Shown: piece by piece, positions 1 through 64,000 of the stretch | Layout of the letters: every line of letters begins with the position of its first letter | How positions within the stretch are numbered: the first letter of the stretch is position 1 | Assembly (NCBI GenBank): GCA_947627435.1 | Contig: CANQWB010000002.1 | Location: 16,643-80,642 of the forward strand | Length of the DNA stretch: 64,000 nt | DNA from: an uncultured Bacilli bacterium | GTDB taxonomy: Bacteria > Bacillota_I > Bacilli_A > RF39 > UBA660 | Direction: 5' to 3' | Notes under the pieces: model-generated | Databases searched by the model: none | Seen by the model: the letters and a program-made list of their open reading frames with translations, nothing else | What the model was told of the DNA's origin: nothing | Translations under genes and position numbers: made by a program

Positions 1-206
1 GTAAACCAATGTTTTTAGATGTCTATTTGTTAGAAAAAGATATTGATTTAGATGAAATTACATTGCAAAAAGAGGAAGTAGAAGAAGCTTGTTATATTCC
101 ATGTGACCATTTGTATCATTGGCATCCAGAAATGGGAGAGCTTGTAAAACAGCCATATTTATCTGATTTATTTCAAATATTGAAGGAGAAAACCCATGAA
201 TGTTAG
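1..206 (+). CDS. 3' end of a gene starting upstream of the window; possibly a NUDIX-type hydrolase C-terminus
   Basis: The frame of ORF 9..206 is open from the window edge to TAG 204-206 and overlaps the next start. The product guess rests only on weak resemblance. Confidence 0.3.
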   Translation, partial: KPMFLDVYLLEKDIDLDEITLQKEEVEEACYIPCDHLYHWHPEMGELVKQPYLSDLFQILKEKTHEC

Positions 207-729
207 AATATTAAAAGTAGGCTATTTAGAAACAAATTGTTATATCTTAGAGAAAAATAATTCTTGTTTGATTATTGATCCAGGGGATAATGCATATTTC
301 ATTAAACAACAATTAGGAAAAAATGAACTACTTGCTATACTCATTACCCATCATCATGAAGATCATATTGGTGCATTAGATCAACTCGTACAATCCTATA
401 CAGTACCTGTTTATGATGCATATAATACAGAGGAACAATCTTATCAAGTGGGGCCGTTTCAATTTAACGTAATTGCAACGCCAGGTCATTCTAGTGATTC
501 TATTACATTTTATTTTCCATCGTACCAAATGATGTTTGTGGGAGATTTTATTTTTAAAAATAGTATTGGTAGAATGGATTTACCAACTGGTGACGAAAAT
601 GAAATGAAACAAAGCATCAAAAAAATAAAACAGTATGCAGATGAAATTCGTTGTTATCCAGGCCATGGCGATGTTACTACATTAAGTGATGAAAAAAGAA
701 ATAATCCTTTCTTCATAGATTCAAAATAA
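196..729 (+). CDS. MBL-fold metallo-hydrolase
   Basis: 177 aa. HxHxDH metal motif (ITHHHEDHIGAL) plus later PGHS and PGHG histidines typical of the metallo-beta-lactamase fold. Confidence 0.8.
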   Translation: MNVRILKVGYLETNCYILEKNNSCLIIDPGDNAYFIKQQLGKNELLAILITHHHEDHIGALDQLVQSYTVPVYDAYNTEEQSYQVGPFQFNVIATPGHSSDSITFYFPSYQMMFVGDFIFKNSIGRMDLPTGDENEMKQSIKKIKQYADEIRCYPGHGDVTTLSDEKRNNPFFIDSK

Positions 730-772
730 AATAGATTGCCACGTAAATAGTGTAAAATAAAATAGATATTTC

Positions 773-801
773 TTGCATTTAAAATAAAACTATGATAATC
801 T
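773..801 (+). promoter_or_regulatory. candidate sigma-A promoter for pilin-like gene 1
   Basis: TTGCAT (773-778), 17-nt spacer, TAATCT (796-801) preceded by TG (793-794). A weaker match than the promoter at 2360-2388. Confidence 0.3.
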
Positions 802-814
802 AAATGTAGAAATC

Positions 815-895
815 AATCATAAAATAGTTTCAAATAGTAAGCATTTCTAATATTTGCTATTTGTAAACGGGGGGGGGTACCCTCTTTTTTATTGT
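815..895 (+). promoter_or_regulatory. conserved 5' leader element, copy 1 (long stem-loop, then G9 tract and terminator-like hairpin)
   Basis: 81 nt nearly identical to 2404-2486. Stem 827-868. G9-TA-CCC-TC-T6 at 869-890. Confidence 0.5.
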
Positions 896-987
896 GTTGA
901 AAAGAGAAATAAAATATAGTACACTGATAGTGTATATAAGAATAAAAGAATAAAAAAAGTATCAAAATAGGAGTGGGAGTGGTTCTA

Positions 988-2340
988 ATGAAAAATATGG
1001 AAAATATGAAGAAAAAAGGATTTACATTAATAGAATTATTGGCAGTAATCGTGGTATTATCTGTAATCGCCTTAATTACAGTACCAATGATAATGAATGT
1101 AATAGAGAAAACTAGAAAAGAAGCATTCAAAGATAGTGTATTAGGAGCATTTACAACTTTGGATTATTATTTATTAGAAAATGATTTACAAGATATACCA
1201 GAAGCAGGAATAGAAGTAAAGGATTTGAAATTAAAAAATAATTCATTTGAATATGGGATTATAATCAAAAATAGTGAAGGCAAATTAGAAGCCATTAATG
1301 TAAGTGATGGAAAGTACTGTGCACAAGGAGAACAAACGAAACTAGAAATAAATAAAGGAGAATGTGATGCAGAGGCACCAACAGTAGAAGTAGAAGTGGA
1401 AGGTAAAAAAGCAACAATAACATTAAGAGATAATGTAGGAGTAATAGGATATGCAGTAACAGAAAAAGGAAAAGAAGTAACAGAATGGACAACCATTTCT
1501 GAAACGAAAGAAATCACAAAAGAATGGGAAGCAGAAAAAGCAGGAGAGTATACTGCATGGGTAAAAGATAAATATGGAAAAGTGAATCATGAAGATTTTA
1601 CAATAAAAGAAAGTGCATTCTGTGCATATAAAGCAGGAGAATTTGTGCAAACATTTGAAAATATAGGGAATGTAGAAGAATTTACAGTACCATGTGATGG
1701 AATCTATAAATTAGAAGTATGGGGTGCACAAGGTGGCTCTGCAGGTGGGGCTAGTGGAGGAAAAGGTGGATATTCTATTGGATATAGGAAGTTTGTACAG
1801 GGTTCTTCACTTTATATCTATGCTGGAGCGCAAGGTGCAAGTAGTCCGGGAAGTGGTAATGTCGGAAACGAAAGCTTTGGTAGAGGTGGAAGTGCATCTT
1901 ACATCACTACAAAATCTGGTCTTTTATCAACATTCAATGATGATAGAGCGTCAGTACTTATAGTTGCTGGAGGCGGCGGAGGCGGATATCAATATGTTGG
2001 ATACAGTAACAAAGTGTACACTAATAATATAACCGGTGGAACTGGTGGTGGATTAGATGGAGGATCGAGTGCTAACAAACTTGGTAATTTAGGACTTGGA
2101 GGATCTCAGTCTAGTGGTCCTGGGGGATTTGGAGCTGCCGGTGGTAGCCTTGGTGGAGGCGGCTGGTATGGTGGCGGTGGAGCTGGAAACACTAATGTTG
2201 CAGGAGGTGGTGGTTCTGGCTATATTGATGGAGTTCCAGAAATTACTGACAATGAAACTACTTATTCGCCTTCAACAGAAAATGGAGTACAATCCGGAAA
2301 TGGAAAAGCCCAAATCACCTTAGTATCAATAGCCGAATAA
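988..2340 (+). CDS. prepilin-type N-terminal cleavage/methylation protein with an Ig-like middle region and a C-terminal glycine-rich (ALK/LTK-like) domain
   Basis: GGGAG 975-979 then ATG 988; the track start at 973 is GTG. The leader MKNMENMKKKG|FTLIELLAVIVVLSVIAL is a class III signal with Glu+5. The C-terminus reads FTVPCDGIYKLEVWGAQGG...GGGGWYGGGGAG. Confidence 0.8.
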   Translation: MKNMENMKKKGFTLIELLAVIVVLSVIALITVPMIMNVIEKTRKEAFKDSVLGAFTTLDYYLLENDLQDIPEAGIEVKDLKLKNNSFEYGIIIKNSEGKLEAINVSDGKYCAQGEQTKLEINKGECDAEAPTVEVEVEGKKATITLRDNVGVIGYAVTEKGKEVTEWTTISETKEITKEWEAEKAGEYTAWVKDKYGKVNHEDFTIKESAFCAYKAGEFVQTFENIGNVEEFTVPCDGIYKLEVWGAQGGSAGGASGGKGGYSIGYRKFVQGSSLYIYAGAQGASSPGSGNVGNESFGRGGSASYITTKSGLLSTFNDDRASVLIVAGGGGGGYQYVGYSNKVYTNNITGGTGGGLDGGSSANKLGNLGLGGSQSSGPGGFGAAGGSLGGGGWYGGGGAGNTNVAGGGGSGYIDGVPEITDNETTYSPSTENGVQSGNGKAQITLVSIAE

Positions 2341-2353
2341 TATAAGATAAATA

Positions 2354-2380
2354 AGAGTCTTGAAAACAAGATTCTTTTTT
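2354..2380 (+). terminator. intrinsic terminator after pilin-like gene 1
   Basis: GAGTCTTG-aaaa-CAAGATTC stem (one G:U pair) followed by T6. Confidence 0.6.
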
Positions 2381-2388
2381 GTTATAAT
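2360..2388 (+). promoter_or_regulatory. sigma-A promoter for pilin-like gene 2
   Basis: TTGAAA (2360-2365), 17-nt spacer, TATAAT (2383-2388), with TGt giving an extended -10. It overlaps the preceding terminator. Confidence 0.6.
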
Positions 2389-2403
2389 GAGTATGTCAGA
2401 TAA

Positions 2404-2486
2404 AATCATAGAATAGTTTCAAATAGTAAGCCTTTTTGATATTTGCTATTTGTAAACGGGGGGGGGGTACCCCTCTTTTTTATTGT
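2404..2486 (+). promoter_or_regulatory. conserved 5' leader element, copy 2 (long stem-loop, then G10 tract and terminator-like hairpin)
   Basis: 83 nt. By hand alignment it differs from 815-895 by 4 substitutions plus one extra G and one extra C. Stem 2416-2457. G10-TA-CCCC-TC-T6 at 2458-2481. Confidence 0.5.
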
Positions 2487-2503
2487 CTGAAGGAGAGATG
2501 TAT

Positions 2504-4024
2504 ATGAAGAAAAAAGGGTTCGCAACAAGTGCCATATTGTACACGATTTTACTTTTATTTTTGGTATTATTAGTAGGAATCTTAAATAATTTACAAAATA
2601 GAAAAATGATATTGGATACATTGAAAGAACAAACAAAACAAGAATTAGAAAATAGAAAAGAAAAATTAGAAGATAATCAATATTATGAAAAACTCTTAAA
2701 TGGTGCATATCCAGAATTAAAAGAAGGATTGATTCCTGTAACAATCGAAAAAGATGGAACTGTAAAGAAAGCAGATTTGACAAAAGAATGGTATAGTTAT
2801 GAGAAAAAAGAGTGGGCCAATGCAGTCATATTAAAAGATGAGACAAAAACCTATAAAGAGGAAGCAATTATACCAGAATCCAATATAGAAAGTTACTTTG
2901 TATGGATACCCAAATATAGTTATCAAATATGGGACTTAGGACAATATTCATCCATAACTAAGGAAGATGGAAAAAAAGTGCATGAAATACCAATTGTATT
3001 TGGATCGACAAATACCAATGATGAAATAGAAGACGAATGTACTACACCAATGAATGAAAATAAAACACAAGGGTTGGCAGGAGAAACTGGAAAATGTCAA
3101 GTAGGAGATTATATGACACATCCTGCATTTATTGCATTCAACGTTAAAGGATTTTGGGTAGGAAAATTTGAAACGGGATATGATGGAGCAAATAGTACTA
3201 CAACTGCACAGGTAAATAATAATGATTTTAGTAAAATTATTATTAAACCAAATGTATATAGTTGGAGAAATATCAGCGTTGGTAATGCCTTTAAAGCCAG
3301 TTACGACTATAAAAGAGAATTCAATTCTCATATGATGAAGAATACAGAATGGGGAGCAGTAACTTATTTGCAATATTCTAAATATGGAAGTAATACGACT
3401 AAAGTACGTATTAATAATAACAATTCAATGATTACCGGATATGCTTCGACAGAAGAACCAACAAAAGGACAAAGTGTAAATAGTATTAGTGGCAATCGTC
3501 ATGAATCAACTGCCTTGAATAAAGATGGAACATATACTAAAATGTATAATACCGAGACAGGATATTTAGCGAGTACAACTAGAAATATTACTGGTATATA
3601 TGATTTAAATGGAGGTGCAATTGAATATACCACAGGCTATACAACAAGTGCGAATAGTATAGGAGGATCTAGTGGAATTACATTATTGTATTCAGATTTT
3701 TTTACCAATAAACAATGGGAACCATATTATGATAAATATACCGCAAAGAATAATACTCAATATAACAATCGAATATTAGGAGATGCTACGGGAGAAATGG
3801 GTCCAATTGGGCAAGCGACTGTTTCTTCAGCTGACAATGTAGTAAGGCCTTTCACAAGTTGGTATTATGATTGCTTTTGCTTTGTAACAAATACGGGTCC
3901 ATGGTTTAGACGTGGCGGTCATGTAAACAATGGAGCAATTGCAGGTATAGTTGCAGCAGATGGAAATGATGGAGCAGCTACAGATGGTATTTCTTTCCGC
4001 ATTGTACTTGCATGGAATAAATGA
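2504..4024 (+). CDS. pilin-like protein lacking Glu+5, with a large C-terminal globular domain (weak FGE/C-type-lectin-like resemblance)
   Basis: AGGAG 2491-2495 then ATG 2504; the track start at 2483 is TTG. The N-terminus is MKKKG|FATSAILYTILLLFLVLLVGIL. The C-terminus ends ...WFRRGGHVNNG...GISFRIVLAW. Confidence 0.7.
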   Translation: MKKKGFATSAILYTILLLFLVLLVGILNNLQNRKMILDTLKEQTKQELENRKEKLEDNQYYEKLLNGAYPELKEGLIPVTIEKDGTVKKADLTKEWYSYEKKEWANAVILKDETKTYKEEAIIPESNIESYFVWIPKYSYQIWDLGQYSSITKEDGKKVHEIPIVFGSTNTNDEIEDECTTPMNENKTQGLAGETGKCQVGDYMTHPAFIAFNVKGFWVGKFETGYDGANSTTTAQVNNNDFSKIIIKPNVYSWRNISVGNAFKASYDYKREFNSHMMKNTEWGAVTYLQYSKYGSNTTKVRINNNNSMITGYASTEEPTKGQSVNSISGNRHESTALNKDGTYTKMYNTETGYLASTTRNITGIYDLNGGAIEYTTGYTTSANSIGGSSGITLLYSDFFTNKQWEPYYDKYTAKNNTQYNNRILGDATGEMGPIGQATVSSADNVVRPFTSWYYDCFCFVTNTGPWFRRGGHVNNGAIAGIVAADGNDGAATDGISFRIVLAWNK

Positions 4025-4063
4025 TTCTCATAGAATAAAAATAAATAAGAAAAATGATATTTT

Positions 4064-4090
4064 AAGAGAACTAATATTCTCTTTTTTTTT
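4064..4090 (+). terminator. intrinsic terminator after pilin-like gene 2
   Basis: AAGAGAA-ctaata-TTCTCTT stem followed by a T-run. Confidence 0.6.
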
Positions 4091-4150
4091 GTATTCTTTT
4101 TTTCAGATAATATGTTACATAGTGTATATTATCATTTTTTTTAAAATTTC

Positions 4151-4192
4151 TTTACAAATAATCTTTACAAAAGTATATTTAAATAGTAAAAT
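4151..4192 (+). promoter_or_regulatory. Pmra-type promoter region (two overlapping candidates)
   Basis: TTTACA (4151)-17 nt-TATATT (4174-4179) and TTTACA (4164)-17 nt-TAAAAT (4187-4192). Confidence 0.5.
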
Positions 4193-4193
4193 A

Positions 4194-4228
4194 GTGGTAA
4201 CGAGTGGTTAAAAGTGGAGATAAGTGGG
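4194..4228 (+). promoter_or_regulatory. MraZ operator: four direct GTGG repeats at 10-bp phasing
   Basis: GTGG starts at 4194, 4204, 4214 and 4224 (aGTGGTaacgaGTGGTtaaaaGTGGAgataaGTGGG), between the -10 and the mraZ start. Confidence 0.65.
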
Positions 4229-4235
4229 TGATTTT

Positions 4236-4667
4236 ATGTTCATGGGGGAATATCATCATACAATTGATGAAAAAGGAAGATTAACACTTCCCGCAAAAAT
4301 AAGAGAACAACTTGGCGAAGAATTTATTGTCACTCGAGGCCTTGATAATTGCCTATTTGTATATCGACAAGATGAATGGAATCAAGTTATTCTAAAATAT
4401 AAAGAGCTTCCGAACACCAAAGACGCTCGTAACTTCATGCGTTTCTTTTTATCAGGCGCAACTTTGACTAGCTTTGATAAACAAGGAAGAATTAATATCC
4501 CATCACCACTCAGTCAATACGCAGGATTACAAAAAGACTGTGTCATTATAGGAGTAAATGACCGATTAGAAATTTGGAATCAAACCGCATGGAATCAATT
4601 TATTGATACCAATGAAGAAAATTTTTCAGATATTGCCGATAAGTTGTTTTCAGCAGAACTTGGGTGA
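4236..4667 (+). CDS. mraZ: transcriptional regulator MraZ
   Basis: MFMGEYHHTIDEKGRLTLPAKIREQLG... matches the Bacillus MraZ N-terminus. A second SpoVT/AbrB-like half is present (DKQGRINIPSPL). ATG 4236 is preferred over GTG 4224. Confidence 0.9.
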   Translation: MFMGEYHHTIDEKGRLTLPAKIREQLGEEFIVTRGLDNCLFVYRQDEWNQVILKYKELPNTKDARNFMRFFLSGATLTSFDKQGRINIPSPLSQYAGLQKDCVIIGVNDRLEIWNQTAWNQFIDTNEENFSDIADKLFSAELG

Positions 4668-4672
4668 CCAGA

Positions 4673-5590
4673 ATGCATAAAAGTGTGTTATTAGAAGAAT
4701 GCTTACAATATCTTAATTTAAAGGACACAAGTATTATTGTAGACTGTACTTTAGGATATGGTGGACATAGTAGTGAAATTTTAAAAAAAATTCCCAAAGG
4801 ATATTTATATGCATTTGATCAAGATCAGGAAGCTATTACATATAGTAGTTTGTATTTGAAAAAAATTGCTCCCAATTATGAAATTATCAAAAGTAATTTC
4901 GTTCAATTAACCGAAGAACTAAAAAAAAGAAAGATACAAGAAGTGGATGGAATCTTATTCGATTTAGGCGTTTCTAGTCCACAGTTAGATGAGGATTATC
5001 GTGGTTTTAGTTTTCATAAAGATGCACCACTAGATATGCGAATGAATCAAGATAGCAACTTTTCTGCTTATGATGTTGTCAATACTTATGCATATAACGA
5101 TTTGGTCAGAATTTTACGTGACTATGGAGAAGAAAAATATGCAACAAGTATTGCCTCTCATATCATAAAAGCAAGAGAACAACAACCAATTCAAACGACA
5201 TTAGAATTGGTAGAGATTATCAAAAATAGTGTACCTGAAAAATATAAAAGAGAAAAACATCCAGCCCGTAAAGTATTTCAGGCAATTCGTATTGAAGTAA
5301 ATCATGAATTAGAAGTATTTGAAAGTGCTTTAATACAAGCTTTATCTCTGATTAAAGTAGGAGGAAGAATTTGTGTTATCACATTTCATTCTTTGGAAGA
5401 TCGCATTTGTAAAAATAAATTCAAAGAAGTGAGTGAAATAGATAAAACACTTGCAAAGTTACCTGTTATTCCAGAAGAATATCAACCAAAATATAAGTGT
5501 ATTGCAGTCGTAGAAGCAAGTGACCAAGAATTAGAGGAAAACAATCGTGCTCGAAGTGCAAAACTAAGAGTAATTGAAAGAATAAAATAA
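4673..5590 (+). CDS. rsmH: 16S rRNA (cytosine1402-N4)-methyltransferase RsmH
   Basis: VDCTLGYGGHS, FDLGVSSPQLD and FHSLEDR motifs. It follows mraZ. ATG 4673 is preferred over the overlapping GTG 4664. Confidence 0.9.
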   Translation: MHKSVLLEECLQYLNLKDTSIIVDCTLGYGGHSSEILKKIPKGYLYAFDQDQEAITYSSLYLKKIAPNYEIIKSNFVQLTEELKKRKIQEVDGILFDLGVSSPQLDEDYRGFSFHKDAPLDMRMNQDSNFSAYDVVNTYAYNDLVRILRDYGEEKYATSIASHIIKAREQQPIQTTLELVEIIKNSVPEKYKREKHPARKVFQAIRIEVNHELEVFESALIQALSLIKVGGRICVITFHSLEDRICKNKFKEVSEIDKTLAKLPVIPEEYQPKYKCIAVVEASDQELEENNRARSAKLRVIERIK

Positions 5591-5601
5591 GGAGGAAAAA
5601 C

Positions 5602-5901
5602 ATGGCAAGAAAGAAAGCTAGAAAAGTACGTATCACCAAAGGAGAACGATTATTGTATGGAACTGCAGTTCTTTGTTTTGCCATGACAATATTACTCAAA
5701 ATTTTCTGTGGCGCTGGGACACAACATTTAAGTATGAGTGTCGAAAAAGTCCGTTATGAAATTAACAATCAAGAAAAGCGAAATGAAAGTTTGACTATGC
5801 AAGTAAATGAACTTACATCATTTGATAAAATTAAAGATATTGTAAAAGATATGGGTTTAGCGTATAATAATAACAATATAATAGTAATCAATAATGACTG
5901 A
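5602..5901 (+). CDS. ftsL: cell division protein FtsL
   Basis: 99 aa with a basic N-terminus, one TM helix and a coiled-coil tail. It lies between rsmH and pbpB and has a strong RBS (AAGGAGG). Confidence 0.7.
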   Translation: MARKKARKVRITKGERLLYGTAVLCFAMTILLKIFCGAGTQHLSMSVEKVRYEINNQEKRNESLTMQVNELTSFDKIKDIVKDMGLAYNNNNIIVINND

Positions 5902-5909
5902 GGTGTTGT

Positions 5910-8108
5910 ATGAATACAAAGAGAAAGAAGAAAAAAACATGGAACGTACCTAAATTTGTTTTTTATTTCTTTTTTCTTTGTCTTTTTTTATTGTATTTGC
6001 AATTTGGTTATCTTTCTTTATCAAGTAAAATATATGGAAAAGATATGGATGCCTTTGCTCTTACACGCAATACTGTACATCGAACAATCAAAGCAACTCG
6101 TGGTCGCATTTTTGATAGCAGTCAAAATATATTAGCACTCAATGTAAGTTCCTATACCATCATTGCGCATATGGAACCAAGTCAAGTATATATGGGAGAT
6201 TTCTATATTAAAAATAATGAAACAGATATGGTGGCTGAAAAACTGGCTCCTGTATTAGAAGTAGAAGTAGATACATTAAAAGGTTTGTTCGATCGAGGCA
6301 AAGCCAATCATGCATATCAAATTGAGTTTGGTAGTGCTGGTAAAGGACTTACTGAATTAAAAAAAGAAGAAATTGAAGAATTAGGAATTGCTGGAATTGA
6401 TTTTATTGAAAGTCAAAAACGTTACTATCCAAATGGTGATTTTGCATCCTATATTATTGGATATGCCAAAGATACAGAAGTAGAAGAAACAGATGATAAC
6501 GGAAATACTTCAACAGTAGTAGAAATTGTAGGAGAACTTGGAATTGAATCAAAATATAATGACTTATTAAAAGGAACCGATGGTTATATTGAGTATCAAC
6601 AAGATCGATATGGTTATAAAATCGCAGGTACGAAAGAAACTTCAGTAGATAGTATTGATGGATATGATATTTATCTAACATTGGATGCGAATATTCAAAG
6701 ATTTATAGAAACTGCAATAAAAGATGCACAAGCAATTTACAATCCAGAATGGTTGATGATTACGGCGATGGATGCTAAAACAGGAGATATTTTGGGAACG
6801 AGTGCAACACCTTCTTTTGATCCTAATATACGTGACATTGTAAATTATGAAAATCCTCTTGTTTCTCAACCTTTTGAGCCAGGATCTACCATGAAAACAT
6901 ATACTTATATGTGTGCCATTGAAAATGGAAAATACAATGGAAATGAAACTTTTTTATCTGGTCACTATGAAATGGGAGAATATACCATTAATGATTGGAA
7001 TGAAGGTCGTGGATGGGGAACCATTACTTTTGATAAAGGATATACATTTTCAAGCAATGTTGGAATTGCCAATTTAATAGAACGTCATCTTTCTAGAAAA
7101 GAATTACAAGATTGTTTTAAAAAATATGGATTTGGCGAAAAGACAAATATCGAATTATCGCGTGAACAAACAGGATCTTTACGTTTTGTCTATCCTATTG
7201 AAGTAACTACGGCAGGATTTGGACAGGGAATTACCACTACTGCTATTCAACAATTACAAGCACTTACATTAATTTCTAATAACGGAAAAATGTTGAGACC
7301 ACACATTGTGAGTAAAATTATGGATCCCAATACCAATGAAGTTTATTATGAACGTCAAAAAGAAGAAAGCGATCAATTGATTAAAACTTCTACCGCTCAA
7401 AAAATAAAAGAATTAATGTACAATACAATTCATGATCGTGATGTTGGTTCTACAGGATATATGTATGACATTGAAGGATTAGAAATTATTGGAAAAACAG
7501 GAACTTCACAGATTTTTGATAATCAAACTGGTGAATACCTAAGCGGATCTAACTCTTATATTTTTTCATTTGCTGGTATGTATCCAAATGATGATCCGCA
7601 AATTATTATTTATGCAGCAATTAAATTGCCAACTTGGGGTGGAAATGCTGGATTAGTATCTGTTACAAAATCTGTCATTGAGAGTATCGCAAAATATAAA
7701 AATATGTTTGAGGTTCAAACAGATCCAGTAGAACAAAATAGTTATTATGTTGCTTCTTATTATAATAAGACAGTACAGAGTGTTGTAGAAGAATTGAATC
7801 AAAACCATATTGATGTTACTGTAGTTGGAAATGGTGATAAGATTATCAATCAGTCTATAAAAGAGGGTACAAGAGTTGTTGCCGGAGACAAAATTATTTT
7901 GTTAACCAATGGCAATGAATATACTATGCCAAATTTATATAATTGGAGTCGTAAAGATATTGTTCGCTTTTTTGACCTATGTCATTTAGCTTATCAAATA
8001 GAAGGATATGGGTTTGTAGTAAGTCAAAGTATTCCTGCTGGAACTGTTATTACAGATGATATGGTAGTGACATTGACATTAGAAGCGAATTCAATCGGAA
8101 CCTCATAG
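5910..8108 (+). CDS. pbpB: class B penicillin-binding protein (division transpeptidase, PBP2B/FtsI type) with C-terminal PASTA repeats
   Basis: N-terminal TM helix. Transpeptidase motifs STMK (PGSTMKTY), SSN (FSSNVG) and KTGT (GKTGTSQ). Two PASTA-like repeats at the C-terminus. Confidence 0.85.
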   Translation: MNTKRKKKKTWNVPKFVFYFFFLCLFLLYLQFGYLSLSSKIYGKDMDAFALTRNTVHRTIKATRGRIFDSSQNILALNVSSYTIIAHMEPSQVYMGDFYIKNNETDMVAEKLAPVLEVEVDTLKGLFDRGKANHAYQIEFGSAGKGLTELKKEEIEELGIAGIDFIESQKRYYPNGDFASYIIGYAKDTEVEETDDNGNTSTVVEIVGELGIESKYNDLLKGTDGYIEYQQDRYGYKIAGTKETSVDSIDGYDIYLTLDANIQRFIETAIKDAQAIYNPEWLMITAMDAKTGDILGTSATPSFDPNIRDIVNYENPLVSQPFEPGSTMKTYTYMCAIENGKYNGNETFLSGHYEMGEYTINDWNEGRGWGTITFDKGYTFSSNVGIANLIERHLSRKELQDCFKKYGFGEKTNIELSREQTGSLRFVYPIEVTTAGFGQGITTTAIQQLQALTLISNNGKMLRPHIVSKIMDPNTNEVYYERQKEESDQLIKTSTAQKIKELMYNTIHDRDVGSTGYMYDIEGLEIIGKTGTSQIFDNQTGEYLSGSNSYIFSFAGMYPNDDPQIIIYAAIKLPTWGGNAGLVSVTKSVIESIAKYKNMFEVQTDPVEQNSYYVASYYNKTVQSVVEELNQNHIDVTVVGNGDKIINQSIKEGTRVVAGDKIILLTNGNEYTMPNLYNWSRKDIVRFFDLCHLAYQIEGYGFVVSQSIPAGTVITDDMVVTLTLEANSIGTS

Positions 8109-8110
8109 GT

Positions 8111-8138
8111 TTACGATTTGAATGAATTATGGTACAAT
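8111..8138 (+). promoter_or_regulatory. candidate promoter for pilin-like gene 3
   Basis: TTACGA-16 nt-TACAAT with TGg giving an extended -10 (8130-8138), directly after the pbpB stop. Confidence 0.35.
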
Positions 8139-8154
8139 AGAATTAGGTGAGCAT

Positions 8155-9327
8155 ATGAAGAAAAAAGGTTTTACATTAGTAGAATTATTAGCGGTAATAG
8201 TCATTCTTGGAGTAATTTCATTAATTGTGTTTCCTACAGTAATGAATAGTATTCATAAATCGAAACAAAATTTATATAAAATTCAAGTACAAGATATTGA
8301 AAAAGCAGGAAAAAAATGGATAAATGAACATATGGAATATTTAGATGATTCTCATTTAAATACAATTGGTGTTTCGCTTTCTTCTTTAATAGAGTCCGGC
8401 TATTTACAAAAAAATGATATCTTGGATCCAAGAGATAAGAGTCGTATGAATGGTTGTGTGACAATTATTTATGATGATACTATATCACAATATCAATATC
8501 ATTATGTAGAATCTTCTTGTGCAGAAGCAGTTACCAATGGAATGATTTATTCATATGAAAATAATACATGGAATATGATTGAAAAAAATGTCCGTAAATT
8601 AGCTTCCAGTACCATTATTGCTCAATATGTTGACAATAATATATTAAAAGTAGATGGTCAAACTGATGATGGTTTTTACGATGAAGGAGATCGATACATT
8701 TATCGTGGTACTGATGTCAATAATTATGCCAAATTAAGTGGTGGAACGGAAACTTATCGTATACTAAGTATTGAAAAGACAACTGGTCATATTCGTCTTA
8801 TGGGAACCACTTCTATTCCTAATGTATGGGATAGTAATAATACAACAACATTTGAAAATGCCAGTGTCACAACGGTACAATTAGAAAGTTATTACAACAG
8901 TACTTCTAATGGCATCACAACCAATGCGTCTAAAATTGTAACAGATGCTTTATGGAATACAGGGAATATTGTAGAAGATAGTTCCTATTTGGTATTAAAA
9001 AATTTAGAAGCAGATAGAACTGCATATGGGAAAATTGGCTTACCTTCCATTAGTGATTATGTTGGAGCTTCTACAGAACCAACTTGTCATAGTTCTATTT
9101 TATCTGAATCATGTAAACAACATAATTATTTATCTGAATTATGGAAGGGAAAAAATAATTGGTTAATCAATACGGATGGAACATCCATTTGGTATGTGGA
9201 TGCAAATGGATCTTTAAACCGTTCTAATGCCAATACCATTTATAATATTTATCCTGTAATTGAAATTAAAAATGTATATATTGAAAATGGAATTGGAACT
9301 TCTGTTAGTCCTTATATTTTTAAATAA
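8155..9327 (+). CDS. prepilin-type N-terminal cleavage/methylation protein with a large C-terminal domain
   Basis: ATG 8155 gives MKKKG|FTLVELLAVIVILGVISLIVFP, a class III signal with Glu+5. A pilin-like head (..SGYLQKNDILDPRDK..GCV..) is followed by about 250 extra residues. Confidence 0.8.
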   Translation: MKKKGFTLVELLAVIVILGVISLIVFPTVMNSIHKSKQNLYKIQVQDIEKAGKKWINEHMEYLDDSHLNTIGVSLSSLIESGYLQKNDILDPRDKSRMNGCVTIIYDDTISQYQYHYVESSCAEAVTNGMIYSYENNTWNMIEKNVRKLASSTIIAQYVDNNILKVDGQTDDGFYDEGDRYIYRGTDVNNYAKLSGGTETYRILSIEKTTGHIRLMGTTSIPNVWDSNNTTTFENASVTTVQLESYYNSTSNGITTNASKIVTDALWNTGNIVEDSSYLVLKNLEADRTAYGKIGLPSISDYVGASTEPTCHSSILSESCKQHNYLSELWKGKNNWLINTDGTSIWYVDANGSLNRSNANTIYNIYPVIEIKNVYIENGIGTSVSPYIFK

Positions 9328-9334
9328 AAATGAG

Positions 9335-9358
9335 AAAAGTGTTCAATTGAACACTTTT
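9335..9358. terminator. bidirectional terminator (perfect 24-bp palindrome) between convergent pilin-like gene 3 and ftsW
   Basis: AAAAGTGTTCAATTGAACACTTTT with T/A runs on both sides. It overlaps the ftsW stop codon. Confidence 0.7.
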
Positions 9359-10445
9359 ATTTTTCGTATCTGCTGATATTCAACACAATTCCAATTTCTA
9401 GTAATGTAATCATTAAACTAGAACCCCCATAACTTAAAAATGGAAGTGTTACTCCTGTTACTGGAATAAGTCCAACAACCACCATTAAGTTCAACACAGC
9501 TTGAAATGCAATCTGAAATATAATTCCGAAAGCTAAATACTTTGCAAAATTGTCATTCGCTTTTCTGGCAATTTGAAATCCTTTTGCAATAATAAGCAAA
9601 AATAAACTACTTACAATTAATATACCCATAAATCCAAATTCTTCACTAATAATCGAAAATATAAAATCAGTTTGTGGTTCTGGTAGATAAAAATGTTTTT
9701 GTCTAGAATTTAAAAATCCGTATCCAAATAGACCTCCTGGGCCTATCGCATATAAAGATTGAATAATTTGAAATCCACTACCTAATGGGTCACTCCATGG
9801 GTTTAAAAACGACAAAATTCTTTTCAATCGATAAGGCGCCATTGCGATTAATCCGATAATTCCAAGTAGACCAATCATAGCAGTTTTCATAAAAAATTTA
9901 AAATTGACACCGGCAATAAAAAGTAATCCTATAATACTTATAACAATAATAACACCAGTTCCGAAGTCAGGTTGTAACATAATTAACCCAAATACAAATA
10001 ATACAATACTTAAGATAGGAAGAACTCCCTTTTTAATATTTTTTAAATATTTTTCATTTTTACATAAATATTTTGAAGTGAAAATAATAAGAGAAATTTT
10101 AGCAAATTCACTGGGTTGAATTCCAAATGATCCAATTCCAAACCAACTTCGACTCCCATTTCGAACAGTTCCAATTCCTGGAATAATAACAAGTATAAGT
10201 AAAATAAGACACGCAATTAAAATGAAATTTGCTTTTTCAAAATACACCCGATAATCAATTTTACTAACTAGATAAAGTAATATAATTCCAATGACAAAAA
10301 ATAACGTTTGGTGTTTTACAAAATGAAAAGCATCATTGAATTTATATGTTGCCCAAATATAGGAAGCAGAAAATATCATAATAATTCCAAAAATAGAAAT
10401 CGTGATGACTGAAAATAATAAAACGAGGTCTACTTGTTTTTTCAT
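9357..10445 (-). CDS. ftsW: SEDS-family peptidoglycan polymerase (FtsW/SpoVE type)
   Basis: Polytopic membrane protein with PSEFAKISLIIF, LPEPQTDFIFSIISEEFGF and LPFLSYGGSS. ATG at 10445 lies 1 nt after the mraY stop. Confidence 0.85.
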   Translation of the reverse strand: MKKQVDLVLLFSVITISIFGIIMIFSASYIWATYKFNDAFHFVKHQTLFFVIGIILLYLVSKIDYRVYFEKANFILIACLILLILVIIPGIGTVRNGSRSWFGIGSFGIQPSEFAKISLIIFTSKYLCKNEKYLKNIKKGVLPILSIVLFVFGLIMLQPDFGTGVIIVISIIGLLFIAGVNFKFFMKTAMIGLLGIIGLIAMAPYRLKRILSFLNPWSDPLGSGFQIIQSLYAIGPGGLFGYGFLNSRQKHFYLPEPQTDFIFSIISEEFGFMGILIVSSLFLLIIAKGFQIARKANDNFAKYLAFGIIFQIAFQAVLNLMVVVGLIPVTGVTLPFLSYGGSSLMITLLEIGIVLNISRYEK

Positions 10446-10446
10446 A

Positions 10447-11439
10447 TTAGAACCACACTCCATATATAATGGCAATCATAGATCCTAATAACCCAATAAT
10501 CCAAAATAATTTCACAATATCTTGTTCTTTCCAACCTAATTTTTCAAATGTATGATGAATTGGAGTCATTGGAAAAATCCGTTTATGAGTGAGTTTATAA
10601 TAAAAGCGCTGTATTAAACAAGTAGTCGTTTCTATAACAAACACAATTCCAATTACAATTAATAACAATTCATGTCTAGTTAAGATGGCGATAGTACCTA
10701 AAGTTGCACCTAATGTTAGAGAACCCGTATCTCCCATAAAGACTTTAGCAGGTTTTACATTAAAAATTAAAAATCCTAAAATACTACCTAATAGAACAAA
10801 ACAGAAAATGGCAATAGCTTCATAGCCTTCTAACCATCCGGTTGCCCATGTAATAATACCAAAAGTACCAAATGCGATGGCAGAAAGTCCACCCGCAAGC
10901 CCATCTAGTCCATCTGTAATATTAACGGCATTTGAACTTGCAACTAAGACAAATAGAATAAATAATCCATAAAACCAACCAATGTCCCATTTAATTCTTA
11001 AACTGTGAATCCATAGAAGAGGCTCATTGTTTGCTAACATAAAAAGGTAAAAAAAGAGAATGGCTATCATAATTTGAAACAATAATTTTTGGTTTTCTGA
11101 CAATCCTTTGTTATTATGTTTCAATATAATTAATAAATCATCCGCAAATCCAATCAATGCATATCCTAGAAAAGTAATTAAAACGATTCCTAGATTATAA
11201 GAAAAGGTAATTTTGTGAGATAAATATAAAAGTAACATAATTATAAGAGATGGCAAAATGAAAATAATTCCACCCATTGTTGGGGTTCCTGTTTTTTCTT
11301 TGTGTTGTTCATTTAAATAAATACTGAGTGATTGTGAAGCTTTCAATTTATGTAATATTGGAATTACAAGATAGGCAAAACAAATAGAAAAAATAAATCC
11401 AATCATCATCGCTAAAACAGATTTTGTTAATAATAACAT
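10447..11439 (-). CDS. mraY: phospho-N-acetylmuramoyl-pentapeptide transferase MraY
   Basis: GTPTMGGIIF, NAVNITDGLDGLA and FMGDTGSLTLG motifs; 10 TM-like segments. Confidence 0.9.
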   Translation of the reverse strand: MLLLTKSVLAMMIGFIFSICFAYLVIPILHKLKASQSLSIYLNEQHKEKTGTPTMGGIIFILPSLIIMLLLYLSHKITFSYNLGIVLITFLGYALIGFADDLLIILKHNNKGLSENQKLLFQIMIAILFFYLFMLANNEPLLWIHSLRIKWDIGWFYGLFILFVLVASSNAVNITDGLDGLAGGLSAIAFGTFGIITWATGWLEGYEAIAIFCFVLLGSILGFLIFNVKPAKVFMGDTGSLTLGATLGTIAILTRHELLLIVIGIVFVIETTTCLIQRFYYKLTHKRIFPMTPIHHTFEKLGWKEQDIVKLFWIIGLLGSMIAIIYGVWF

Positions 11440-11448
11440 AATTCACCT

Positions 11449-13356
11449 CTATTCTTGCAGTAACAGTCGTACTGTTTCTCCTTCAAAGATTCTTGCACCT
11501 GCACTAGGAGATTGATATTTTACTGTATCTCCTGAACCGGTATATTCTACTTTAAATTGTTTTAGTGTTGTCATGGCTTCATTGATGGTCATTCCAGTTA
11601 CATCGGGAACATTTGCATATTTTTTCTCATAATATTGATAATTTTTTTCACTGCTACCTTCTGGTTTTTCAATATGTAAAATATCAATAGCCGAAAGTAA
11701 CACGTTACGAGCAATCGGTGCTGCAACAGTTCCTCCATATTGTGTAATTCCTTTTGCATTATCAATCGCAATATAAACGACAATTTTAGGATCATTGGCT
11801 GGCATAATTCCCATAAAAGAAGTAATATAATTTCCAACCATGTAGACACCATCTTTTACCTTTTGTGCTGTCCCTGTTTTTCCTCCAACTCGGTATCCAT
11901 CTATAAAGGCATTTCTACCACTACCATTGGTAACTACACTTTCTAAAGCGTAACGTACTAGTTGACTCGTTTCGTCGCTAATCACTTTACGTTTTGTTTG
12001 CTTGTCAAATTGTTTTACAATTGTATTGGTTTCTGGTTCGTTTAAACTTTTTACAATATAAGGAGTATTTAAGTAACCACCATTAATAGCAGCTGAAATA
12101 GCAGTAATTTGTTGAATAGGAGTGACAGAAACGCCTTGACCAAAAGCAGTTGTTGCGAGTTCTACAGGACCGACACGATCTAATGAAAACAAAATACCAG
12201 AGCTTTCACCATTTAAATCAATTCCTGTCTTTGTTCCAAATCCAAAATTATGAATATACTGAAATAGTGTTTCTTTTCCAATTTTTTGTCCAAGTGCAAC
12301 AAATCCAGGATTGCACGAATTTTCTACAACTTGTAAAAATGTTTGTGAACCATGACCTCCATGCTTCCAACAGCGAATTCTTGCATTTTCAACTGCTATA
12401 CTACCACTATCAAAATAGGTATCTTTTTCTAAATCTACTAGTTTTTCTTCTAAAGCCGTTGCGAGCGTAATGACTTTAAAAGTAGATCCTGGTTCATATG
12501 TTGCCCATATAGGTAAATTTCGGTTGATTTCTTCTATGGTATAATCCTGATAATGACTAGGGGAGAAATTGGGTCGGGATGAAATAGCCAAAATTTCACC
12601 AGTATTAGGATCCATGGCAATTCCAAGTGCTTGCTCTGGTTGATATTTTAAAATAGCATTGTCTAATTCTCTTTCTAAAACGGTTTGAAGTTCATAATTG
12701 ATCGTTAATGTAATATTAATTCCATCTTGTGGTTCTTCATAGATTTCAGTTAATTCTAATTTATTTCCTTTTGCATCAGATAAGTATTTAATGGCTCCAT
12801 ATTCGCCGGTTAAATAATCATTATACATTAATTCTAAGCCACTTAAACCTTGATTGTCTATTCCTACAAATCCTAATGTATGCGACATCAATGTATCATA
12901 TGGATAATATCGTTGTGATTCTTTTACTAAATAGACACCATCTAGCTTCAAGGCATTAATTTGATCAGCAATATCATAAGATAGTCTTCTACCTTCTGGA
13001 TGAACTCGTTCGATTGAAGTTTTTTTACTGACATGTGCATACATAGTTTCATAACTAACATTTAAAATCTCACTTATTTTTTTAGCAGTTGTTTCTTTAT
13101 CTTTAATTTGATTGGGAATCAAAACCAGTGAAGTAGTTGTTTTATTATCAGCAAGTACAATACCGTTTCGATCAAAAATTTTTCCACGATTTGCTTCAAT
13201 GGGTAAATTTCGACTCCATAGACTAGAGGCTAAAGAATTGAGTTTATTATAATCGATTACTTGTGTATAAAAAACTTTTCCAATGATGAGCACAAATAAT
13301 AAGAAAAGCCCTAGTAATACAATTTTAATACGGGTATGAATACCTTTTGAAAACAT
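11449..13356 (-). CDS. spoVD: class B penicillin-binding protein, SpoVD-like (one PASTA domain)
   Basis: STFK (PGSTFKVI), SCN (NSCNPG) and KTGT (GGKTGTAQ) motifs, with a C-terminal PASTA domain. ATG 13356 has RBS AGAGG, so the track start 13395 is less likely. Confidence 0.8.
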   Translation of the reverse strand: MFSKGIHTRIKIVLLGLFLLFVLIIGKVFYTQVIDYNKLNSLASSLWSRNLPIEANRGKIFDRNGIVLADNKTTTSLVLIPNQIKDKETTAKKISEILNVSYETMYAHVSKKTSIERVHPEGRRLSYDIADQINALKLDGVYLVKESQRYYPYDTLMSHTLGFVGIDNQGLSGLELMYNDYLTGEYGAIKYLSDAKGNKLELTEIYEEPQDGINITLTINYELQTVLERELDNAILKYQPEQALGIAMDPNTGEILAISSRPNFSPSHYQDYTIEEINRNLPIWATYEPGSTFKVITLATALEEKLVDLEKDTYFDSGSIAVENARIRCWKHGGHGSQTFLQVVENSCNPGFVALGQKIGKETLFQYIHNFGFGTKTGIDLNGESSGILFSLDRVGPVELATTAFGQGVSVTPIQQITAISAAINGGYLNTPYIVKSLNEPETNTIVKQFDKQTKRKVISDETSQLVRYALESVVTNGSGRNAFIDGYRVGGKTGTAQKVKDGVYMVGNYITSFMGIMPANDPKIVVYIAIDNAKGITQYGGTVAAPIARNVLLSAIDILHIEKPEGSSEKNYQYYEKKYANVPDVTGMTINEAMTTLKQFKVEYTGSGDTVKYQSPSAGARIFEGETVRLLLQE

Positions 13357-13405
13357 GTATATCGCCTCTAGGTAACTATATGTACAACCTATCAAAAAAA
13401 GAACT

Positions 13406-15013
13406 CTAATAGAGTCCTTTGATCATTCCTTTTTCATCAATATTCATTTGTAAGTAAGCAGGTTCTTTTGGCAACCCTGGCATTGTCATAATGTTACCAA
13501 GATATACAATAATAAAACCAGCACCCGCAGCAACTTTGATATTAGTAACTTGAATTGTATGGTTTTTTGGATAACCTAAATCTTGCGGATTGTCACTGAT
13601 TGCATACTGTGTTTTAGCAATACAAATGGGTAAATTACAAAATCCATTTGCTTCTAGTTGTTTGATTTTTTGCATGACCTTTTCATTCATTTTTATTTCT
13701 TTAGCATGATAAAATTCTTTTAAAATAATATTCATTTTATGTTCAATAGAAGTTTCTAAAACATAAGGAAGACTTACCTTATTTTCATACGCTAATGCAT
13801 CTAGTACTTTTTGTGCAAGTTCGGTTGCACCTGCACTTCCTTTCAAATAGGCATTACAGATAGAAAATGGTAGATTTTGTTTTTCAACATATTGTTTTAC
13901 ATATGCAATATCTTCTTCAGTATCCTCGATAAATTGATTCAAACAAATCAGAAGATTAGAGTTTAATTTTTGCATCATATCGATATGTGCCTGTAAGTTA
14001 CAAATACCTGTATCCAATCGACCATTGCCGTTATATTTTAAAGAACGAATAGTGGTATTGATAATAATTAAATTAGGCATACGTTTCATTTTACGTGATT
14101 TGATATCTATGAATTTAAATGCACCCAAATCAGAACCAAATCCTGCCTCGGTTACAACATAGTCAGCTAAAGAAAGAGCCATACGTGTTGCAATAATCGA
14201 ATTGCATCCATGAGCAATATTCGCAAACGGACCACCATGAATCAAAATTGGGTTATGTTCTAGGCTTTGTACTAAATTGGGCTTGATTGCATCTTTGAGT
14301 AGAATAGTAAGAGCTTCTTCGCCATGTAAATCCGATACATAAAGTGGTTTTCCATCCATATCGTATGCGATTAAGATATGTGCTAAATTTTGTTTTAAAT
14401 CCATTAAATTTTCAGATAGACATAAAATTGCCATAATTTCTGATGCTGTTGAAATGACAAAAGAATCATCTCTTTCGTTTTTTCCATTGATGTGAATGGA
14501 ACGTAAAGCACGGTCATTTATATCTAAAGCACGTGTTACTTGAATGGTATTTGGATCTATTTTTAATGCATTGCCTTGAAAGATATGATTGTCAATCATA
14601 GCACATAATAAGTTATTACAAGCAGTAACAGCATGAATATCTCCAGTAAAATGTAAATTGATATCATCCATTGGAATCGCTTGTGCATATCTGCCACCTG
14701 TAGCACCACCTTTGATTCCAAAAACAGGCCCTAAAGATGGTTCACGAAGGGTGGCAATACTATTTTTTCCCAAACGACATAAAGCATCATTGAGTCCAAT
14801 TGTAATAGTGGTTTTTCCTTCACCATATGGAGTAGGGTTGGTGGAAGTTACAAGAATCAATTTCCCATTTTTATGATTGGTACAATCTAAGGAAAGTTTT
14901 GCTTTATTCTTTCCATAACATTCTAATTTATTTTCTAAAATTCCTAATTTTTCTGCAATTTTTGTAATTGGAATCATTTCTGTTTCATTTGCAATTTCAA
15001 TATCTGTTTTCAT
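13406..15013 (-). CDS. fhs: formate--tetrahydrofolate ligase
   Basis: TPYGEGKTTITIGL and EPSLGPVFGIKGGATGG motifs, with full-length resemblance to Fhs. Confidence 0.9.
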   Translation of the reverse strand: MKTDIEIANETEMIPITKIAEKLGILENKLECYGKNKAKLSLDCTNHKNGKLILVTSTNPTPYGEGKTTITIGLNDALCRLGKNSIATLREPSLGPVFGIKGGATGGRYAQAIPMDDINLHFTGDIHAVTACNNLLCAMIDNHIFQGNALKIDPNTIQVTRALDINDRALRSIHINGKNERDDSFVISTASEIMAILCLSENLMDLKQNLAHILIAYDMDGKPLYVSDLHGEEALTILLKDAIKPNLVQSLEHNPILIHGGPFANIAHGCNSIIATRMALSLADYVVTEAGFGSDLGAFKFIDIKSRKMKRMPNLIIINTTIRSLKYNGNGRLDTGICNLQAHIDMMQKLNSNLLICLNQFIEDTEEDIAYVKQYVEKQNLPFSICNAYLKGSAGATELAQKVLDALAYENKVSLPYVLETSIEHKMNIILKEFYHAKEIKMNEKVMQKIKQLEANGFCNLPICIAKTQYAISDNPQDLGYPKNHTIQVTNIKVAAGAGFIIVYLGNIMTMPGLPKEPAYLQMNIDEKGMIKGLY

Positions 15014-15107
15014 GTAATCACCTAACTCATTATATCACGAATTATTTGAAAATAGAAATGCAATACATGAATCCAATTAGATAGAACATACTAATTAGGG
15101 TGATAAA

Positions 15108-15890
15108 ATGGAAACAATTTTATTTACAGGAGCAAGAAGTGGAATTCAAGCAGCAGTAATCGAAAAAATAAAGAAGAATTATCAAATATATGTAACGGTT
15201 CATAATGAAAAACAATTAGAGCTAGTAAATGCATATTATCAAAATGATGCCAATATTCATTGCTTCAAATTAGATGTAACGAATCCAAATGACCTAGAGC
15301 AATTAAAAAAGTTAGATATCGATATTTTAGTTAGTAATGCTGCCATTGGAGAGGGTGGTAGTATGGCCGAAATTCCTATCCATTTAGTTCGTTCTAACTT
15401 TGAAGTAAATGTATTTTCTTATTTTCAAGTGATTCAGGTGGTTTTAGAAAAAATGATAGAAAAGAAAAAAGGTAAAATTATCAATATGGCTTCTTTAGCA
15501 GGTCTTATTCCTATACCATACTTAGGTAGTTATTGTGCTACGAAAGCTAGTATCATTAAAATGACGGAAGCCTTAAGAATGGAATTAAAAGATATTGATA
15601 CTAATATTCAAATATGTTTGGTAGAACCAGGATTATATCATACTGGATTTAATCAAGTAATGTTAGAAAATAAATATACATGGATGGAACAAGAATCGTA
15701 TTTTCAAAATGTAATTGAAAAAATTAGAAAAAGAGAAAATCAAATTTGTCAATTTTTAGAACATTATGAATTAAAGTCCATTGTCAAGCAGATCACAAAC
15801 GCCATTCAAAGCAAACACATGAAACGAATTTATCGTGCACCAATTCTACAAGTAATGGGTGCCAAATTATATTTATTATTGATGGAATAA
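15108..15890 (+). CDS. short-chain dehydrogenase/reductase (SDR) family oxidoreductase
   Basis: N-terminal TGARSGIQ nucleotide-binding motif, NAAIG, and the catalytic YCATKAS (YxxxK). Confidence 0.8.
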   Translation: METILFTGARSGIQAAVIEKIKKNYQIYVTVHNEKQLELVNAYYQNDANIHCFKLDVTNPNDLEQLKKLDIDILVSNAAIGEGGSMAEIPIHLVRSNFEVNVFSYFQVIQVVLEKMIEKKKGKIINMASLAGLIPIPYLGSYCATKASIIKMTEALRMELKDIDTNIQICLVEPGLYHTGFNQVMLENKYTWMEQESYFQNVIEKIRKRENQICQFLEHYELKSIVKQITNAIQSKHMKRIYRAPILQVMGAKLYLLLME

Positions 15891-16006
15891 ACTTTTGTTT
15901 ATTCTTTTTCATTTTTATTACAGAATACCTTACTGTCATATTAGAAATTTCCGCATTTCAAAATGAATCATATCTGTGTTATAATAAATAAATACAGGTG
16001 ATCAGG

Positions 16007-16399
16007 ATGAAAGTAATAACAATAAAACAACCATGGGCAACATTAATAGCAAAAGGTTATAAAGAATATGAATTTAGAACCTGGAAAACTAAATATCGTG
16101 GAGATATATTAATACATGCAGGTAAGGGAATTGATAAAAAAGCAATGGAACGATTTCAATATTTAAATTTAGTATATCCGGTTGGCAAAATAATTGCCAA
16201 AGCAACTATTACAGATTGTATATATGTTGATGAAGAATTTGCACAAAAATTGTATAAAAAAGATCCAATTGTATATAAAAGTTTAATAAATAATGACGAT
16301 TGGTCTGGATATGGATTTAAATTGGAGAATGTGAAAGAAGTAAATCCTATTGAAGTAAATGGAAAATTAAGTCTATGGGACTATGATTATGAAAAATAA
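16007..16399 (+). CDS. ASCH domain protein
   Basis: MKVITIKQPWATLIAKGYKEYEFRTWKTKYRGDILIHAGK is a typical ASCH/PUA-like N-terminus. AGGTGA RBS then ATG 16007. Confidence 0.6.
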   Translation: MKVITIKQPWATLIAKGYKEYEFRTWKTKYRGDILIHAGKGIDKKAMERFQYLNLVYPVGKIIAKATITDCIYVDEEFAQKLYKKDPIVYKSLINNDDWSGYGFKLENVKEVNPIEVNGKLSLWDYDYEK

Positions 16400-16528
16400 T
16401 CTTCCACTTTTTTTTTTAAAAGGCTAAAACTAAAAATTGATAAAAATACCTTAAATTTTGTTAAATTTATGTGAGAAATTGAAAAGGTGATTACGACAAT
16501 TAAATTTATAATAATAAGAAGAAGGTAG

Positions 16529-17409
16529 GTGTTAATTTTGAAGAATAAATTAGAAACCATTTCAAATCTTTTTGAAGGTAATGAAATAAGAAGTATATGG
16601 GATAGTGAGAAAGAAGAATATTATTTTAGTGTTGTTGATGTTATAACTGCATTAACTGACAGTAGTGATGCTAGAAAATATTGGTCAGTATTAAAGTTAA
16701 GATTGAAAAAAGAAGGATCTGAGTTGACTACATTTTGTAGTCAACTGAAATTAAAAGCAAAAGATGGAAAATTATATAACACTGTGTATTAGATACTAAG
16801 GGAATTTTAAGGTTAATTGAATCAGTTCCATCAAATAAAGCAGAACCATTTAAACTATGGCTTGCAAATTTAGGAAGTGAAAGAATTGATGAAGTATTTG
16901 ATCCTGAAATTGCAGTGAATAGAGCAGTAGAATATTATCGTAAAAAAGGATATAATGATGAATGGATAAAGATGAGATTAAATGGAATAGTAGATAGATT
17001 TAAACTTACTGATATTTGGAAAGAAGGAGGGATTACTAAACCATTAGAATATGCACTTTTAACAAATGAAATATATAAAGGTTGGTCAGATATGACTGCT
17101 TCTGAATATAAAAAATTAAAAGGTCTTAGAAAAGAATCTTTAAGAGATAATATGACTGACATTGAAGTTGCTCTAACAAATATTGGTGAAATAGCAACAA
17201 GAGATATTGCAAGAGAAGAACATCCACAAGGATTAAAAGAAAATTTAAATGTAGCAAAACGTGGTGGAGGAGTTGCCAAGGGTGCAAAAGACTTATATGA
17301 AAAGGAAACTAAAAAATCAGCTATATCTCAAAGGAATAGATTAAATTATAAATATATAGATGAAAAATTAATAGAAGAAAAAAAGGAAAAAAGTTCAAAT
17401 GAAGGATAA
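16529..17409 (+). pseudogene. Bro-N domain protein (phage antirepressor-like), disrupted by a frameshift near 16777-16792
   Basis: ORF 16529..16792 ends ..KDGKLYNTVY*. The family sequence continues in another frame from 16786 (VLDTKGILRLIESVPSNKAEPFKLWLANLGSERIDEVFDPE..) into ORF 16915..17409. Confidence 0.7.
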
Positions 17410-17454
17410 ATATGATTTAAAAGAATTAGAAAAAAACTTAAGTATTGTAAAAAT

Positions 17455-17676
17455 ATGAAACTAGAAGATGTAATTTTAGATGATGTGGATGAAATAAGTT
17501 CTATAAAAATAGATATAAGAAAATCAAGTAATGAAAAAATATTAGATTTTATTATGAAAGTAAAGAATCCTTATATATTTAAGGTAAATGAGAAATTAGT
17601 TAAAATTAGTTTTTCTGATACAGATAAAACCGCAGAAGATTGTTTAACTAGAGTTTTAATGAATTTATATAGATAA
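17455..17676 (+). CDS. small hypothetical protein (resembles the DUF6870 family seen on Firmicute mobile elements)
   Basis: 73 aa. ..ILDFIMKVKNPYIFKVNEKLVKISFSDTDKTAEDCL.. recalls the DUF6870 pattern (from memory). Confidence 0.45.
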   Translation: MKLEDVILDDVDEISSIKIDIRKSSNEKILDFIMKVKNPYIFKVNEKLVKISFSDTDKTAEDCLTRVLMNLYR

Positions 17677-17702
17677 GTAATATAAACAAAGGATGTGATA
17701 AT

Positions 17703-18395
17703 ATGTCAAAATATAATATTTCAGGTATGAATGAAAATACGTATCAATTGTTATATGGTAGTGAAAAATCTGAAGTTAATATTTCCGATAAAAATGTTAA
17801 AATGCTAATGACAATAGATACATTTACAAAAATATTTCATAAAAAGTTTTTAGATAGAATGATAGAATTAAATAAAATTAAAAAAATTGATATTAATTTG
17901 GATAATATTAAATATAACGATGATAAAAATATGTATGAATATATTGAAGGTGATTCAAGTGTTTCTTTTAAAATATTTTCAGATCAAATATTAGAAGCTC
18001 CCAAAGGGACTATTAAAGAATTAGAATCAGATAAAAGAAAAGGAAAATGCCATCAGAGAACTATGGAAATAGCATTATCATTTGAAAACTCTAAAATATT
18101 AACTGGTATTATTCATTTTGGAAATCATAAAGCATTACATTCTGTTTTATTAACTAGTGATGGGAACATCATTGATTGGACTAGAAATATGATCACTGAT
18201 AAAGACACTTTTTATAAAATGTATGATTTTATTTTAATAAATGAAGTTGATCCATTAAATTTAGATGATGATATAAAACTTTTAAGTCAATTAGATATAG
18301 ATGGTAAAGTATATTTAACTTTTAGAGATGAATTAATGAGAGATATAGAATTAAATAAGGACGTCTTTAATAGTGAATCCAATAAGAAAAGATAG
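17703..18395 (+). CDS. hypothetical protein
   Basis: 230-aa ORF with RBS AAGGATG upstream. I recognise no family. See the finding on a possible Cys/His/Asp arrangement. Confidence 0.55.
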   Translation: MSKYNISGMNENTYQLLYGSEKSEVNISDKNVKMLMTIDTFTKIFHKKFLDRMIELNKIKKIDINLDNIKYNDDKNMYEYIEGDSSVSFKIFSDQILEAPKGTIKELESDKRKGKCHQRTMEIALSFENSKILTGIIHFGNHKALHSVLLTSDGNIIDWTRNMITDKDTFYKMYDFILINEVDPLNLDDDIKLLSQLDIDGKVYLTFRDELMRDIELNKDVFNSESNKKR

Positions 18396-18430
18396 CCTAA
18401 GAAATTAAAAACTAATATAACAATATAAAA

Positions 18431-18536
18431 GGAAGTGAGTTAAATGGAAAATCGAGAAAATCAGACAAATATCAACTGGGATATCGGGATAAATGTAAAA
18501 CCACTCGCAAACCTTTATAAAATAAGAATATCTTAA
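18431..18536 (+). pseudogene. decayed duplicate of the rbgA RBS and 5' end
   Basis: GGAAGTGAgttaaATG..ACAAATATCAACTGGgatatCGGG parallels 21507-21560 (GGAAGTGAtaaaaATG..ACAAACATCAACTGGtatcCGGG). It encodes MENRENQTNINWDIG.. versus RbgA MNENKTNINWYPGHM, with a stop at 18534-18536. Confidence 0.55.
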
Positions 18537-18585
18537 AAATAAGCTTTTATATATTTAAGAAAATTTATAGATTGGAGATGAGATA

Positions 18586-19608
18586 ATGAATCAATTGGAA
18601 GAACAAAATAATTTATTAATATATAAAAATAAAGATGGCAATGTAGTTGTTGATGCAATTTATAAAGAAGAAACTTTATGGCTTACCCAAAAAGGAATGT
18701 CTAAAGTTTTCGATTGTTCGACAGATAACATATCATTGCATTTAAAAAATATATTTAAAGATAATGAACTAGATGAAAAGTCAGTTGCCGAGGATTCCTC
18801 GGTAACTGCTTCAGACGGTAAAAATTATAAAACAAAAATATATAATCTTGATGCTATAATTGCAGTAGGTTATCGAGTAAATTCTAAAAAAGCAACTGAA
18901 TTTAGAATTTGGGCAACTAAAATACTGAAAGAATATATGATAAAAGGTTTTGCTCTAAATGATGAAAGATTTATAAATGGGAATAAATTTAGCACGCAAT
19001 ACTTTAATGAATTATTAGAAAGAATTAAAACCATTAGAGTAAGTGAAAGAATGGCTTATCAAAAAATAACAGATTTATTTATTGCAACATCATCTGATTA
19101 TAATCCTAAAACTGAAGAGGCATACACATTTTTTAAAATAGTACAAAATAAACTTCATTATGCAATAAGTGGTCATACTGCTGCTGAATTAATTTATACA
19201 AGAGCGAGTGCTAATAAAGAAAATATGGGACTTACTAATTGGAAAAATAGTCCGGATGGGTTAATATATAAATATGATGTTTCTATTGCTAAAAACTATT
19301 TAACTGAAGAAGAGTTAAATAAGTTAAATCGTTTGACGGTAGCATTTTTAGATTATGCGGAAGATATGGCTTATGAACATAAAGTTATGACTATGAAAGA
19401 TTGGATAAATGCAACAGATAAATTATTAAAATTTAGAGACAAAAATATTTTAACACATTCTGGTAAAATAACTCATAAGGAAGCAGTGGATAAAGCCGAA
19501 AGCGAATATGAAAAATATAGAGTAATTCAAGATCAAAAATATATATCTTCCATGGATGAATTTTATAATAAATATCTTAAAGAAAGCAGTGATTCAACTG
19601 GAAAATAA
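18586..19608 (+). CDS. RhuM-family protein (virulence protein RhuM family)
   Basis: ..NVVVDAIYKEETLWLTQKGMSKVFDCSTDNISLHLKNIF..KTKIYNLDAIIAVGYRVNSKKATEFRIWATKILKEYMIKGF.. is the characteristic RhuM N-terminal half. Confidence 0.75.
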   Translation: MNQLEEQNNLLIYKNKDGNVVVDAIYKEETLWLTQKGMSKVFDCSTDNISLHLKNIFKDNELDEKSVAEDSSVTASDGKNYKTKIYNLDAIIAVGYRVNSKKATEFRIWATKILKEYMIKGFALNDERFINGNKFSTQYFNELLERIKTIRVSERMAYQKITDLFIATSSDYNPKTEEAYTFFKIVQNKLHYAISGHTAAELIYTRASANKENMGLTNWKNSPDGLIYKYDVSIAKNYLTEEELNKLNRLTVAFLDYAEDMAYEHKVMTMKDWINATDKLLKFRDKNILTHSGKITHKEAVDKAESEYEKYRVIQDQKYISSMDEFYNKYLKESSDSTGK

Positions 19609-19609
19609 T

Positions 19610-20014
19610 ATGATGATTCTAAATGACATCAATATTGGCATAAGTAAAATTGAATTAGATAAAAGTGATTTAAGAATTATTGATAAATCTGGTAGATATT
19701 GTTTTCGAGTTGTTATATATTATAATTGGAAAGAAATAGATAATATAAAAAACGGTGAAAAAGTAGAAATTAATTTTAATGAATATATATTATCAGAGAA
19801 TAATGCATCAGCATTAATTTGGCCTACTAATTCTTATGTAAAAAGAATAACGAATGATTCTTTATGCTTTTATTTTCATTTTGAAAATATTCCAGAAACA
19901 ATTACTTATATGAATCAAAGAAATGTTTTTGATATTGTACCTAGTTCTCTTGAAGTTAAAGTTTTACTAAATCATAAAGATGCTAAGAATGGTTCTATTA
20001 TCTATGAAATTTAA
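19610..20014 (+). CDS. hypothetical protein
   Basis: ATG 19610 lies 1 nt after the RhuM stop, suggesting translational coupling. 134 aa with no recognisable motif. Confidence 0.5.
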   Translation: MMILNDINIGISKIELDKSDLRIIDKSGRYCFRVVIYYNWKEIDNIKNGEKVEINFNEYILSENNASALIWPTNSYVKRITNDSLCFYFHFENIPETITYMNQRNVFDIVPSSLEVKVLLNHKDAKNGSIIYEI

Positions 20015-20117
20015 TTTCGTCGAATTCGACGGGTTTAGAAAAATTAAAAATGTAGTTTATTTTAATAGGAGAAAATAAAAAGTTAGAATTATAAAGATGA
20101 AGGAGTAATGATTTTAG

Positions 20118-20570
20118 ATGAGTATAATTACAAGTGCCAGTGGTTCGTCATGTTGGAGAGGATTAGATTATTATAAAAATAAAAAAATTAAAAATATAAA
20201 AAAATTAAATAATAATGAGTATACAAGTATCGTTTCAGGAAATAAAGATTATAATGTTTATCTTAATTTAGAACATCCTAGAAAGTCAACATGCAATTGT
20301 CCTCTGGCTAATGGAAAACGTATTATTTGTAAACATATTGTTGCAACTTATTTTAGTGCTGTTCCAAATAGTGCTAAAAATTTTGAAGAAGAACAAGAAA
20401 AATTACAACAAGAATATGAAGAATATGAAGAAAGACAATACAAAAACGCCATAGACTATTTACATAAAATGACTAAAAAAGAATTAATTGAAGAACTTGT
20501 TTATATTTTTGATTATGCTCCAGAATGGATTTATACTGATTTTGTTAGAAGAAATGATATAGAAGGGTAA
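20118..20570 (+). CDS. SWIM zinc-finger protein
   Basis: CNCPLANGKRIICKHIV fits the SWIM CxCx(n)CxH signature. The C-terminal half is acidic and coiled-coil. Confidence 0.65.
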   Translation: MSIITSASGSSCWRGLDYYKNKKIKNIKKLNNNEYTSIVSGNKDYNVYLNLEHPRKSTCNCPLANGKRIICKHIVATYFSAVPNSAKNFEEEQEKLQQEYEEYEERQYKNAIDYLHKMTKKELIEELVYIFDYAPEWIYTDFVRRNDIEG

Positions 20571-20616
20571 ATTTGCAAATTTTATGATAAAAAAATTTAT
20601 GAAAGGAAGTGACTTT

Positions 20617-21501
20617 ATGGTAAATAAATCAAAAAATAATATAGTAAATAAAGTTTTAAATGATAAATATAATGACAGTACTTTTGAAAGTATAAAACAT
20701 TTAGATGATTATGGAAATGAATATTGGTATGCGCGTGAATTACAAAAAGCATTAGACTATAAAGATTGGAGAAATTTTGAAAAAGTAATAGATAAAGCAA
20801 TTATATCAGCAAATAATAGTATTTCAATTAAGGAAGATTGGGTTGTTGAAGTCAACAAGCCAATAAAAACTGGTAAAGGAAAAGAAGAATTTATTAAAGA
20901 TTATAAATTGTCTAGATATATATGCTATCTTATAGTGCAAAATGCCGATCCAAGTAAAGAAGTTGTTGCTTTAGGACAAACTTACTTTGCTATTCAAACA
21001 AGAAAACAGGAAATTACAGAGCAAGAATATGAAACTTTATCAGATGATGAAAAAAGATTTTATCAAAGAAAATTAACTAGGCAAGGTAATTATACGCTTC
21101 AAAAAGTCGCTTCATCTGCTGGTGTTAAAAATATGGCAGAATTTCATAATGCAGGTTATAGAGGATTATATAATGGTGAAACAGCTGATGATATTTTTAA
21201 AAGAAAAAAATTACGTTATAGAGAAGATATATTAGATAATATGAACGAAGATGAGTTAGTAGCTAATCTATTTAGAATAAATCAAACAAAACAAAGATTA
21301 ATACGAGATAACGTAAAAGGTGAGAATAATGCCAAGGTTGTTCACTACGAAGTTGGTAAAAAGGTACGAAAAGCCATTCAAGATATTGGTGGAATGATGC
21401 CTGAAGAAATGCCAACACCAAAGAAAAGTTTAAAAGAACTTGAAAAAGCAAAGAAAAGATTAGAAAATAAAGAACAAGAAAAACTTGAAGAAGTTAAATA
21501 A
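20617..21501 (+). CDS. dinD: DNA damage-inducible protein D (DinD) family
   Basis: Collinear with E. coli DinD as I recall it: FESIKH..GNEYWYAREL.., LSRYICYLIVQNADP, GQTYFAIQTRKQE, DELVANLFRINQT, GGMMPEEMPTPKKS. AAGGAAG RBS then ATG 20617. Confidence 0.85.
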   Translation: MVNKSKNNIVNKVLNDKYNDSTFESIKHLDDYGNEYWYARELQKALDYKDWRNFEKVIDKAIISANNSISIKEDWVVEVNKPIKTGKGKEEFIKDYKLSRYICYLIVQNADPSKEVVALGQTYFAIQTRKQEITEQEYETLSDDEKRFYQRKLTRQGNYTLQKVASSAGVKNMAEFHNAGYRGLYNGETADDIFKRKKLRYREDILDNMNEDELVANLFRINQTKQRLIRDNVKGENNAKVVHYEVGKKVRKAIQDIGGMMPEEMPTPKKSLKELEKAKKRLENKEQEKLEEVK

Positions 21502-21519
21502 TTTACGGAAGTGATAAAA

Positions 21520-22395
21520 ATGAATGAAAATAAAACAAACATCAACTGGTATCCGGGTCATATGGCAAAAACAAAACGTCTCATTTTAGAAAAAATAGAT
21601 TTAATAGATGTCGTCTATGAAGTAATAGATGCAAGAATACCATATTCTTCTAAAATTATAGATATTGAACAATATATTAAAAATAAACCACGTATTTTAA
21701 TTTTGAATAAAATGGATTTATGTGATCCAAAAGAGACGGAAAAATGGATACATTATTATGAAGAAAAAGGATATATAGTGCTTGGTATGGATTTGATGCA
21801 CTCGACTAACATCAAACCCCTTTTAGACGCTACGGCAAAATGTTTGGAACAAGAAAGTATGAAACGTTCCCAAAAAGGATTAAAGATGAGAAAAGCAAGA
21901 GTGCTTGTTGTGGGTATTCCAAATGTAGGGAAATCTACATTAATTAATCGTTTAGTAGGGAAAAAAGCAGTAGTAGTAGGAAATAAGCCAGGAGTTACCA
22001 AAAATTTAGACTGGATTCGTATTAACGATACATTAGAACTATTAGATTCACCAGGAATTTTATGGCCAAAATTTGAAAATGAAACAGTATCTTTTAATCT
22101 TGCTTCCTTAACTGCAATCAAAGAAGAAGTTTTACCATTAGAAGAAGTAGTTATCTATATATTACATACATTAGAACGATATTATCCACAAATCTTACAA
22201 GAACGCTATGGAATTGACCATTTAGAAGAAGATATTGTAGAAACTTTAGACTGGATTGGTAAAAGAAGAGGATGTTTGATTCGTGGTGGAGAAGTAGATT
22301 ATGAAAAAGTTTATACAGTAATTTTAAATGATATCAAAGAGGGTCATATCAAAGGTATTACCTTTGATCGTATGGAGGATATCCATGAATCATGA
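21520..22395 (+). CDS. rbgA: ribosome biogenesis GTPase A (RbgA/YlqF)
   Basis: NWYPGHMAKTKR, then the circularly permuted GTPase order NKMDL (G4), GIPNVGKST (G1), DSPG (G3). Confidence 0.9.
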   Translation: MNENKTNINWYPGHMAKTKRLILEKIDLIDVVYEVIDARIPYSSKIIDIEQYIKNKPRILILNKMDLCDPKETEKWIHYYEEKGYIVLGMDLMHSTNIKPLLDATAKCLEQESMKRSQKGLKMRKARVLVVGIPNVGKSTLINRLVGKKAVVVGNKPGVTKNLDWIRINDTLELLDSPGILWPKFENETVSFNLASLTAIKEEVLPLEEVVIYILHTLERYYPQILQERYGIDHLEEDIVETLDWIGKRRGCLIRGGEVDYEKVYTVILNDIKEGHIKGITFDRMEDIHES

Positions 22396-22756
22396 TATTA
22401 ATGTACTTGCTTTAGCATACTTAGGAGATGCTATTTACGAATGTCATATTCGTGAATATTTAATTCGTAAAGGATATGTAAAAGTAAAAGAATTACAAAC
22501 TCAGGCTATTTTATATGTGAGTGCAAAAAACCAATGTAAATTTTTAAAACAAATGATAGATGCAAATTATTTTAGCGAAGAAGAATTAGACATTGTCTAC
22601 CGAGCAAGAAATCATAAGAGCCATAAGAGTCCCAAAAATACAGATGTTGCAACCTATAAATATGCAACCGGCTTAGAAGCTTTAATTGGATATCTGTATT
22701 TAGAAAAACGGGAAGAACGAATAAAACAAATTATGAATGATATAGTAGGAGAATAA
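22385..22756 (+). CDS. mrnC: Mini-ribonuclease 3
   Basis: LAYLGDAIYECHIREYL and YKYATGLEALIGYLYL motifs. GGAGGA RBS then ATG 22385, overlapping the rbgA end. Confidence 0.85.
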   Translation: MNHDINVLALAYLGDAIYECHIREYLIRKGYVKVKELQTQAILYVSAKNQCKFLKQMIDANYFSEEELDIVYRARNHKSHKSPKNTDVATYKYATGLEALIGYLYLEKREERIKQIMNDIVGE

Positions 22757-22758
22757 GT

Positions 22759-23454
22759 ATGTATATTTATGGAAAAAATGTAGTAACAGAATATATTAAA
22801 AATAATAAAAAAATACAAAAAGCGTATATTTATAAGAATTTTAATGATGAATTTATTATTTCTGCTTTACAAAAAAGGAATATTGGAATCAAATTAGTAG
22901 AAAAAAGAGAATTAGATCAACTTGCAAATGGAATGCATCAAGGTGTAATATTAAATGTGCCAGATTATGAGTATGCTAATTTAGAGGAATTATTTGTAAA
23001 TGAAAATCCGCTACTCGTCATTTTGGATCATTTAGAAGATCCTCATAACTTTGGTGCTATTATCAGAACCTGTGAAGCAGCAGGTGTGGATGGTATTATT
23101 ATTCCAAAAGATCGTAGTGTCAGTGTTAATTCCACTGTAATTAAAGTGAGTACTGGTGCGATTGATCATATCAAAATCGCATGTGTAACCAATTTGAATC
23201 AAACAATCAAAGAACTGAAACAAAATGGATTTTGGATTGTTGGAACGGATATGGAAGGAACAAACTATGATCAGATTGACTATACAGGTAAACTTGCTAT
23301 CGTAATTGGTAATGAAGGATCTGGTATGAGTCGTTTGGTACAAGAATCTTGCGATTTTATTGCCAAAATTCCCATGCAAGGAACAGTGAACAGTTTGAAT
23401 GCTTCCGTTGCAACAGGCATTATTGTATTTGAAGCAGTATTAAAAAGAAAGTAG
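22759..23454 (+). CDS. rlmB: 23S rRNA (guanosine2251-2'-O)-methyltransferase RlmB (SpoU/TrmH family)
   Basis: DPHNFGAIIRT, IVIGNEGSGMS and SLNASVATGI motifs. Bacillus-like position after mrnC. Confidence 0.85.
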   Translation: MYIYGKNVVTEYIKNNKKIQKAYIYKNFNDEFIISALQKRNIGIKLVEKRELDQLANGMHQGVILNVPDYEYANLEELFVNENPLLVILDHLEDPHNFGAIIRTCEAAGVDGIIIPKDRSVSVNSTVIKVSTGAIDHIKIACVTNLNQTIKELKQNGFWIVGTDMEGTNYDQIDYTGKLAIVIGNEGSGMSRLVQESCDFIAKIPMQGTVNSLNASVATGIIVFEAVLKRK

Positions 23455-23462
23455 ATGAAAAT

Positions 23463-24071
23463 ATGGATTATAAAGAATATAACGATTATGAATTATTACA
23501 TTATATTAGTGAAAATCATGAAGATGCAAGTGATATTCTTTATCAAAAATATCAACCATATATTCAAAAACTTGCCCGTAAACTATATCCTTATGTAAAA
23601 GGTGCAGGATTAGACCAAAATGATTTGATACAAGAAGGTATGCTAGGGCTTATGAGTGCAATTGATCATTTTCAGGATTATAAAGATGCTACATTCTATA
23701 CCTTTGCGACTACATGTATTAGACACAAGATGTTTAGTGTTGTCATTTCTACAAAACGTTTGAAGTATAAAATATTAAATGAATCTATTCCAATTGAAAT
23801 CGTCGATGAACAAGGAGATAACTATTCTTTAGAATATCGTTTTGGCGATGAAACATCCAATCCAGAAAACGTCTTACTCAACAACGAAAAAGAAGCTTAT
23901 ATTCTCAATTTAGCAAAAGATAAATTAACACCTATGGAAGAAGCAGTATTTGAACTTAAAATGAGTGGGTTTCAATATAAAGAAATCGCACAAATTTTAG
24001 ATAAAGAACCAAAAGCAATCGATAATGCGATACAAAGAATTCGAAATAAATTAAAAGAAATATTGAAATAA
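23463..24071 (+). CDS. sigH: RNA polymerase sigma factor, SigH-like
   Basis: DLIQEGMLGLMSAIDHF (region 2), C-terminal HTH ..YKEIAQILDKEPKAIDNAIQRIRNKL like B. subtilis SigH, and mrnC-rlmB-sigH synteny. Confidence 0.65.
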   Translation: MDYKEYNDYELLHYISENHEDASDILYQKYQPYIQKLARKLYPYVKGAGLDQNDLIQEGMLGLMSAIDHFQDYKDATFYTFATTCIRHKMFSVVISTKRLKYKILNESIPIEIVDEQGDNYSLEYRFGDETSNPENVLLNNEKEAYILNLAKDKLTPMEEAVFELKMSGFQYKEIAQILDKEPKAIDNAIQRIRNKLKEILK

Positions 24072-24108
24072 TTTATATAGTAAGATATAATGTAGTTGGG
24101 GGAATGGT

Positions 24109-24699
24109 ATGACAGATTTAGATTTAATACGTGTAAAAGAAACATATGAAAAATTAAAAAACATCCAAAAAAAGGTAAATGAATTTAAAAAGTTAGCCCA
24201 AGAATCAAAAATTGACGATATGGAAAGAATAAGGGAAAATCCAGAATATCAGGATATATTAGGGCAATTACTTCAATTACCAAGAGGAATAAATATTGAT
24301 TCAGATGAGGAAATATTGGATATCGCTTCACAAAAAATATATGATGGGATTCGATCTGAAAACAATACGAATGGCATTTTTGTTTATTTACATTCTTATA
24401 CGTTTGGGACTGCTGAACAGGAATTTGATATCATAGAAGTACCTTATGATTATCAAGGAATTCATTGGCGTGAATATCGTGATATTGAGTCCAGAAATGC
24501 AGATTCTAATACGATTGTTTATTCGCAATTTTTTAAAGAGTTTTATGACAACAATCAAGTTTTATTTTCACCAACTGGTATGGATCCAATGCAATACTAT
24601 CAAGAAGTAAGAAGAACATTTTTTAAAGCGGCAATAGAAAGTAATCAAAAAGAAGCATGTAAAACCATTTATAAACGTTATTTGATTCCTAAAGAATAG
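24109..24699 (+). CDS. hypothetical protein
   Basis: 196-aa ORF with GGGGGAATGG RBS context. I recognise no family. Confidence 0.5.
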   Translation: MTDLDLIRVKETYEKLKNIQKKVNEFKKLAQESKIDDMERIRENPEYQDILGQLLQLPRGINIDSDEEILDIASQKIYDGIRSENNTNGIFVYLHSYTFGTAEQEFDIIEVPYDYQGIHWREYRDIESRNADSNTIVYSQFFKEFYDNNQVLFSPTGMDPMQYYQEVRRTFFKAAIESNQKEACKTIYKRYLIPKE

Positions 24700-24736
24700 T
24701 AAGATAGCAATATCTTATTTTTTTTTTTTGCTATTT

Positions 24737-24763
24737 TTAGCACTCTATATTGACAAGTGCTAA
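24737..24763 (+). promoter_or_regulatory. CIRCE element (HrcA operator)
   Basis: TTAGCACTC-tatattgac-AAGTGCTAA compared with the consensus TTAGCACTC-N9-GAGTGCTAA (one mismatch). It overlaps the -35 of the clpB promoter. Confidence 0.8.
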
Positions 24764-24777
24764 AAACGTGCTATAAT
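24750..24777 (+). promoter_or_regulatory. sigma-A promoter of clpB
   Basis: TTGACA (24750-24755), 16-nt spacer, TATAAT (24772-24777), with TGc giving an extended -10. Confidence 0.7.
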
Positions 24778-24823
24778 GAATATTATGGGAGTGAAAATAC
24801 CATAAGAAAAAGGAGGAATACGG

Positions 24824-26920
24824 ATGAATCAAAATGTTGAGGAAGAAAATGTATTAGAAAAATATGGACGAGACATTACAGAAAGCGTCAAACAAGGTAA
24901 GGTAGATCCTGTTATCGGCCGTGACGATGAGGTCAGAAGTATCACTCGAATCTTATCTAGAAAAACAAAAAATAATCCGGTTTTAATAGGAGAACCAGGT
25001 GTGGGAAAGACTGCTATTGTAGAGGGACTTGCCAGCAGAATTGTCAAAGGTGATGTTCCTAATAGTTTAAAAAATAAAATCATTTGGGAACTCGATATGG
25101 GTGCTTTAATTGCGGGTGCAAAATATCGTGGAGAATTCGAAGAGAGATTAAAAGCAGTATTGAAAGAAATTAAAGATAGCAATGGGGAAATTATTTTATT
25201 TATAGATGAAATTCATATGATTGTAGGAAGTGGAGCAGAAGGTGCGATTGATACCAGCAACATGTTAAAACCAATGCTTGCCCGTGGTGAAATTAAAGTG
25301 ATTGGCGCAACTACATTAAATGAATATCGAAAATATATTGAAAAAGATGGAGCCTTAGAACGTCGTTTTCAACGTGTGCAAGTAAAAGAACCAACTGTGA
25401 TGGATACGATTACTATATTGCGTGGTCTAAAACCTAGATTTGAAGTGTATCATGGCGTTACAATTAAAGATAAAGCAATTATTGCCGCTGCTACTTTATC
25501 AGATCGTTATATTACTGATCGTTTCCTACCAGATAAGGCAATTGATCTAATCGATGAAGCCTGTGCGACCATTAAAGTACAAATGGATTCTGTTCCAACA
25601 GAATTAGATAATTTGACAAGGGAAATTATGCAATTAGAAATTGAAGCAGAAGCTATTAAGAAAGATAAAGATGAAATGTCTAAAATGCGTGTTTCTGAAA
25701 TCAAAGAAAAAATACAAATATTAAAAGAAAAAGAATCTCAGTTACGTACCAATTGGGAACATGAAAAACATATTAATGAAAGCATTAATGCCAAAAAAGA
25801 AGAAATAGAGAAAAATCGTTTTGCCTTGGAACAGGCTGAAAATAATTATGACTTAGAAACAGCGGCAAAATTAAGACACGGTGTATTACCAACATTAGAA
25901 CGTGAATTAGAAGAATTGAAAGCACAAGATACTTCTAAATTACTCAGTGATACAGTAGATGAAGAAGATATTGCGGGTATTATATCTAAATGGACTAATA
26001 TTCCGATTCAAAAATTAGTTGGTGGTGAAAGAGAAAAATTAATTCATCTAGAAGAAAATATGAAAAAACGTGTCAAAGGACAAGATGAAGCATTAGAATT
26101 AGTTAGTGAAGCAATTATTCGTGCGCGTGCGGGTATCAAAGATCCAAAACGTCCAATTGGCTCATTCATTTTTTTAGGACCTACTGGTGTTGGAAAAACA
26201 GAAGTAGCACGTACTCTTGCTTACGAGCTGTTTGATGATGAACGTCATATGGTGCGCATTGATATGAGTGAATATATGGAAGCACATTCTGTATCGCGTT
26301 TAGTAGGAGCTCCTCCAGGCTATGTAGGCTATGACGAGGGTGGCCAATTAACAGAAGCTGTAAGAAGAAATCCATATAGTATTGTATTATTTGATGAAAT
26401 TGAAAAAGCACATCGTGATGTATTCAATATTTTATTACAAATTTTAGATGATGGACGTATTACCGATTCTCAAGGTCGAACAGTTGATTTTAAAAATACT
26501 ATTATTATTATGACTTCCAATTTAGGAAGCAACTATATATTAGAAAATACGTCAAATAGTAATGAACTGGTAATGCAAGAGTTAAGACATACTTTTAAAC
26601 CTGAGTTTATTAATCGTATTGATGAAATTATCATTTTTAAATCACTCTCAAAAGAAGTCATTTATGATATATTAGATAAAATTATTTTGGAAATCGAAGA
26701 TCGTCTCCAAAATCAAAAAATCAAATTACAATTAACAGCTAGAGCACGTGATTTTATTATTGATGCTTCTTATGATGAAACTTATGGCGCACGTCCAATT
26801 AAGCGATATGTAAGTCGTCATTTAGAAACATTACTTGCTAATGCACTGTTATTGGAACAAATTCAACCAAACTCTACTGTAACAATAGATGTGCAAGATG
26901 AAAGATTGGTTTTGAAATAA
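24824..26920 (+). CDS. clpB: ClpB-type AAA+ disaggregase lacking the N-terminal domain
   Basis: Two AAA+ modules ([13 protein letters not shown]; [17 protein letters not shown]) separated by a coiled-coil M-domain of about 120 aa. The protein starts at the NBD1 linker (..[19 protein letters not shown]). Confidence 0.85.
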
Positions 26921-26945
26921 AAGTATTGGAATAATACTTTTTTTC
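26921..26945 (+). terminator. intrinsic terminator after clpB
   Basis: AAGTATT-ggaat-AATACTT stem followed by a T-run. Confidence 0.55.
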
Positions 26946-26993
26946 TTGCTCATAAAATTTTAAAATAGTATAATAACAATATAGGTGAGTATT

Positions 26994-28574
26994 ATGAAAA
27001 AGGTTATATGGATTATAATAAGTATTTTATTAATTGGTTTGATTGCTACCGGAATATTTTTTCTCTGGAAAAAATATACACATTTACAGGATATTCGTTC
27101 TCATTATGGAGAAATGGTAATGACAGACCATGCAGATATTTATTGTCTAAAGGAAAATAAATTTAAAAAATGCGGTTCTATCGCATCTCATGTAATCATT
27201 CCTTTAAAGCAACAAAAGGTCAAATCTCTTCAATCAGAATATTTTCAAATTCAGGATACAGAATATTATGTATTATATAAAGAAGTGGAACCTACCAAGG
27301 AAAAATTAGAATCTCTTCCTAATTATATCGTATTCAATCAAACTGTCCAGACAAAAGAAGTTACCAAATTGTATCAAAATAATGTAGTAGCAATTACGTT
27401 AAATCAAGATATGAATTTTGATATTCGTTACCAAGATAGTGAAAGTTATTATGTCGAATTTTTGAACCAAATTTTCGCAATTTCTAAAGAAGAACCAATA
27501 GAAGTATATGAAGAACAACATACGGAAGAAGCTACCGCTACACAAATTCCAGTATTATATTTTGATGATATTAACACATGGAAGGATACAGATAATTGGG
27601 CAGCTCAAAAACAAAAAATTGTGGAGTATGGTTATCATACAATTACTTTATCAGATTATGAAAAGTGGTTGAATAATTATATTCGAATCGCGGATCATGC
27701 TATTTTATTGTTATCCAACGAATCAGCGCAAATAGACGATTTTATAATTGAACCAAAAAGTGATACGATTACATGGATGGAAAATAATACAGTTTCTAAA
27801 CCAGAACAAGCAAATATATATCATATAAAAGCATCAACAACAAGTGAACAATTTGAAAAAATGCTCAAAGGGGAAAATGTAATTATATATGTTCCTTCTA
27901 ATCAAAAAGTAGCTGTTTTAAATTATCATTTTTTCTATGATCCAACGATAGGAGAATCTTGTAATGAAAATATTTGTTTACCAACACAAAAATTTGAAGA
28001 ACAATTACAATATCTAAAAAATAATGGATATTATACACTGACAATGCAAGAATTTAGAGATTGGATGTATGGAAATCGCGAAATACCAGAAAAAAGTGTT
28101 TTGCTTACAATAGATGATGGAGCCATGGGTACAGGTAAACATAATGGTAACAAATTGATTCCTTTGTTAGAAAAATACAATTTACATGCAACTTTATTTT
28201 TAATTACTGGTTGGTGGAATATTGAAAATTATCGTTCTCCTAATTTAGATATTGAATCACATACTTATGATATGCATACAGGAAATTTATGTAGTAATCA
28301 AGATAGAGGAGCACAATTATTATGTTCTACTAATGAGCAGGTGATTGAAGATTTGCAAAAATCAATTGCTATTACAAAAAGTACAAAAGCATTTTGTTTT
28401 CCATTTTATGCATATAATGATACAGCCATTCGCCAAGTACAAGAAGTAGGATTTGAATTAGCTTTTGTTGGTGGAAATTATAAAGCAAGTAGACAAAGCA
28501 ATAAATATACAATTCCAAGATACCCAATATATAAAACGATTACATTACAGCAATTCATTCAAATGATATCATAA
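26994..28574 (+). CDS. membrane-anchored polysaccharide deacetylase (NodB homology domain) protein
   Basis: N-terminal TM helix. The C-terminal part has LLTIDDGAMG, ..HATLFLITGW.. and ESHTYDMH, typical of the NodB/CE4 fold. Confidence 0.7.
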   Translation: MKKVIWIIISILLIGLIATGIFFLWKKYTHLQDIRSHYGEMVMTDHADIYCLKENKFKKCGSIASHVIIPLKQQKVKSLQSEYFQIQDTEYYVLYKEVEPTKEKLESLPNYIVFNQTVQTKEVTKLYQNNVVAITLNQDMNFDIRYQDSESYYVEFLNQIFAISKEEPIEVYEEQHTEEATATQIPVLYFDDINTWKDTDNWAAQKQKIVEYGYHTITLSDYEKWLNNYIRIADHAILLLSNESAQIDDFIIEPKSDTITWMENNTVSKPEQANIYHIKASTTSEQFEKMLKGENVIIYVPSNQKVAVLNYHFFYDPTIGESCNENICLPTQKFEEQLQYLKNNGYYTLTMQEFRDWMYGNREIPEKSVLLTIDDGAMGTGKHNGNKLIPLLEKYNLHATLFLITGWWNIENYRSPNLDIESHTYDMHTGNLCSNQDRGAQLLCSTNEQVIEDLQKSIAITKSTKAFCFPFYAYNDTAIRQVQEVGFELAFVGGNYKASRQSNKYTIPRYPIYKTITLQQFIQMIS

Positions 28575-28612
28575 TCATGAATTGAATTTAATATAAAAAT
28601 GCATAAAAAGAG

Positions 28613-28641
28613 TTGACACGCATACAATAAAATGGTATATT
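28613..28641 (+). promoter_or_regulatory. str-operon promoter
   Basis: TTGACA (28613-28618), 17-nt spacer, TATATT (28636-28641), with TGg giving an extended -10. Confidence 0.65.
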
Positions 28642-28657
28642 ATGAAAGGATTTAATC

Positions 28658-28679
28658 AAGATTTACTTCGGTAAATCTT
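28658..28679 (+). promoter_or_regulatory. stable hairpin in the rpsL 5' leader
   Basis: AAGATTTAC-TTCG-GTAAATCTT: a perfect 9-bp stem with a UUCG loop and no U-tract after it. Function unknown. Confidence 0.35.
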
Positions 28680-28734
28680 TCATTAAGTTAAAAAATGAAA
28701 CACCTGGAAGTGTGGAATGAAAGGAGGAAAAAAT

Positions 28735-29154
28735 ATGCCTACAATGCAACAATTAGTAAGAAAAGGTAGATCTGATAAGACAAGAAAAAGTAAATCACCA
28801 GTATTAGGTGTTGGATACAATAGTCGTGAAAGAAAGACTACTGTACAACATTCCCCACAAAAACGTGGAGTATGTACACGTGTAGGAACAATGACACCAA
28901 AGAAACCAAACTCAGCTTTACGTAAATATGCCCGTGTTCGTTTAAGTAATGGTATGGAAGTAACTGCTTATATCGGTGGTGAAGGACATAACTTACAAGA
29001 GCACAGCGTTGTTTTAATTCGTGGAGGACGTGTTAAGGATTTAATTGGTGTTCGTTATCATATTGTTCGTGGTACATTAGATACTGCTGGTATTGATAAA
29101 AGACGTCAAGGTCGTTCTAAATATGGTACAAAAAAACCAAAAGACAGTAAATAA
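28735..29154 (+). CDS. rpsL: 30S ribosomal protein S12
   Basis: [61 protein letters not shown] then ATG 28735. Confidence 0.95.
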
Positions 29155-29173
29155 TTAAAAAAGGAGGTATACT

Positions 29174-29641
29174 ATGCGTAAAAGACGTGCAACTAAAAGA
29201 GATGTTTTAGCAGATCCAATATATAATTCAAAATTGGTTACAAAATTAATTAATCAAATCATGAATGATGGAAAAAAAGGAACTGCTCAAAAAATTTTAT
29301 ATGGTGCTTTTGATCTTGTCAAAGAAAAAACGGGAAAAGACCCAATGGAAGTATTTGCACAAGCAATGGAAAACATCAAACCTGCACTTGAAGTAAAATC
29401 TCGCCGTGTGGGTGGAGCAAACTATCAAGTACCAATTGAAGTAAGAGCAGACCGTAGTCAAGCACTTGCACTTCGTTGGTTAGTTAATTATGCTCGTTTA
29501 CGTGGAGGACATTCAATGTCTGAAAACTTAGCAAACGAAATTATTGATGCATCAGAAGGAACCGGTGCAGCTGTTAAAAAACGTGAAGATACACATAGAA
29601 TGGCAGAAGCAAACAAAGCCTTTGCACATTATCGTTGGTAA
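29174..29641 (+). CDS. rpsG: 30S ribosomal protein S7
   Basis: ..[41 protein letters not shown].. Canonical S7 sequence. Confidence 0.95.
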
Positions 29642-29661
29642 TTTAAGAAAGGAAATATTAT

Positions 29662-31740
29662 ATGGCTCGTGAATATAGTTTAGAAAATACACGTAACTTT
29701 GGAATCATGGCACATATCGATGCAGGTAAAACAACTTGTACCGAACGTATCTTATTCCATACACATAAAATTCACAAAATGGGTGAAACACATGATGGTG
29801 CTTCACAAATGGACTGGATGGAACAAGAACAAGAACGTGGAATTACAATCACTTCAGCCGCTACGACTGCTTTCTGGAAAGGTCATAGATTAAATATTAT
29901 TGATACTCCAGGACACGTAGATTTTACAGTAGAAGTTTCGAGATCACTTCGTGTACTCGATGGAGCAGTAGCACTCCTAGATACACAAGCTGGTGTAGAA
30001 CCACAAACAGAAACTGTATGGCGTCAAGCGGATGAATTTAAAGTACCACGTATGATTTTCTGTAACAAAATGGATAAAATGGGAGCAGATTTCGAATATT
30101 GTTTAAAAACAATTAAGGATCGTTTAGGTGTCAACTTTGCCCCAATCGAATGGCCAATTGGAGCAGAAAATGAATTTAAGACTATTATTGATTTAGTCAA
30201 TATGAAGGCTTATCAATATGATAGACAACCAGAAGAAAATGCAGAAGAAATCGCAATTCCAGCAGATTATCAAGCACTTGCTGAAGAAAAGCGTAATGCT
30301 CTTATTGAAGCCGTTGCTGAATTTGATGATGAATTGATGAATAAATATTTAGAGGGAGAAGAAATCCCAGTTGATTTACTCAAACGTGCAATTCGTAAAG
30401 GAACATTGGCAGTGGAATTCTTCCCAGTATTATGTGGAACTGCTTTAGGAAATACAGGAGTAAAATTATTGTTAGATGCAGTGGTAGATTATTTACCAGC
30501 TCCATCTGATATTCCATCTATTAAAGGAGTAGATCCTGATGGAAAAGAAATTGAAAGACATCCATCTGATTCACAACCTTTTAGTGCCTTAGCATTTAAA
30601 GTAATGACAGATCCATTCGTAGGACGTCTCACATTCTTCCGTGTTTATTCAGGACATATTACAGGTGGTTCTTATGTATTAAATGCAACAAAAGGAGAAA
30701 AAGAAAGATTAGGACGTATCTTGCTTATGCATGCAAATAATCGTACTGAAATCTCTGAGGTATATGCAGGAGATATCGCAGCTGCTGTTGGATTTAAAAA
30801 CACAACAACAGGAGATACATTATGCGATGAAAAACATCCATGTATTTTGGAATCTATGGAATTTCCAGAACCTGTAATTGAATTAACAGTAGAACCAAAA
30901 TCAAAAGCGGATCAAGACAAGATGGGAATTGCTTTACAAAAACTTGCCGAAGAAGATCCAACCTTCCGTGCAAGTACTAACCATGAAACAGGACAAACGA
31001 TTATCGCTGGTATGGGTGAACTTCACTTGGATATTATCGTTGACCGTATGAAAAGAGAATTTGGTGTCGAAGCAAATGTAGGGCAACCACAAGTTTCTTA
31101 TCGTGAAACCATTACGCAAGCAGCAGAATGTGAAGGAAAATATATTAAACAATCTGGTGGTCGTGGACAATATGGTCACGTATGGATTAAATTTGAACCA
31201 AATCCAGACAAAGGTTATGAATTTGTTGATGCTGTTGTTGGTGGTGTCGTTCCTCGTGAATACATTCCAGTAACAGATAAGGGACTTCAAGAAGCTATGA
31301 AAACAGGTGTTCTTGCAGGATTCCCAATGGTAGATGTAAAAGCAACATTATTTGATGGATCTTATCATGATGTCGATTCATCAGAAATGGCTTACAAAAT
31401 TGCAGCTTCTATGGCATTAAAAGAAGCAAAAAATAAATGTAAACCAATTTTACTAGAGCCAATCATGAAAGTACAAGTTGTTGTACCAGATGAATATCTA
31501 GGAAATGTAATGGGTGATATTACTTCTCGTCGTGGTCGTCCACTTGGGCAAGAATCAAGAGGAAATGCTTTAGCAATCGATGCAATGGTACCACTTTCTG
31601 AAATGTTTGGATATGTAACAAGTTTACGTTCTAATACACAAGGACGTGGAAATTATACAATGACATTTGACCATTACGAAGAAGTACCAAGAAATATTGC
31701 GGAAGAAGTCATTAAGAAAAATGGTGGAAACCAATCATAA
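29662..31740 (+). CDS. fusA: elongation factor G
   Basis: [23 protein letters not shown] and NKMDK GTPase motifs. Full-length EF-G at 692 aa. Confidence 0.95.
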
Positions 31741-31883
31741 GTAGAAGGATAGAAATTCTATCCTTTCTCACACTTGTTTCAAAAATCATGTAAAATCATG
31801 GTTTTATGAAAAAAATTACTTGCTATTTTTTGGTAAGTAATATAAAATAGATTATGTAAGTAAATATAAGGAGGAAAATTTAT

Positions 31884-33068
31884 ATGGCAAAACAAAAATT
31901 TGATCGTTCAAAACCACATGTTAACATTGGTACAATTGGACACGTAGACCACGGTAAAACAACTTTAACTGCGGCTATTACAAATGTATTATCTAAAAAA
32001 GGATTCGCTGAATTCGTAGATTATGCAAATATTGATAAAGCACCAGAAGAAAGAGAACGTGGAATCACAATTAACACTTCTCACGTAGAATATCAAACTG
32101 ACAAAAGACACTATGCTCACGTAGACTGTCCAGGACATGCTGACTACGTAAAGAACATGATTACTGGTGCAGCACAAATGGATGGAGCAATCTTAGTTAT
32201 TGCTGCAACTGATGGACCTATGGCACAAACTCGTGAACATATCTTATTATCACGTCAAGTTGGTGTACCTCGTATGGTTGTATTCATGAACAAATGCGAC
32301 ATGGTTGATGATGAAGAATTATTAGACTTAGTTGAAATGGAAATTCGTGAATTATTAAATGAATATGGATTCGAAGGAGACGAAACTCCAATTATCCGTG
32401 GATCTGCATTAAAAGCTCTTGAAGGAGATCCTAAATATGAACAAGCAATCTTAGATTTAATGGATGCTGTTGATAACTGGATTCAAACTCCACCACGTGA
32501 TACTGATAAACCTTTCTTAATGCCAGTAGAAGATGTATTTACTATTACTGGACGTGGAACTGTTGTTACAGGACGTGTTGAAAGAGGACAACTCAAATTA
32601 AATGACGAAGTTGAAATCGTTGGATTAAAACCTACTAAGAAAACTGTTGTTACAGGAATTGAAATGTTCCGTAAACAATTAGACTATGCAGAATCAGGAG
32701 ACAATGCCGGAGTATTATTACGTGGTATTGCTCGTGAAGAAGTAGAACGTGGTCAAGTATTAGCAAAACCAGGTTCTGTTACTCCACATAAAAAATTCAA
32801 AGCACAAGTTTATGTATTAACCAAAGAAGAAGGTGGAAGACATACTCCATTCTTCAGTAATTATCGTCCACAATTCTATTTCAGAACTACAGACGTTACA
32901 GGTGTTATTGAATTACCTGCAGGTGTAGAAATGGTTATGCCTGGAGATAATGTAGAAATGACTGTTGAATTAATTGCTCCTATTGCTATCGAAAATGGAA
33001 CAAAATTCTCTATTCGTGAAGGTGGTAGAACAGTTGGTTCTGGAAACATTTCAGAAATTATCCAATAA
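31884..33068 (+). CDS. tuf: elongation factor Tu
   Basis: [18 protein letters not shown] and NKCD motifs; 394 aa. Confidence 0.95.
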
Positions 33069-33074
33069 AAAAAT

Positions 33075-33104
33075 AAGCAGAAATGTAAATTTCTGCTTTT
33101 TTTA
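33075..33104. terminator. bidirectional terminator between tuf and the convergent femAB-type gene
   Basis: AAGCAGAAAT-gtaa-ATTTCTGCTT stem flanked by A-runs and T-runs. Confidence 0.75.
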
Positions 33105-34352
33105 TTTCTTTAATATATTTCGAATACCAATACTATTACGATACATAAAGTAAAGTGTATTATTTGTGATGAGTTCCATATCACCCATATACTCATGGAC
33201 ATTGGCATGAAATCCAATTTTAAAATCATTTAATCCACGATATGGATTTTTAGGTAAATCTAAATCAGTAATCCCTCCTAAATTGAATGTTTGAAATCCT
33301 TCCTGTGCATAGTGTTCACACAATTTCCAAATCAACAAATGTTTTGCATTCAGCCTTTTATATTTGGTATCATACCCATCCATCAATAAATAGGCTTCAT
33401 TACGATTTTTTACAACCAAAGCTGAAGCAATGATCATTCCTTCTGGGTAATTTTTTAGTAAATTGGTAGCCAATATCAATTCTTTATGATATTGATTGAA
33501 AAGATTATCCGCTTCAATTTTTTGATTTAAAAATTTTTCATTATGTTGGGAATGTTGATTCACTAGTTTTTGACTGAGTATATTACATATTTCTTCTTGT
33601 TCACGATAACGGTTTGTCATTGTTTGTAAATAGATAGCAGTATCTAGTTTTATATAGTAAAAATCAATTTGCCCCGTTGCATGAAATGCTTGATAACAAT
33701 CTTTAAAATAAGCAAGATCTCTAGGATATTTTTTTTTGGTTTGAAGATAGAGATGATCTAATTCATTTTCCGTACCTAGATATAGTTGCATTCCTCTTTC
33801 TTCGGCACCTCTTATTTTTGTTCGAAACTCTTTTCGAATGTTTTTGAAAAGTAATTGTTTTGGTACATCCAATGTGATATAAGCTTCATATCGAGGTTTA
33901 AATGCTTCAAAAAAATAATTGTAGCCAGTATGATGATATCCTAATTTACCAAAGTTTTCAAATATAGTATCATATTGACTATCTTTTCTCGTTAAACGTT
34001 TTGCGGGGATATGTGTATATCTTAAGACATATGGATTTAATTTAATCGCAATAATATTTCTTTTTCCTAAATATTTTTTGATTTCTTTTGTAAATAGTTC
34101 AAATAATTCAAAGTTGGTATAATCTAACAAAAAACCACGTGGAGCATATGCGTATTTAAAATTATGAACTTTATCTATTAAAATGAGTGATGCTGCTAAG
34201 ATTTTTTCGTTTTGAGTAAGGCCTAAAAAAAGTATTTCGAACTTTTGCCTTTGCATAACAAAAGCATATTCTTTACTTTGATATAAAGATTTTGTTGGAA
34301 AAGTATCCGCAAATTGTTGAAATTCTAATTCCGTTAATTCTTTTAATAACAT
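33102..34352 (-). CDS. FemAB-family peptidoglycan interpeptide-bridge aminoacyltransferase (FemX/MurM-like)
   Basis: 416 aa. ..FQQFADTFPTKSLYQSKEYA..YAYAPRGFLLDY.. The two GNAT-like halves are split by a helical insertion, as in FemA/FemX. Confidence 0.75.
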   Translation of the reverse strand: MLLKELTELEFQQFADTFPTKSLYQSKEYAFVMQRQKFEILFLGLTQNEKILAASLILIDKVHNFKYAYAPRGFLLDYTNFELFELFTKEIKKYLGKRNIIAIKLNPYVLRYTHIPAKRLTRKDSQYDTIFENFGKLGYHHTGYNYFFEAFKPRYEAYITLDVPKQLLFKNIRKEFRTKIRGAEERGMQLYLGTENELDHLYLQTKKKYPRDLAYFKDCYQAFHATGQIDFYYIKLDTAIYLQTMTNRYREQEEICNILSQKLVNQHSQHNEKFLNQKIEADNLFNQYHKELILATNLLKNYPEGMIIASALVVKNRNEAYLLMDGYDTKYKRLNAKHLLIWKLCEHYAQEGFQTFNLGGITDLDLPKNPYRGLNDFKIGFHANVHEYMGDMELITNNTLYFMYRNSIGIRNILKK

Positions 34353-34520
34353 ATCATCACCTCATAGGACGTATTCTATTATAACATAAGAAATGAAAAA
34401 TGAATATAAAAACTTGTAAATACAAAGAAAATGTGTTATTATAAATGCTAATTAAATAAAGCGATATAGTTGGTATATAGTTATCATATGTTATGGATAA
34501 GTGGAGGAAAGTAGAAAGAT

Positions 34521-36668
34521 ATGGAACGAGATCAAAAAAATATTTATACTTATTATAAGGAATATCATCCTGATTTGGTTGAATGTGTATATAATGTAGC
34601 GACATCAAAGCAAGCAAGATCTATTTTTATAAAAAAATGGGGTCCTCATTTAAGTGGTTTAATCATATCCAATATGACGCAAGAAGATAACGATTTATTT
34701 TTAAAGTATGCTTCTATATTTGAAAAATATTTAAAATATTCACAAAAACTTCTAAACAAAGGATATTCACTTACTCAGATTAAAAATATTTTAATAGAAA
34801 AATTAGCTGTGCAAAAAGTATCTTCTAAAAACAAGAAAGTAGTGAAAATTTATAATAATGTAAATTCTATTTTAGAACAATATAATATTACAAAAGATGA
34901 AATGTTAGAGGTTTTGGATACTTTATCCAGTGAAAAAAGATGTTGCTTTATCTATTTATATGGAATCAATCGTCCACAAATGAAATTAGACAAAGTAGAA
35001 GAAGTGTTAAAAATCAGCCATGTACTTGCCCTTGCATATATTCAAGCGGTATACGATGCTTTAGAAAAATATCAAGTAACTCGTGATACCCAAAGTGCTT
35101 TACCACATATAGATCAAAAACAACCTAATTATGTGAAACGTAATTTAGGCACTAAAACAAGAAAACAAAGTATCTATGATTATTTTGAAGCAGAAGATAA
35201 AAATTATGTAATAGAAAAAATAGAATATTGGAAACAATATAATGAAAACAATTATAACTTAATTGTGAAATTATATGGATCAACTTATGATCACCTTGAT
35301 AAAGCAGTCAAATTGACAGATGAAGAATCAAAAATATGGAATAATATTTTAACACAAATAAAAAAATATGTGGTCAATCGAAAACAAGGTTTAATTTCAA
35401 GTAAAGGTAGATTAAAAAATCAAAGTATCTATGATTATTTTGAAGTGGAAGCAAAAATTTATGTAATAGAAAAAATAGAATACTGGAAACAACATAATGA
35501 AAAATATTATAATTTAATTGTGAAATTATATGGATCAACTTATGATCACCTTGATAAAGCAGTCAAATTGACAGAAGAAGAATCAAAAATATGGAGTATT
35601 ATTTTAACACAATTAAAAAAATATGTGGTCAATCGAAAACAAGGTTTAATTTCAAGTAAAGGTAGATTAAAAAATCAAAGTATCTATGATTATTTTGAAG
35701 TGGAAGCAAAAATTTATGTAATAGAAAAAATAGAATACTGGAAACAACATAATGAAAAATATTATAATTTAATTGTGAAATTATATGGATCAACTTATGA
35801 TCACCTTGATAAAGCAGTCAAATTGACAGATGAAGAATCTCAAACATGGCATAATCTTATATCACAAATAAAAAAATATATAGTCAATCGAAAACAAGGT
35901 TTAATTTCAAGTAAAGGTAGATTAAAAAACCAAAGTATCTATGATTATTTTGAAGCGGAAGCAAAAAATTATGTAATAGAAAAAATAGAATATTGGAAAC
36001 AACATAATGAAAAATATTATAATTTAATTGTGAAATTATATGGTCCAACCTATGATCACCTTGATAAAACAATCAAATTGACAGATGAAGAATCTCAAAT
36101 ATGGAATACTATTTTAACACAATTCAGAAAATATATAGTCAATCGAAAACACGGATTGTCAAGTAAAGGAAAAGCAAGAAACCAAAGCATTTATGATTAT
36201 TTTAAAATAGAAGAGAAAAATGATGTAATAGAAAGAATAGAATACTGGAGAAAACATAACGAAAACTATTATAATCTTATTGTAAAATTATATGGTCCAA
36301 CCTATGATCACCTTGATAAAGCAGTCAAATTGACAGATGAAGAATCCAAAATATGGAATAATATTTTAACACAATTAAAGAAATATATAGATAATCGAAA
36401 AAACCAATGCAACGAAATTATCACTCATCAAAATGACTCAATAAAGGCACTACAACTGAAGGATAGCATATATGATTATGTAAATGAAAAAAAAGTTCCT
36501 TATTTATTGGAACAAATAGAATACTGGAAGCAACATAATGAAAACTATTATAATCTTATTGTAAAATTATATGGTCCAACTTATGACCATTTAGATTCTA
36601 CATATGAAATGACAGAAGAGGAAAGCAAATTATGGAAAACGTTACAAGAAATTTACCTATTTATATAG
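34521..36668 (+). CDS. tandem-repeat protein built from sigma-70 region-4-like HTH modules (function unknown)
   Basis: 715 aa. The repeated unit is ..QSIYDYFE.E.K.YVIEKIEYWKQHNE.YYNLIVKLYG.TYDHLDKAVKLTDEESKIW..IL.Q.KKY..NRK... Degenerate copies occur at the N-terminus. Confidence 0.65.
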   Translation: MERDQKNIYTYYKEYHPDLVECVYNVATSKQARSIFIKKWGPHLSGLIISNMTQEDNDLFLKYASIFEKYLKYSQKLLNKGYSLTQIKNILIEKLAVQKVSSKNKKVVKIYNNVNSILEQYNITKDEMLEVLDTLSSEKRCCFIYLYGINRPQMKLDKVEEVLKISHVLALAYIQAVYDALEKYQVTRDTQSALPHIDQKQPNYVKRNLGTKTRKQSIYDYFEAEDKNYVIEKIEYWKQYNENNYNLIVKLYGSTYDHLDKAVKLTDEESKIWNNILTQIKKYVVNRKQGLISSKGRLKNQSIYDYFEVEAKIYVIEKIEYWKQHNEKYYNLIVKLYGSTYDHLDKAVKLTEEESKIWSIILTQLKKYVVNRKQGLISSKGRLKNQSIYDYFEVEAKIYVIEKIEYWKQHNEKYYNLIVKLYGSTYDHLDKAVKLTDEESQTWHNLISQIKKYIVNRKQGLISSKGRLKNQSIYDYFEAEAKNYVIEKIEYWKQHNEKYYNLIVKLYGPTYDHLDKTIKLTDEESQIWNTILTQFRKYIVNRKHGLSSKGKARNQSIYDYFKIEEKNDVIERIEYWRKHNENYYNLIVKLYGPTYDHLDKAVKLTDEESKIWNNILTQLKKYIDNRKNQCNEIITHQNDSIKALQLKDSIYDYVNEKKVPYLLEQIEYWKQHNENYYNLIVKLYGPTYDHLDSTYEMTEEESKLWKTLQEIYLFI
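35166..36437 (+). repeat. five tandem coding repeats of 255/252 bp (85/84 aa)
   Basis: Unit starts (CAAAGTATCTATGATTATTTT) are at 35166, 35421, 35676, 35931 and 36183. Units 2 and 3 are identical over about the first 160 bp. A sixth, degenerate unit begins near 36463. Confidence 0.85.
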
Positions 36669-37212
36669 CTAGGAGAAATGGGAAAAAGCAAAAATCGATA
36701 CTTTCCAATGTTGAAGATGGCATATTACCAAATGAACCAAATGATACAATATCTTTGGTAGATGCTACTTCTGTTCAAAACATACAAGAGAAGTTTAAAT
36801 TAGATTCAACCCCATTAGAATTGATTCTATTAAAATATTTTGAACAACATAATGAAGTAAATGAACAAAAGTTGTGTAAAGTACTTGGTATCACTATAGA
36901 AACCTTAGATGATTTTTATATCAAATATCTTCCAATTTTTAAAGATAAAATGCCTTATATAATAGAACGAATGATTACACGTGATTCTAATAATGTCGAC
37001 CGTATATTCACAAAATCTTATTTAAAAGATTATCTGTTATATTTAACCGAAAAAGAGAAAATGTATTGGTATCTGAAACTGAAAAGTTATGCAGACCCTA
37101 AGTTAACAGATGAAGAGATTTCTCAAATGGTAGGAATTACTTTACAAGATTTGGAATCCTATGAAATTATGACACCATATGATGTATTAAATCAATTCAA
37201 TCAATTTATAAA

Positions 37213-37219
<7 letters not shown>
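36632..37219 (+). CDS. frame-shifted continuation of the repeat protein, or a separate overlapping HTH-module protein
   Basis: Its N-terminus ENVTRNLPIYIARRNGKKQKS aligns with the repeat segment NILTQLKKYIDNRKN. Later segments (LELILLKYF.., EKEKMYWYLKLKSY..LTDEEISQMVGITLQDL) are also region-4-like. Confidence 0.5.
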
Positions 37220-38503
<1,284 letters not shown>

Positions 38504-38527
38504 AAGAAATTCTGAATAGAATTTCCT

Positions 38528-38938
38528 TTATTTTTTTACTTTAGTTTTTTCTTCTAAACATACTGGAATGGTACGATATTGTTGTGCCATTTTTTGATAA
38601 ATAATCCATGTTTGTGGATTCTCTGCTTGTACTAATTGTCTTTGCTTTTCCTCTGATAGTTCCAAATATAATTCATTATGTGAATTTATATGAATTTTCT
38701 GCTGTGATTTTAATGCGCGTATAGCTTCATCCAAATGGAAAGACGAGTCATTCTCGGTTTTAAATCTTTGAAGTAGGAAAGTATATTCTGGATTTTGTAG
38801 TAATACTTGCAATTTAGCATTGAATTCTTCTAACATAACACTATAAATTAATTCTTGTTTGGCAGCAATCAAAAATAATTGTAGTTCCTTGGTTGGGTAA
38901 ATTTTATTGTTTGCTTGATAATTAGAATTTGTTTTCAT
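38528..38938 (-). CDS. hypothetical protein
   Basis: 136-aa ORF with RBS (AAGGGAGG) upstream on the minus strand. I recognise no family. Confidence 0.5.
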   Translation of the reverse strand: MKTNSNYQANNKIYPTKELQLFLIAAKQELIYSVMLEEFNAKLQVLLQNPEYTFLLQRFKTENDSSFHLDEAIRALKSQQKIHINSHNELYLELSEEKQRQLVQAENPQTWIIYQKMAQQYRTIPVCLEEKTKVKK

Positions 38939-39040
38939 ACGGTAAAACCTCCCTTGCTTTAATTATAAGATGTTTGTCATATAAAGTCAATTATTACCTT
39001 TCATTTATGATATAATATAAATGAGAGTGTGGTGAAAGCT

Positions 39041-41212
39041 ATGTTTATACAAGTATTGGTGGAATTAAAAGCAAAACAGATTTCTAAAACATTTACATAT
39101 CACGTTCCTAAATCTTTACAAGATGAAGTTGCCGTAGGAAAACGTGTTCTCGTTCCATTTGGATATCAAAAATTAGAAGGGTTTATTTTAAATATAGAAT
39201 CTGACTTTACAGGAGATTATGCAACAAAAGATATCTTAGATGTAATAGATGATAAACCAATATTAAATGATGAATTAATTGATTTAGGAGCTTATATTGC
39301 AAAAAAAACTTTGTGCAATCCAATACTTGCATATCAAACGATGTTACCAGTAGCATTAAAAGCCAAAAAAAACCAACATATTTCTAAAAAATATGAAAAA
39401 TATATTATATGGAAGTATCCAGATAATATCCGATCTTCCATCACTCCTGCGCAACAACAAATTTTAAATCGTATGGATGGTGAAGAAAAAGTATTAAAAA
39501 AAGAATTGACATCGATTTCCGCATCAGCTTTGACTACTTTAATCAAGTATCAGGTATTACAAGAAGTGGAAGAAGAAGTATATCGTATGCACCATTCTAT
39601 CAAAGAAACCATCGCAAAACCTAATTTGAGTGAAGAACAAAAACGAGTATTGGATACTATTCAAATGCATACATTTCAACCATACTTATTGCATGGTGTA
39701 ACAGGTAGCGGGAAAACAGAAGTATACATGCGCATCATTGAACAAGTACTAGAAGCAGGAAAAGAAGCAATTGTGTTGGTACCAGAAATTAGTTTAACAC
39801 CACAATTTATTTCTATTTTTGAACGACGTTTTCCAGATCAAATAGCTGTTTTACATAGCCGTCTTAGTAATGGAGAAAAATATGATGAATGGCGAAAAAT
39901 AGAGAGAAAAGAAGTATCTATTGTCATAGGTGCACGTAGTGCGATATTTGCCCCTTTTACCAATTTAGGTGTCATTATTGTCGATGAAGAACATTCTACA
40001 ACATATAAGCAAGAAAATACGCCAAAATATCATGCGATTGATATTGCGATATGGCGTGCTAAACGATATCAAATTCCAGTTGTATTAGGAAGTGCTACTC
40101 CATCCATTGAAAGTTATACAAGAGCAGTTTCTGGTATCTATCAACTGTGTGAGATGAAACATCGAATTGTACAAAATTTACCAACAGTTACGTTGGTAGA
40201 TATGAAAGATGAAATCAAAAAAGGGAATCGTATTTTATCAGAATTATTACAACAAAAAATTGAGGAAAAATTAAAACGAAACGAACAAATTATTTTATTA
40301 TTAAACCGCAGAGGATATACTACTATTCATACTTGTCCAAATTGTGGTTATACACATAAATGTAACGTTTGTGATATTCCGTTTACATATCATAAAACGT
40401 TACATAGAATGCAATGTCATTACTGTGGAAATACAGCAGAACCGTTAAAAAAATGTCCAGAATGTCATAGTGAAAATATGCAGCAATATGGTCTTGGAAC
40501 AGAACGTTTAGAACAGTATTTACAAGAACAATTTCCACATGCCAACATTTTACGTATGGATAATGATACTACTACGAAAAAGGGTAGTCATGATCGTATG
40601 ATTCACGATTTTTTAGAAGAAAAATATTCTATTTTATTAGGAACCCAAATGATAGCAAAAGGGCTTGATTTTCCTAAAGTTACACTCGTTGGAGTCATCA
40701 ATGGAGATGCCAGTTTAAATATACCAGATTTTAGAAGTGCTGAAAGGACTTTTGACTTATTATCACAAGTAGCGGGTAGAGCAGGAAGAACAGAACGACA
40801 AGGGGAAGTAATTATACAAGGTTTTCATATGGATCACTATAGTATTCAAAAAGCCAAGGAACATGACTATATTGGATTTTACGAAGAAGAAATGAAAATC
40901 AGAAAACAATTGCATTATAGTCCATACTATAATTTGTGTTTACTCTCCTTAAAATCTCCAAATGAACAAAATATAATGATGGAAGGTAAAAAAATTGTAG
41001 ATTATTTTCATCACTTACAATTACATCATGTAATAATATTAGGGCCTAGTTTTGCTTCCATTCCTAAGATTAATAATATCTATCATGCACAAGTGATTTT
41101 AAAATATAAAAAAACAGAAGATATTTATGCAAGTTTACAATCTTTAATCGACATATATAGAGGAAAGAAAAATATACAATTAGACATTGATATGAACCCA
41201 ATTCGGCTTTAA
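39041..41212 (+). CDS. priA: primosomal protein N' (replication restart helicase PriA)
   Basis: GVTGSGKTEVY, VDEEH and a Cys-rich zinc region (CPNCGY..CNVCD..CHYCG..CPEC). ATG 39041 follows GGTGA. Confidence 0.9.
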   Translation: MFIQVLVELKAKQISKTFTYHVPKSLQDEVAVGKRVLVPFGYQKLEGFILNIESDFTGDYATKDILDVIDDKPILNDELIDLGAYIAKKTLCNPILAYQTMLPVALKAKKNQHISKKYEKYIIWKYPDNIRSSITPAQQQILNRMDGEEKVLKKELTSISASALTTLIKYQVLQEVEEEVYRMHHSIKETIAKPNLSEEQKRVLDTIQMHTFQPYLLHGVTGSGKTEVYMRIIEQVLEAGKEAIVLVPEISLTPQFISIFERRFPDQIAVLHSRLSNGEKYDEWRKIERKEVSIVIGARSAIFAPFTNLGVIIVDEEHSTTYKQENTPKYHAIDIAIWRAKRYQIPVVLGSATPSIESYTRAVSGIYQLCEMKHRIVQNLPTVTLVDMKDEIKKGNRILSELLQQKIEEKLKRNEQIILLLNRRGYTTIHTCPNCGYTHKCNVCDIPFTYHKTLHRMQCHYCGNTAEPLKKCPECHSENMQQYGLGTERLEQYLQEQFPHANILRMDNDTTTKKGSHDRMIHDFLEEKYSILLGTQMIAKGLDFPKVTLVGVINGDASLNIPDFRSAERTFDLLSQVAGRAGRTERQGEVIIQGFHMDHYSIQKAKEHDYIGFYEEEMKIRKQLHYSPYYNLCLLSLKSPNEQNIMMEGKKIVDYFHHLQLHHVIILGPSFASIPKINNIYHAQVILKYKKTEDIYASLQSLIDIYRGKKNIQLDIDMNPIRL

Positions 41213-41261
41213 AATGTAAAAAAAGGAATAAATTGTGATAAAATAATAATAAGGTGATAAT

Positions 41262-42227
41262 ATGGATATAAATGATATCAATATAGAAGAAGAAGTTAAA
41301 ATTGTATTTATGGGAACACCAGCGTTTGCAGTTCCCATTTTACAAGGTTTAATGGATCATTATAATGTACGTGGTGTGGTCACACAACCAGATAAACCAG
41401 TAGGCAGAAATGGAAAGATTGCAGAACCACCAGTTAAAAAATTAGCCCGTGATCATACTATTTTGGTATTGCAACCAGAGAAAATCAAAGACGATTGGCA
41501 AAGTGTTATTTCTTTAAAACCTAATCTTATTATTACTTGTGCTTATGGTCAAATTTTGCCTAGAGAATTATTGGTTTATCCAAAATATGGATGTATTAAT
41601 GTACATGCATCTTTGCTTCCAAAATTACGAGGAGGTGCTCCAATTCATCATGCAATTATAGATGGGCATTCTAAAACGGGAATTACCATTATGCATATGA
41701 GTCCTAAAATGGATCAAGGAGATATGATTGCACAGGTCGAAATTCCGATTGAAGAAACAGATACCGCATCTTCATTACATGATAAATTACAAGTAATAGG
41801 AAGAGATTTATTATTAGAAACATTACCATCGATTATCAATGGTACAGCGCCACGTATCAAACAAGATGAAAGTGAAGCAACATATGCATTTAACATCAAA
41901 AGAGAAGATGAAAAAATTGATTTTAGTAAGACCAAAAAACAAATCTATAATCAAGTCAGAGGGTTGAATAGTTGGCCTGGTGCTTATACTATGTTTGAAT
42001 CTAAGATTATGAAAGTATGGGAATGTTATGATACAGATGAGACCTATCCTATGTTATTTGATGGACAAATTACAAAAATTTATCCAGATGGCATTGGTGT
42101 AAAAGTATCCAATGGAGAAGTTGTATTTACAGTAATTCAACCAGAAGGAAAAAATAAAATGAGAGCGATTGATTTTGTAAATGGATACCAAAATAAAGAA
42201 ACATTAGTCGGAAAGATATTTGAGTAA
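41262..42227 (+). CDS. fmt: methionyl-tRNA formyltransferase
   Basis: IVFMGTPAFAVP, VVTQPDKPVGR, HASLLPKLRGGAPI. Confidence 0.9.
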   Translation: MDINDINIEEEVKIVFMGTPAFAVPILQGLMDHYNVRGVVTQPDKPVGRNGKIAEPPVKKLARDHTILVLQPEKIKDDWQSVISLKPNLIITCAYGQILPRELLVYPKYGCINVHASLLPKLRGGAPIHHAIIDGHSKTGITIMHMSPKMDQGDMIAQVEIPIEETDTASSLHDKLQVIGRDLLLETLPSIINGTAPRIKQDESEATYAFNIKREDEKIDFSKTKKQIYNQVRGLNSWPGAYTMFESKIMKVWECYDTDETYPMLFDGQITKIYPDGIGVKVSNGEVVFTVIQPEGKNKMRAIDFVNGYQNKETLVGKIFE

Positions 42228-42324
42228 TCAATCATATGACATGATATCCAGATAAAAGAATTATAATAGAATAGTTGCATTTTTGAATAATATATGATAA
42301 ATTAGAACAAGTTAGGAGGTCAAA

Positions 42325-42537
42325 ATGAGGACTTTATTAATTATTGTATCCATTCTATTAATTGCCATCGTATTATTACAAGCAGGGAAAGCAGAGAGCG
42401 CTTCTAATGCATTAACAGGTGGTAATGATAGTTTATTTAAAAACAGAAAAGAAAGAGGCGGAGAGTTATTTATTACAAGATTAACTTTTGGCTTAGGACT
42501 TGCTTTCTTTGTAATTTGTTTTATTTTAGGATTTTAA
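42325..42537 (+). CDS. secG: preprotein translocase subunit SecG
   Basis: 70 aa with two TM helices around ..LLQAGKAES..LTGG.., typical of SecG. Confidence 0.75.
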   Translation: MRTLLIIVSILLIAIVLLQAGKAESASNALTGGNDSLFKNRKERGGELFITRLTFGLGLAFFVICFILGF

Positions 42538-42702
42538 AATAGGATAATAAGAATCGAAAAGATTCTTTTTTTATTGATTATATTATTTCATATAATAATA
42601 GATGGTATTGAGATGCATACGATTTGAATTATTTTTATATCGGACCAAAACCTTTCTTTACTCTATCAAAATTTTGTCGTATAATGAACATAGGTGGTTG
42701 TT

Positions 42703-43254
42703 ATGTATGAATATATTAAGGGAATTGTAACAGATGTAGAGAGCAATTATATTGTATTAGAACAAAGTGGAGTTGGATATCATATTTATACAGGAAACCC
42801 TTATGCATTTCATTTAAATGAAACATATCAAATTTATATTTACCAATACGTAAGAGAAGATGAAAATTCACTTTATGGTTTTGCAACCAAAGAAGAAAAA
42901 GATTTATTTTTGCGTCTCATTGATGTGAAAGGACTTGGATGTAAAATGGCCCTTCCTATGTTAGCAACTGGTTCGATTGCGGGTATCATCGATGCAATTG
43001 AACGAGAAAACATTTTATATTTAAAAAAATTTCCAAAAATAGGAGATAAAGTGGCACGTCAGATTATATTGGATTTAAAAGGTAAATTAGTCAGTCAAGA
43101 AGCAAATGTTCCTACTTCCAATGAAGAATTGATTGAAACATTAAAAGCATTAGGATACAAAAATAGTGAAATTCAAAAAATAGTAAATAAAGTAGACTCT
43201 ACTTTAAAAATTGAGGAGCAAGTAAAAGAAGCATTAAAATTATTATTGAAATAG
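42703..43254 (+). CDS. ruvA: Holliday junction DNA helicase RuvA
   Basis: MYEYIKGIV......VLEQSGVGY.. start, HhH region (..VKGLGCKMA.., ..FPKIGDKVARQI), then a C-terminal domain. Confidence 0.85.
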   Translation: MYEYIKGIVTDVESNYIVLEQSGVGYHIYTGNPYAFHLNETYQIYIYQYVREDENSLYGFATKEEKDLFLRLIDVKGLGCKMALPMLATGSIAGIIDAIERENILYLKKFPKIGDKVARQIILDLKGKLVSQEANVPTSNEELIETLKALGYKNSEIQKIVNKVDSTLKIEEQVKEALKLLLK

Positions 43255-43273
43255 AAAAGAGGCATAGGGGAGT

Positions 43274-44278
43274 ATGGAAGAAAGAATTTTAACAAATCAG
43301 GAATTGACAGAAGATAATTTTGAAGAAACAATCCGTCCTGATCGTTTGGAAGAGTATATTGGTCAACAAGAAGTAAAAGAAAATTTAGCGATTTTTATTC
43401 AAGCAACTAAAATGCGTGAAGAACCCCTAGATCATGTACTTTTATATGGGCCTCCGGGGTTAGGAAAGACAACATTAGCATATATTATTGCCAATGAATT
43501 AGGTAGCAATATTAAAACTGCAAGTGGTCCTTCTATTGAAAAAAGTGGGGATTTGGCATCCATTTTGTCTACATTAGAACCAGGAGATGTTTTATTTATA
43601 GATGAAATTCATAGAATGCCAAGATGCATAGAAGAAATTTTGTATCCAGCAATGGAAGATTTTGTGTTGGATATTATTATTGGAGGAGAATCTTCTAAAA
43701 ATATAAGAATTGAATTACCTCCATTTACATTAGTAGGCGCAACGACACGCGCTGGAGATTTATCCAGTCCTTTGCGTGATCGTTTTGGAATTATTTCGAA
43801 ATTACAATATTATACTATGGAAGAATTAACGGAAATCGTAAAACGTACAGCACGCGTTTTATCCACTCCAATTGAAGAAGAAGCTGCGGTTGAATTAGCA
43901 CGTAGAAGTAGAGGTACACCACGAATTGCCAATCGCTTGTTAAAACGTGTTCGTGATTTCGCACAAGTAAAAGGAGATGGAGTCATTACTTTAGAAATTA
44001 CCAAAATGGCTTTAGATCAACTGAAGGTCGATTCGATTGGTCTAGATGATACAGATTATCATTTATTAAAATCTATTATTGAAAAGTTTAATGGTGGACC
44101 TGTTGGAATTGAAGCGATTGCTTCTTCGATTGGCGAAGAACAAACGACCATTGAAGATGTCTATGAGCCTTACTTATTACAGATTGGATTTTTAAAACGT
44201 ACCAATCGTGGTCGTATTGTGACAAAACTTGCCTATGATCATTTGCAAATACCATATCAAGAAAATATGTTTGAATAG
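43274..44278 (+). CDS. ruvB: Holliday junction DNA helicase RuvB
   Basis: [38 protein letters not shown]. Confidence 0.95.
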
Positions 44279-44355
44279 GATAAGTTATAACAAAAATGCT
44301 TTTAGAACATGGAAAAATAGGATTTATATTTTGTTACTAAAGTGAGGTGTAAAAC

Positions 44356-45381
44356 ATGAAAACAGATGATTTTGACTATGAATTACCATCCCATTTAATT
44401 GCGCAAACACCGATTGAAAAAAGAGATCATTCCAGATTGATGATTTTAGATAAAACAACTGGTGAAATTTCGCATAAATATTTTCATGATATTATAGAGG
44501 AATTACAACCAACTGATGTACTTGTCTTAAATAATACTAAAGTAATACCTGCTAGACTTTACGGAGTCAAGGAAGAAACAAATGCTGCAATTGAACTTTT
44601 AATGTTAAAAGAAAAAGAAAATAATATTTGGGAATGTTTGACACGTCCTGCCAAAAGAATTAAAGTAGGCACAATTGTTACTTTTGGAAATGGATTATTA
44701 AAAGCCGAATGTATGGCGGAAAAAGAAGAAGGAATTCGTGTCTTTCGTTTACAATATGAAGGCATTTTGTACGAAATATTAGATCAATTAGGTGAAATGC
44801 CTTTACCACCTTATATTCACCAAAAATTACAAGATAAAACACGTTATCAGACTGTATATGCCAAAGAAGAAGGTAGTGCTGCAGCACCTACTGCAGGTTT
44901 ACATTTTACAAAAGAATTGTTACAAAAAATTGAAGAAAAAGGTGTTCAAGTTACTTATGTAACATTACATGTAGGTTTAGGAACTTTTAGACCCGTTTCG
45001 GTTGAAGACGTCACACAACATAAAATGCACAGTGAGTTTTATCAGATGACAGAAACGACTGCACAAATATTAAATCAAGCCAAAAAAGAAGGTAGAAGAA
45101 TTATAGCCGTTGGTACGACAACAACCCGTGTACTCGAAACGATTATGATGCAGTATCATCAATTTCAAGCTTGCAGTGGTTGGACTGATATTTTTATTTA
45201 TCCTGGTTATTCTTTTCAAGCAATTGATGCTTTAATTACTAATTTTCATTTACCAAAATCGACATTACTTATGTTAGTAAGTGCTTTAGCGGGAAAAGAA
45301 AATATTTTACATGCTTATCAAGAAGCAGTGAAATGTGAATATCGTTTTTTTTCCTTTGGTGACAGTATGATGATTCGCTAA
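44356..45381 (+). CDS. queA: S-adenosylmethionine:tRNA ribosyltransferase-isomerase
   Basis: FDYELP..LIAQ.P...[29 protein letters not shown]. Confidence 0.9.
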
Positions 45382-45448
45382 AAAATGAATTGCATAATTT
45401 CTTTTTTTGTGATTTAATATTGGATATAGCAGTGAAGTAGGTGATATT

Positions 45449-46498
45449 ATGACAGAGGAACAATATCAAAAATTAAATCGTTATTTAAACGATTGCTTTC
45501 AAGCATTAGAAGTAAACGATTCCTTTTTCTTACGTAACTTGAAATATATTTGTTATATCAGTGACTGTTTTATAGAGAAGGTAGGGCCTTTACAACTAGA
45601 GGATCAATCGATTCAAAATCATCTTTCATTTCAAGATGTCTATTTATTAGCTCGTGAAATGATTGAATATATCAATCCATCTTATTTAAAACAGTTTGAC
45701 ACTATATTAAATGATGGAACACTAGATTTTGGTTATGAACATGAATACTATGATTCATACTATACATTTAATTCAGATATAGAACAATCTGAAATCAATA
45801 TCAATCGTGAATTTCATTATGGAGATGTACCGGCATTAATTCACGAATTTTTTCACCTTTTAAATGGAAATGTAAAAGATAAAAGTATTTATAGATACTT
45901 ATTTACAGAATTTATTTCCATTTATTTTGAAATACAAACCATTTCTTATTTAATGGATATAAAACAGATTCCCAAAGAAGAGATTAACGTCTATGATAGA
46001 ATTTTAACTACTTTGAAATCATGTAAAATAGTGAATCGCTATATTATGCCTTTTATATTTTATGAAGAATTAGGTGAAGTACATCCAAAAAATATTGCAC
46101 TTCTTCAACATGAATTTTCCATTCCTGAAAAACAGTATGTGCAATGTTGTAAAGATTTATTACAACATTTTGAACGATGGGATCATGAATATAATCAATC
46201 ACATTTACAAGATGAATCAGTGGATTATCAAAGTAGAAATGATTACTTCGCACAATTTTTTCATGAATACCGTTATATATTAGGAACCTTACTTGCGTTT
46301 TATGCGACTCAACATATCAGTATACCAACCATGATTGCTTTCAACGATCAAATTAATGCCTTTAAGTGCACCAATATTATCGATTTACTCAAACAACAGT
46401 TAGGTATTGATATGAATGTAGAACGTTTTTCTGATGTATGTTTTACAAGTATGGATGCTTTTATAAAAAAGTATGGAAAAAAGGAAAAAAATAAATGA
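45449..46498 (+). CDS. hypothetical protein with an HExxH zinc-metallopeptidase-like motif
   Basis: ALIHEFFHLLNG (HExxH), with a Glu 19 residues after the second His (..LFTEF..), as in gluzincins. I recognise no family. Confidence 0.55.
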   Translation: MTEEQYQKLNRYLNDCFQALEVNDSFFLRNLKYICYISDCFIEKVGPLQLEDQSIQNHLSFQDVYLLAREMIEYINPSYLKQFDTILNDGTLDFGYEHEYYDSYYTFNSDIEQSEININREFHYGDVPALIHEFFHLLNGNVKDKSIYRYLFTEFISIYFEIQTISYLMDIKQIPKEEINVYDRILTTLKSCKIVNRYIMPFIFYEELGEVHPKNIALLQHEFSIPEKQYVQCCKDLLQHFERWDHEYNQSHLQDESVDYQSRNDYFAQFFHEYRYILGTLLAFYATQHISIPTMIAFNDQINAFKCTNIIDLLKQQLGIDMNVERFSDVCFTSMDAFIKKYGKKEKNK

Positions 46499-47376
46499 AA
46501 AAAATAATATGTATTGTAGGACCTACTGGAGTAGGAAAAACAAAACTGAGTATTGCACTTGCCAAAAAATATAATGGAGAAATTATCAATGCTGATAGTA
46601 CACAAGTCTATAAAGGACTGAATATCGCAACAGCTAAAATCAAAGAAGAAGAAAAAGAAGGAATTCCCCATCATTTATTGGATATGAAAGAATTAAATGA
46701 ACTTTATACTGTCTTTGATTATCAAAAAGATTGTAGAAAAAAAATAGAAGAAATTTTTTCCAGGGGAAAAACACCTATTTTAGTAGGAGGAACTGGATTA
46801 TATATAAAAGCTGTTTTATACAATTATGAACTAGAAGAAACAGAATGCATATCCAAATATCAAGAAGATACAAGTACACTATATCAACACTTATTAAAAA
46901 TTGATCCCAATACTAGCATTCATCCTCATAATCGCAAACGCATTGAACGAGCATTAAATTACTATCACGCAACAGGAAAATGTCTTAGTGATCAGAAAAA
47001 AGCAGATACATTATTATACCCAACGATTATGTTAGGACTTACCATGGATAGAAATTTATTATATCAATGTATTAATAAGAGAGTAGATCAAATGGTGGAA
47101 GAAGGATTACTAGAAGAAGCAAAAAAACTATATGAAAGTAAGATTCAAAGTAAAGCAGTGATGACACCGATTGGCTATAAAGAATTGTTTCCATATTTTC
47201 AAAAACAAGAATCCTTAGATACCTGTTTGGATAAAATAAAACAACATAGTAGAAACTATGCGAAAAGGCAATATACATGGTTTCGTCATCAGATGGATGT
47301 AAATTGGTTAGAAGTAGATATCCATCACTTTGATGCAACGATCGAAAAAGCTTGTCAGATCATCGAAAATAGGTAG
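46495..47376 (+). CDS. miaA: tRNA dimethylallyltransferase
   Basis: [30 protein letters not shown]. The start overlaps the previous stop (ATGA). Confidence 0.9.
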   Translation: MKKIICIVGPTGVGKTKLSIALAKKYNGEIINADSTQVYKGLNIATAKIKEEEKEGIPHHLLDMKELNELYTVFDYQKDCRKKIEEIFSRGKTPILVGGTGLYIKAVLYNYELEETECISKYQEDTSTLYQHLLKIDPNTSIHPHNRKRIERALNYYHATGKCLSDQKKADTLLYPTIMLGLTMDRNLLYQCINKRVDQMVEEGLLEEAKKLYESKIQSKAVMTPIGYKELFPYFQKQESLDTCLDKIKQHSRNYAKRQYTWFRHQMDVNWLEVDIHHFDATIEKACQIIENR

Positions 47377-47439
47377 AAAATACCTATTTTCTTTTATGAA
47401 AAGAAGTGTTATAATAGAAGCCATCAAGGAGGAATTCTC

Positions 47440-48153
47440 ATGCAACGATATTTTGCCAAAACAAAAGAACAAGATTATTTTCTTTTAAATGAAGATGACA
47501 TATATCATATCAAAACCGTTATGCGCATGAATGAACATGATAAAATCCAAGTGGTGTATGAAAATAATGTGTATTTGTGTTGTCTAGAAAATGTAAAGAC
47601 AAATTTAAAAATTCACATTGAAAACCAGTTGAAAACTTATGAAGATTCTATGCCGAAAATAACATTGTTAATTCCTCTATTGAAAGAGCAGAAAATGGAT
47701 TTGATTTTACAAAAAGCAACTGAATTGGGAGTAAATATGATTATTTCCATTGAAACAGAACGTAGTATTATCAAGCAAAAAGAAGAAAATACAGCAAAAA
47801 AATTAGAACGATGGAGACGTATTTGTAAAGAAGCAAGTGAACAATCTTATCGTATAGATATTCCAACTGTTTTACCAATACATAAACCAAAAGAATTACC
47901 GTTTTTAGAAGGTTTAAAACTAATTTGTAGTACAACTGAGAAACAAAAAAATATTCATTTTCTTTTGAATTCAGAAAAAACCTGTGATAGAATAAATGTA
48001 GTGGTTGGCCCTGAAGGTGGTTTTTCACAAAAAGAAGAACAGATGTGGAACCAAATGGGATTTCAATCTGTTTCATTAGGTAATCGTATTATGCGTGTAG
48101 AAACAGTGCCAATATATTTATTAAGTATATTCAATTTTTATTATATGGAGTGA
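47440..48153 (+). CDS. rsmE: 16S rRNA (uracil1498-N3)-methyltransferase RsmE
   Basis: MQRYF start, PUA-like N-terminus, C-terminal ..VVGPEGGFS..E...-type SPOUT knot. rsmE-mtaB synteny as in Bacillus yqeU-yqeV. Confidence 0.8.
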   Translation: MQRYFAKTKEQDYFLLNEDDIYHIKTVMRMNEHDKIQVVYENNVYLCCLENVKTNLKIHIENQLKTYEDSMPKITLLIPLLKEQKMDLILQKATELGVNMIISIETERSIIKQKEENTAKKLERWRRICKEASEQSYRIDIPTVLPIHKPKELPFLEGLKLICSTTEKQKNIHFLLNSEKTCDRINVVVGPEGGFSQKEEQMWNQMGFQSVSLGNRIMRVETVPIYLLSIFNFYYME

Positions 48154-48158
48154 AGTAT

Positions 48159-48953
48159 ATGATTGATATCGCAATTAATAATCAAATTTTATTAGGAATC
48201 GCAATTGTTGTAGTTCTCATATTGATAGGAAATGTGTTATACATATTTTTAAAGGATCATCAAAAAGATAAAGAAGAAATTAAAGAGCTTATGAATATTG
48301 TACCAAAACGTATGGAACAGAAGACCGAAGAAGTACAAGAAAAAAAGACTGAAATTGAAGAAATGTTAGATAAAATGCAACATGATTTAGAAGCAAAATC
48401 AGAAGATGTAGTAGAAAACTTTGAAAAAGAACAAGAAGAAACTTCAATTATTAGTTATCAAGAATTATTAAAGACATTAAATAAAGAAGTATCCAATCCA
48501 AAAGAAGCTATTCCTGTTAAGATGGAACCAGATTCTGTAGAAACACCTATGACACAACAAATCATGGACGAAGAAATTCAACAACCAAAATTAGAGGCCA
48601 TGAAAGAGACGAAACCAAATACAGAACAAGCAATTAAAAAATTTAAAAATACAGAATTTATTTCACCAATTTATGGAAAAATGGAAGGAAAATTAGAATA
48701 TCCAACAGTACCATCTTTTCAAGCCAAAGAAGAAAAAATGACATCGCAATCCGTTGAAGATGTCATTCAAGAATTTGACCGTAAATTAGAACATCATAAT
48801 ATGGATGACTATTTAGAAAATTATGGTTTTCATAATCATATGAAAATTGATAGTTTAGAACAGACATTAAATATGCCACCAATTAGTCCTGAAATAAAAG
48901 CCAACGAAGAATTTTTACAAGCATTAAAGGAATTTCGAAAAAATTTAGAATAG
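48159..48953 (+). CDS. membrane-anchored acidic hypothetical protein
   Basis: One N-terminal TM helix (LLGIAIVVVLILIGNVLYIF), then a Glu/Lys-rich region. GGAG RBS then ATG 48159; the track start is GTG 48150. Confidence 0.5.
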   Translation: MIDIAINNQILLGIAIVVVLILIGNVLYIFLKDHQKDKEEIKELMNIVPKRMEQKTEEVQEKKTEIEEMLDKMQHDLEAKSEDVVENFEKEQEETSIISYQELLKTLNKEVSNPKEAIPVKMEPDSVETPMTQQIMDEEIQQPKLEAMKETKPNTEQAIKKFKNTEFISPIYGKMEGKLEYPTVPSFQAKEEKMTSQSVEDVIQEFDRKLEHHNMDDYLENYGFHNHMKIDSLEQTLNMPPISPEIKANEEFLQALKEFRKNLE

Positions 48954-48982
48954 GCATTATGCCTTTTTTTTAAGGAGGTTTT

Positions 48983-50281
48983 ATGAAATTTAATATATAT
49001 ACACTTGGTTGCAAGGTGAACATATATGAATCCAATGTCATAGCAGATCAATTAAAAAATCATGGATATCAAGAAGTGTCTATTCAAGAACCTGCTGATA
49101 TTTCAATTATCAATACTTGTTCTGTTACCAATATGGCAGACCATAAATCGATGAAGACAATCAAACGTGCAATCAAAGAAAATCCAAATGCACTGATCAT
49201 CGCATGTGGATGTTTTGCTCAAAAAGAAAAAAAATTAGAAATAGATGGTGTAGATATTGTAATTGGAAATCAAGGAAAATCTAAAATTTTAGATTATATT
49301 GAACAATTTCAATTGCAAAAAAAGAAAATAGATGCTGTTGCACCTATGGATCATGTAATATTTGAATCCATGAAACTCAATAATTCCAATAAAACACGAG
49401 CTTTTGTAAAAATACAAGATGGTTGTAATAATTTTTGTACTTACTGCATTATTCCTTATACAAGGGGAAATGTTCGTAGTAAAAAAAGAGAAGATGTATT
49501 AGATGAAGTGACAGAGTTAGTACAACATGGTCATAAAGAAATTGTCTTAACTGGAATTCATACTGGAAATTATGGTGCTGAATTTGAAAACTATGATTTT
49601 GCCAATTTATTAAATGATTTAATTCAAATAAAAGGTTTAAAACGAATTCGTATTTCTTCTATTGAAATGACAGAATTAAATGATCGTGTGTTGAATGTAC
49701 TAAAGAAAAGTAATATTTTAGTAGATCATTTACACATTCCTCTACAAAGTGGCTCTGACACCGTTTTAAAACGAATGAATCGTAAATATACAATCGCAGA
49801 TTTTATTCAAAAAATAGAACAAATTAGAAAAATTAGGCCAAATATTTCGATTACGACAGATGTCATTACAGGATTTCCTGGAGAAACAGAGGAAGAATTT
49901 AAGGAAACCATTTCTACTATTCAACAAATAAAATTTGCCAAATTACATGTATTTCCATATTCAAAAAGAGAAGGGACTGCTGCCTGTCTCTTGCCCAATC
50001 ATATAGATAATCGAATCAAAAAAGAACGTGCTAGAAAATTGATCGCACTTTCTAAAAAACTAGAAATGGATTATATGAATCATTTCATTGGTCAAACAGT
50101 AGAAGTACTACCTGAAACGATAGATGATGAAGGAATTATAGGGCATACAGGAAATTATTTACTTGTCAAAGTAAAAACAAAAAACAAAAATTTAAATCAA
50201 GAGAGAAATGTAACCATTGAATCTGTTGCATATCCATATTGTATAGGGTATGAACAAGTTGACGAGTTTGTCAAAATATAG
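48983..50281 (+). CDS. mtaB: tRNA t6A37 methylthiotransferase MtaB (MiaB-like radical SAM enzyme)
   Basis: N-terminal UPF0004 Cys triad (..LGCKVN.., ..NTCSVT.., ..ACGCFAQ), radical SAM CNNFCTYC, C-terminal TRAM-like domain. Confidence 0.85.
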   Translation: MKFNIYTLGCKVNIYESNVIADQLKNHGYQEVSIQEPADISIINTCSVTNMADHKSMKTIKRAIKENPNALIIACGCFAQKEKKLEIDGVDIVIGNQGKSKILDYIEQFQLQKKKIDAVAPMDHVIFESMKLNNSNKTRAFVKIQDGCNNFCTYCIIPYTRGNVRSKKREDVLDEVTELVQHGHKEIVLTGIHTGNYGAEFENYDFANLLNDLIQIKGLKRIRISSIEMTELNDRVLNVLKKSNILVDHLHIPLQSGSDTVLKRMNRKYTIADFIQKIEQIRKIRPNISITTDVITGFPGETEEEFKETISTIQQIKFAKLHVFPYSKREGTAACLLPNHIDNRIKKERARKLIALSKKLEMDYMNHFIGQTVEVLPETIDDEGIIGHTGNYLLVKVKTKNKNLNQERNVTIESVAYPYCIGYEQVDEFVKI

Positions 50282-50308
50282 TATATTATTAGTAATGGAG
50301 GCGTAAAT

Positions 50309-51019
50309 ATGAATAGAAATAATATAGTACGCATATTAGAAGTAATTGAGAATCCTCAATTTCCCGAAAAAGCAAATGTAGACCACTTTTTATTAGCCGA
50401 ATATTTACAAAATACAAATGGTGGAAGAGTGAAAACGGATCGTGTTTTTTCATTCAATCAATTGATTGAACATATTGAAGATAATTTATATTTAGGACAA
50501 TTATTTGCTGCCCAATTAGAAATGAATGAAACAACAGCCGATGATATTTATCAATTTCAATTCCACGGTGATTGTAATTTAAAATCCACAAACTTTTCTA
50601 ATTATACAACATCTCATTTAGCTATTGTGGTACCAGGAAAATTGAAAGAAAATCACATCAAGGATGAAGAAATAGAACAATTCAATGAATATTTAGCAAA
50701 AGAAACCATTCTTGTGAATGAAGTAGCATCTAGACGTAATCGTCATGAACATTATAAAGTACAAAAGCAAAATCATTTTAAAGTAGCCGTGGCAGTTGGT
50801 ACATTAGCAGCAGTTTTAATCAGTGGAACAGTATATCCATATTTACAACAAAAACAAGCAGAAACAAGAAAAATCGATATACAAAATATGAAACAATATG
50901 AAACACCAACAACACAAGAGTTACAAGAACAATACCATAAAGAAATGGATGATACGGAATTTAATAATTTCTTAGAAGGTATTCGTGAAGAACATGAAGC
51001 TCAAAGAAAATTACCATAA
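50309..51019 (+). CDS. hypothetical protein with one C-proximal TM helix
   Basis: 236 aa. TM helix FKVAVAVGTLAAVLISGTVYPYL. I recognise no family. Confidence 0.5.
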   Translation: MNRNNIVRILEVIENPQFPEKANVDHFLLAEYLQNTNGGRVKTDRVFSFNQLIEHIEDNLYLGQLFAAQLEMNETTADDIYQFQFHGDCNLKSTNFSNYTTSHLAIVVPGKLKENHIKDEEIEQFNEYLAKETILVNEVASRRNRHEHYKVQKQNHFKVAVAVGTLAAVLISGTVYPYLQQKQAETRKIDIQNMKQYETPTTQELQEQYHKEMDDTEFNNFLEGIREEHEAQRKLP

Positions 51020-51125
51020 AAGTCAATAAGACTTTTTTATTTTAAAAATAGAATATTTGATGTAATATTTTTTAGTTTACAATAGAACATATGTTTGATA
51101 TAATAAACATGTTAGGAATGATGAT

Positions 51126-53354
51126 ATGAAAAACTATATTAAAGGAATTTATTTAAGAAATATATTTCAATCAGATAATGGATATTTTATTGGTGTATTT
51201 AAAATCAAAGAAACCAATGAAATAGAATTACAAGATTATATAGATAAGACAATTACATTTACTGGATATTTTGCTGATTTAAAAGAGGATGATATGTATA
51301 TTTTATATGGAGAAGTAGTGCATCATCCAAAATATGGTCTACAATACCAAGTCGATGATTCAGAACATATTAAACCAGAAGACAAAGATGGTATTATTGC
51401 ATTTTTATCAAGTGATTTATTCCCTGGTATTGGCGAAAAAATGGCTAGTAAAATTGTGGAAACATTGGGAAATGAAACGTTAGAATTGATTTTAAAAGAA
51501 CCAGAATGTTTAAATTTAGTACCTAAATTATCCATGAAAAAACAAAAACAAATTTGTGATACTTTAAATCAATATGAAGAAAGTCATAAGACAATTGTGT
51601 ATCTTACAGAATTAGGATTTACGATGAGAGATTCTTTAGCAATTTATCACTATTATAAAGGGAATACCATTATGGAAATTGAGCATAATATTTATAACAT
51701 TTTGGACCATATTCAAGATGTTACTTTTCCTAAAATAGATAAGATTGCATTAAAACTAAATATAGAACCTACTGATGAAAGAAGAGTAAAAGCGGGAATA
51801 GAGTATGCGTGTAAACAAATTTCTTTTGAAACAGGGGATACTTATTTTGATTTAGAAATGATTCGTTTTGCAACAAGACGTTATTTAAATTTAGATTTGG
51901 ATGAATCTGTATTAAATCCATATTTAGAGCTATTATGTGCAGAAGAAAAATTAGTTTATGAAGATGGACACTATGATTTAAGGAGTATTTATGATGCTGA
52001 AAACTATATATGTAGTTGTCTAACTTACTTAGCATCAACAAAAGATAAAACTTATAAAAAATTAGATTCTTATATACATGCCTTAGAGGAACAAATGCAA
52101 ATAGAATATAATCTAGAGCAAAAACAAGCAATCAAGACTGCATTAGAAAAACATATCTGCATTATTACGGGTGGACCAGGTACAGGAAAGACAACTATTA
52201 TTCAAGCAATTGTTGAATTATATCAATTTTTAAATCAATTGGACTCATCCAATGTTGAAGATAAAATTGCTTTACTAGCTCCCACTGGACGTGCTAGTAA
52301 GCGTATGAGTGAAACAACTCTTTTTCCGGCAACTACCATACACCGTTTTTTAAAATGGAATTTAGATAATAATGAATTTGCAGTCAATGAATGGAATCCT
52401 GCCCCACAACAACTCATCATTGTCGATGAAGTGAGCATGATTGATATTGAATTATTTGGACATTTGTTGCAAGGGCTAACAAAAAATATTCAATTGGTAT
52501 TAGTGGGAGATTTTAACCAGTTACCGAGTGTTGGTCCTGGACAAGTTTTGAAAGATTTAATTGAAAGTAATTGTATTTCTACCATTGAACTGAACTTATT
52601 ATATCGTCAAACCAATGCATCATATATACCAATACTTGCTGATGAAATAAAGCATAATACTTTAAGTGAATCGTTTATGGAACCTAAAAATGATTTTCTA
52701 TTTTTAGATTGTAAAGAAGAAGATATGATACCTGTTATAAGAAACTTGACGCAAAAATTAATAGAAAATGGATATAACGAGAAGAGAGTCCAAATTATGG
52801 CACCGATGTATGCAGGTCCACATGGAATCGATATTTTGAATCAAGAATTACAACAGTTGTGGAATCCAAAATCAGAAACCAAAAGAGAGTTACTTGTAGG
52901 CAATACTATCTTTAGAGAAGGAGATAAAGTATTACAACTCGTCAATATGCCAGAAGAGAATGTATTTAATGGCGATATTGGAGTCATCAAATATATCATT
53001 CCTATGAATCAAAGTAAAAGCAAGAAAAATGAAATATATGTAGATTTTGATGGATGGGAAGTCAAATATTTACCCAAAGATTTTTCTAAATTAAAACATG
53101 GATATATTATTAGCATTCATAAATCACAAGGAAGTGAATTTGAACTGGTGATCATTCCTATGGCGATGAGTTATTACCGCATGTTATATCGTAAACTTGT
53201 TTATACAGGTGTGACAAGAGCAAAGCAAAAACTCATTTTAGTAGGAAATCCCAAAGCTTTTACATACAGTATATCCAATAATCACGAAAGAATTCGTAGA
53301 ACCAATTTATGTCAAAAGTTACAACAAGCCATGCATAATTTGACATCGATGTAG
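51126..53354 (+). CDS. recD2: RecD2-type ATP-dependent DNA helicase (SF1B)
   Basis: ITGGPGTGKTT (Walker A), IIVDEVSM, VGDFNQLPSVGPG, SIHKSQGSEF, and an N-terminal OB/HhH region. Confidence 0.85.
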   Translation: MKNYIKGIYLRNIFQSDNGYFIGVFKIKETNEIELQDYIDKTITFTGYFADLKEDDMYILYGEVVHHPKYGLQYQVDDSEHIKPEDKDGIIAFLSSDLFPGIGEKMASKIVETLGNETLELILKEPECLNLVPKLSMKKQKQICDTLNQYEESHKTIVYLTELGFTMRDSLAIYHYYKGNTIMEIEHNIYNILDHIQDVTFPKIDKIALKLNIEPTDERRVKAGIEYACKQISFETGDTYFDLEMIRFATRRYLNLDLDESVLNPYLELLCAEEKLVYEDGHYDLRSIYDAENYICSCLTYLASTKDKTYKKLDSYIHALEEQMQIEYNLEQKQAIKTALEKHICIITGGPGTGKTTIIQAIVELYQFLNQLDSSNVEDKIALLAPTGRASKRMSETTLFPATTIHRFLKWNLDNNEFAVNEWNPAPQQLIIVDEVSMIDIELFGHLLQGLTKNIQLVLVGDFNQLPSVGPGQVLKDLIESNCISTIELNLLYRQTNASYIPILADEIKHNTLSESFMEPKNDFLFLDCKEEDMIPVIRNLTQKLIENGYNEKRVQIMAPMYAGPHGIDILNQELQQLWNPKSETKRELLVGNTIFREGDKVLQLVNMPEENVFNGDIGVIKYIIPMNQSKSKKNEIYVDFDGWEVKYLPKDFSKLKHGYIISIHKSQGSEFELVIIPMAMSYYRMLYRKLVYTGVTRAKQKLILVGNPKAFTYSISNNHERIRRTNLCQKLQQAMHNLTSM

Positions 53355-53422
53355 CAAACTATAAATGTATGTATTAGTTGGTATGCATACGGATTCATAT
53401 TTTTTGGCAAGAAGGTGATTGT

Positions 53423-53575
53423 ATGAAATATGTAAAAGGAATGGCACTTATGGGAATGGGTGCTGGAGCTGTTTTAGCGTATCAAAAATATAAAAAACCT
53501 GTTACGAAACAGGTAGAAAAAGTGGTAGATTCCACTATGAAAAAAGCAAACAAAAAGCTAGAAAATATGATGTAA
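53423..53575 (+). CDS. small membrane protein
   Basis: 50 aa with a Gly-zipper-like helix (GMALMGMGAGAVLAY) and a basic tail. AAGGTGA RBS then ATG 53423. Confidence 0.45.
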   Translation: MKYVKGMALMGMGAGAVLAYQKYKKPVTKQVEKVVDSTMKKANKKLENMM

Positions 53576-53597
53576 AAGGATCAAAAGATCCTTTTTC
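53575..53597 (+). terminator. intrinsic terminator
   Basis: AAAGGATC-aaaa-GATCCTTT stem followed by a short T-run. Confidence 0.6.
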
Positions 53598-53645
53598 ATT
53601 GAAATAACAATGTTTGAAATATAAAAATAGATGTATATCAATATT

Positions 53646-54731
53646 CTATTCAGTAGAATCTTTTATACTTTCTATAATTTTTTTATTTTCTAAAAGTCTT
53701 TCATTATTTGGACTTAAATCAATTGCAAAGTTAACATATTTAATAGCATTTTTAAAATCTTGTTTTTGAAAATATGCAATTGACATAATGTCATAGATGG
53801 TAGAATCCCAACTAAATGGTTCATTAATATAATTTTTGGTATGTGTTTGAATTTGTAGAGCTTGTTTTCCATAATAGATAACATTGTCAAAATCTTCTAA
53901 TCGATAAGCAAGCATTGCCATTTCGACATATGGTTCTCTTAAGTAAGGAGCTTCTACAATTGCTTTTTCTAACCACATTTTAGCTTCATCAAATCGATTT
54001 AATGCTTGATAAGATCGTGCTATAAAACGCATAGATGCACATCTTTCATCTTTCCATGTCGCACTCTTTAGGTGTAAATGACGTATTAAGGTATCAATAC
54101 ATTCATTCCATCTTTGATAATACATATATTCACGTCCTAAGTAATGCATGTTTCGGTCATCTTCGGGATTTTCTTGAACAGATAATTCGAGTAGGGGAAG
54201 ATAACTAGATCTCGATTTGGTATTATCGGGGTAATGATTGACTGTCAAATTATCTATGGTAATAAAATGTTCTTGATCAGGGCCAATATAGGTAAGTACT
54301 TCATGAACGGGATGTGTCCATTGATAATTTTTTCTAGTATGAATTTTTTCTATATAAAAATTAACTGCAGGGTTACCATTTTCATCAAAACTCCAATTGT
54401 AATTATAGCGAGCACGCGTAGTATTGGTTGTCCATGCGTCTTCTAATTTTTTACGCCAACCTGGTTCGAATACTTCATCTAAATCGGTACAAACACAAAT
54501 ATCTGCATCTTCACAAACAAAATCTAAAGAAGCATTTCTAGCTACATCAAATCGCCATGGTTCAATTGTTGCTCCTTTAACATGTACATTTCTATTTTTT
54601 AATTTTTGAACGGTATCATCTGTAGAGCCAGTATCTAATACATAAATCTCATCTGCTTCTTGCATAGAATCAACCCATCTATCTACAAATTTTTCTTCAT
54701 TTTTACAGATGGCATACACACAAATTTTCAC
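53646..54731 (-). CDS. family-2 glycosyltransferase fused to TPR repeats
   Basis: VYAICKNEEKFVDRW..YVLDTGSTDDT..CTDLDE (GT-A/DxD type), then C-terminal TPR-like repeats. The GTG at 54731 lies 9 nt after AGGAAGG, so the track TTG start at 54782 is less likely. Confidence 0.7.
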   Translation of the reverse strand: MKICVYAICKNEEKFVDRWVDSMQEADEIYVLDTGSTDDTVQKLKNRNVHVKGATIEPWRFDVARNASLDFVCEDADICVCTDLDEVFEPGWRKKLEDAWTTNTTRARYNYNWSFDENGNPAVNFYIEKIHTRKNYQWTHPVHEVLTYIGPDQEHFITIDNLTVNHYPDNTKSRSSYLPLLELSVQENPEDDRNMHYLGREYMYYQRWNECIDTLIRHLHLKSATWKDERCASMRFIARSYQALNRFDEAKMWLEKAIVEAPYLREPYVEMAMLAYRLEDFDNVIYYGKQALQIQTHTKNYINEPFSWDSTIYDIMSIAYFQKQDFKNAIKYVNFAIDLSPNNERLLENKKIIESIKDSTE

Positions 54732-54813
54732 GATTTTCACCTTCCTATTATAAAATATGCCATTCCTATATTTGGGACACAAAAATAGTGCATTTCTGCA
54801 CTATTTTAAATTG

Positions 54814-55590
54814 CTATGCTTCAGCAGGGGTTCCAGCACTCAATTTTCTTACGATTAAATATCCATTGACACCACTAGCATCTGGTTGTTGAAGTGTACC
54901 ACTTGTTGCTTGTGCAATGATATCTACTGCATCATTTGCATTTAAGGTAGCGATAACAGTTCCACTATATACTGTGTTTGCACCAGTATTAATTGTTTGA
55001 GTAACTTGTGTTGCAGTAATATTTTGTCCTCCTGCACGAACAGCTAAAGTTGCATTATCGACGTTACTATTTTGAGCAGTTAAAAGGGCATAGTATGTGA
55101 TTTCATAAGTACCATCTTCTTCTACTGTAATTGTACCAGCACCTGTATCATATGTTTCTCCTAAGTCAGGTAATTCTTCATTCAATACAATAGTAGTTGG
55201 GGTATCTGGTGTTAGTGTAATGGTATTGGTTGTATTACGATATAATCCTCCATATGCGGCTAATCCTGCAGGGACTGTTCCGGTTGGTCCAGTAGGTCCA
55301 GTAGGTCCAGTTGGTCCAGTAGGCCCCGTAGGTCCAGTTGGTCCGGTTGGTCCCGTAGGTCCAGTTGGCCCAGTAGGTCCCGTAGGTCCAGTAGGTCCTG
55401 TTGGTCCCGTAGGCCCCGTAGGTCCTCCCGCAGGCCCCGTAGGTCCGGTTGGTCCGGTTGGCCCAGTAGGTCCAGTCATACTTACTATACTAGTAACCAT
55501 TGGGCATGTTTGTTGATAATTGTTAATTTTTTCGATAGCGTTTTGATAGGTGCTACTGCAAGGATCTCCACAATTGTTATTACAATTCAT
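54814..55590 (-). CDS. collagen-like triple-helix repeat protein with a BclA-type C-terminal domain
   Basis: 21 G-P-T/A triplets follow a Cys-rich N-terminus. The C-terminal 150 aa (..[23 protein letters not shown]..) resemble the BclA/C1q-like jelly roll. The second ATG (55590) is spaced 7 nt from GGAGG. Confidence 0.8.
55282..55473 (-). repeat. 9-bp tandem repeat encoding (Gly-Pro-Thr)n
   Basis: Direct count on the minus strand: 4 GPT + 1 GPA, one extra Gly, then 16 GPT. Codon wobble varies between units. Confidence 0.9.
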
Positions 55591-55687
55591 ATCCATTCCT
55601 CCTTTTCTAATATAAAATATGCACGGGTCAAAAAGGCAGTTAATATATATGCCGATATGCTGAGAAGAAAATAAAAAAACAATATTT

Positions 55688-56347
55688 TTATTCTATATTG
55701 TTTTCTTGTAATTCATATTTTTCAATTAAATCATCTAAATTTTCTAAAACAATAGTATCTTGTTCTACCGTATCTTCCATAATTTGTTGATGTATTGGGT
55801 TGTCTTCTACTGTAATTGGATGCATATTGTCATAAAAATTGATAGAATACTCTAATAAACATAATACTTGTAAGTTGATACACAGATATACAAGGCCTTG
55901 TACGATCATTTCTAAGGGGCTTAAAAAATGAAGACATATTACAAATAAGATAGTAATAAATAAACCAGTTGTTTTGACTTTTCCAATCCATAAAGTTTGG
56001 GTTTTATGACTCTTATAGTGAAAGATTAAATTACAAATGGCTAAAATACTTTCTAATATAACTAGAATCCAAACGATAGGTAGGATAGAAGTTAAGCTAA
56101 TACAAAGACCAATTGCAAATACTTTATCAGCAACTGCATCTAGTTTTGCACCAAATTCACTCACGACATTCCATTTACGAGCCAATTTACCATCAATGAA
56201 ATCGGTTAAAGCAGCAATCGTTGTAAGGATAATGACAATTGGAATATTTTTTAAAATTCCTAATGTAATAATAATTGGTGTCATAATAATACGACTGGCT
56301 GTTAGAATATTTGGTATCCATTGTTTATAATTTTTAGATTGTTTCAT
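55688..56347 (-). CDS. pgsA: CDP-alcohol phosphatidyltransferase (PgsA-like) with a C-terminal acidic extension
   Basis: [27 protein letters not shown] fits D-x2-DG-x2-AR-x8-G-x3-D-x3-D. Four or five TM helices, plus an extra soluble tail of about 50 aa. Confidence 0.65.
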
Positions 56348-56520
56348 ATAGGAACCTCCAATAAACTTATTGTAACAAATTCAGACAATAGAATCAATCA
56401 ATTGCATAAAAAATATGAAAAAACATATGATGTAATGTATCCCATTTTGGATACACTTGGAAAACTGTAGTGTTACGGTTTTCCTTTTTTGTAAACAAGT
56501 TGTCTTTTTGATGACAATGC

Positions 56521-56549
56521 TATACATTTCCTTCTACTTTTGCTATAAT
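56521..56549 (+). promoter_or_regulatory. candidate promoter of the autolysin/scaffold operon
   Basis: TATACA-17 nt-TATAAT (56544-56549) with TGc giving an extended -10. Confidence 0.4.
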
Positions 56550-56593
56550 ATATGTAGAATAAAATCGAAATATGGCGGGAAAGAGGGGATAAG

Positions 56594-58399
56594 ATGAAAA
56601 AAAATAAAATGGCAAAATTTTTCTTGATTATTATTTTATTTTCCTTATGCCCAATTATACAAATTCAAGCGAGTCCAAAATATGCTTATGTAACAGAAAA
56701 TACTATCCCATTTACAAAAAATCCCAATATAGAATCTCCTACCCAAAATGATTTTATAGCACCTAGTACATTACACTATTTAGATTTTGGAGATGTGGTT
56801 ACATTAACAGATCAATCGGTAAAATCGACAGTGAGTAGTTGTAAGTCCAATTTTTACCAAGTGGTTTATGAATACGCAAAAAATGGAAAAACATATACAG
56901 GTTATATTTGTGGTGATTACTTAAAATTTGAAGTAGATGTTAGTAAGTATGCTGAAGAATTTACAAAAGCCGGTTTTCCTGAAACTTATTTTGAAAAGTT
57001 GACATTATTAAAAGATGCACACCCTAATTGGATTTTTACAGCTTATCAAACCAATTTAGATTGGAATGAAGTAGTAAAAAATGAAAGTGTAGTAGGAATT
57101 AGTTATATCCAAGTTACAGATTTAGACAACGGAGCTAAATATATTTCTTTGGATGAAGGTTCTTATGATCCTATTCGTAAATCCTATATTGTTAGAGAAG
57201 GTAGTAATTGGTATGCGGCCAATGCCCAGACAGTTGCTTATTATATAGACCCACGTAATTTTTTAACAGAAAGAGAAATTTTTATGTTTGAAAATCTAGG
57301 ATATAATGAAAATTATCAAACATTAGAAGCCGTTCAAAATGTATTAAAAAATACAGATTTATATCCATATGCGAATATTTATGTTGAAGCGGCAACTTAT
57401 AATGGAAATAGTATTAACCCTGTACATTTAGCTGCTAGTTCGAAACAAGAAGTTGTAATTGAGGATGGAAAATTAAGTGGTTCTGCCAATGGTACTGGAA
57501 AAATCAATGATATATCTTATTACAATGTATATAATTTAGGTGCTTTTTCTAGTTGTTCCAATCCAGTAGCATGCGCAATTGAATTTGCTGCTGGCACAGG
57601 ATATGATCGTCCATGGACAACTTTAGAATTATCCATTAAAGGTGGTGCTACCTATATTGCAAATGCATATATCAATAAAAAACAGAATACATTATATTTT
57701 AAGAAATGGAATGTAACAAGTAATGTATATGGAAATTATTCCAATCAATACATGACAAATATACAAGCAGCAGTATCTGAAGGAAGATCTACTTATGACG
57801 GATATTCAAAAATAGATGGATTAGTAGATAGTGCAATTGAATTTGTAATACCTGTATATCAAAATATGCCAACTACTCCAACAGTTTTACCAACAGTAGT
57901 AGATACAAATACAAAAGAAGAACTGGATAAACAGGCAAATGAAAAACAAAATTCTACTATTACAAATATTGTACAGAATGCAGGATATGCATACCATGAT
58001 GGTTACATTTCAGGAGTAAAAGTAGGAACATCAGCACAAGCTGTGATTTCAAAATTTAAAACTACAAATCCAAATACATCCATTAAAATCACAACAATAG
58101 CTGACAATAAAACAACTGAAATTCATGATGGAACAGTATTAAAAACAGGTGATATTCTTACCATTACAACAGAAAAGGAAACATTATCATTGCGTATCAT
58201 TATTTTTGGAGATGTCAATGGAGATGGAATGGTAACTGCAGTAGATTATGTACAAGTAAAAAATTGTATTATGTCTTCTATGAATTTAACAGGTTCTTAT
58301 AAGATTTCAGCAGACGTAGACCAAGATGGAAAAATTTCAGCAGTAGATTATGTAAATATTAAAAATTATATTATGAAAGGCAATAGTATAATTCAATAG
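56594..58399 (+). CDS. secreted GH73-like N-acetylglucosaminidase (autolysin) with a C-terminal type I dockerin
   Basis: Signal peptide (..IIQIQA|SPKY) and an SH3b-like N-terminus. The central region has YYIDPRNFL and NPVHLAASSKQE, seen in clostridial glucosaminidases. The C-terminus has GDVNGDGMVTAVDY..ADVDQDGKISAVDY. Confidence 0.7.
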   Translation: MKKNKMAKFFLIIILFSLCPIIQIQASPKYAYVTENTIPFTKNPNIESPTQNDFIAPSTLHYLDFGDVVTLTDQSVKSTVSSCKSNFYQVVYEYAKNGKTYTGYICGDYLKFEVDVSKYAEEFTKAGFPETYFEKLTLLKDAHPNWIFTAYQTNLDWNEVVKNESVVGISYIQVTDLDNGAKYISLDEGSYDPIRKSYIVREGSNWYAANAQTVAYYIDPRNFLTEREIFMFENLGYNENYQTLEAVQNVLKNTDLYPYANIYVEAATYNGNSINPVHLAASSKQEVVIEDGKLSGSANGTGKINDISYYNVYNLGAFSSCSNPVACAIEFAAGTGYDRPWTTLELSIKGGATYIANAYINKKQNTLYFKKWNVTSNVYGNYSNQYMTNIQAAVSEGRSTYDGYSKIDGLVDSAIEFVIPVYQNMPTTPTVLPTVVDTNTKEELDKQANEKQNSTITNIVQNAGYAYHDGYISGVKVGTSAQAVISKFKTTNPNTSIKITTIADNKTTEIHDGTVLKTGDILTITTEKETLSLRIIIFGDVNGDGMVTAVDYVQVKNCIMSSMNLTGSYKISADVDQDGKISAVDYVNIKNYIMKGNSIIQ

Positions 58400-58413
58400 A
58401 AAGGAATCAAATT

Positions 58414-59727
58414 ATGAAAAAAGTAGTATGTAATATATTGATACTTTTCACTTCTTTTATTTTTATAAATCATGTAAAGGCAGGTTCTTTGAATGTGTAT
58501 GCAAGTTCTGCTTCACCAATTGTAGGATCGAATGTAATCATTACAATTCAAGCAAGTGACATTGCAGGACAATTTGCAATCACATCTTCCAATGGATCTA
58601 TCTTATCTGGTGGAACTTCATCTGTGTGGATTGAAAATGAAACCAAAACATTTACTTTTAAAGCAAATGCAGTAGGTTCTGCAACAGTGAGTGTTGTCCC
58701 AATCGATGCTGCTGATTTTTCAACCAATTCCAAATATAGTACCACTAAAACAGCGCAAATTACAGTAAGAAGTCAACCAATTGTCGTATTTTCTTCTAAC
58801 AACTATTTATCTTCTTTAGGAGTTGAAGGTGTAGGCATTGCGCCTGAATTTAATCGTGATACACTAGAATATACTGTGGAAATGGAACCTGGAACAACTC
58901 ATGTAAATATTGTTGGTTCCGTAGAAGATGGAACTGCTCGTGTAGAAGGATTGGGCGAAAGAGAAGTAAATGAAGGTGCCAATCGCTTTGAAATTCCAGT
59001 GACAGCTCAAAATGGAAATGTAAGAACTTATGTCGTAACAGTGAATGTCAAAGAATATAATCCTATTTCTGTTGAAATAAATAACCAATCCTATACCGTA
59101 GTAAGAAAACGTAGTGAATTACAAGCTCCTGCCAATTATACTGAAACAACGGTACAAATGAAAGAGGAAGAAGTACCTGCTTACTATAATGAAATTACAA
59201 AATATACATTAGTAGGTTTAAAAGATGAAACAGGAAAAATTGACCTTTATATTTATGATATTGGCAATCAAACTTATACCAAATATCAAGAATATACATT
59301 TGGAAGTGTCATTTTATATCCAATGGAGTTAGAAAAAATTCCATCACGTTATACAAAAACAGTGATTGTATTAAATGATGAAGAAGTACCTGCATATAAA
59401 ATAAAGCAATCATCCAATCATGCTCTTATTTATGGAATGAATGTTGAAACGGGTAAAATACATTTATATTCATATGATAAAGAAGAAAATACATTGCAAA
59501 TCTATTATCAAGATGAAATAGAAGTATTAGAAAAAGAAAATCAGTTATATTTTATAATTGGACTCATTTTAGGAGGAATTTCTCTAATACTACTCATTAT
59601 TTTAATTATAGTATTATGTAAGAGAAGAAAAAAACAATCTCATTCTTCGATTGAAGATACCAAAGCAAGACACAAAAAGAAAAAGAAAAAACATGAAGAA
59701 ATAGTAGAGGAAGTACCATTTGAATAA
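58414..59727 (+). CDS. membrane-anchored surface protein: N-terminal beta-sandwich (candidate cohesin), cadherin-like domain, two repeat modules, TM helix, basic tail
   Basis: Signal peptide. LSSLGVEGVGIAPEFNRDTLEYTVEM..RTYVVTVNV is the cadherin-like beta-sandwich signature. TM helix LYFIIGLILGGISLILLIILIIVLC, then KRRKKQ. Confidence 0.6.
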   Translation: MKKVVCNILILFTSFIFINHVKAGSLNVYASSASPIVGSNVIITIQASDIAGQFAITSSNGSILSGGTSSVWIENETKTFTFKANAVGSATVSVVPIDAADFSTNSKYSTTKTAQITVRSQPIVVFSSNNYLSSLGVEGVGIAPEFNRDTLEYTVEMEPGTTHVNIVGSVEDGTARVEGLGEREVNEGANRFEIPVTAQNGNVRTYVVTVNVKEYNPISVEINNQSYTVVRKRSELQAPANYTETTVQMKEEEVPAYYNEITKYTLVGLKDETGKIDLYIYDIGNQTYTKYQEYTFGSVILYPMELEKIPSRYTKTVIVLNDEEVPAYKIKQSSNHALIYGMNVETGKIHLYSYDKEENTLQIYYQDEIEVLEKENQLYFIIGLILGGISLILLIILIIVLCKRRKKQSHSSIEDTKARHKKKKKKHEEIVEEVPFE

Positions 59728-59760
59728 ATCAAATGGTATTTTTGTATCTTCTAAAATAGA

Positions 59761-59788
59761 TTGAAATCACATAGAATTATGATATAAT
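59761..59788 (+). promoter_or_regulatory. sigma-A promoter of murG-murB-divIB
   Basis: TTGAAA (59761-59766), 16-nt spacer, TATAAT (59783-59788), with TGa giving an extended -10. Confidence 0.55.
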
Positions 59789-59808
59789 AATGTTAGGATG
59801 TGATACAA

Positions 59809-60885
59809 ATGAGAGTTATCATCAGTGCAGGAGGGACTGGAGGTCATATTTATCCTGCTTTAGCTATCATCGAAAAAATTAAAGAAAAAGAACCAGGTAG
59901 TGAAATTTTATATATTGGTACGCATAATCGTATGGAAAAAGATATTATTCCAGCAAGAGGGATTCCTTTTGAAACCATTGAAATATATGGATTTCATCGC
60001 AAACATATATGGAAAAATATAAATACAATTAAATGTTTTATCAAAGCCAATCGAAAATGTAAACAGTTGATAAAAGAATTTAAACCAGACATTGTGGTTG
60101 GGGTAGGAGGATATGTAACAGGTCCTGTTATTTATGCTGCAAAAAAACTAGGTTATCCTACCTTTATTCATGAACAAAACAGTGCTCCTGGAAAAGCCAA
60201 TTTATTTTTAAGCAAATATGCAGATAAGATTGGTGTATCATTCAAAACAACTATCAAACATTTTCCAGAATATAAAACAGTGTTTACTGGTAATCCATGC
60301 AGTGAAGCAGCTAGTAAAGCACCTAAAATGGATAAAACCAAATATGGACTTTCTAAAGATAAACAACTCGTATACATTGTAATGGGTTCTTTAGGATCTA
60401 GTAAAATGACGGATATTTTAGTAAAAACTATGAATTTGTTCCAAAACAAAGAATATGAAATTCTATTTGTAACAGGCAAAGATTTTTATGAAACAGTATC
60501 AAAGAATCAATTTCCTAAAAATGTATATGTCGTACCTTATGTTGAAAATCAAGTGCAAATGATGCAAAATGCCGATATCATGGTTACACGTTGTGGAGCA
60601 TCTACTTTAAGTGAAATCATTACTCTTCAAATTCCATCTATTCTAATTCCAAGTCCATATGTACCAGATAATCATCAATATAAAAATGCGATGGATTTTA
60701 TAAAACAAGATGCGGCAGTCCTCATTGAAGAAAAAGATTTAAAAGGTGATATTTTAGTAAGGACCATTGATACAATGATACATGATGAAAAAAGACTCCA
60801 ACAAATGAAAAATAGTTTAAAAAAATTAGAAGTCAAAGAAAGTGCAACATGCATCTATAATACATTAAAAGAAATGGTGAAGTAA
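59809..60885 (+). CDS. murG: UDP-N-acetylglucosamine--N-acetylmuramyl-(pentapeptide) pyrophosphoryl-undecaprenol GlcNAc transferase
   Basis: MRVIISAGGTGGHIYPALAI.., HEQN, ..TRCGASTLSE... Confidence 0.9.
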   Translation: MRVIISAGGTGGHIYPALAIIEKIKEKEPGSEILYIGTHNRMEKDIIPARGIPFETIEIYGFHRKHIWKNINTIKCFIKANRKCKQLIKEFKPDIVVGVGGYVTGPVIYAAKKLGYPTFIHEQNSAPGKANLFLSKYADKIGVSFKTTIKHFPEYKTVFTGNPCSEAASKAPKMDKTKYGLSKDKQLVYIVMGSLGSSKMTDILVKTMNLFQNKEYEILFVTGKDFYETVSKNQFPKNVYVVPYVENQVQMMQNADIMVTRCGASTLSEIITLQIPSILIPSPYVPDNHQYKNAMDFIKQDAAVLIEEKDLKGDILVRTIDTMIHDEKRLQQMKNSLKKLEVKESATCIYNTLKEMVK

Positions 60886-60886
60886 T

Positions 60887-61774
60887 GTGATAAAAGAACT
60901 AAAAAAAATAAAATGCGGTATGATTTTAGAACAAGTAGATTTATCGAAATATACGACCTATAAATTACGTGGGAAAGGGGCCGTTTTAGTCGAACCGAAA
61001 AATCAAACAGAACTATTGACACTTTTAAGTTATATTAAACAACATCAAATTCCTTATAAAATAATAGGCGGAGGTTCTAATTTAATTTTTGCAGATGATT
61101 ATAAAGGTATTTTGATTCGCTTAACTGCTTTTGATCATTTAAAAATTGAAGAAAATATGATTCATGTGGGTGCTGGATATCCGCTTTTAAAACTTGCCTT
61201 AAAAGTTTCTAGAATGGGTTATACTGGAATGGAGTTTGCGACTGGAATACCGGGAACAGTAGGGGGTGCTGTTTATAACAATTCTGGTGCTTATGGTAGT
61301 GATATGGGCTATATTATAGAAAGTGTCCTTATGATTACACCAGAATTAGAAATCAAACGTTTTTATAATCGTGATTTACAATTCCATTATCGTACTTCGT
61401 TTTTAAAACAGAATCCAGGATATGTATGTTTAGAAGCAAATATTGTACTCAAAAAAGGAAATAAAGAAGAAATTATGGATATTATTGAAGATCGAAAAAA
61501 AAGAAGATTAATGTCTCAACCATTAGAATTTCCAAGTGCAGGAAGTGTTTTTCGTAATCCAAATGAAATGTCAGCAGGAAAATTAATAGAGGATTTAGGA
61601 TTAAAAGGTTATCAAATCGGTGGGGCAAAAATATCTGAAAAACATGCAAATTTTATTGTGACCGATGGTCATGCTACAGGAAAAGATATCATAGAAATTA
61701 TTCATCATATTCAAGATAAAGTCAAAGAAAAATATCATATTGATTTAATATTAGAACAAGAAATAGTAGAATAA
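60887..61774 (+). CDS. murB: UDP-N-acetylenolpyruvoylglucosamine reductase
   Basis: LSKYTTYKL.G, IIGGGSNLIF, FRNP, and the HANFIV-type C-terminus. GTG start follows GGTGA. Confidence 0.9.
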   Translation: MIKELKKIKCGMILEQVDLSKYTTYKLRGKGAVLVEPKNQTELLTLLSYIKQHQIPYKIIGGGSNLIFADDYKGILIRLTAFDHLKIEENMIHVGAGYPLLKLALKVSRMGYTGMEFATGIPGTVGGAVYNNSGAYGSDMGYIIESVLMITPELEIKRFYNRDLQFHYRTSFLKQNPGYVCLEANIVLKKGNKEEIMDIIEDRKKRRLMSQPLEFPSAGSVFRNPNEMSAGKLIEDLGLKGYQIGGAKISEKHANFIVTDGHATGKDIIEIIHHIQDKVKEKYHIDLILEQEIVE

Positions 61775-61788
61775 CAAAGGAGTCCATT

Positions 61789-62547
61789 ATGAAGAAAAAA
61801 CAAGTAAAAAAAGTGCAAAAGAAAAAAACAACAAATTTACAAACTGTAAAACGAAAAAAGATAAAAAAAATAAAAACAAAAAAAAGAAAAATCCGTTATG
61901 GTCGTATTTTAATCGCACTTGTTTGTTGTATTTGTTTTTTCTTCATTGGTTCCAAATTATTAGATTTTAGAATTCAAAATATTTATATTTCTGGTAATCA
62001 ATATCTATCTGATCAAGAGATTATTGAATTGGCAGGTATTGAAAATTATCCTTCTTATTATAAGACATTTGCTTTTGAAATTTCTAAAAAATTAGAACAA
62101 GATTCTCGCATCGCAAAAGCAATTGTGAAAAAAAAGAAAAGAAGATCAATTTGGATTGAAATTACAGAAAACACACCACTTTTTTATAATCAAACGACAG
62201 GAAAAACGATTTTATTAGATTTTCGAGAAGTGGCTGAAATGGAACAAGTCCCTGTTCTTGTCAATTATGTTCCAGATACGATTTATGAAACATTCAAACA
62301 GAAAATGAAACTTGTTGATACAGATTTAATCGCCCGTATCTCTGAAATTATGTATCAACCCAATCATGTAGATGAAGAACGTTTCTTATTTATTATGTGT
62401 GATGGTAACTATGTCTATGTCACCTTAGAAACACTAGAAAGTATTAATAATTATGTCAATATTTATGCAGAATTTACAAGTAAATATGGAAATAAGAAAG
62501 GAATTTTAAATTTAGATTCTGGTCAATACTTTACTATATTAGAATAA
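61789..62547 (+). CDS. divIB: cell division protein DivIB/FtsQ
   Basis: Lys-rich N-tail, one TM helix, and a POTRA-like start (IQNIYISGNQYLSDQEI). It follows murB as in Bacillus. Confidence 0.7.
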   Translation: MKKKQVKKVQKKKTTNLQTVKRKKIKKIKTKKRKIRYGRILIALVCCICFFFIGSKLLDFRIQNIYISGNQYLSDQEIIELAGIENYPSYYKTFAFEISKKLEQDSRIAKAIVKKKKRRSIWIEITENTPLFYNQTTGKTILLDFREVAEMEQVPVLVNYVPDTIYETFKQKMKLVDTDLIARISEIMYQPNHVDEERFLFIMCDGNYVYVTLETLESINNYVNIYAEFTSKYGNKKGILNLDSGQYFTILE

Positions 62548-62605
62548 AATATATGAGAATACGATGAAAAAATTTTATATGTAAACGTCCAAAGGAGGAC
62601 ATGTT

Positions 62606-63076
62606 ATGAGCAGTAAACAAGATTTAATTTCTAAATTAAAAGGGATGAAAAAACAATATGAAACTAATATTCTAACAAAAGAACCAGCAACTCAAATTGT
62701 AAATTTTAGTAAAAAAGGAAAAATTTATGCTTTTGGATATCAGACAATTTTACCAGAAAGACAAAATGGTCAACCGATTGGCCCAAGTATAGCGTCGATT
62801 TCTTTAAAATATAAAGGTGAAAATCAATGGAATAAACTATGTGACTATAAATTTGGGGTTGTATATGATATGACAGATACGGAAAAGGCAACAAATTATG
62901 ATGAACTATTGATGTATAAAAAAGTAAATGATAAGGAAATCGATATTATTTTAGAAATGATTAGCAGTGATGCAGAAGCAATGAAATTATTTCGAAAATA
63001 TTTATTAGCAAATGGAAAATCATATAATAATACAAAGGTTAATTTTGTATCTTCGAATCGAAGACCTTATTTATAA
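62606..63076 (+). CDS. hypothetical protein
   Basis: 156-aa ORF with a good RBS (AAAGGAGG). I recognise no family. Confidence 0.5.
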   Translation: MSSKQDLISKLKGMKKQYETNILTKEPATQIVNFSKKGKIYAFGYQTILPERQNGQPIGPSIASISLKYKGENQWNKLCDYKFGVVYDMTDTEKATNYDELLMYKKVNDKEIDIILEMISSDAEAMKLFRKYLLANGKSYNNTKVNFVSSNRRPYL

Positions 63077-63174
63077 ATCATAAGTCAATAAAGATATAGA
63101 ATGGATCATATGATAAATTGTAAATCCATAAAAAAGTATTTTTATTTACATGTGATAAATCTTTACGATATTAG

Positions 63175-63205
63175 AAACAATATCCATAGGTATTGTTTTT
63201 TTTTC
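63175..63205 (+). terminator. intrinsic terminator
   Basis: AAACAATATC-cata-GGTATTGTTT stem followed by T8. Confidence 0.65.
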
Positions 63206-63265
63206 ATTTGACAAGGATAATCATTTATGTTAACATATACCACATAAAAAGAAAGGGAGATTTGT

Positions 63266-63862
63266 ATGGATAAAAGTCTTGCAACAGTACCTGATTGGAT
63301 ATTAGATTATTATATGAATGAACGTAGTGAACTAAGCGCAGAACAAATCAAAACCATTGAAAAAATATTAATGATTCAAAATATGGCATCTATCATTTAT
63401 AATAGTAATTATACTACTATGAAACAAATAGAACAAAGTGTAGGGTGTAATGAACAAGTACTATTAAATGCGATTGCAGATTCTTCTATATGTAATCAAA
63501 AATATGAAGAAGCGAAAGAAAAATTATCAGAAAGTGTGCATTTAGATGAGGCCTCATTAAATGAAATCATTAAAATTGCTATTGACATGAATCAAGAACA
63601 AGAATTTACGGTTCAAAGCATAGAAAAAACCAGTGATCAAAAGGTAACTAAGGCAAAGAGAATTACTAAACGTTTACTTTTGCTTTCTGCATCTTTCATG
63701 TGTATTGGTCTATCGATGATGATGTTAGGAGAAACGGATTTGGTAAAAAACATAGGCTTTTTCAGTGAAATATCTGGTTTGGCGGGAGTAGCTCTAAGCG
63801 GAGTTGTGCTAAGCAGTGCGGTAAATTCAGATGAAAAATCACCTACAAAGGTAAATAAATAA
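63266..63862 (+). CDS. hypothetical membrane protein
   Basis: 198 aa with two C-terminal TM helices (LLLLSASFMCIGLSMMML; ISGLAGVALSGVVLSSAV). RBS AAAGGGAG. Confidence 0.5.
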   Translation: MDKSLATVPDWILDYYMNERSELSAEQIKTIEKILMIQNMASIIYNSNYTTMKQIEQSVGCNEQVLLNAIADSSICNQKYEEAKEKLSESVHLDEASLNEIIKIAIDMNQEQEFTVQSIEKTSDQKVTKAKRITKRLLLLSASFMCIGLSMMMLGETDLVKNIGFFSEISGLAGVALSGVVLSSAVNSDEKSPTKVNK

Positions 63863-63863
63863 T

Positions 63864-64000
63864 ATGAATGAAGAAAATATTGTACTTACATTAAATGATA
63901 ATAAAAAATATGTGTTAGTTCATCAAGTATGGATAGATAATATAGAATATTATTATTTAGCGGAAATAGAAAATCCAACCAATCTCATGTTTTGTGAAGT
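63864..64000 (+). CDS. 5' part of a hypothetical gene running off the window
   Basis: ATG 63864 lies 1 nt after the previous stop. The frame is open (MNEENIVLTLNDNKKYVLVHQVWIDNIEYYYLAEIENPTNLMFCE..) to the window end. Confidence 0.4.
   Translation, partial: MNEENIVLTLNDNKKYVLVHQVWIDNIEYYYLAEIENPTNLMFCE

Follow-up and report, generated by a model that had tools for sequence, protein, structure and literature searches.

A homopolymeric G tract as one arm of a terminator-like leader hairpin: a possible phase-variable attenuator in uncultured gut Bacilli

Introduction

Why should two neighbouring genes in an AT-rich bacterial genome be preceded by the same short sequence, each copy carrying a long uninterrupted G tract, and could the length of that tract affect their expression? 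The locus belongs to an uncultured Bacilli bacterium (RF39; UBA660; assembly GCA_947627435.1, contig CANQWB010000002.1), of which we analysed a stretch of 64,000 nt, hereafter the window. Slippage is frequent in uninterrupted G or C tracts of about 8 or more. A few cultured pathogens are well-known cases of phase variation through slippage in repeats, which is hardly charted in uncultured gut bacteria. At the contingency loci of Neisseria, Mycoplasma and Campylobacter, homopolymer tracts occupy promoter spacers or 5′ coding regions. We give about an even chance to the reading that the element described here is a phase-variable attenuator, belonging to a set of poly-G switches that spans the lineage.

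Two copies of one element

Window positions 815-910 and 2404-2499 are two copies, A and B, of one element. They differ by four substitutions, by G9 versus G10 and by C3 versus C4, as an earlier note on this DNA had described. That note had also bounded the repeat as a core of 81 and 83 nt within unrelated flanks: the core stands, but weaker similarity runs about 15 nt beyond it, to 910 and 2499. Read from its sequence, the leader is composed of a putatively single-stranded segment (AAUCAUA..AUAG), a long A/U hairpin, and an intrinsic-terminator-like hairpin of the form G(n)-loop-C(3-6)UC-U(6-8) positioned 20-100 nt 5′ of the gene.

In copy A, on the forward strand like everything that follows unless noted, the conserved 5′ segment AAUCAUAAAAUA (815-826) is unpaired in folds. 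It is followed by the long A/U hairpin, P2 (827-868), with GUUUCAAAUAGUAAG as 5′ arm and UAUUUGCUAUUUGUAAAC as 3′ arm, delimited in both copies by folds, consensus structure and pair counts. The G9 tract (869-877), found like that of copy B by a G-run scan, supplies the terminator-like hairpin with its 5′ arm, while the loop UA, the 3′ arm CCCUC and a U6 tract, located by terminator scan and folds, occupy 878-890. The 3′ flank AUUGUGUUGAAAAGAGAAAU (891-910) has AUUGU..UGAA in common with copy B, a motif seen in relatives as AUGGU. Copy B is laid out in the same way: alignment of the copies and folds give the conserved single-stranded segment AAUCAUAGAAUA at 2404-2415, P2 spans 2416-2457, the G10 tract 2458-2467, and the loop UA, 3′ arm CCCCUC and U6 tract 2468-2481, again from terminator scan and folds. 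The remainder up to gene 2 (2482-2503) holds the conserved 3′ flank AUUGUCUGA and then a ribosome-binding site, AGGAGAG (2491-2497). Three of the four substitutions lie in the loop of the long hairpin and the fourth 5′ of it, where they had been placed before. The 5′ segment reads ATCATA, two variable bases, AT, one A/G base and GTTT, its fixed bases being invariant in all seven distinct copies.

The G tracts are as exceptional as had been suspected: runs of eight or more G occur at 869-877 and 2458-2467 alone, and five G8 matches are observed against a mean of 0.07 in shuffled sequence. Across the 64 kb there are five G5 runs, none of G6 to G8, one G9 and one G10, and no C run of six or more. 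Both tracts exceed the slippage-prone length of about 8. The concerted change of G and C runs proposed earlier is real between the two window copies, but it does not hold generally, as other copies pair G10-11 with C3, C5 or C6.

Promoters and flanking genes

Gene 1 (988-2340) encodes 450 aa, with a prepilin-type N-terminus ahead of a glycine-rich domain (ALK_LTK_GRD-like), and gene 2 (2504-4024) encodes 506 aa with a hydrophobic N-terminus, as seen from their ORFs and domain searches. The label "pilin-like" that both had been given suits gene 1, which has the N_methyl / GFxxxE motif; it applies loosely to gene 2, whose hydrophobic N-terminus has no E5 and no family match. Gene 2 belongs to a very large, paralogous family in uncultured gut Bacilli.

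The promoter predicted for copy B, TTGAAA-17-TATAAT with a TG element (2360-2388), scores 11/12, the best in the first 9 kb, and overlaps a scan-detected terminator-like hairpin of gene 1 (2353-2376), so that the two features together cover 2353-2388. The promoter proposed for copy A (773-801) is weaker than had been claimed and is absent from the scan list. Candidates in this region (736-801) are TTGCCA-16-TAAAAT (736-763), which scores 10/12, and TTGCAT-15-GATAAT (773-799). Because a second promoter-like site (897-925) intervenes between copy A and gene 1, the proposed 5′ UTR role is less certain for copy A and better supported for copy B. The ribosome-binding site of gene 1 lies about 80 nt past the U tract of copy A, while gene 2, like the 389-aa genes of relatives described below, has its start codon 20-35 nt after the U tract, which leaves no room for a further promoter.

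Two other arrangements were considered and rejected. A promoter inside the element, its spacer containing the G run (TTGCTA-N9-G(n)-TACCCT, on the pattern of promoters in relatives), would need a conserved hexamer after the run. This hexamer is unconserved (TACCCT, TACCCC, AACACC, ATACCC, TACACC, AAATAC, TAATAC), and what is conserved instead is the C arm and the U tract. As for a leader peptide or frame-shift switch, the G run of copy B shares the frame of gene 2, but just upstream of it stands a TAA (2453-2455). The upstream mini-ORFs (ATG-TAG in copy A, seven codons in copy B) are not conserved.

The leader in relatives

Related uncultured Bacilli carry the same leader in front of an unrelated gene of 389 aa, at protein identities from 97% down to 61%. 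Neither this gene nor gene 2 has a significant Pfam, NCBIfam or PADLOC match. The leader sits between a consensus promoter and a ribosome-binding site in L083, L090, L093/94, L095-100 and L101-103, and in L092 and L108 the sequence covers the stretch from the 3′ arm to the gene only. The architecture of promoter, hairpin, terminator-like hairpin and gene proposed for the window is kept across species, and sequence conservation extends beyond the U tract. In the 61% relative (L101-103), an ordinary G6-AU-C4-U7 terminator stands at the equivalent place; a covariance model built without L101 recovers it (E about 0.01). Conservation of the hairpin and terminator in this G6 relative shows that the attenuator has a role for which poly-G is not needed.

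Orientation and position of the element relative to the start codon are constant, and there are several copies per genome. Searches of 80 other loci of gene-2 homologues with blastn-short and the covariance model returned no further leader copies. A covariance-model match at 33018-33110 of the window (E = 0.57) is an ordinary terminator after the ORF 31884-33068 and was set aside. A check for a mobile-element terminus, a match to which the earlier note had named as refuting its reading, found the element in relatives at an orthologous position across species, with no terminal inverted repeats or target duplications seen in the sequences read. A scan of a viral contig collection gave no match to the element. 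The window has two copies in 64 kb, both placed alike with respect to the start of a gene, a pattern that does not suit a miniature mobile element.

Tract length and the placement of poly-G in the lineage

In relatives, tract lengths vary between near-identical genomes. Six independent assemblies of one relative (L095-100), which encode an identical protein, carry G10, G9, G10, G9, G9 and G10; homopolymer lengths in short-read assemblies can be wrong, yet the A/T runs of the same sequences are invariant. Apart from the tract, which is their sole indel, five of the six differ by at most one mismatch over 2.4-4.0 kb; in the sixth (L096) there are 11 mismatches and an additional gap of 4 nt. Three of three assemblies agree on the length of the short G6 tract. 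The claim that the tracts are substrates for slipped-strand mispairing thus gains support from one-G differences in the relatives, but not from the window's own strain, which displays no difference: copy B has G10 in all three assemblies that span the tract (L001 and L084 among them), which are identical to one another and apparently from one study, and copy A has G9 in the window, the other record (L088) breaking off after nine G. Short-read contigs of this strain break at or near the tracts: L088 ends at the G9, another contig starts at 897 and L087 starts inside the G10.

Poly-G also occurs at other positions in this lineage. Orthologues of the 389-aa gene with 55% identity are without the leader, and in these the spacer of a TTGACA..TATAAT promoter carries G10/G11 (L104/105) or G11/G12 (L106/107), the spacer tract again being the sole difference between samples. 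That leaderless orthologues have a promoter poly-G points to selection that keeps this gene under the control of poly-G. Among the gene-2 homologues, a G run of at least 8 is found within 1.2 kb upstream in 17 of 71 loci; such runs number 17 in 82 kb upstream of these genes versus 6 in 466 kb elsewhere. These tracts are G8-13 with a mode of 10-11, are in promoters or 5′ coding regions, and in every case have the G's on the sense strand. Those in coding regions mostly leave the gene frame-shifted to a stub of about 20-40 codons, with two in frame. Poly-G is seen in this lineage in the promoter spacer, in the 5′ coding region and in the terminator-like hairpin of the leader.

Fold and pairing conservation

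The fold sketched in the earlier note, an A/U hairpin abutting a G:C/U hairpin with a U tract, is recovered in both copies with z of about -3 versus shuffles, and a terminator scan marks both sites. Between promoter and start codon, the transcribed strand of each copy thus carries a G+C-rich hairpin followed directly by a U tract, as expected of an attenuator. The G(n), C3-6 and U6-8 elements are kept in eight of eight variants, and the terminator loop varies among copies (UA, AACA, AUA, UACA, AAAUA, UAAUA, UAUA). Pair cells form pairs in 93% of cases, versus 57-71% with partners slid, and double changes occur at three pairs, a number reached by 3 of 500 shuffles; this covariation comes from 7 sequences of one narrow clade, in an alignment fitted to the model. 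A-U to G-U and C-G to U-G changes are numerous in the leader hairpin, and since such wobble changes keep pairing solely in + strand RNA, they point to the leader acting as + strand RNA. Sequence conservation in the single-stranded 5′ segment and in the 3′ hairpin arm goes far beyond the needs of pairing, while the 5′ arm changes freely, and a factor-binding site may lie within the two conserved parts. A candidate closing helix, P1 (AUCAUAA/UUAUGGU), is perfect in five relatives; both window copies have a C-U mismatch in it, and covariation is absent.

As the earlier note had anticipated, the leader belongs to no named RNA family: no Rfam model reached its gathering score anywhere in the window, and a search of 700-2600 up to E = 10 returned nothing credible, with chance-level matches of E = 2-6. 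The suggestion of a ligand-binding riboswitch gained no support. Inspection of copies and folds found no conserved complement of the G run or of the C/U arm upstream that could act as antiterminator, and one arm of the supposed aptamer is itself hypervariable. A precise binding pocket would fit poorly with a helix that is a hypervariable homopolymer. The sole alternative pairing found joins the C/U arm and U tract to the purine-rich ribosome-binding region.

Folding across n = 4-14 gave no abrupt on/off change around the natural lengths. A single G gained or lost is predicted to change hairpin stability little, because the G run exceeds what the C arm needs. Accessibility of the ribosome-binding site rises with n in a graded and saturating way, its unpaired probability going up in all six copies tested.

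Alternative explanations

We wondered how well other readings account for these observations. The leader could be a conventional regulated attenuator, in which a protein, RNA or small ligand acts in trans at the conserved segment or hairpin and the instability of the poly-G is tolerated noise. The architecture kept even with G6, the excess conservation of the 5′ segment and the hairpin 3′ arm, and the small folding effect per G are all consistent with this. Nevertheless we find it unlikely, given that Rfam offers no match, that no alternative antiterminator pairing was seen in the copies and folds, and that leaderless orthologues place the poly-G in the promoter instead. In addition, uninterrupted G9-11 persists in diverged copies while the loop and 5′ arm vary; unselected long G runs should decay.

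A second reading has the element act after transcription, tuning translation or mRNA stability: the C/U arm and U tract would mimic an anti-Shine-Dalgarno sequence for which the G run competes, or the G run would be the target of a trans-acting small RNA with a C/U-rich loop, like RepG of H. pylori. Folding lends this some plausibility, as read-through transcripts with small n are predicted to have the C/U arm and U tract paired to the purine-rich ribosome-binding region and that site is freed as n rises in each of the six copies, and graded control by the length of a leader G-repeat is known elsewhere (PMC8295292). We consider it quite improbable all the same: in most copies the predicted effect has levelled off by the natural length or before it, the ribosome-binding site of copy A is distant from the U tract, and no C-rich small RNA candidate was found in the 64-kb window. 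The only C5 of the window is at a site where the sole listed ORF of at least 120 aa is 9357-10475 on the reverse strand.

It is very doubtful that each copy is instead the gene of a trans-acting small RNA, with a transcript of about 85-115 nt and downstream genes expressed independently. Each copy does have a promoter-like site (of consensus grade in B), a structured RNA and a terminator-like end, there are several copies per genome, and a further promoter-like site (897-925) lies between copy A and gene 1. Against this, in copy B and all orthologous sets the gene follows within 20-35 nt of the U tract with no promoter between, conservation runs past the U tract, and orientation and position versus the start codon are always the same. 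Hardly credible, finally, is a lack of function, whether the repeat arose as a neutral duplicate or as a miniature mobile element or is a poly-G artefact of sequencing or assembly: contigs do break frequently at the tracts, and two-colour Illumina chemistry may yield spurious G's, but contig-internal tracts recur across many independent studies and assemblers in conserved context, the orthologous position is held down to 61% protein identity with fixed orientation 5′ of start codons, and neither mobile-element hallmarks in the sequences read nor matches in the viral contig collection were seen.

A proposed tract-length dial

The phase-variable attenuator that we favour would work as follows. 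Transcription would start at a sigma-A-type promoter and produce a leader RNA with the long A/U hairpin, then an intrinsic-terminator hairpin whose upstream arm is the uninterrupted 9-11 G and whose downstream arm is C(3-6)UC with the U tract; this start and genuine termination are both suggested by sequence patterns, and the downstream gene would be reached solely by polymerases that read through. Slipped-strand mispairing during replication would make the G run hypermutable, and a population would therefore carry a mixture of tract lengths. Tract length, we propose, would alter expression by setting both the amount of read-through and how well the transcript is used. Possible routes are a shift in hairpin register or loop, G-U pairs invading the U tract, or the C/U arm being held off the ribosome-binding site. 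The result would be a heritable, stochastic dial, and the leader G run is probably such a heritable random dial on gene expression.

Known systems share parts of this scheme. Long G tracts in an AT-rich genome, beside surface-protein families and, in relatives, with lengths that vary between near-identical genomes, resemble contingency loci, and relatives of the window organism use both classical placements for the same gene families. The window tract differs in being outside the -35/-10 spacer, with no usable -10 after the tract in the compared copies, and outside the reading frame, with the in-frame TAA just upstream. The tract of Moraxella catarrhalis uspA1 is reportedly downstream of the transcription start, a result credited to Lafontaine et al. 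(2001). This uninterrupted tract of about 8-12 G lies 29 bp 5′ of the start codon of a surface adhesin, and a difference of one or two G's alters the amount of mRNA by as much as about 20-fold, in a graded high/low fashion (PMC7302503). The geometry of copy B is similar, its G10 ending 36 nt before the ATG; uspA1 is, however, from a Gram-negative proteobacterium, has no terminator hairpin or adjoining conserved hairpin described, and its mechanism has not been settled.

In tlpB-hp0102 of Helicobacter pylori, a variable G-repeat (6-16) in the 5′ UTR base-pairs with a C/U-rich sequence of the small RNA RepG (PMC8295292). Both leaders thus have a homopolymeric G-repeat paired to a C/U-rich partner, but the partner in H. 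pylori is the terminator loop of RepG in trans, whereas the window leader has its partner in cis, 2-5 nt downstream, forms a terminator-like hairpin with it, and has no C-rich intergenic trans RNA candidate in the 64 kb. Together, uspA1 and tlpB set the precedent for control of expression by a G tract located between promoter and start codon (PMC7302503, PMC8295292). A further likeness is cwpV of Clostridioides difficile, a phase-variable surface protein of a Firmicute whose switch lies between promoter and ORF, as in the window leader, and whose OFF leader transcript is proposed to form an intrinsic terminator (PMC2784873). For cwpV, a site-specific recombinase inverts 195 bp of DNA, while the window has a homopolymer within the terminator and no flanking inverted repeats.

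Literature searches on RF39 with phase variation or homopolymers, and on homopolymeric tracts with terminators, gave nothing relevant among the papers listed, and placement of such a dial in a terminator arm, of which we found no description in the literature searched, seems new. We hold more tentatively the full proposition that, in uncultured small-genome gut Bacilli, a hypermutable homopolymer serves as an intrinsic-terminator arm in an mRNA leader, that slippage heritably retunes attenuation and perhaps access to the ribosome-binding site, and that sense-strand poly-G occupies three interchangeable positions.

If this is true, a small-genome Bacilli lineage stochastically switches large paralogous families of surface proteins, which matters for immune evasion, for resistance to phages and for the persistence of strains in the gut. 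Because metagenome assemblies break at the tracts and frame-shifted genes come out of gene callers as fragments, these organisms would have a systematically under-annotated surface proteome. Repeat tracts could then also act via transcription terminators, which would offer a hypothesis for leader tracts that still await a mechanism, such as that of uspA1.

Two copies of a G-tract leader

The duplicated leader of the earlier note is confirmed: 815-895 (copy A, upstream of gene 1) and 2404-2486 (copy B, upstream of gene 2) align with four substitutions, G9 against G10 and C3 against C4, and weaker similarity extends as far as 910 and 2499. The fold claimed for both copies was reproduced (z about -3). 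It opens with an unpaired AAUCAUA..AUA segment, followed by a predicted long A/U hairpin (827-868 and 2416-2457) and, directly adjoining it, a G:C/U hairpin with a U6 tract (G9-UA-CCCUC-U6 in copy A, G10-UA-CCCCUC-U6 in copy B); both G:C/U hairpin sites were flagged by a terminator scan. The G runs, at 869-877 and 2458-2467, are the only ones of at least eight in the window, which is 30% G+C and whose spectrum is otherwise five G5 runs and no G6-8. They cannot be chance: G8 is matched five times, against a mean of 0.07 in shuffles of the window, and the 64 kb hold no C run of six or more.

The promoter proposed for copy B (2360-2388) is the top match of a promoter scan within the first 9 kb. 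Its -35 hexamer (2360-2365) lies in the loop and 3' arm of the terminator-like hairpin at the end of gene 1 (2353-2376). The promoter proposed for copy A has, by our reading, a 15-nt spacer and is missing from the scan, which lists 736-763 instead. A further promoter-like site (TTGAAA-17-TACACT, 897-925) lies between copy A and gene 1 and is overlapped by an imperfect palindrome, TATAGTACACTGATAGTGTATATA (916-939), that may serve as an operator or form a second hairpin.

Both genes had been called pilin-like. This holds for gene 1 (988-2340), where a prepilin N-terminus is joined to a glycine-rich domain, but fits gene 2 (2504-4024) only loosely: its N-terminus is hydrophobic and it matches no family. 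A prepilin-type N-terminus is also found in a third gene (8122-9327, 401 aa), directly 3' of the mraZ-rsmH-ftsL-pbp cluster; over its first 38 nt this gene is similar to the starts of genes 1 and 2 (repeat family D6), and it has neither a leader copy nor a G tract. Two other repeats were seen in the window: a 255-nt (85-codon) unit repeated in tandem five to six times, with 73-95% identity between copies, at 35159-36640 within a 715-aa ORF (34521-36668), and a 9-nt periodic repeat (GGTCCAGTA-like) at 55258-55494, encoding Gly-X-Y triplets on the - strand, which suggests that ORF 54814-55596 encodes a collagen-like repeat protein.

The leader in related genomes

Rfam gives no match, in agreement with the earlier note, which recognised no named riboswitch class. 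A metagenome scan using the long hairpin's 3' arm plus G5 as query returned one further locus, L083 (L numbers denote loci fetched from other assemblies). Upstream of its leader (G10-AACA-CCCUC-U8) is a consensus promoter (TTGACA-17-TATAAT), and downstream is the ribosome-binding site of a 389-aa gene, which is unrelated to the window genes and has no significant Pfam, NCBIfam or PADLOC match. Homologues of the L083 protein span 97% down to 47% identity, and upstream regions were compared for eight of them. The leader precedes the genes of L090 (97%; G11-AUA-CCCUC-U8), L092 (89%; G10-UACA-CCCUC-U7), L108 (88%; G10-UAUA-CCCCCCUC-U7), L093/94 (74%; G11-AAAUA-CCCUC-U6), L095-100 (63%; G9 or G10-UAAUA-CCCCC-U8) and L101-103 (61%; G6-AU-CCCC-U7), and is entirely missing from the two sets at 55%, L104/105 and L106/107. 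A covariance model trained on six copies recovers every copy, including L101-103, which were outside the training set (E about 0.01), and has no match in 80 loci with gene-2 homologues of other species. The leader is therefore real, present in related genomes and conserved, though narrowly distributed, and in the window genome it has been placed ahead of two surface-protein genes.

The 5' arm of the long hairpin is strongly diverged among copies, while the 3' arm, UGCUAUUUG[U/C]AAAC, hardly varies. Most changes leave pairing intact: several are A-U to G-U, others C-G to U-G or (once) A-U to G-C, and in one case an A has been inserted that pairs with a U left bulged in the window copies. Changes that retain pairing through G-U do so only in + strand RNA. 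When seven distinct sequences were aligned by fitting to the model, 93% of pair cells formed pairs, whereas slid partners gave 57-71%; double changes at three pairs were equalled in 3 of 500 shuffles and the covariation score in 2 of 500. With so few sequences, and an alignment biased towards the model, this support for the structure is moderate. In every copy the terminator-like hairpin retains both arms, G and C/U, and the U tract, with a freely variable loop. For copy B and all 389-aa-gene sets, the U tract is followed by 20-35 nt, including the ribosome-binding site, before the start codon, so that gene 2 and the 389-aa genes would be transcribed by read-through only.

A PadR-family regulator gene and a HAAS-domain membrane protein gene follow the 389-aa gene in L090, L092, L093-094, L095-099, L101-102 and L108, with matching ORFs in L083 (1407-4328); the neighbours differ in the leaderless L104-107. 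The leaders are mosaic (L083:1299-1406, L090:111-226, L093:2388-2500). L083 and L090, with 97% identical proteins, are identical from the terminator C arm into the gene and have unrelated promoters and very different hairpin 5' arms. Between L083 and L093, whose proteins are 74% identical, promoter and 5' segment are nearly alike. To judge from these alignments, the G tract resembles a recombination junction.

Variability of tract length

The earlier note took the G runs for slipped-strand substrates. For hypermutability of the leader tract there is direct evidence in relatives: six independent assemblies encoding an identical protein (P0127; L095-100) have G10, G9, G10, G9, G9 and G10. In five of them the remaining sequence, 2.4-4.0 kb, is the same apart from a single mismatch, with the tract as sole indel; in the sixth, L096, 4.3 kb contain 11 mismatches and one more gap, of 4 nt. 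No length difference was seen in the window strain, where copy B is G10 with identical flanks in the window, L001 and L084. The G6 tract is invariant across L101-103, as expected if slippage depends on tract length. The leaderless orthologues have poly-G in the promoter spacer instead (TTGACA-AAGTT-G10/G11-T-TATAAT in L104/105, TTGACA-ATAGCTTC-G11/G12-TATAAT in L106/107), and the G run is the sole difference over 2-4 kb within each pair.

Short-read contigs of the window strain break at the G tracts: L088 terminates at the ninth G of copy A, L087 begins within the G run of copy B and L001 just 3' of copy A. Contig ends inside or a few bases from poly-G recur in several studies (L001:1, L087:1, L088:5682, L091:1, L092:1, L108:1, L017:1), and adjoining genes are consequently often split over contigs or called as fragments.

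Poly-G tracts around gene-2 homologues

The gene 2 family is very large, with 4,272 matches, the closest non-identical one at 64% identity. In a species-representative genome collection, 582 stretches encode relatives, nearly all in metagenome-assembled 'uncultured Bacilli' or 'Tenericutes' from the guts of humans, rabbits, mice and chickens, commonly with several copies per genome. Named genomes include Candidatus Scybalousia and Candidatus Ventrenecus, which we take to be RF39-like small-genome Bacilli.

The 593 kb around gene-2 homologues contain 23 G runs of at least eight (mode 10-11) and no C run of that length, G being on the sense strand for every long run. Such runs lie within 1.2 kb upstream of the homologue's aligned part in 17 of 71 loci (17 in 82 kb upstream versus 6 in 466 kb elsewhere). 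They fall into two classes. The first occupies promoter spacers, as in TTGACA-T-G10-13-TATnnTGATAAAAT, where by our count the spacer exceeds 17 nt at the observed lengths; paralogous promoters in one genome differ in tract length only (G9, G10, G10 and G11 in L017, L014, L052 and L019). The second lies in the first 20-25 codons of the gene and is mostly frame-shifted, giving stubs of about 20-40 codons (L016, L043, L059, three in L063, two in L071, L073), with two in frame (L024, 542 aa; L082, 654 aa, prepilin N-terminus). L063:3744-7381 carries three tandem paralogues, each with G8 or G10 about 15 codons in and each frame-shifted to a 20-23-codon stub in this assembly.

Most long G tracts of the related genomes, and both window tracts, read G(n)TA with T or C before (for example L031:3378-3390, L014:2909-2918 and L016:3909-3918, among L003-L082). 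The motif is common to promoter, coding-region and leader contexts; exceptions are L048, L051 and L082 (GCA), L063:5530 (GTC), L071:3896 and L073 (GTT) and the leaders of L083, L090 and L093 (G(n)A).

A possible phase-variable attenuator

The best reading, which we hold at about even confidence, is that the leader is a phase-variable attenuator: its terminator would restrict transcription into the gene, slippage would alter the length of the terminator's 5' arm, and arm length would in turn alter read-through, message use or both. The tract-length effect is the weak step, because the C arm needs fewer G's than the run provides and folding at n = 4-14 predicts no step at natural lengths. The predicted trends are graded: G-U pairs gradually extend the stem into the U tract, and ribosome-binding-site accessibility increases with n, since the purine-rich ribosome-binding region can otherwise base-pair with the C/U arm and U tract. 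Two published cases show that a leader G tract can have large effects which equilibrium folding would miss. Moraxella catarrhalis uspA1 has a G tract 29 bp ahead of its start codon, and mRNA differs about 20-fold between tracts of 10 and 12 G (PMC7302503); in the Helicobacter pylori tlpB leader a repeat of 6-16 G pairs with a C/U-rich RNA loop in graded control (PMC8295292). For Clostridioides difficile cwpV, phase variation through a leader terminator has already been proposed, but by DNA inversion (PMC2784873) rather than a homopolymer tract in the terminator arm.

A conventional attenuator under factor control, with poly-G as tolerated noise, would fit the relative with G6 only and the strong conservation of the 5' segment and 3' arm; we consider it unlikely, as uninterrupted G9-11 is maintained in diverged copies (G6 in L101-103) and leaderless orthologues carry promoter poly-G. 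That the tract acts after transcription, whether at the ribosome-binding site or via a trans RNA, is less probable again. Both readings are compatible with a hypermutable tract and differ from the phase-variable attenuator only in what tract length does. A small RNA gene is very improbable, and a functionless sequence, mobile element or artefact even more so. The attenuator or riboswitch-like leader and phase switch first proposed are thus supported in part: the leader and its slippage-prone tract hold up, but the riboswitch does not.

Poly-G phase variation is of an already known kind. A limited literature search, weak evidence of absence, found no description of a homopolymer as one arm of a leader terminator, or of poly-G contingency loci in these uncultured gut Bacilli. 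The poly-G pattern around gene-2 homologues is a contingency-locus signature, and the window's leader tracts are probably a third placement of the same poly-G device, ahead of genes of the same family.
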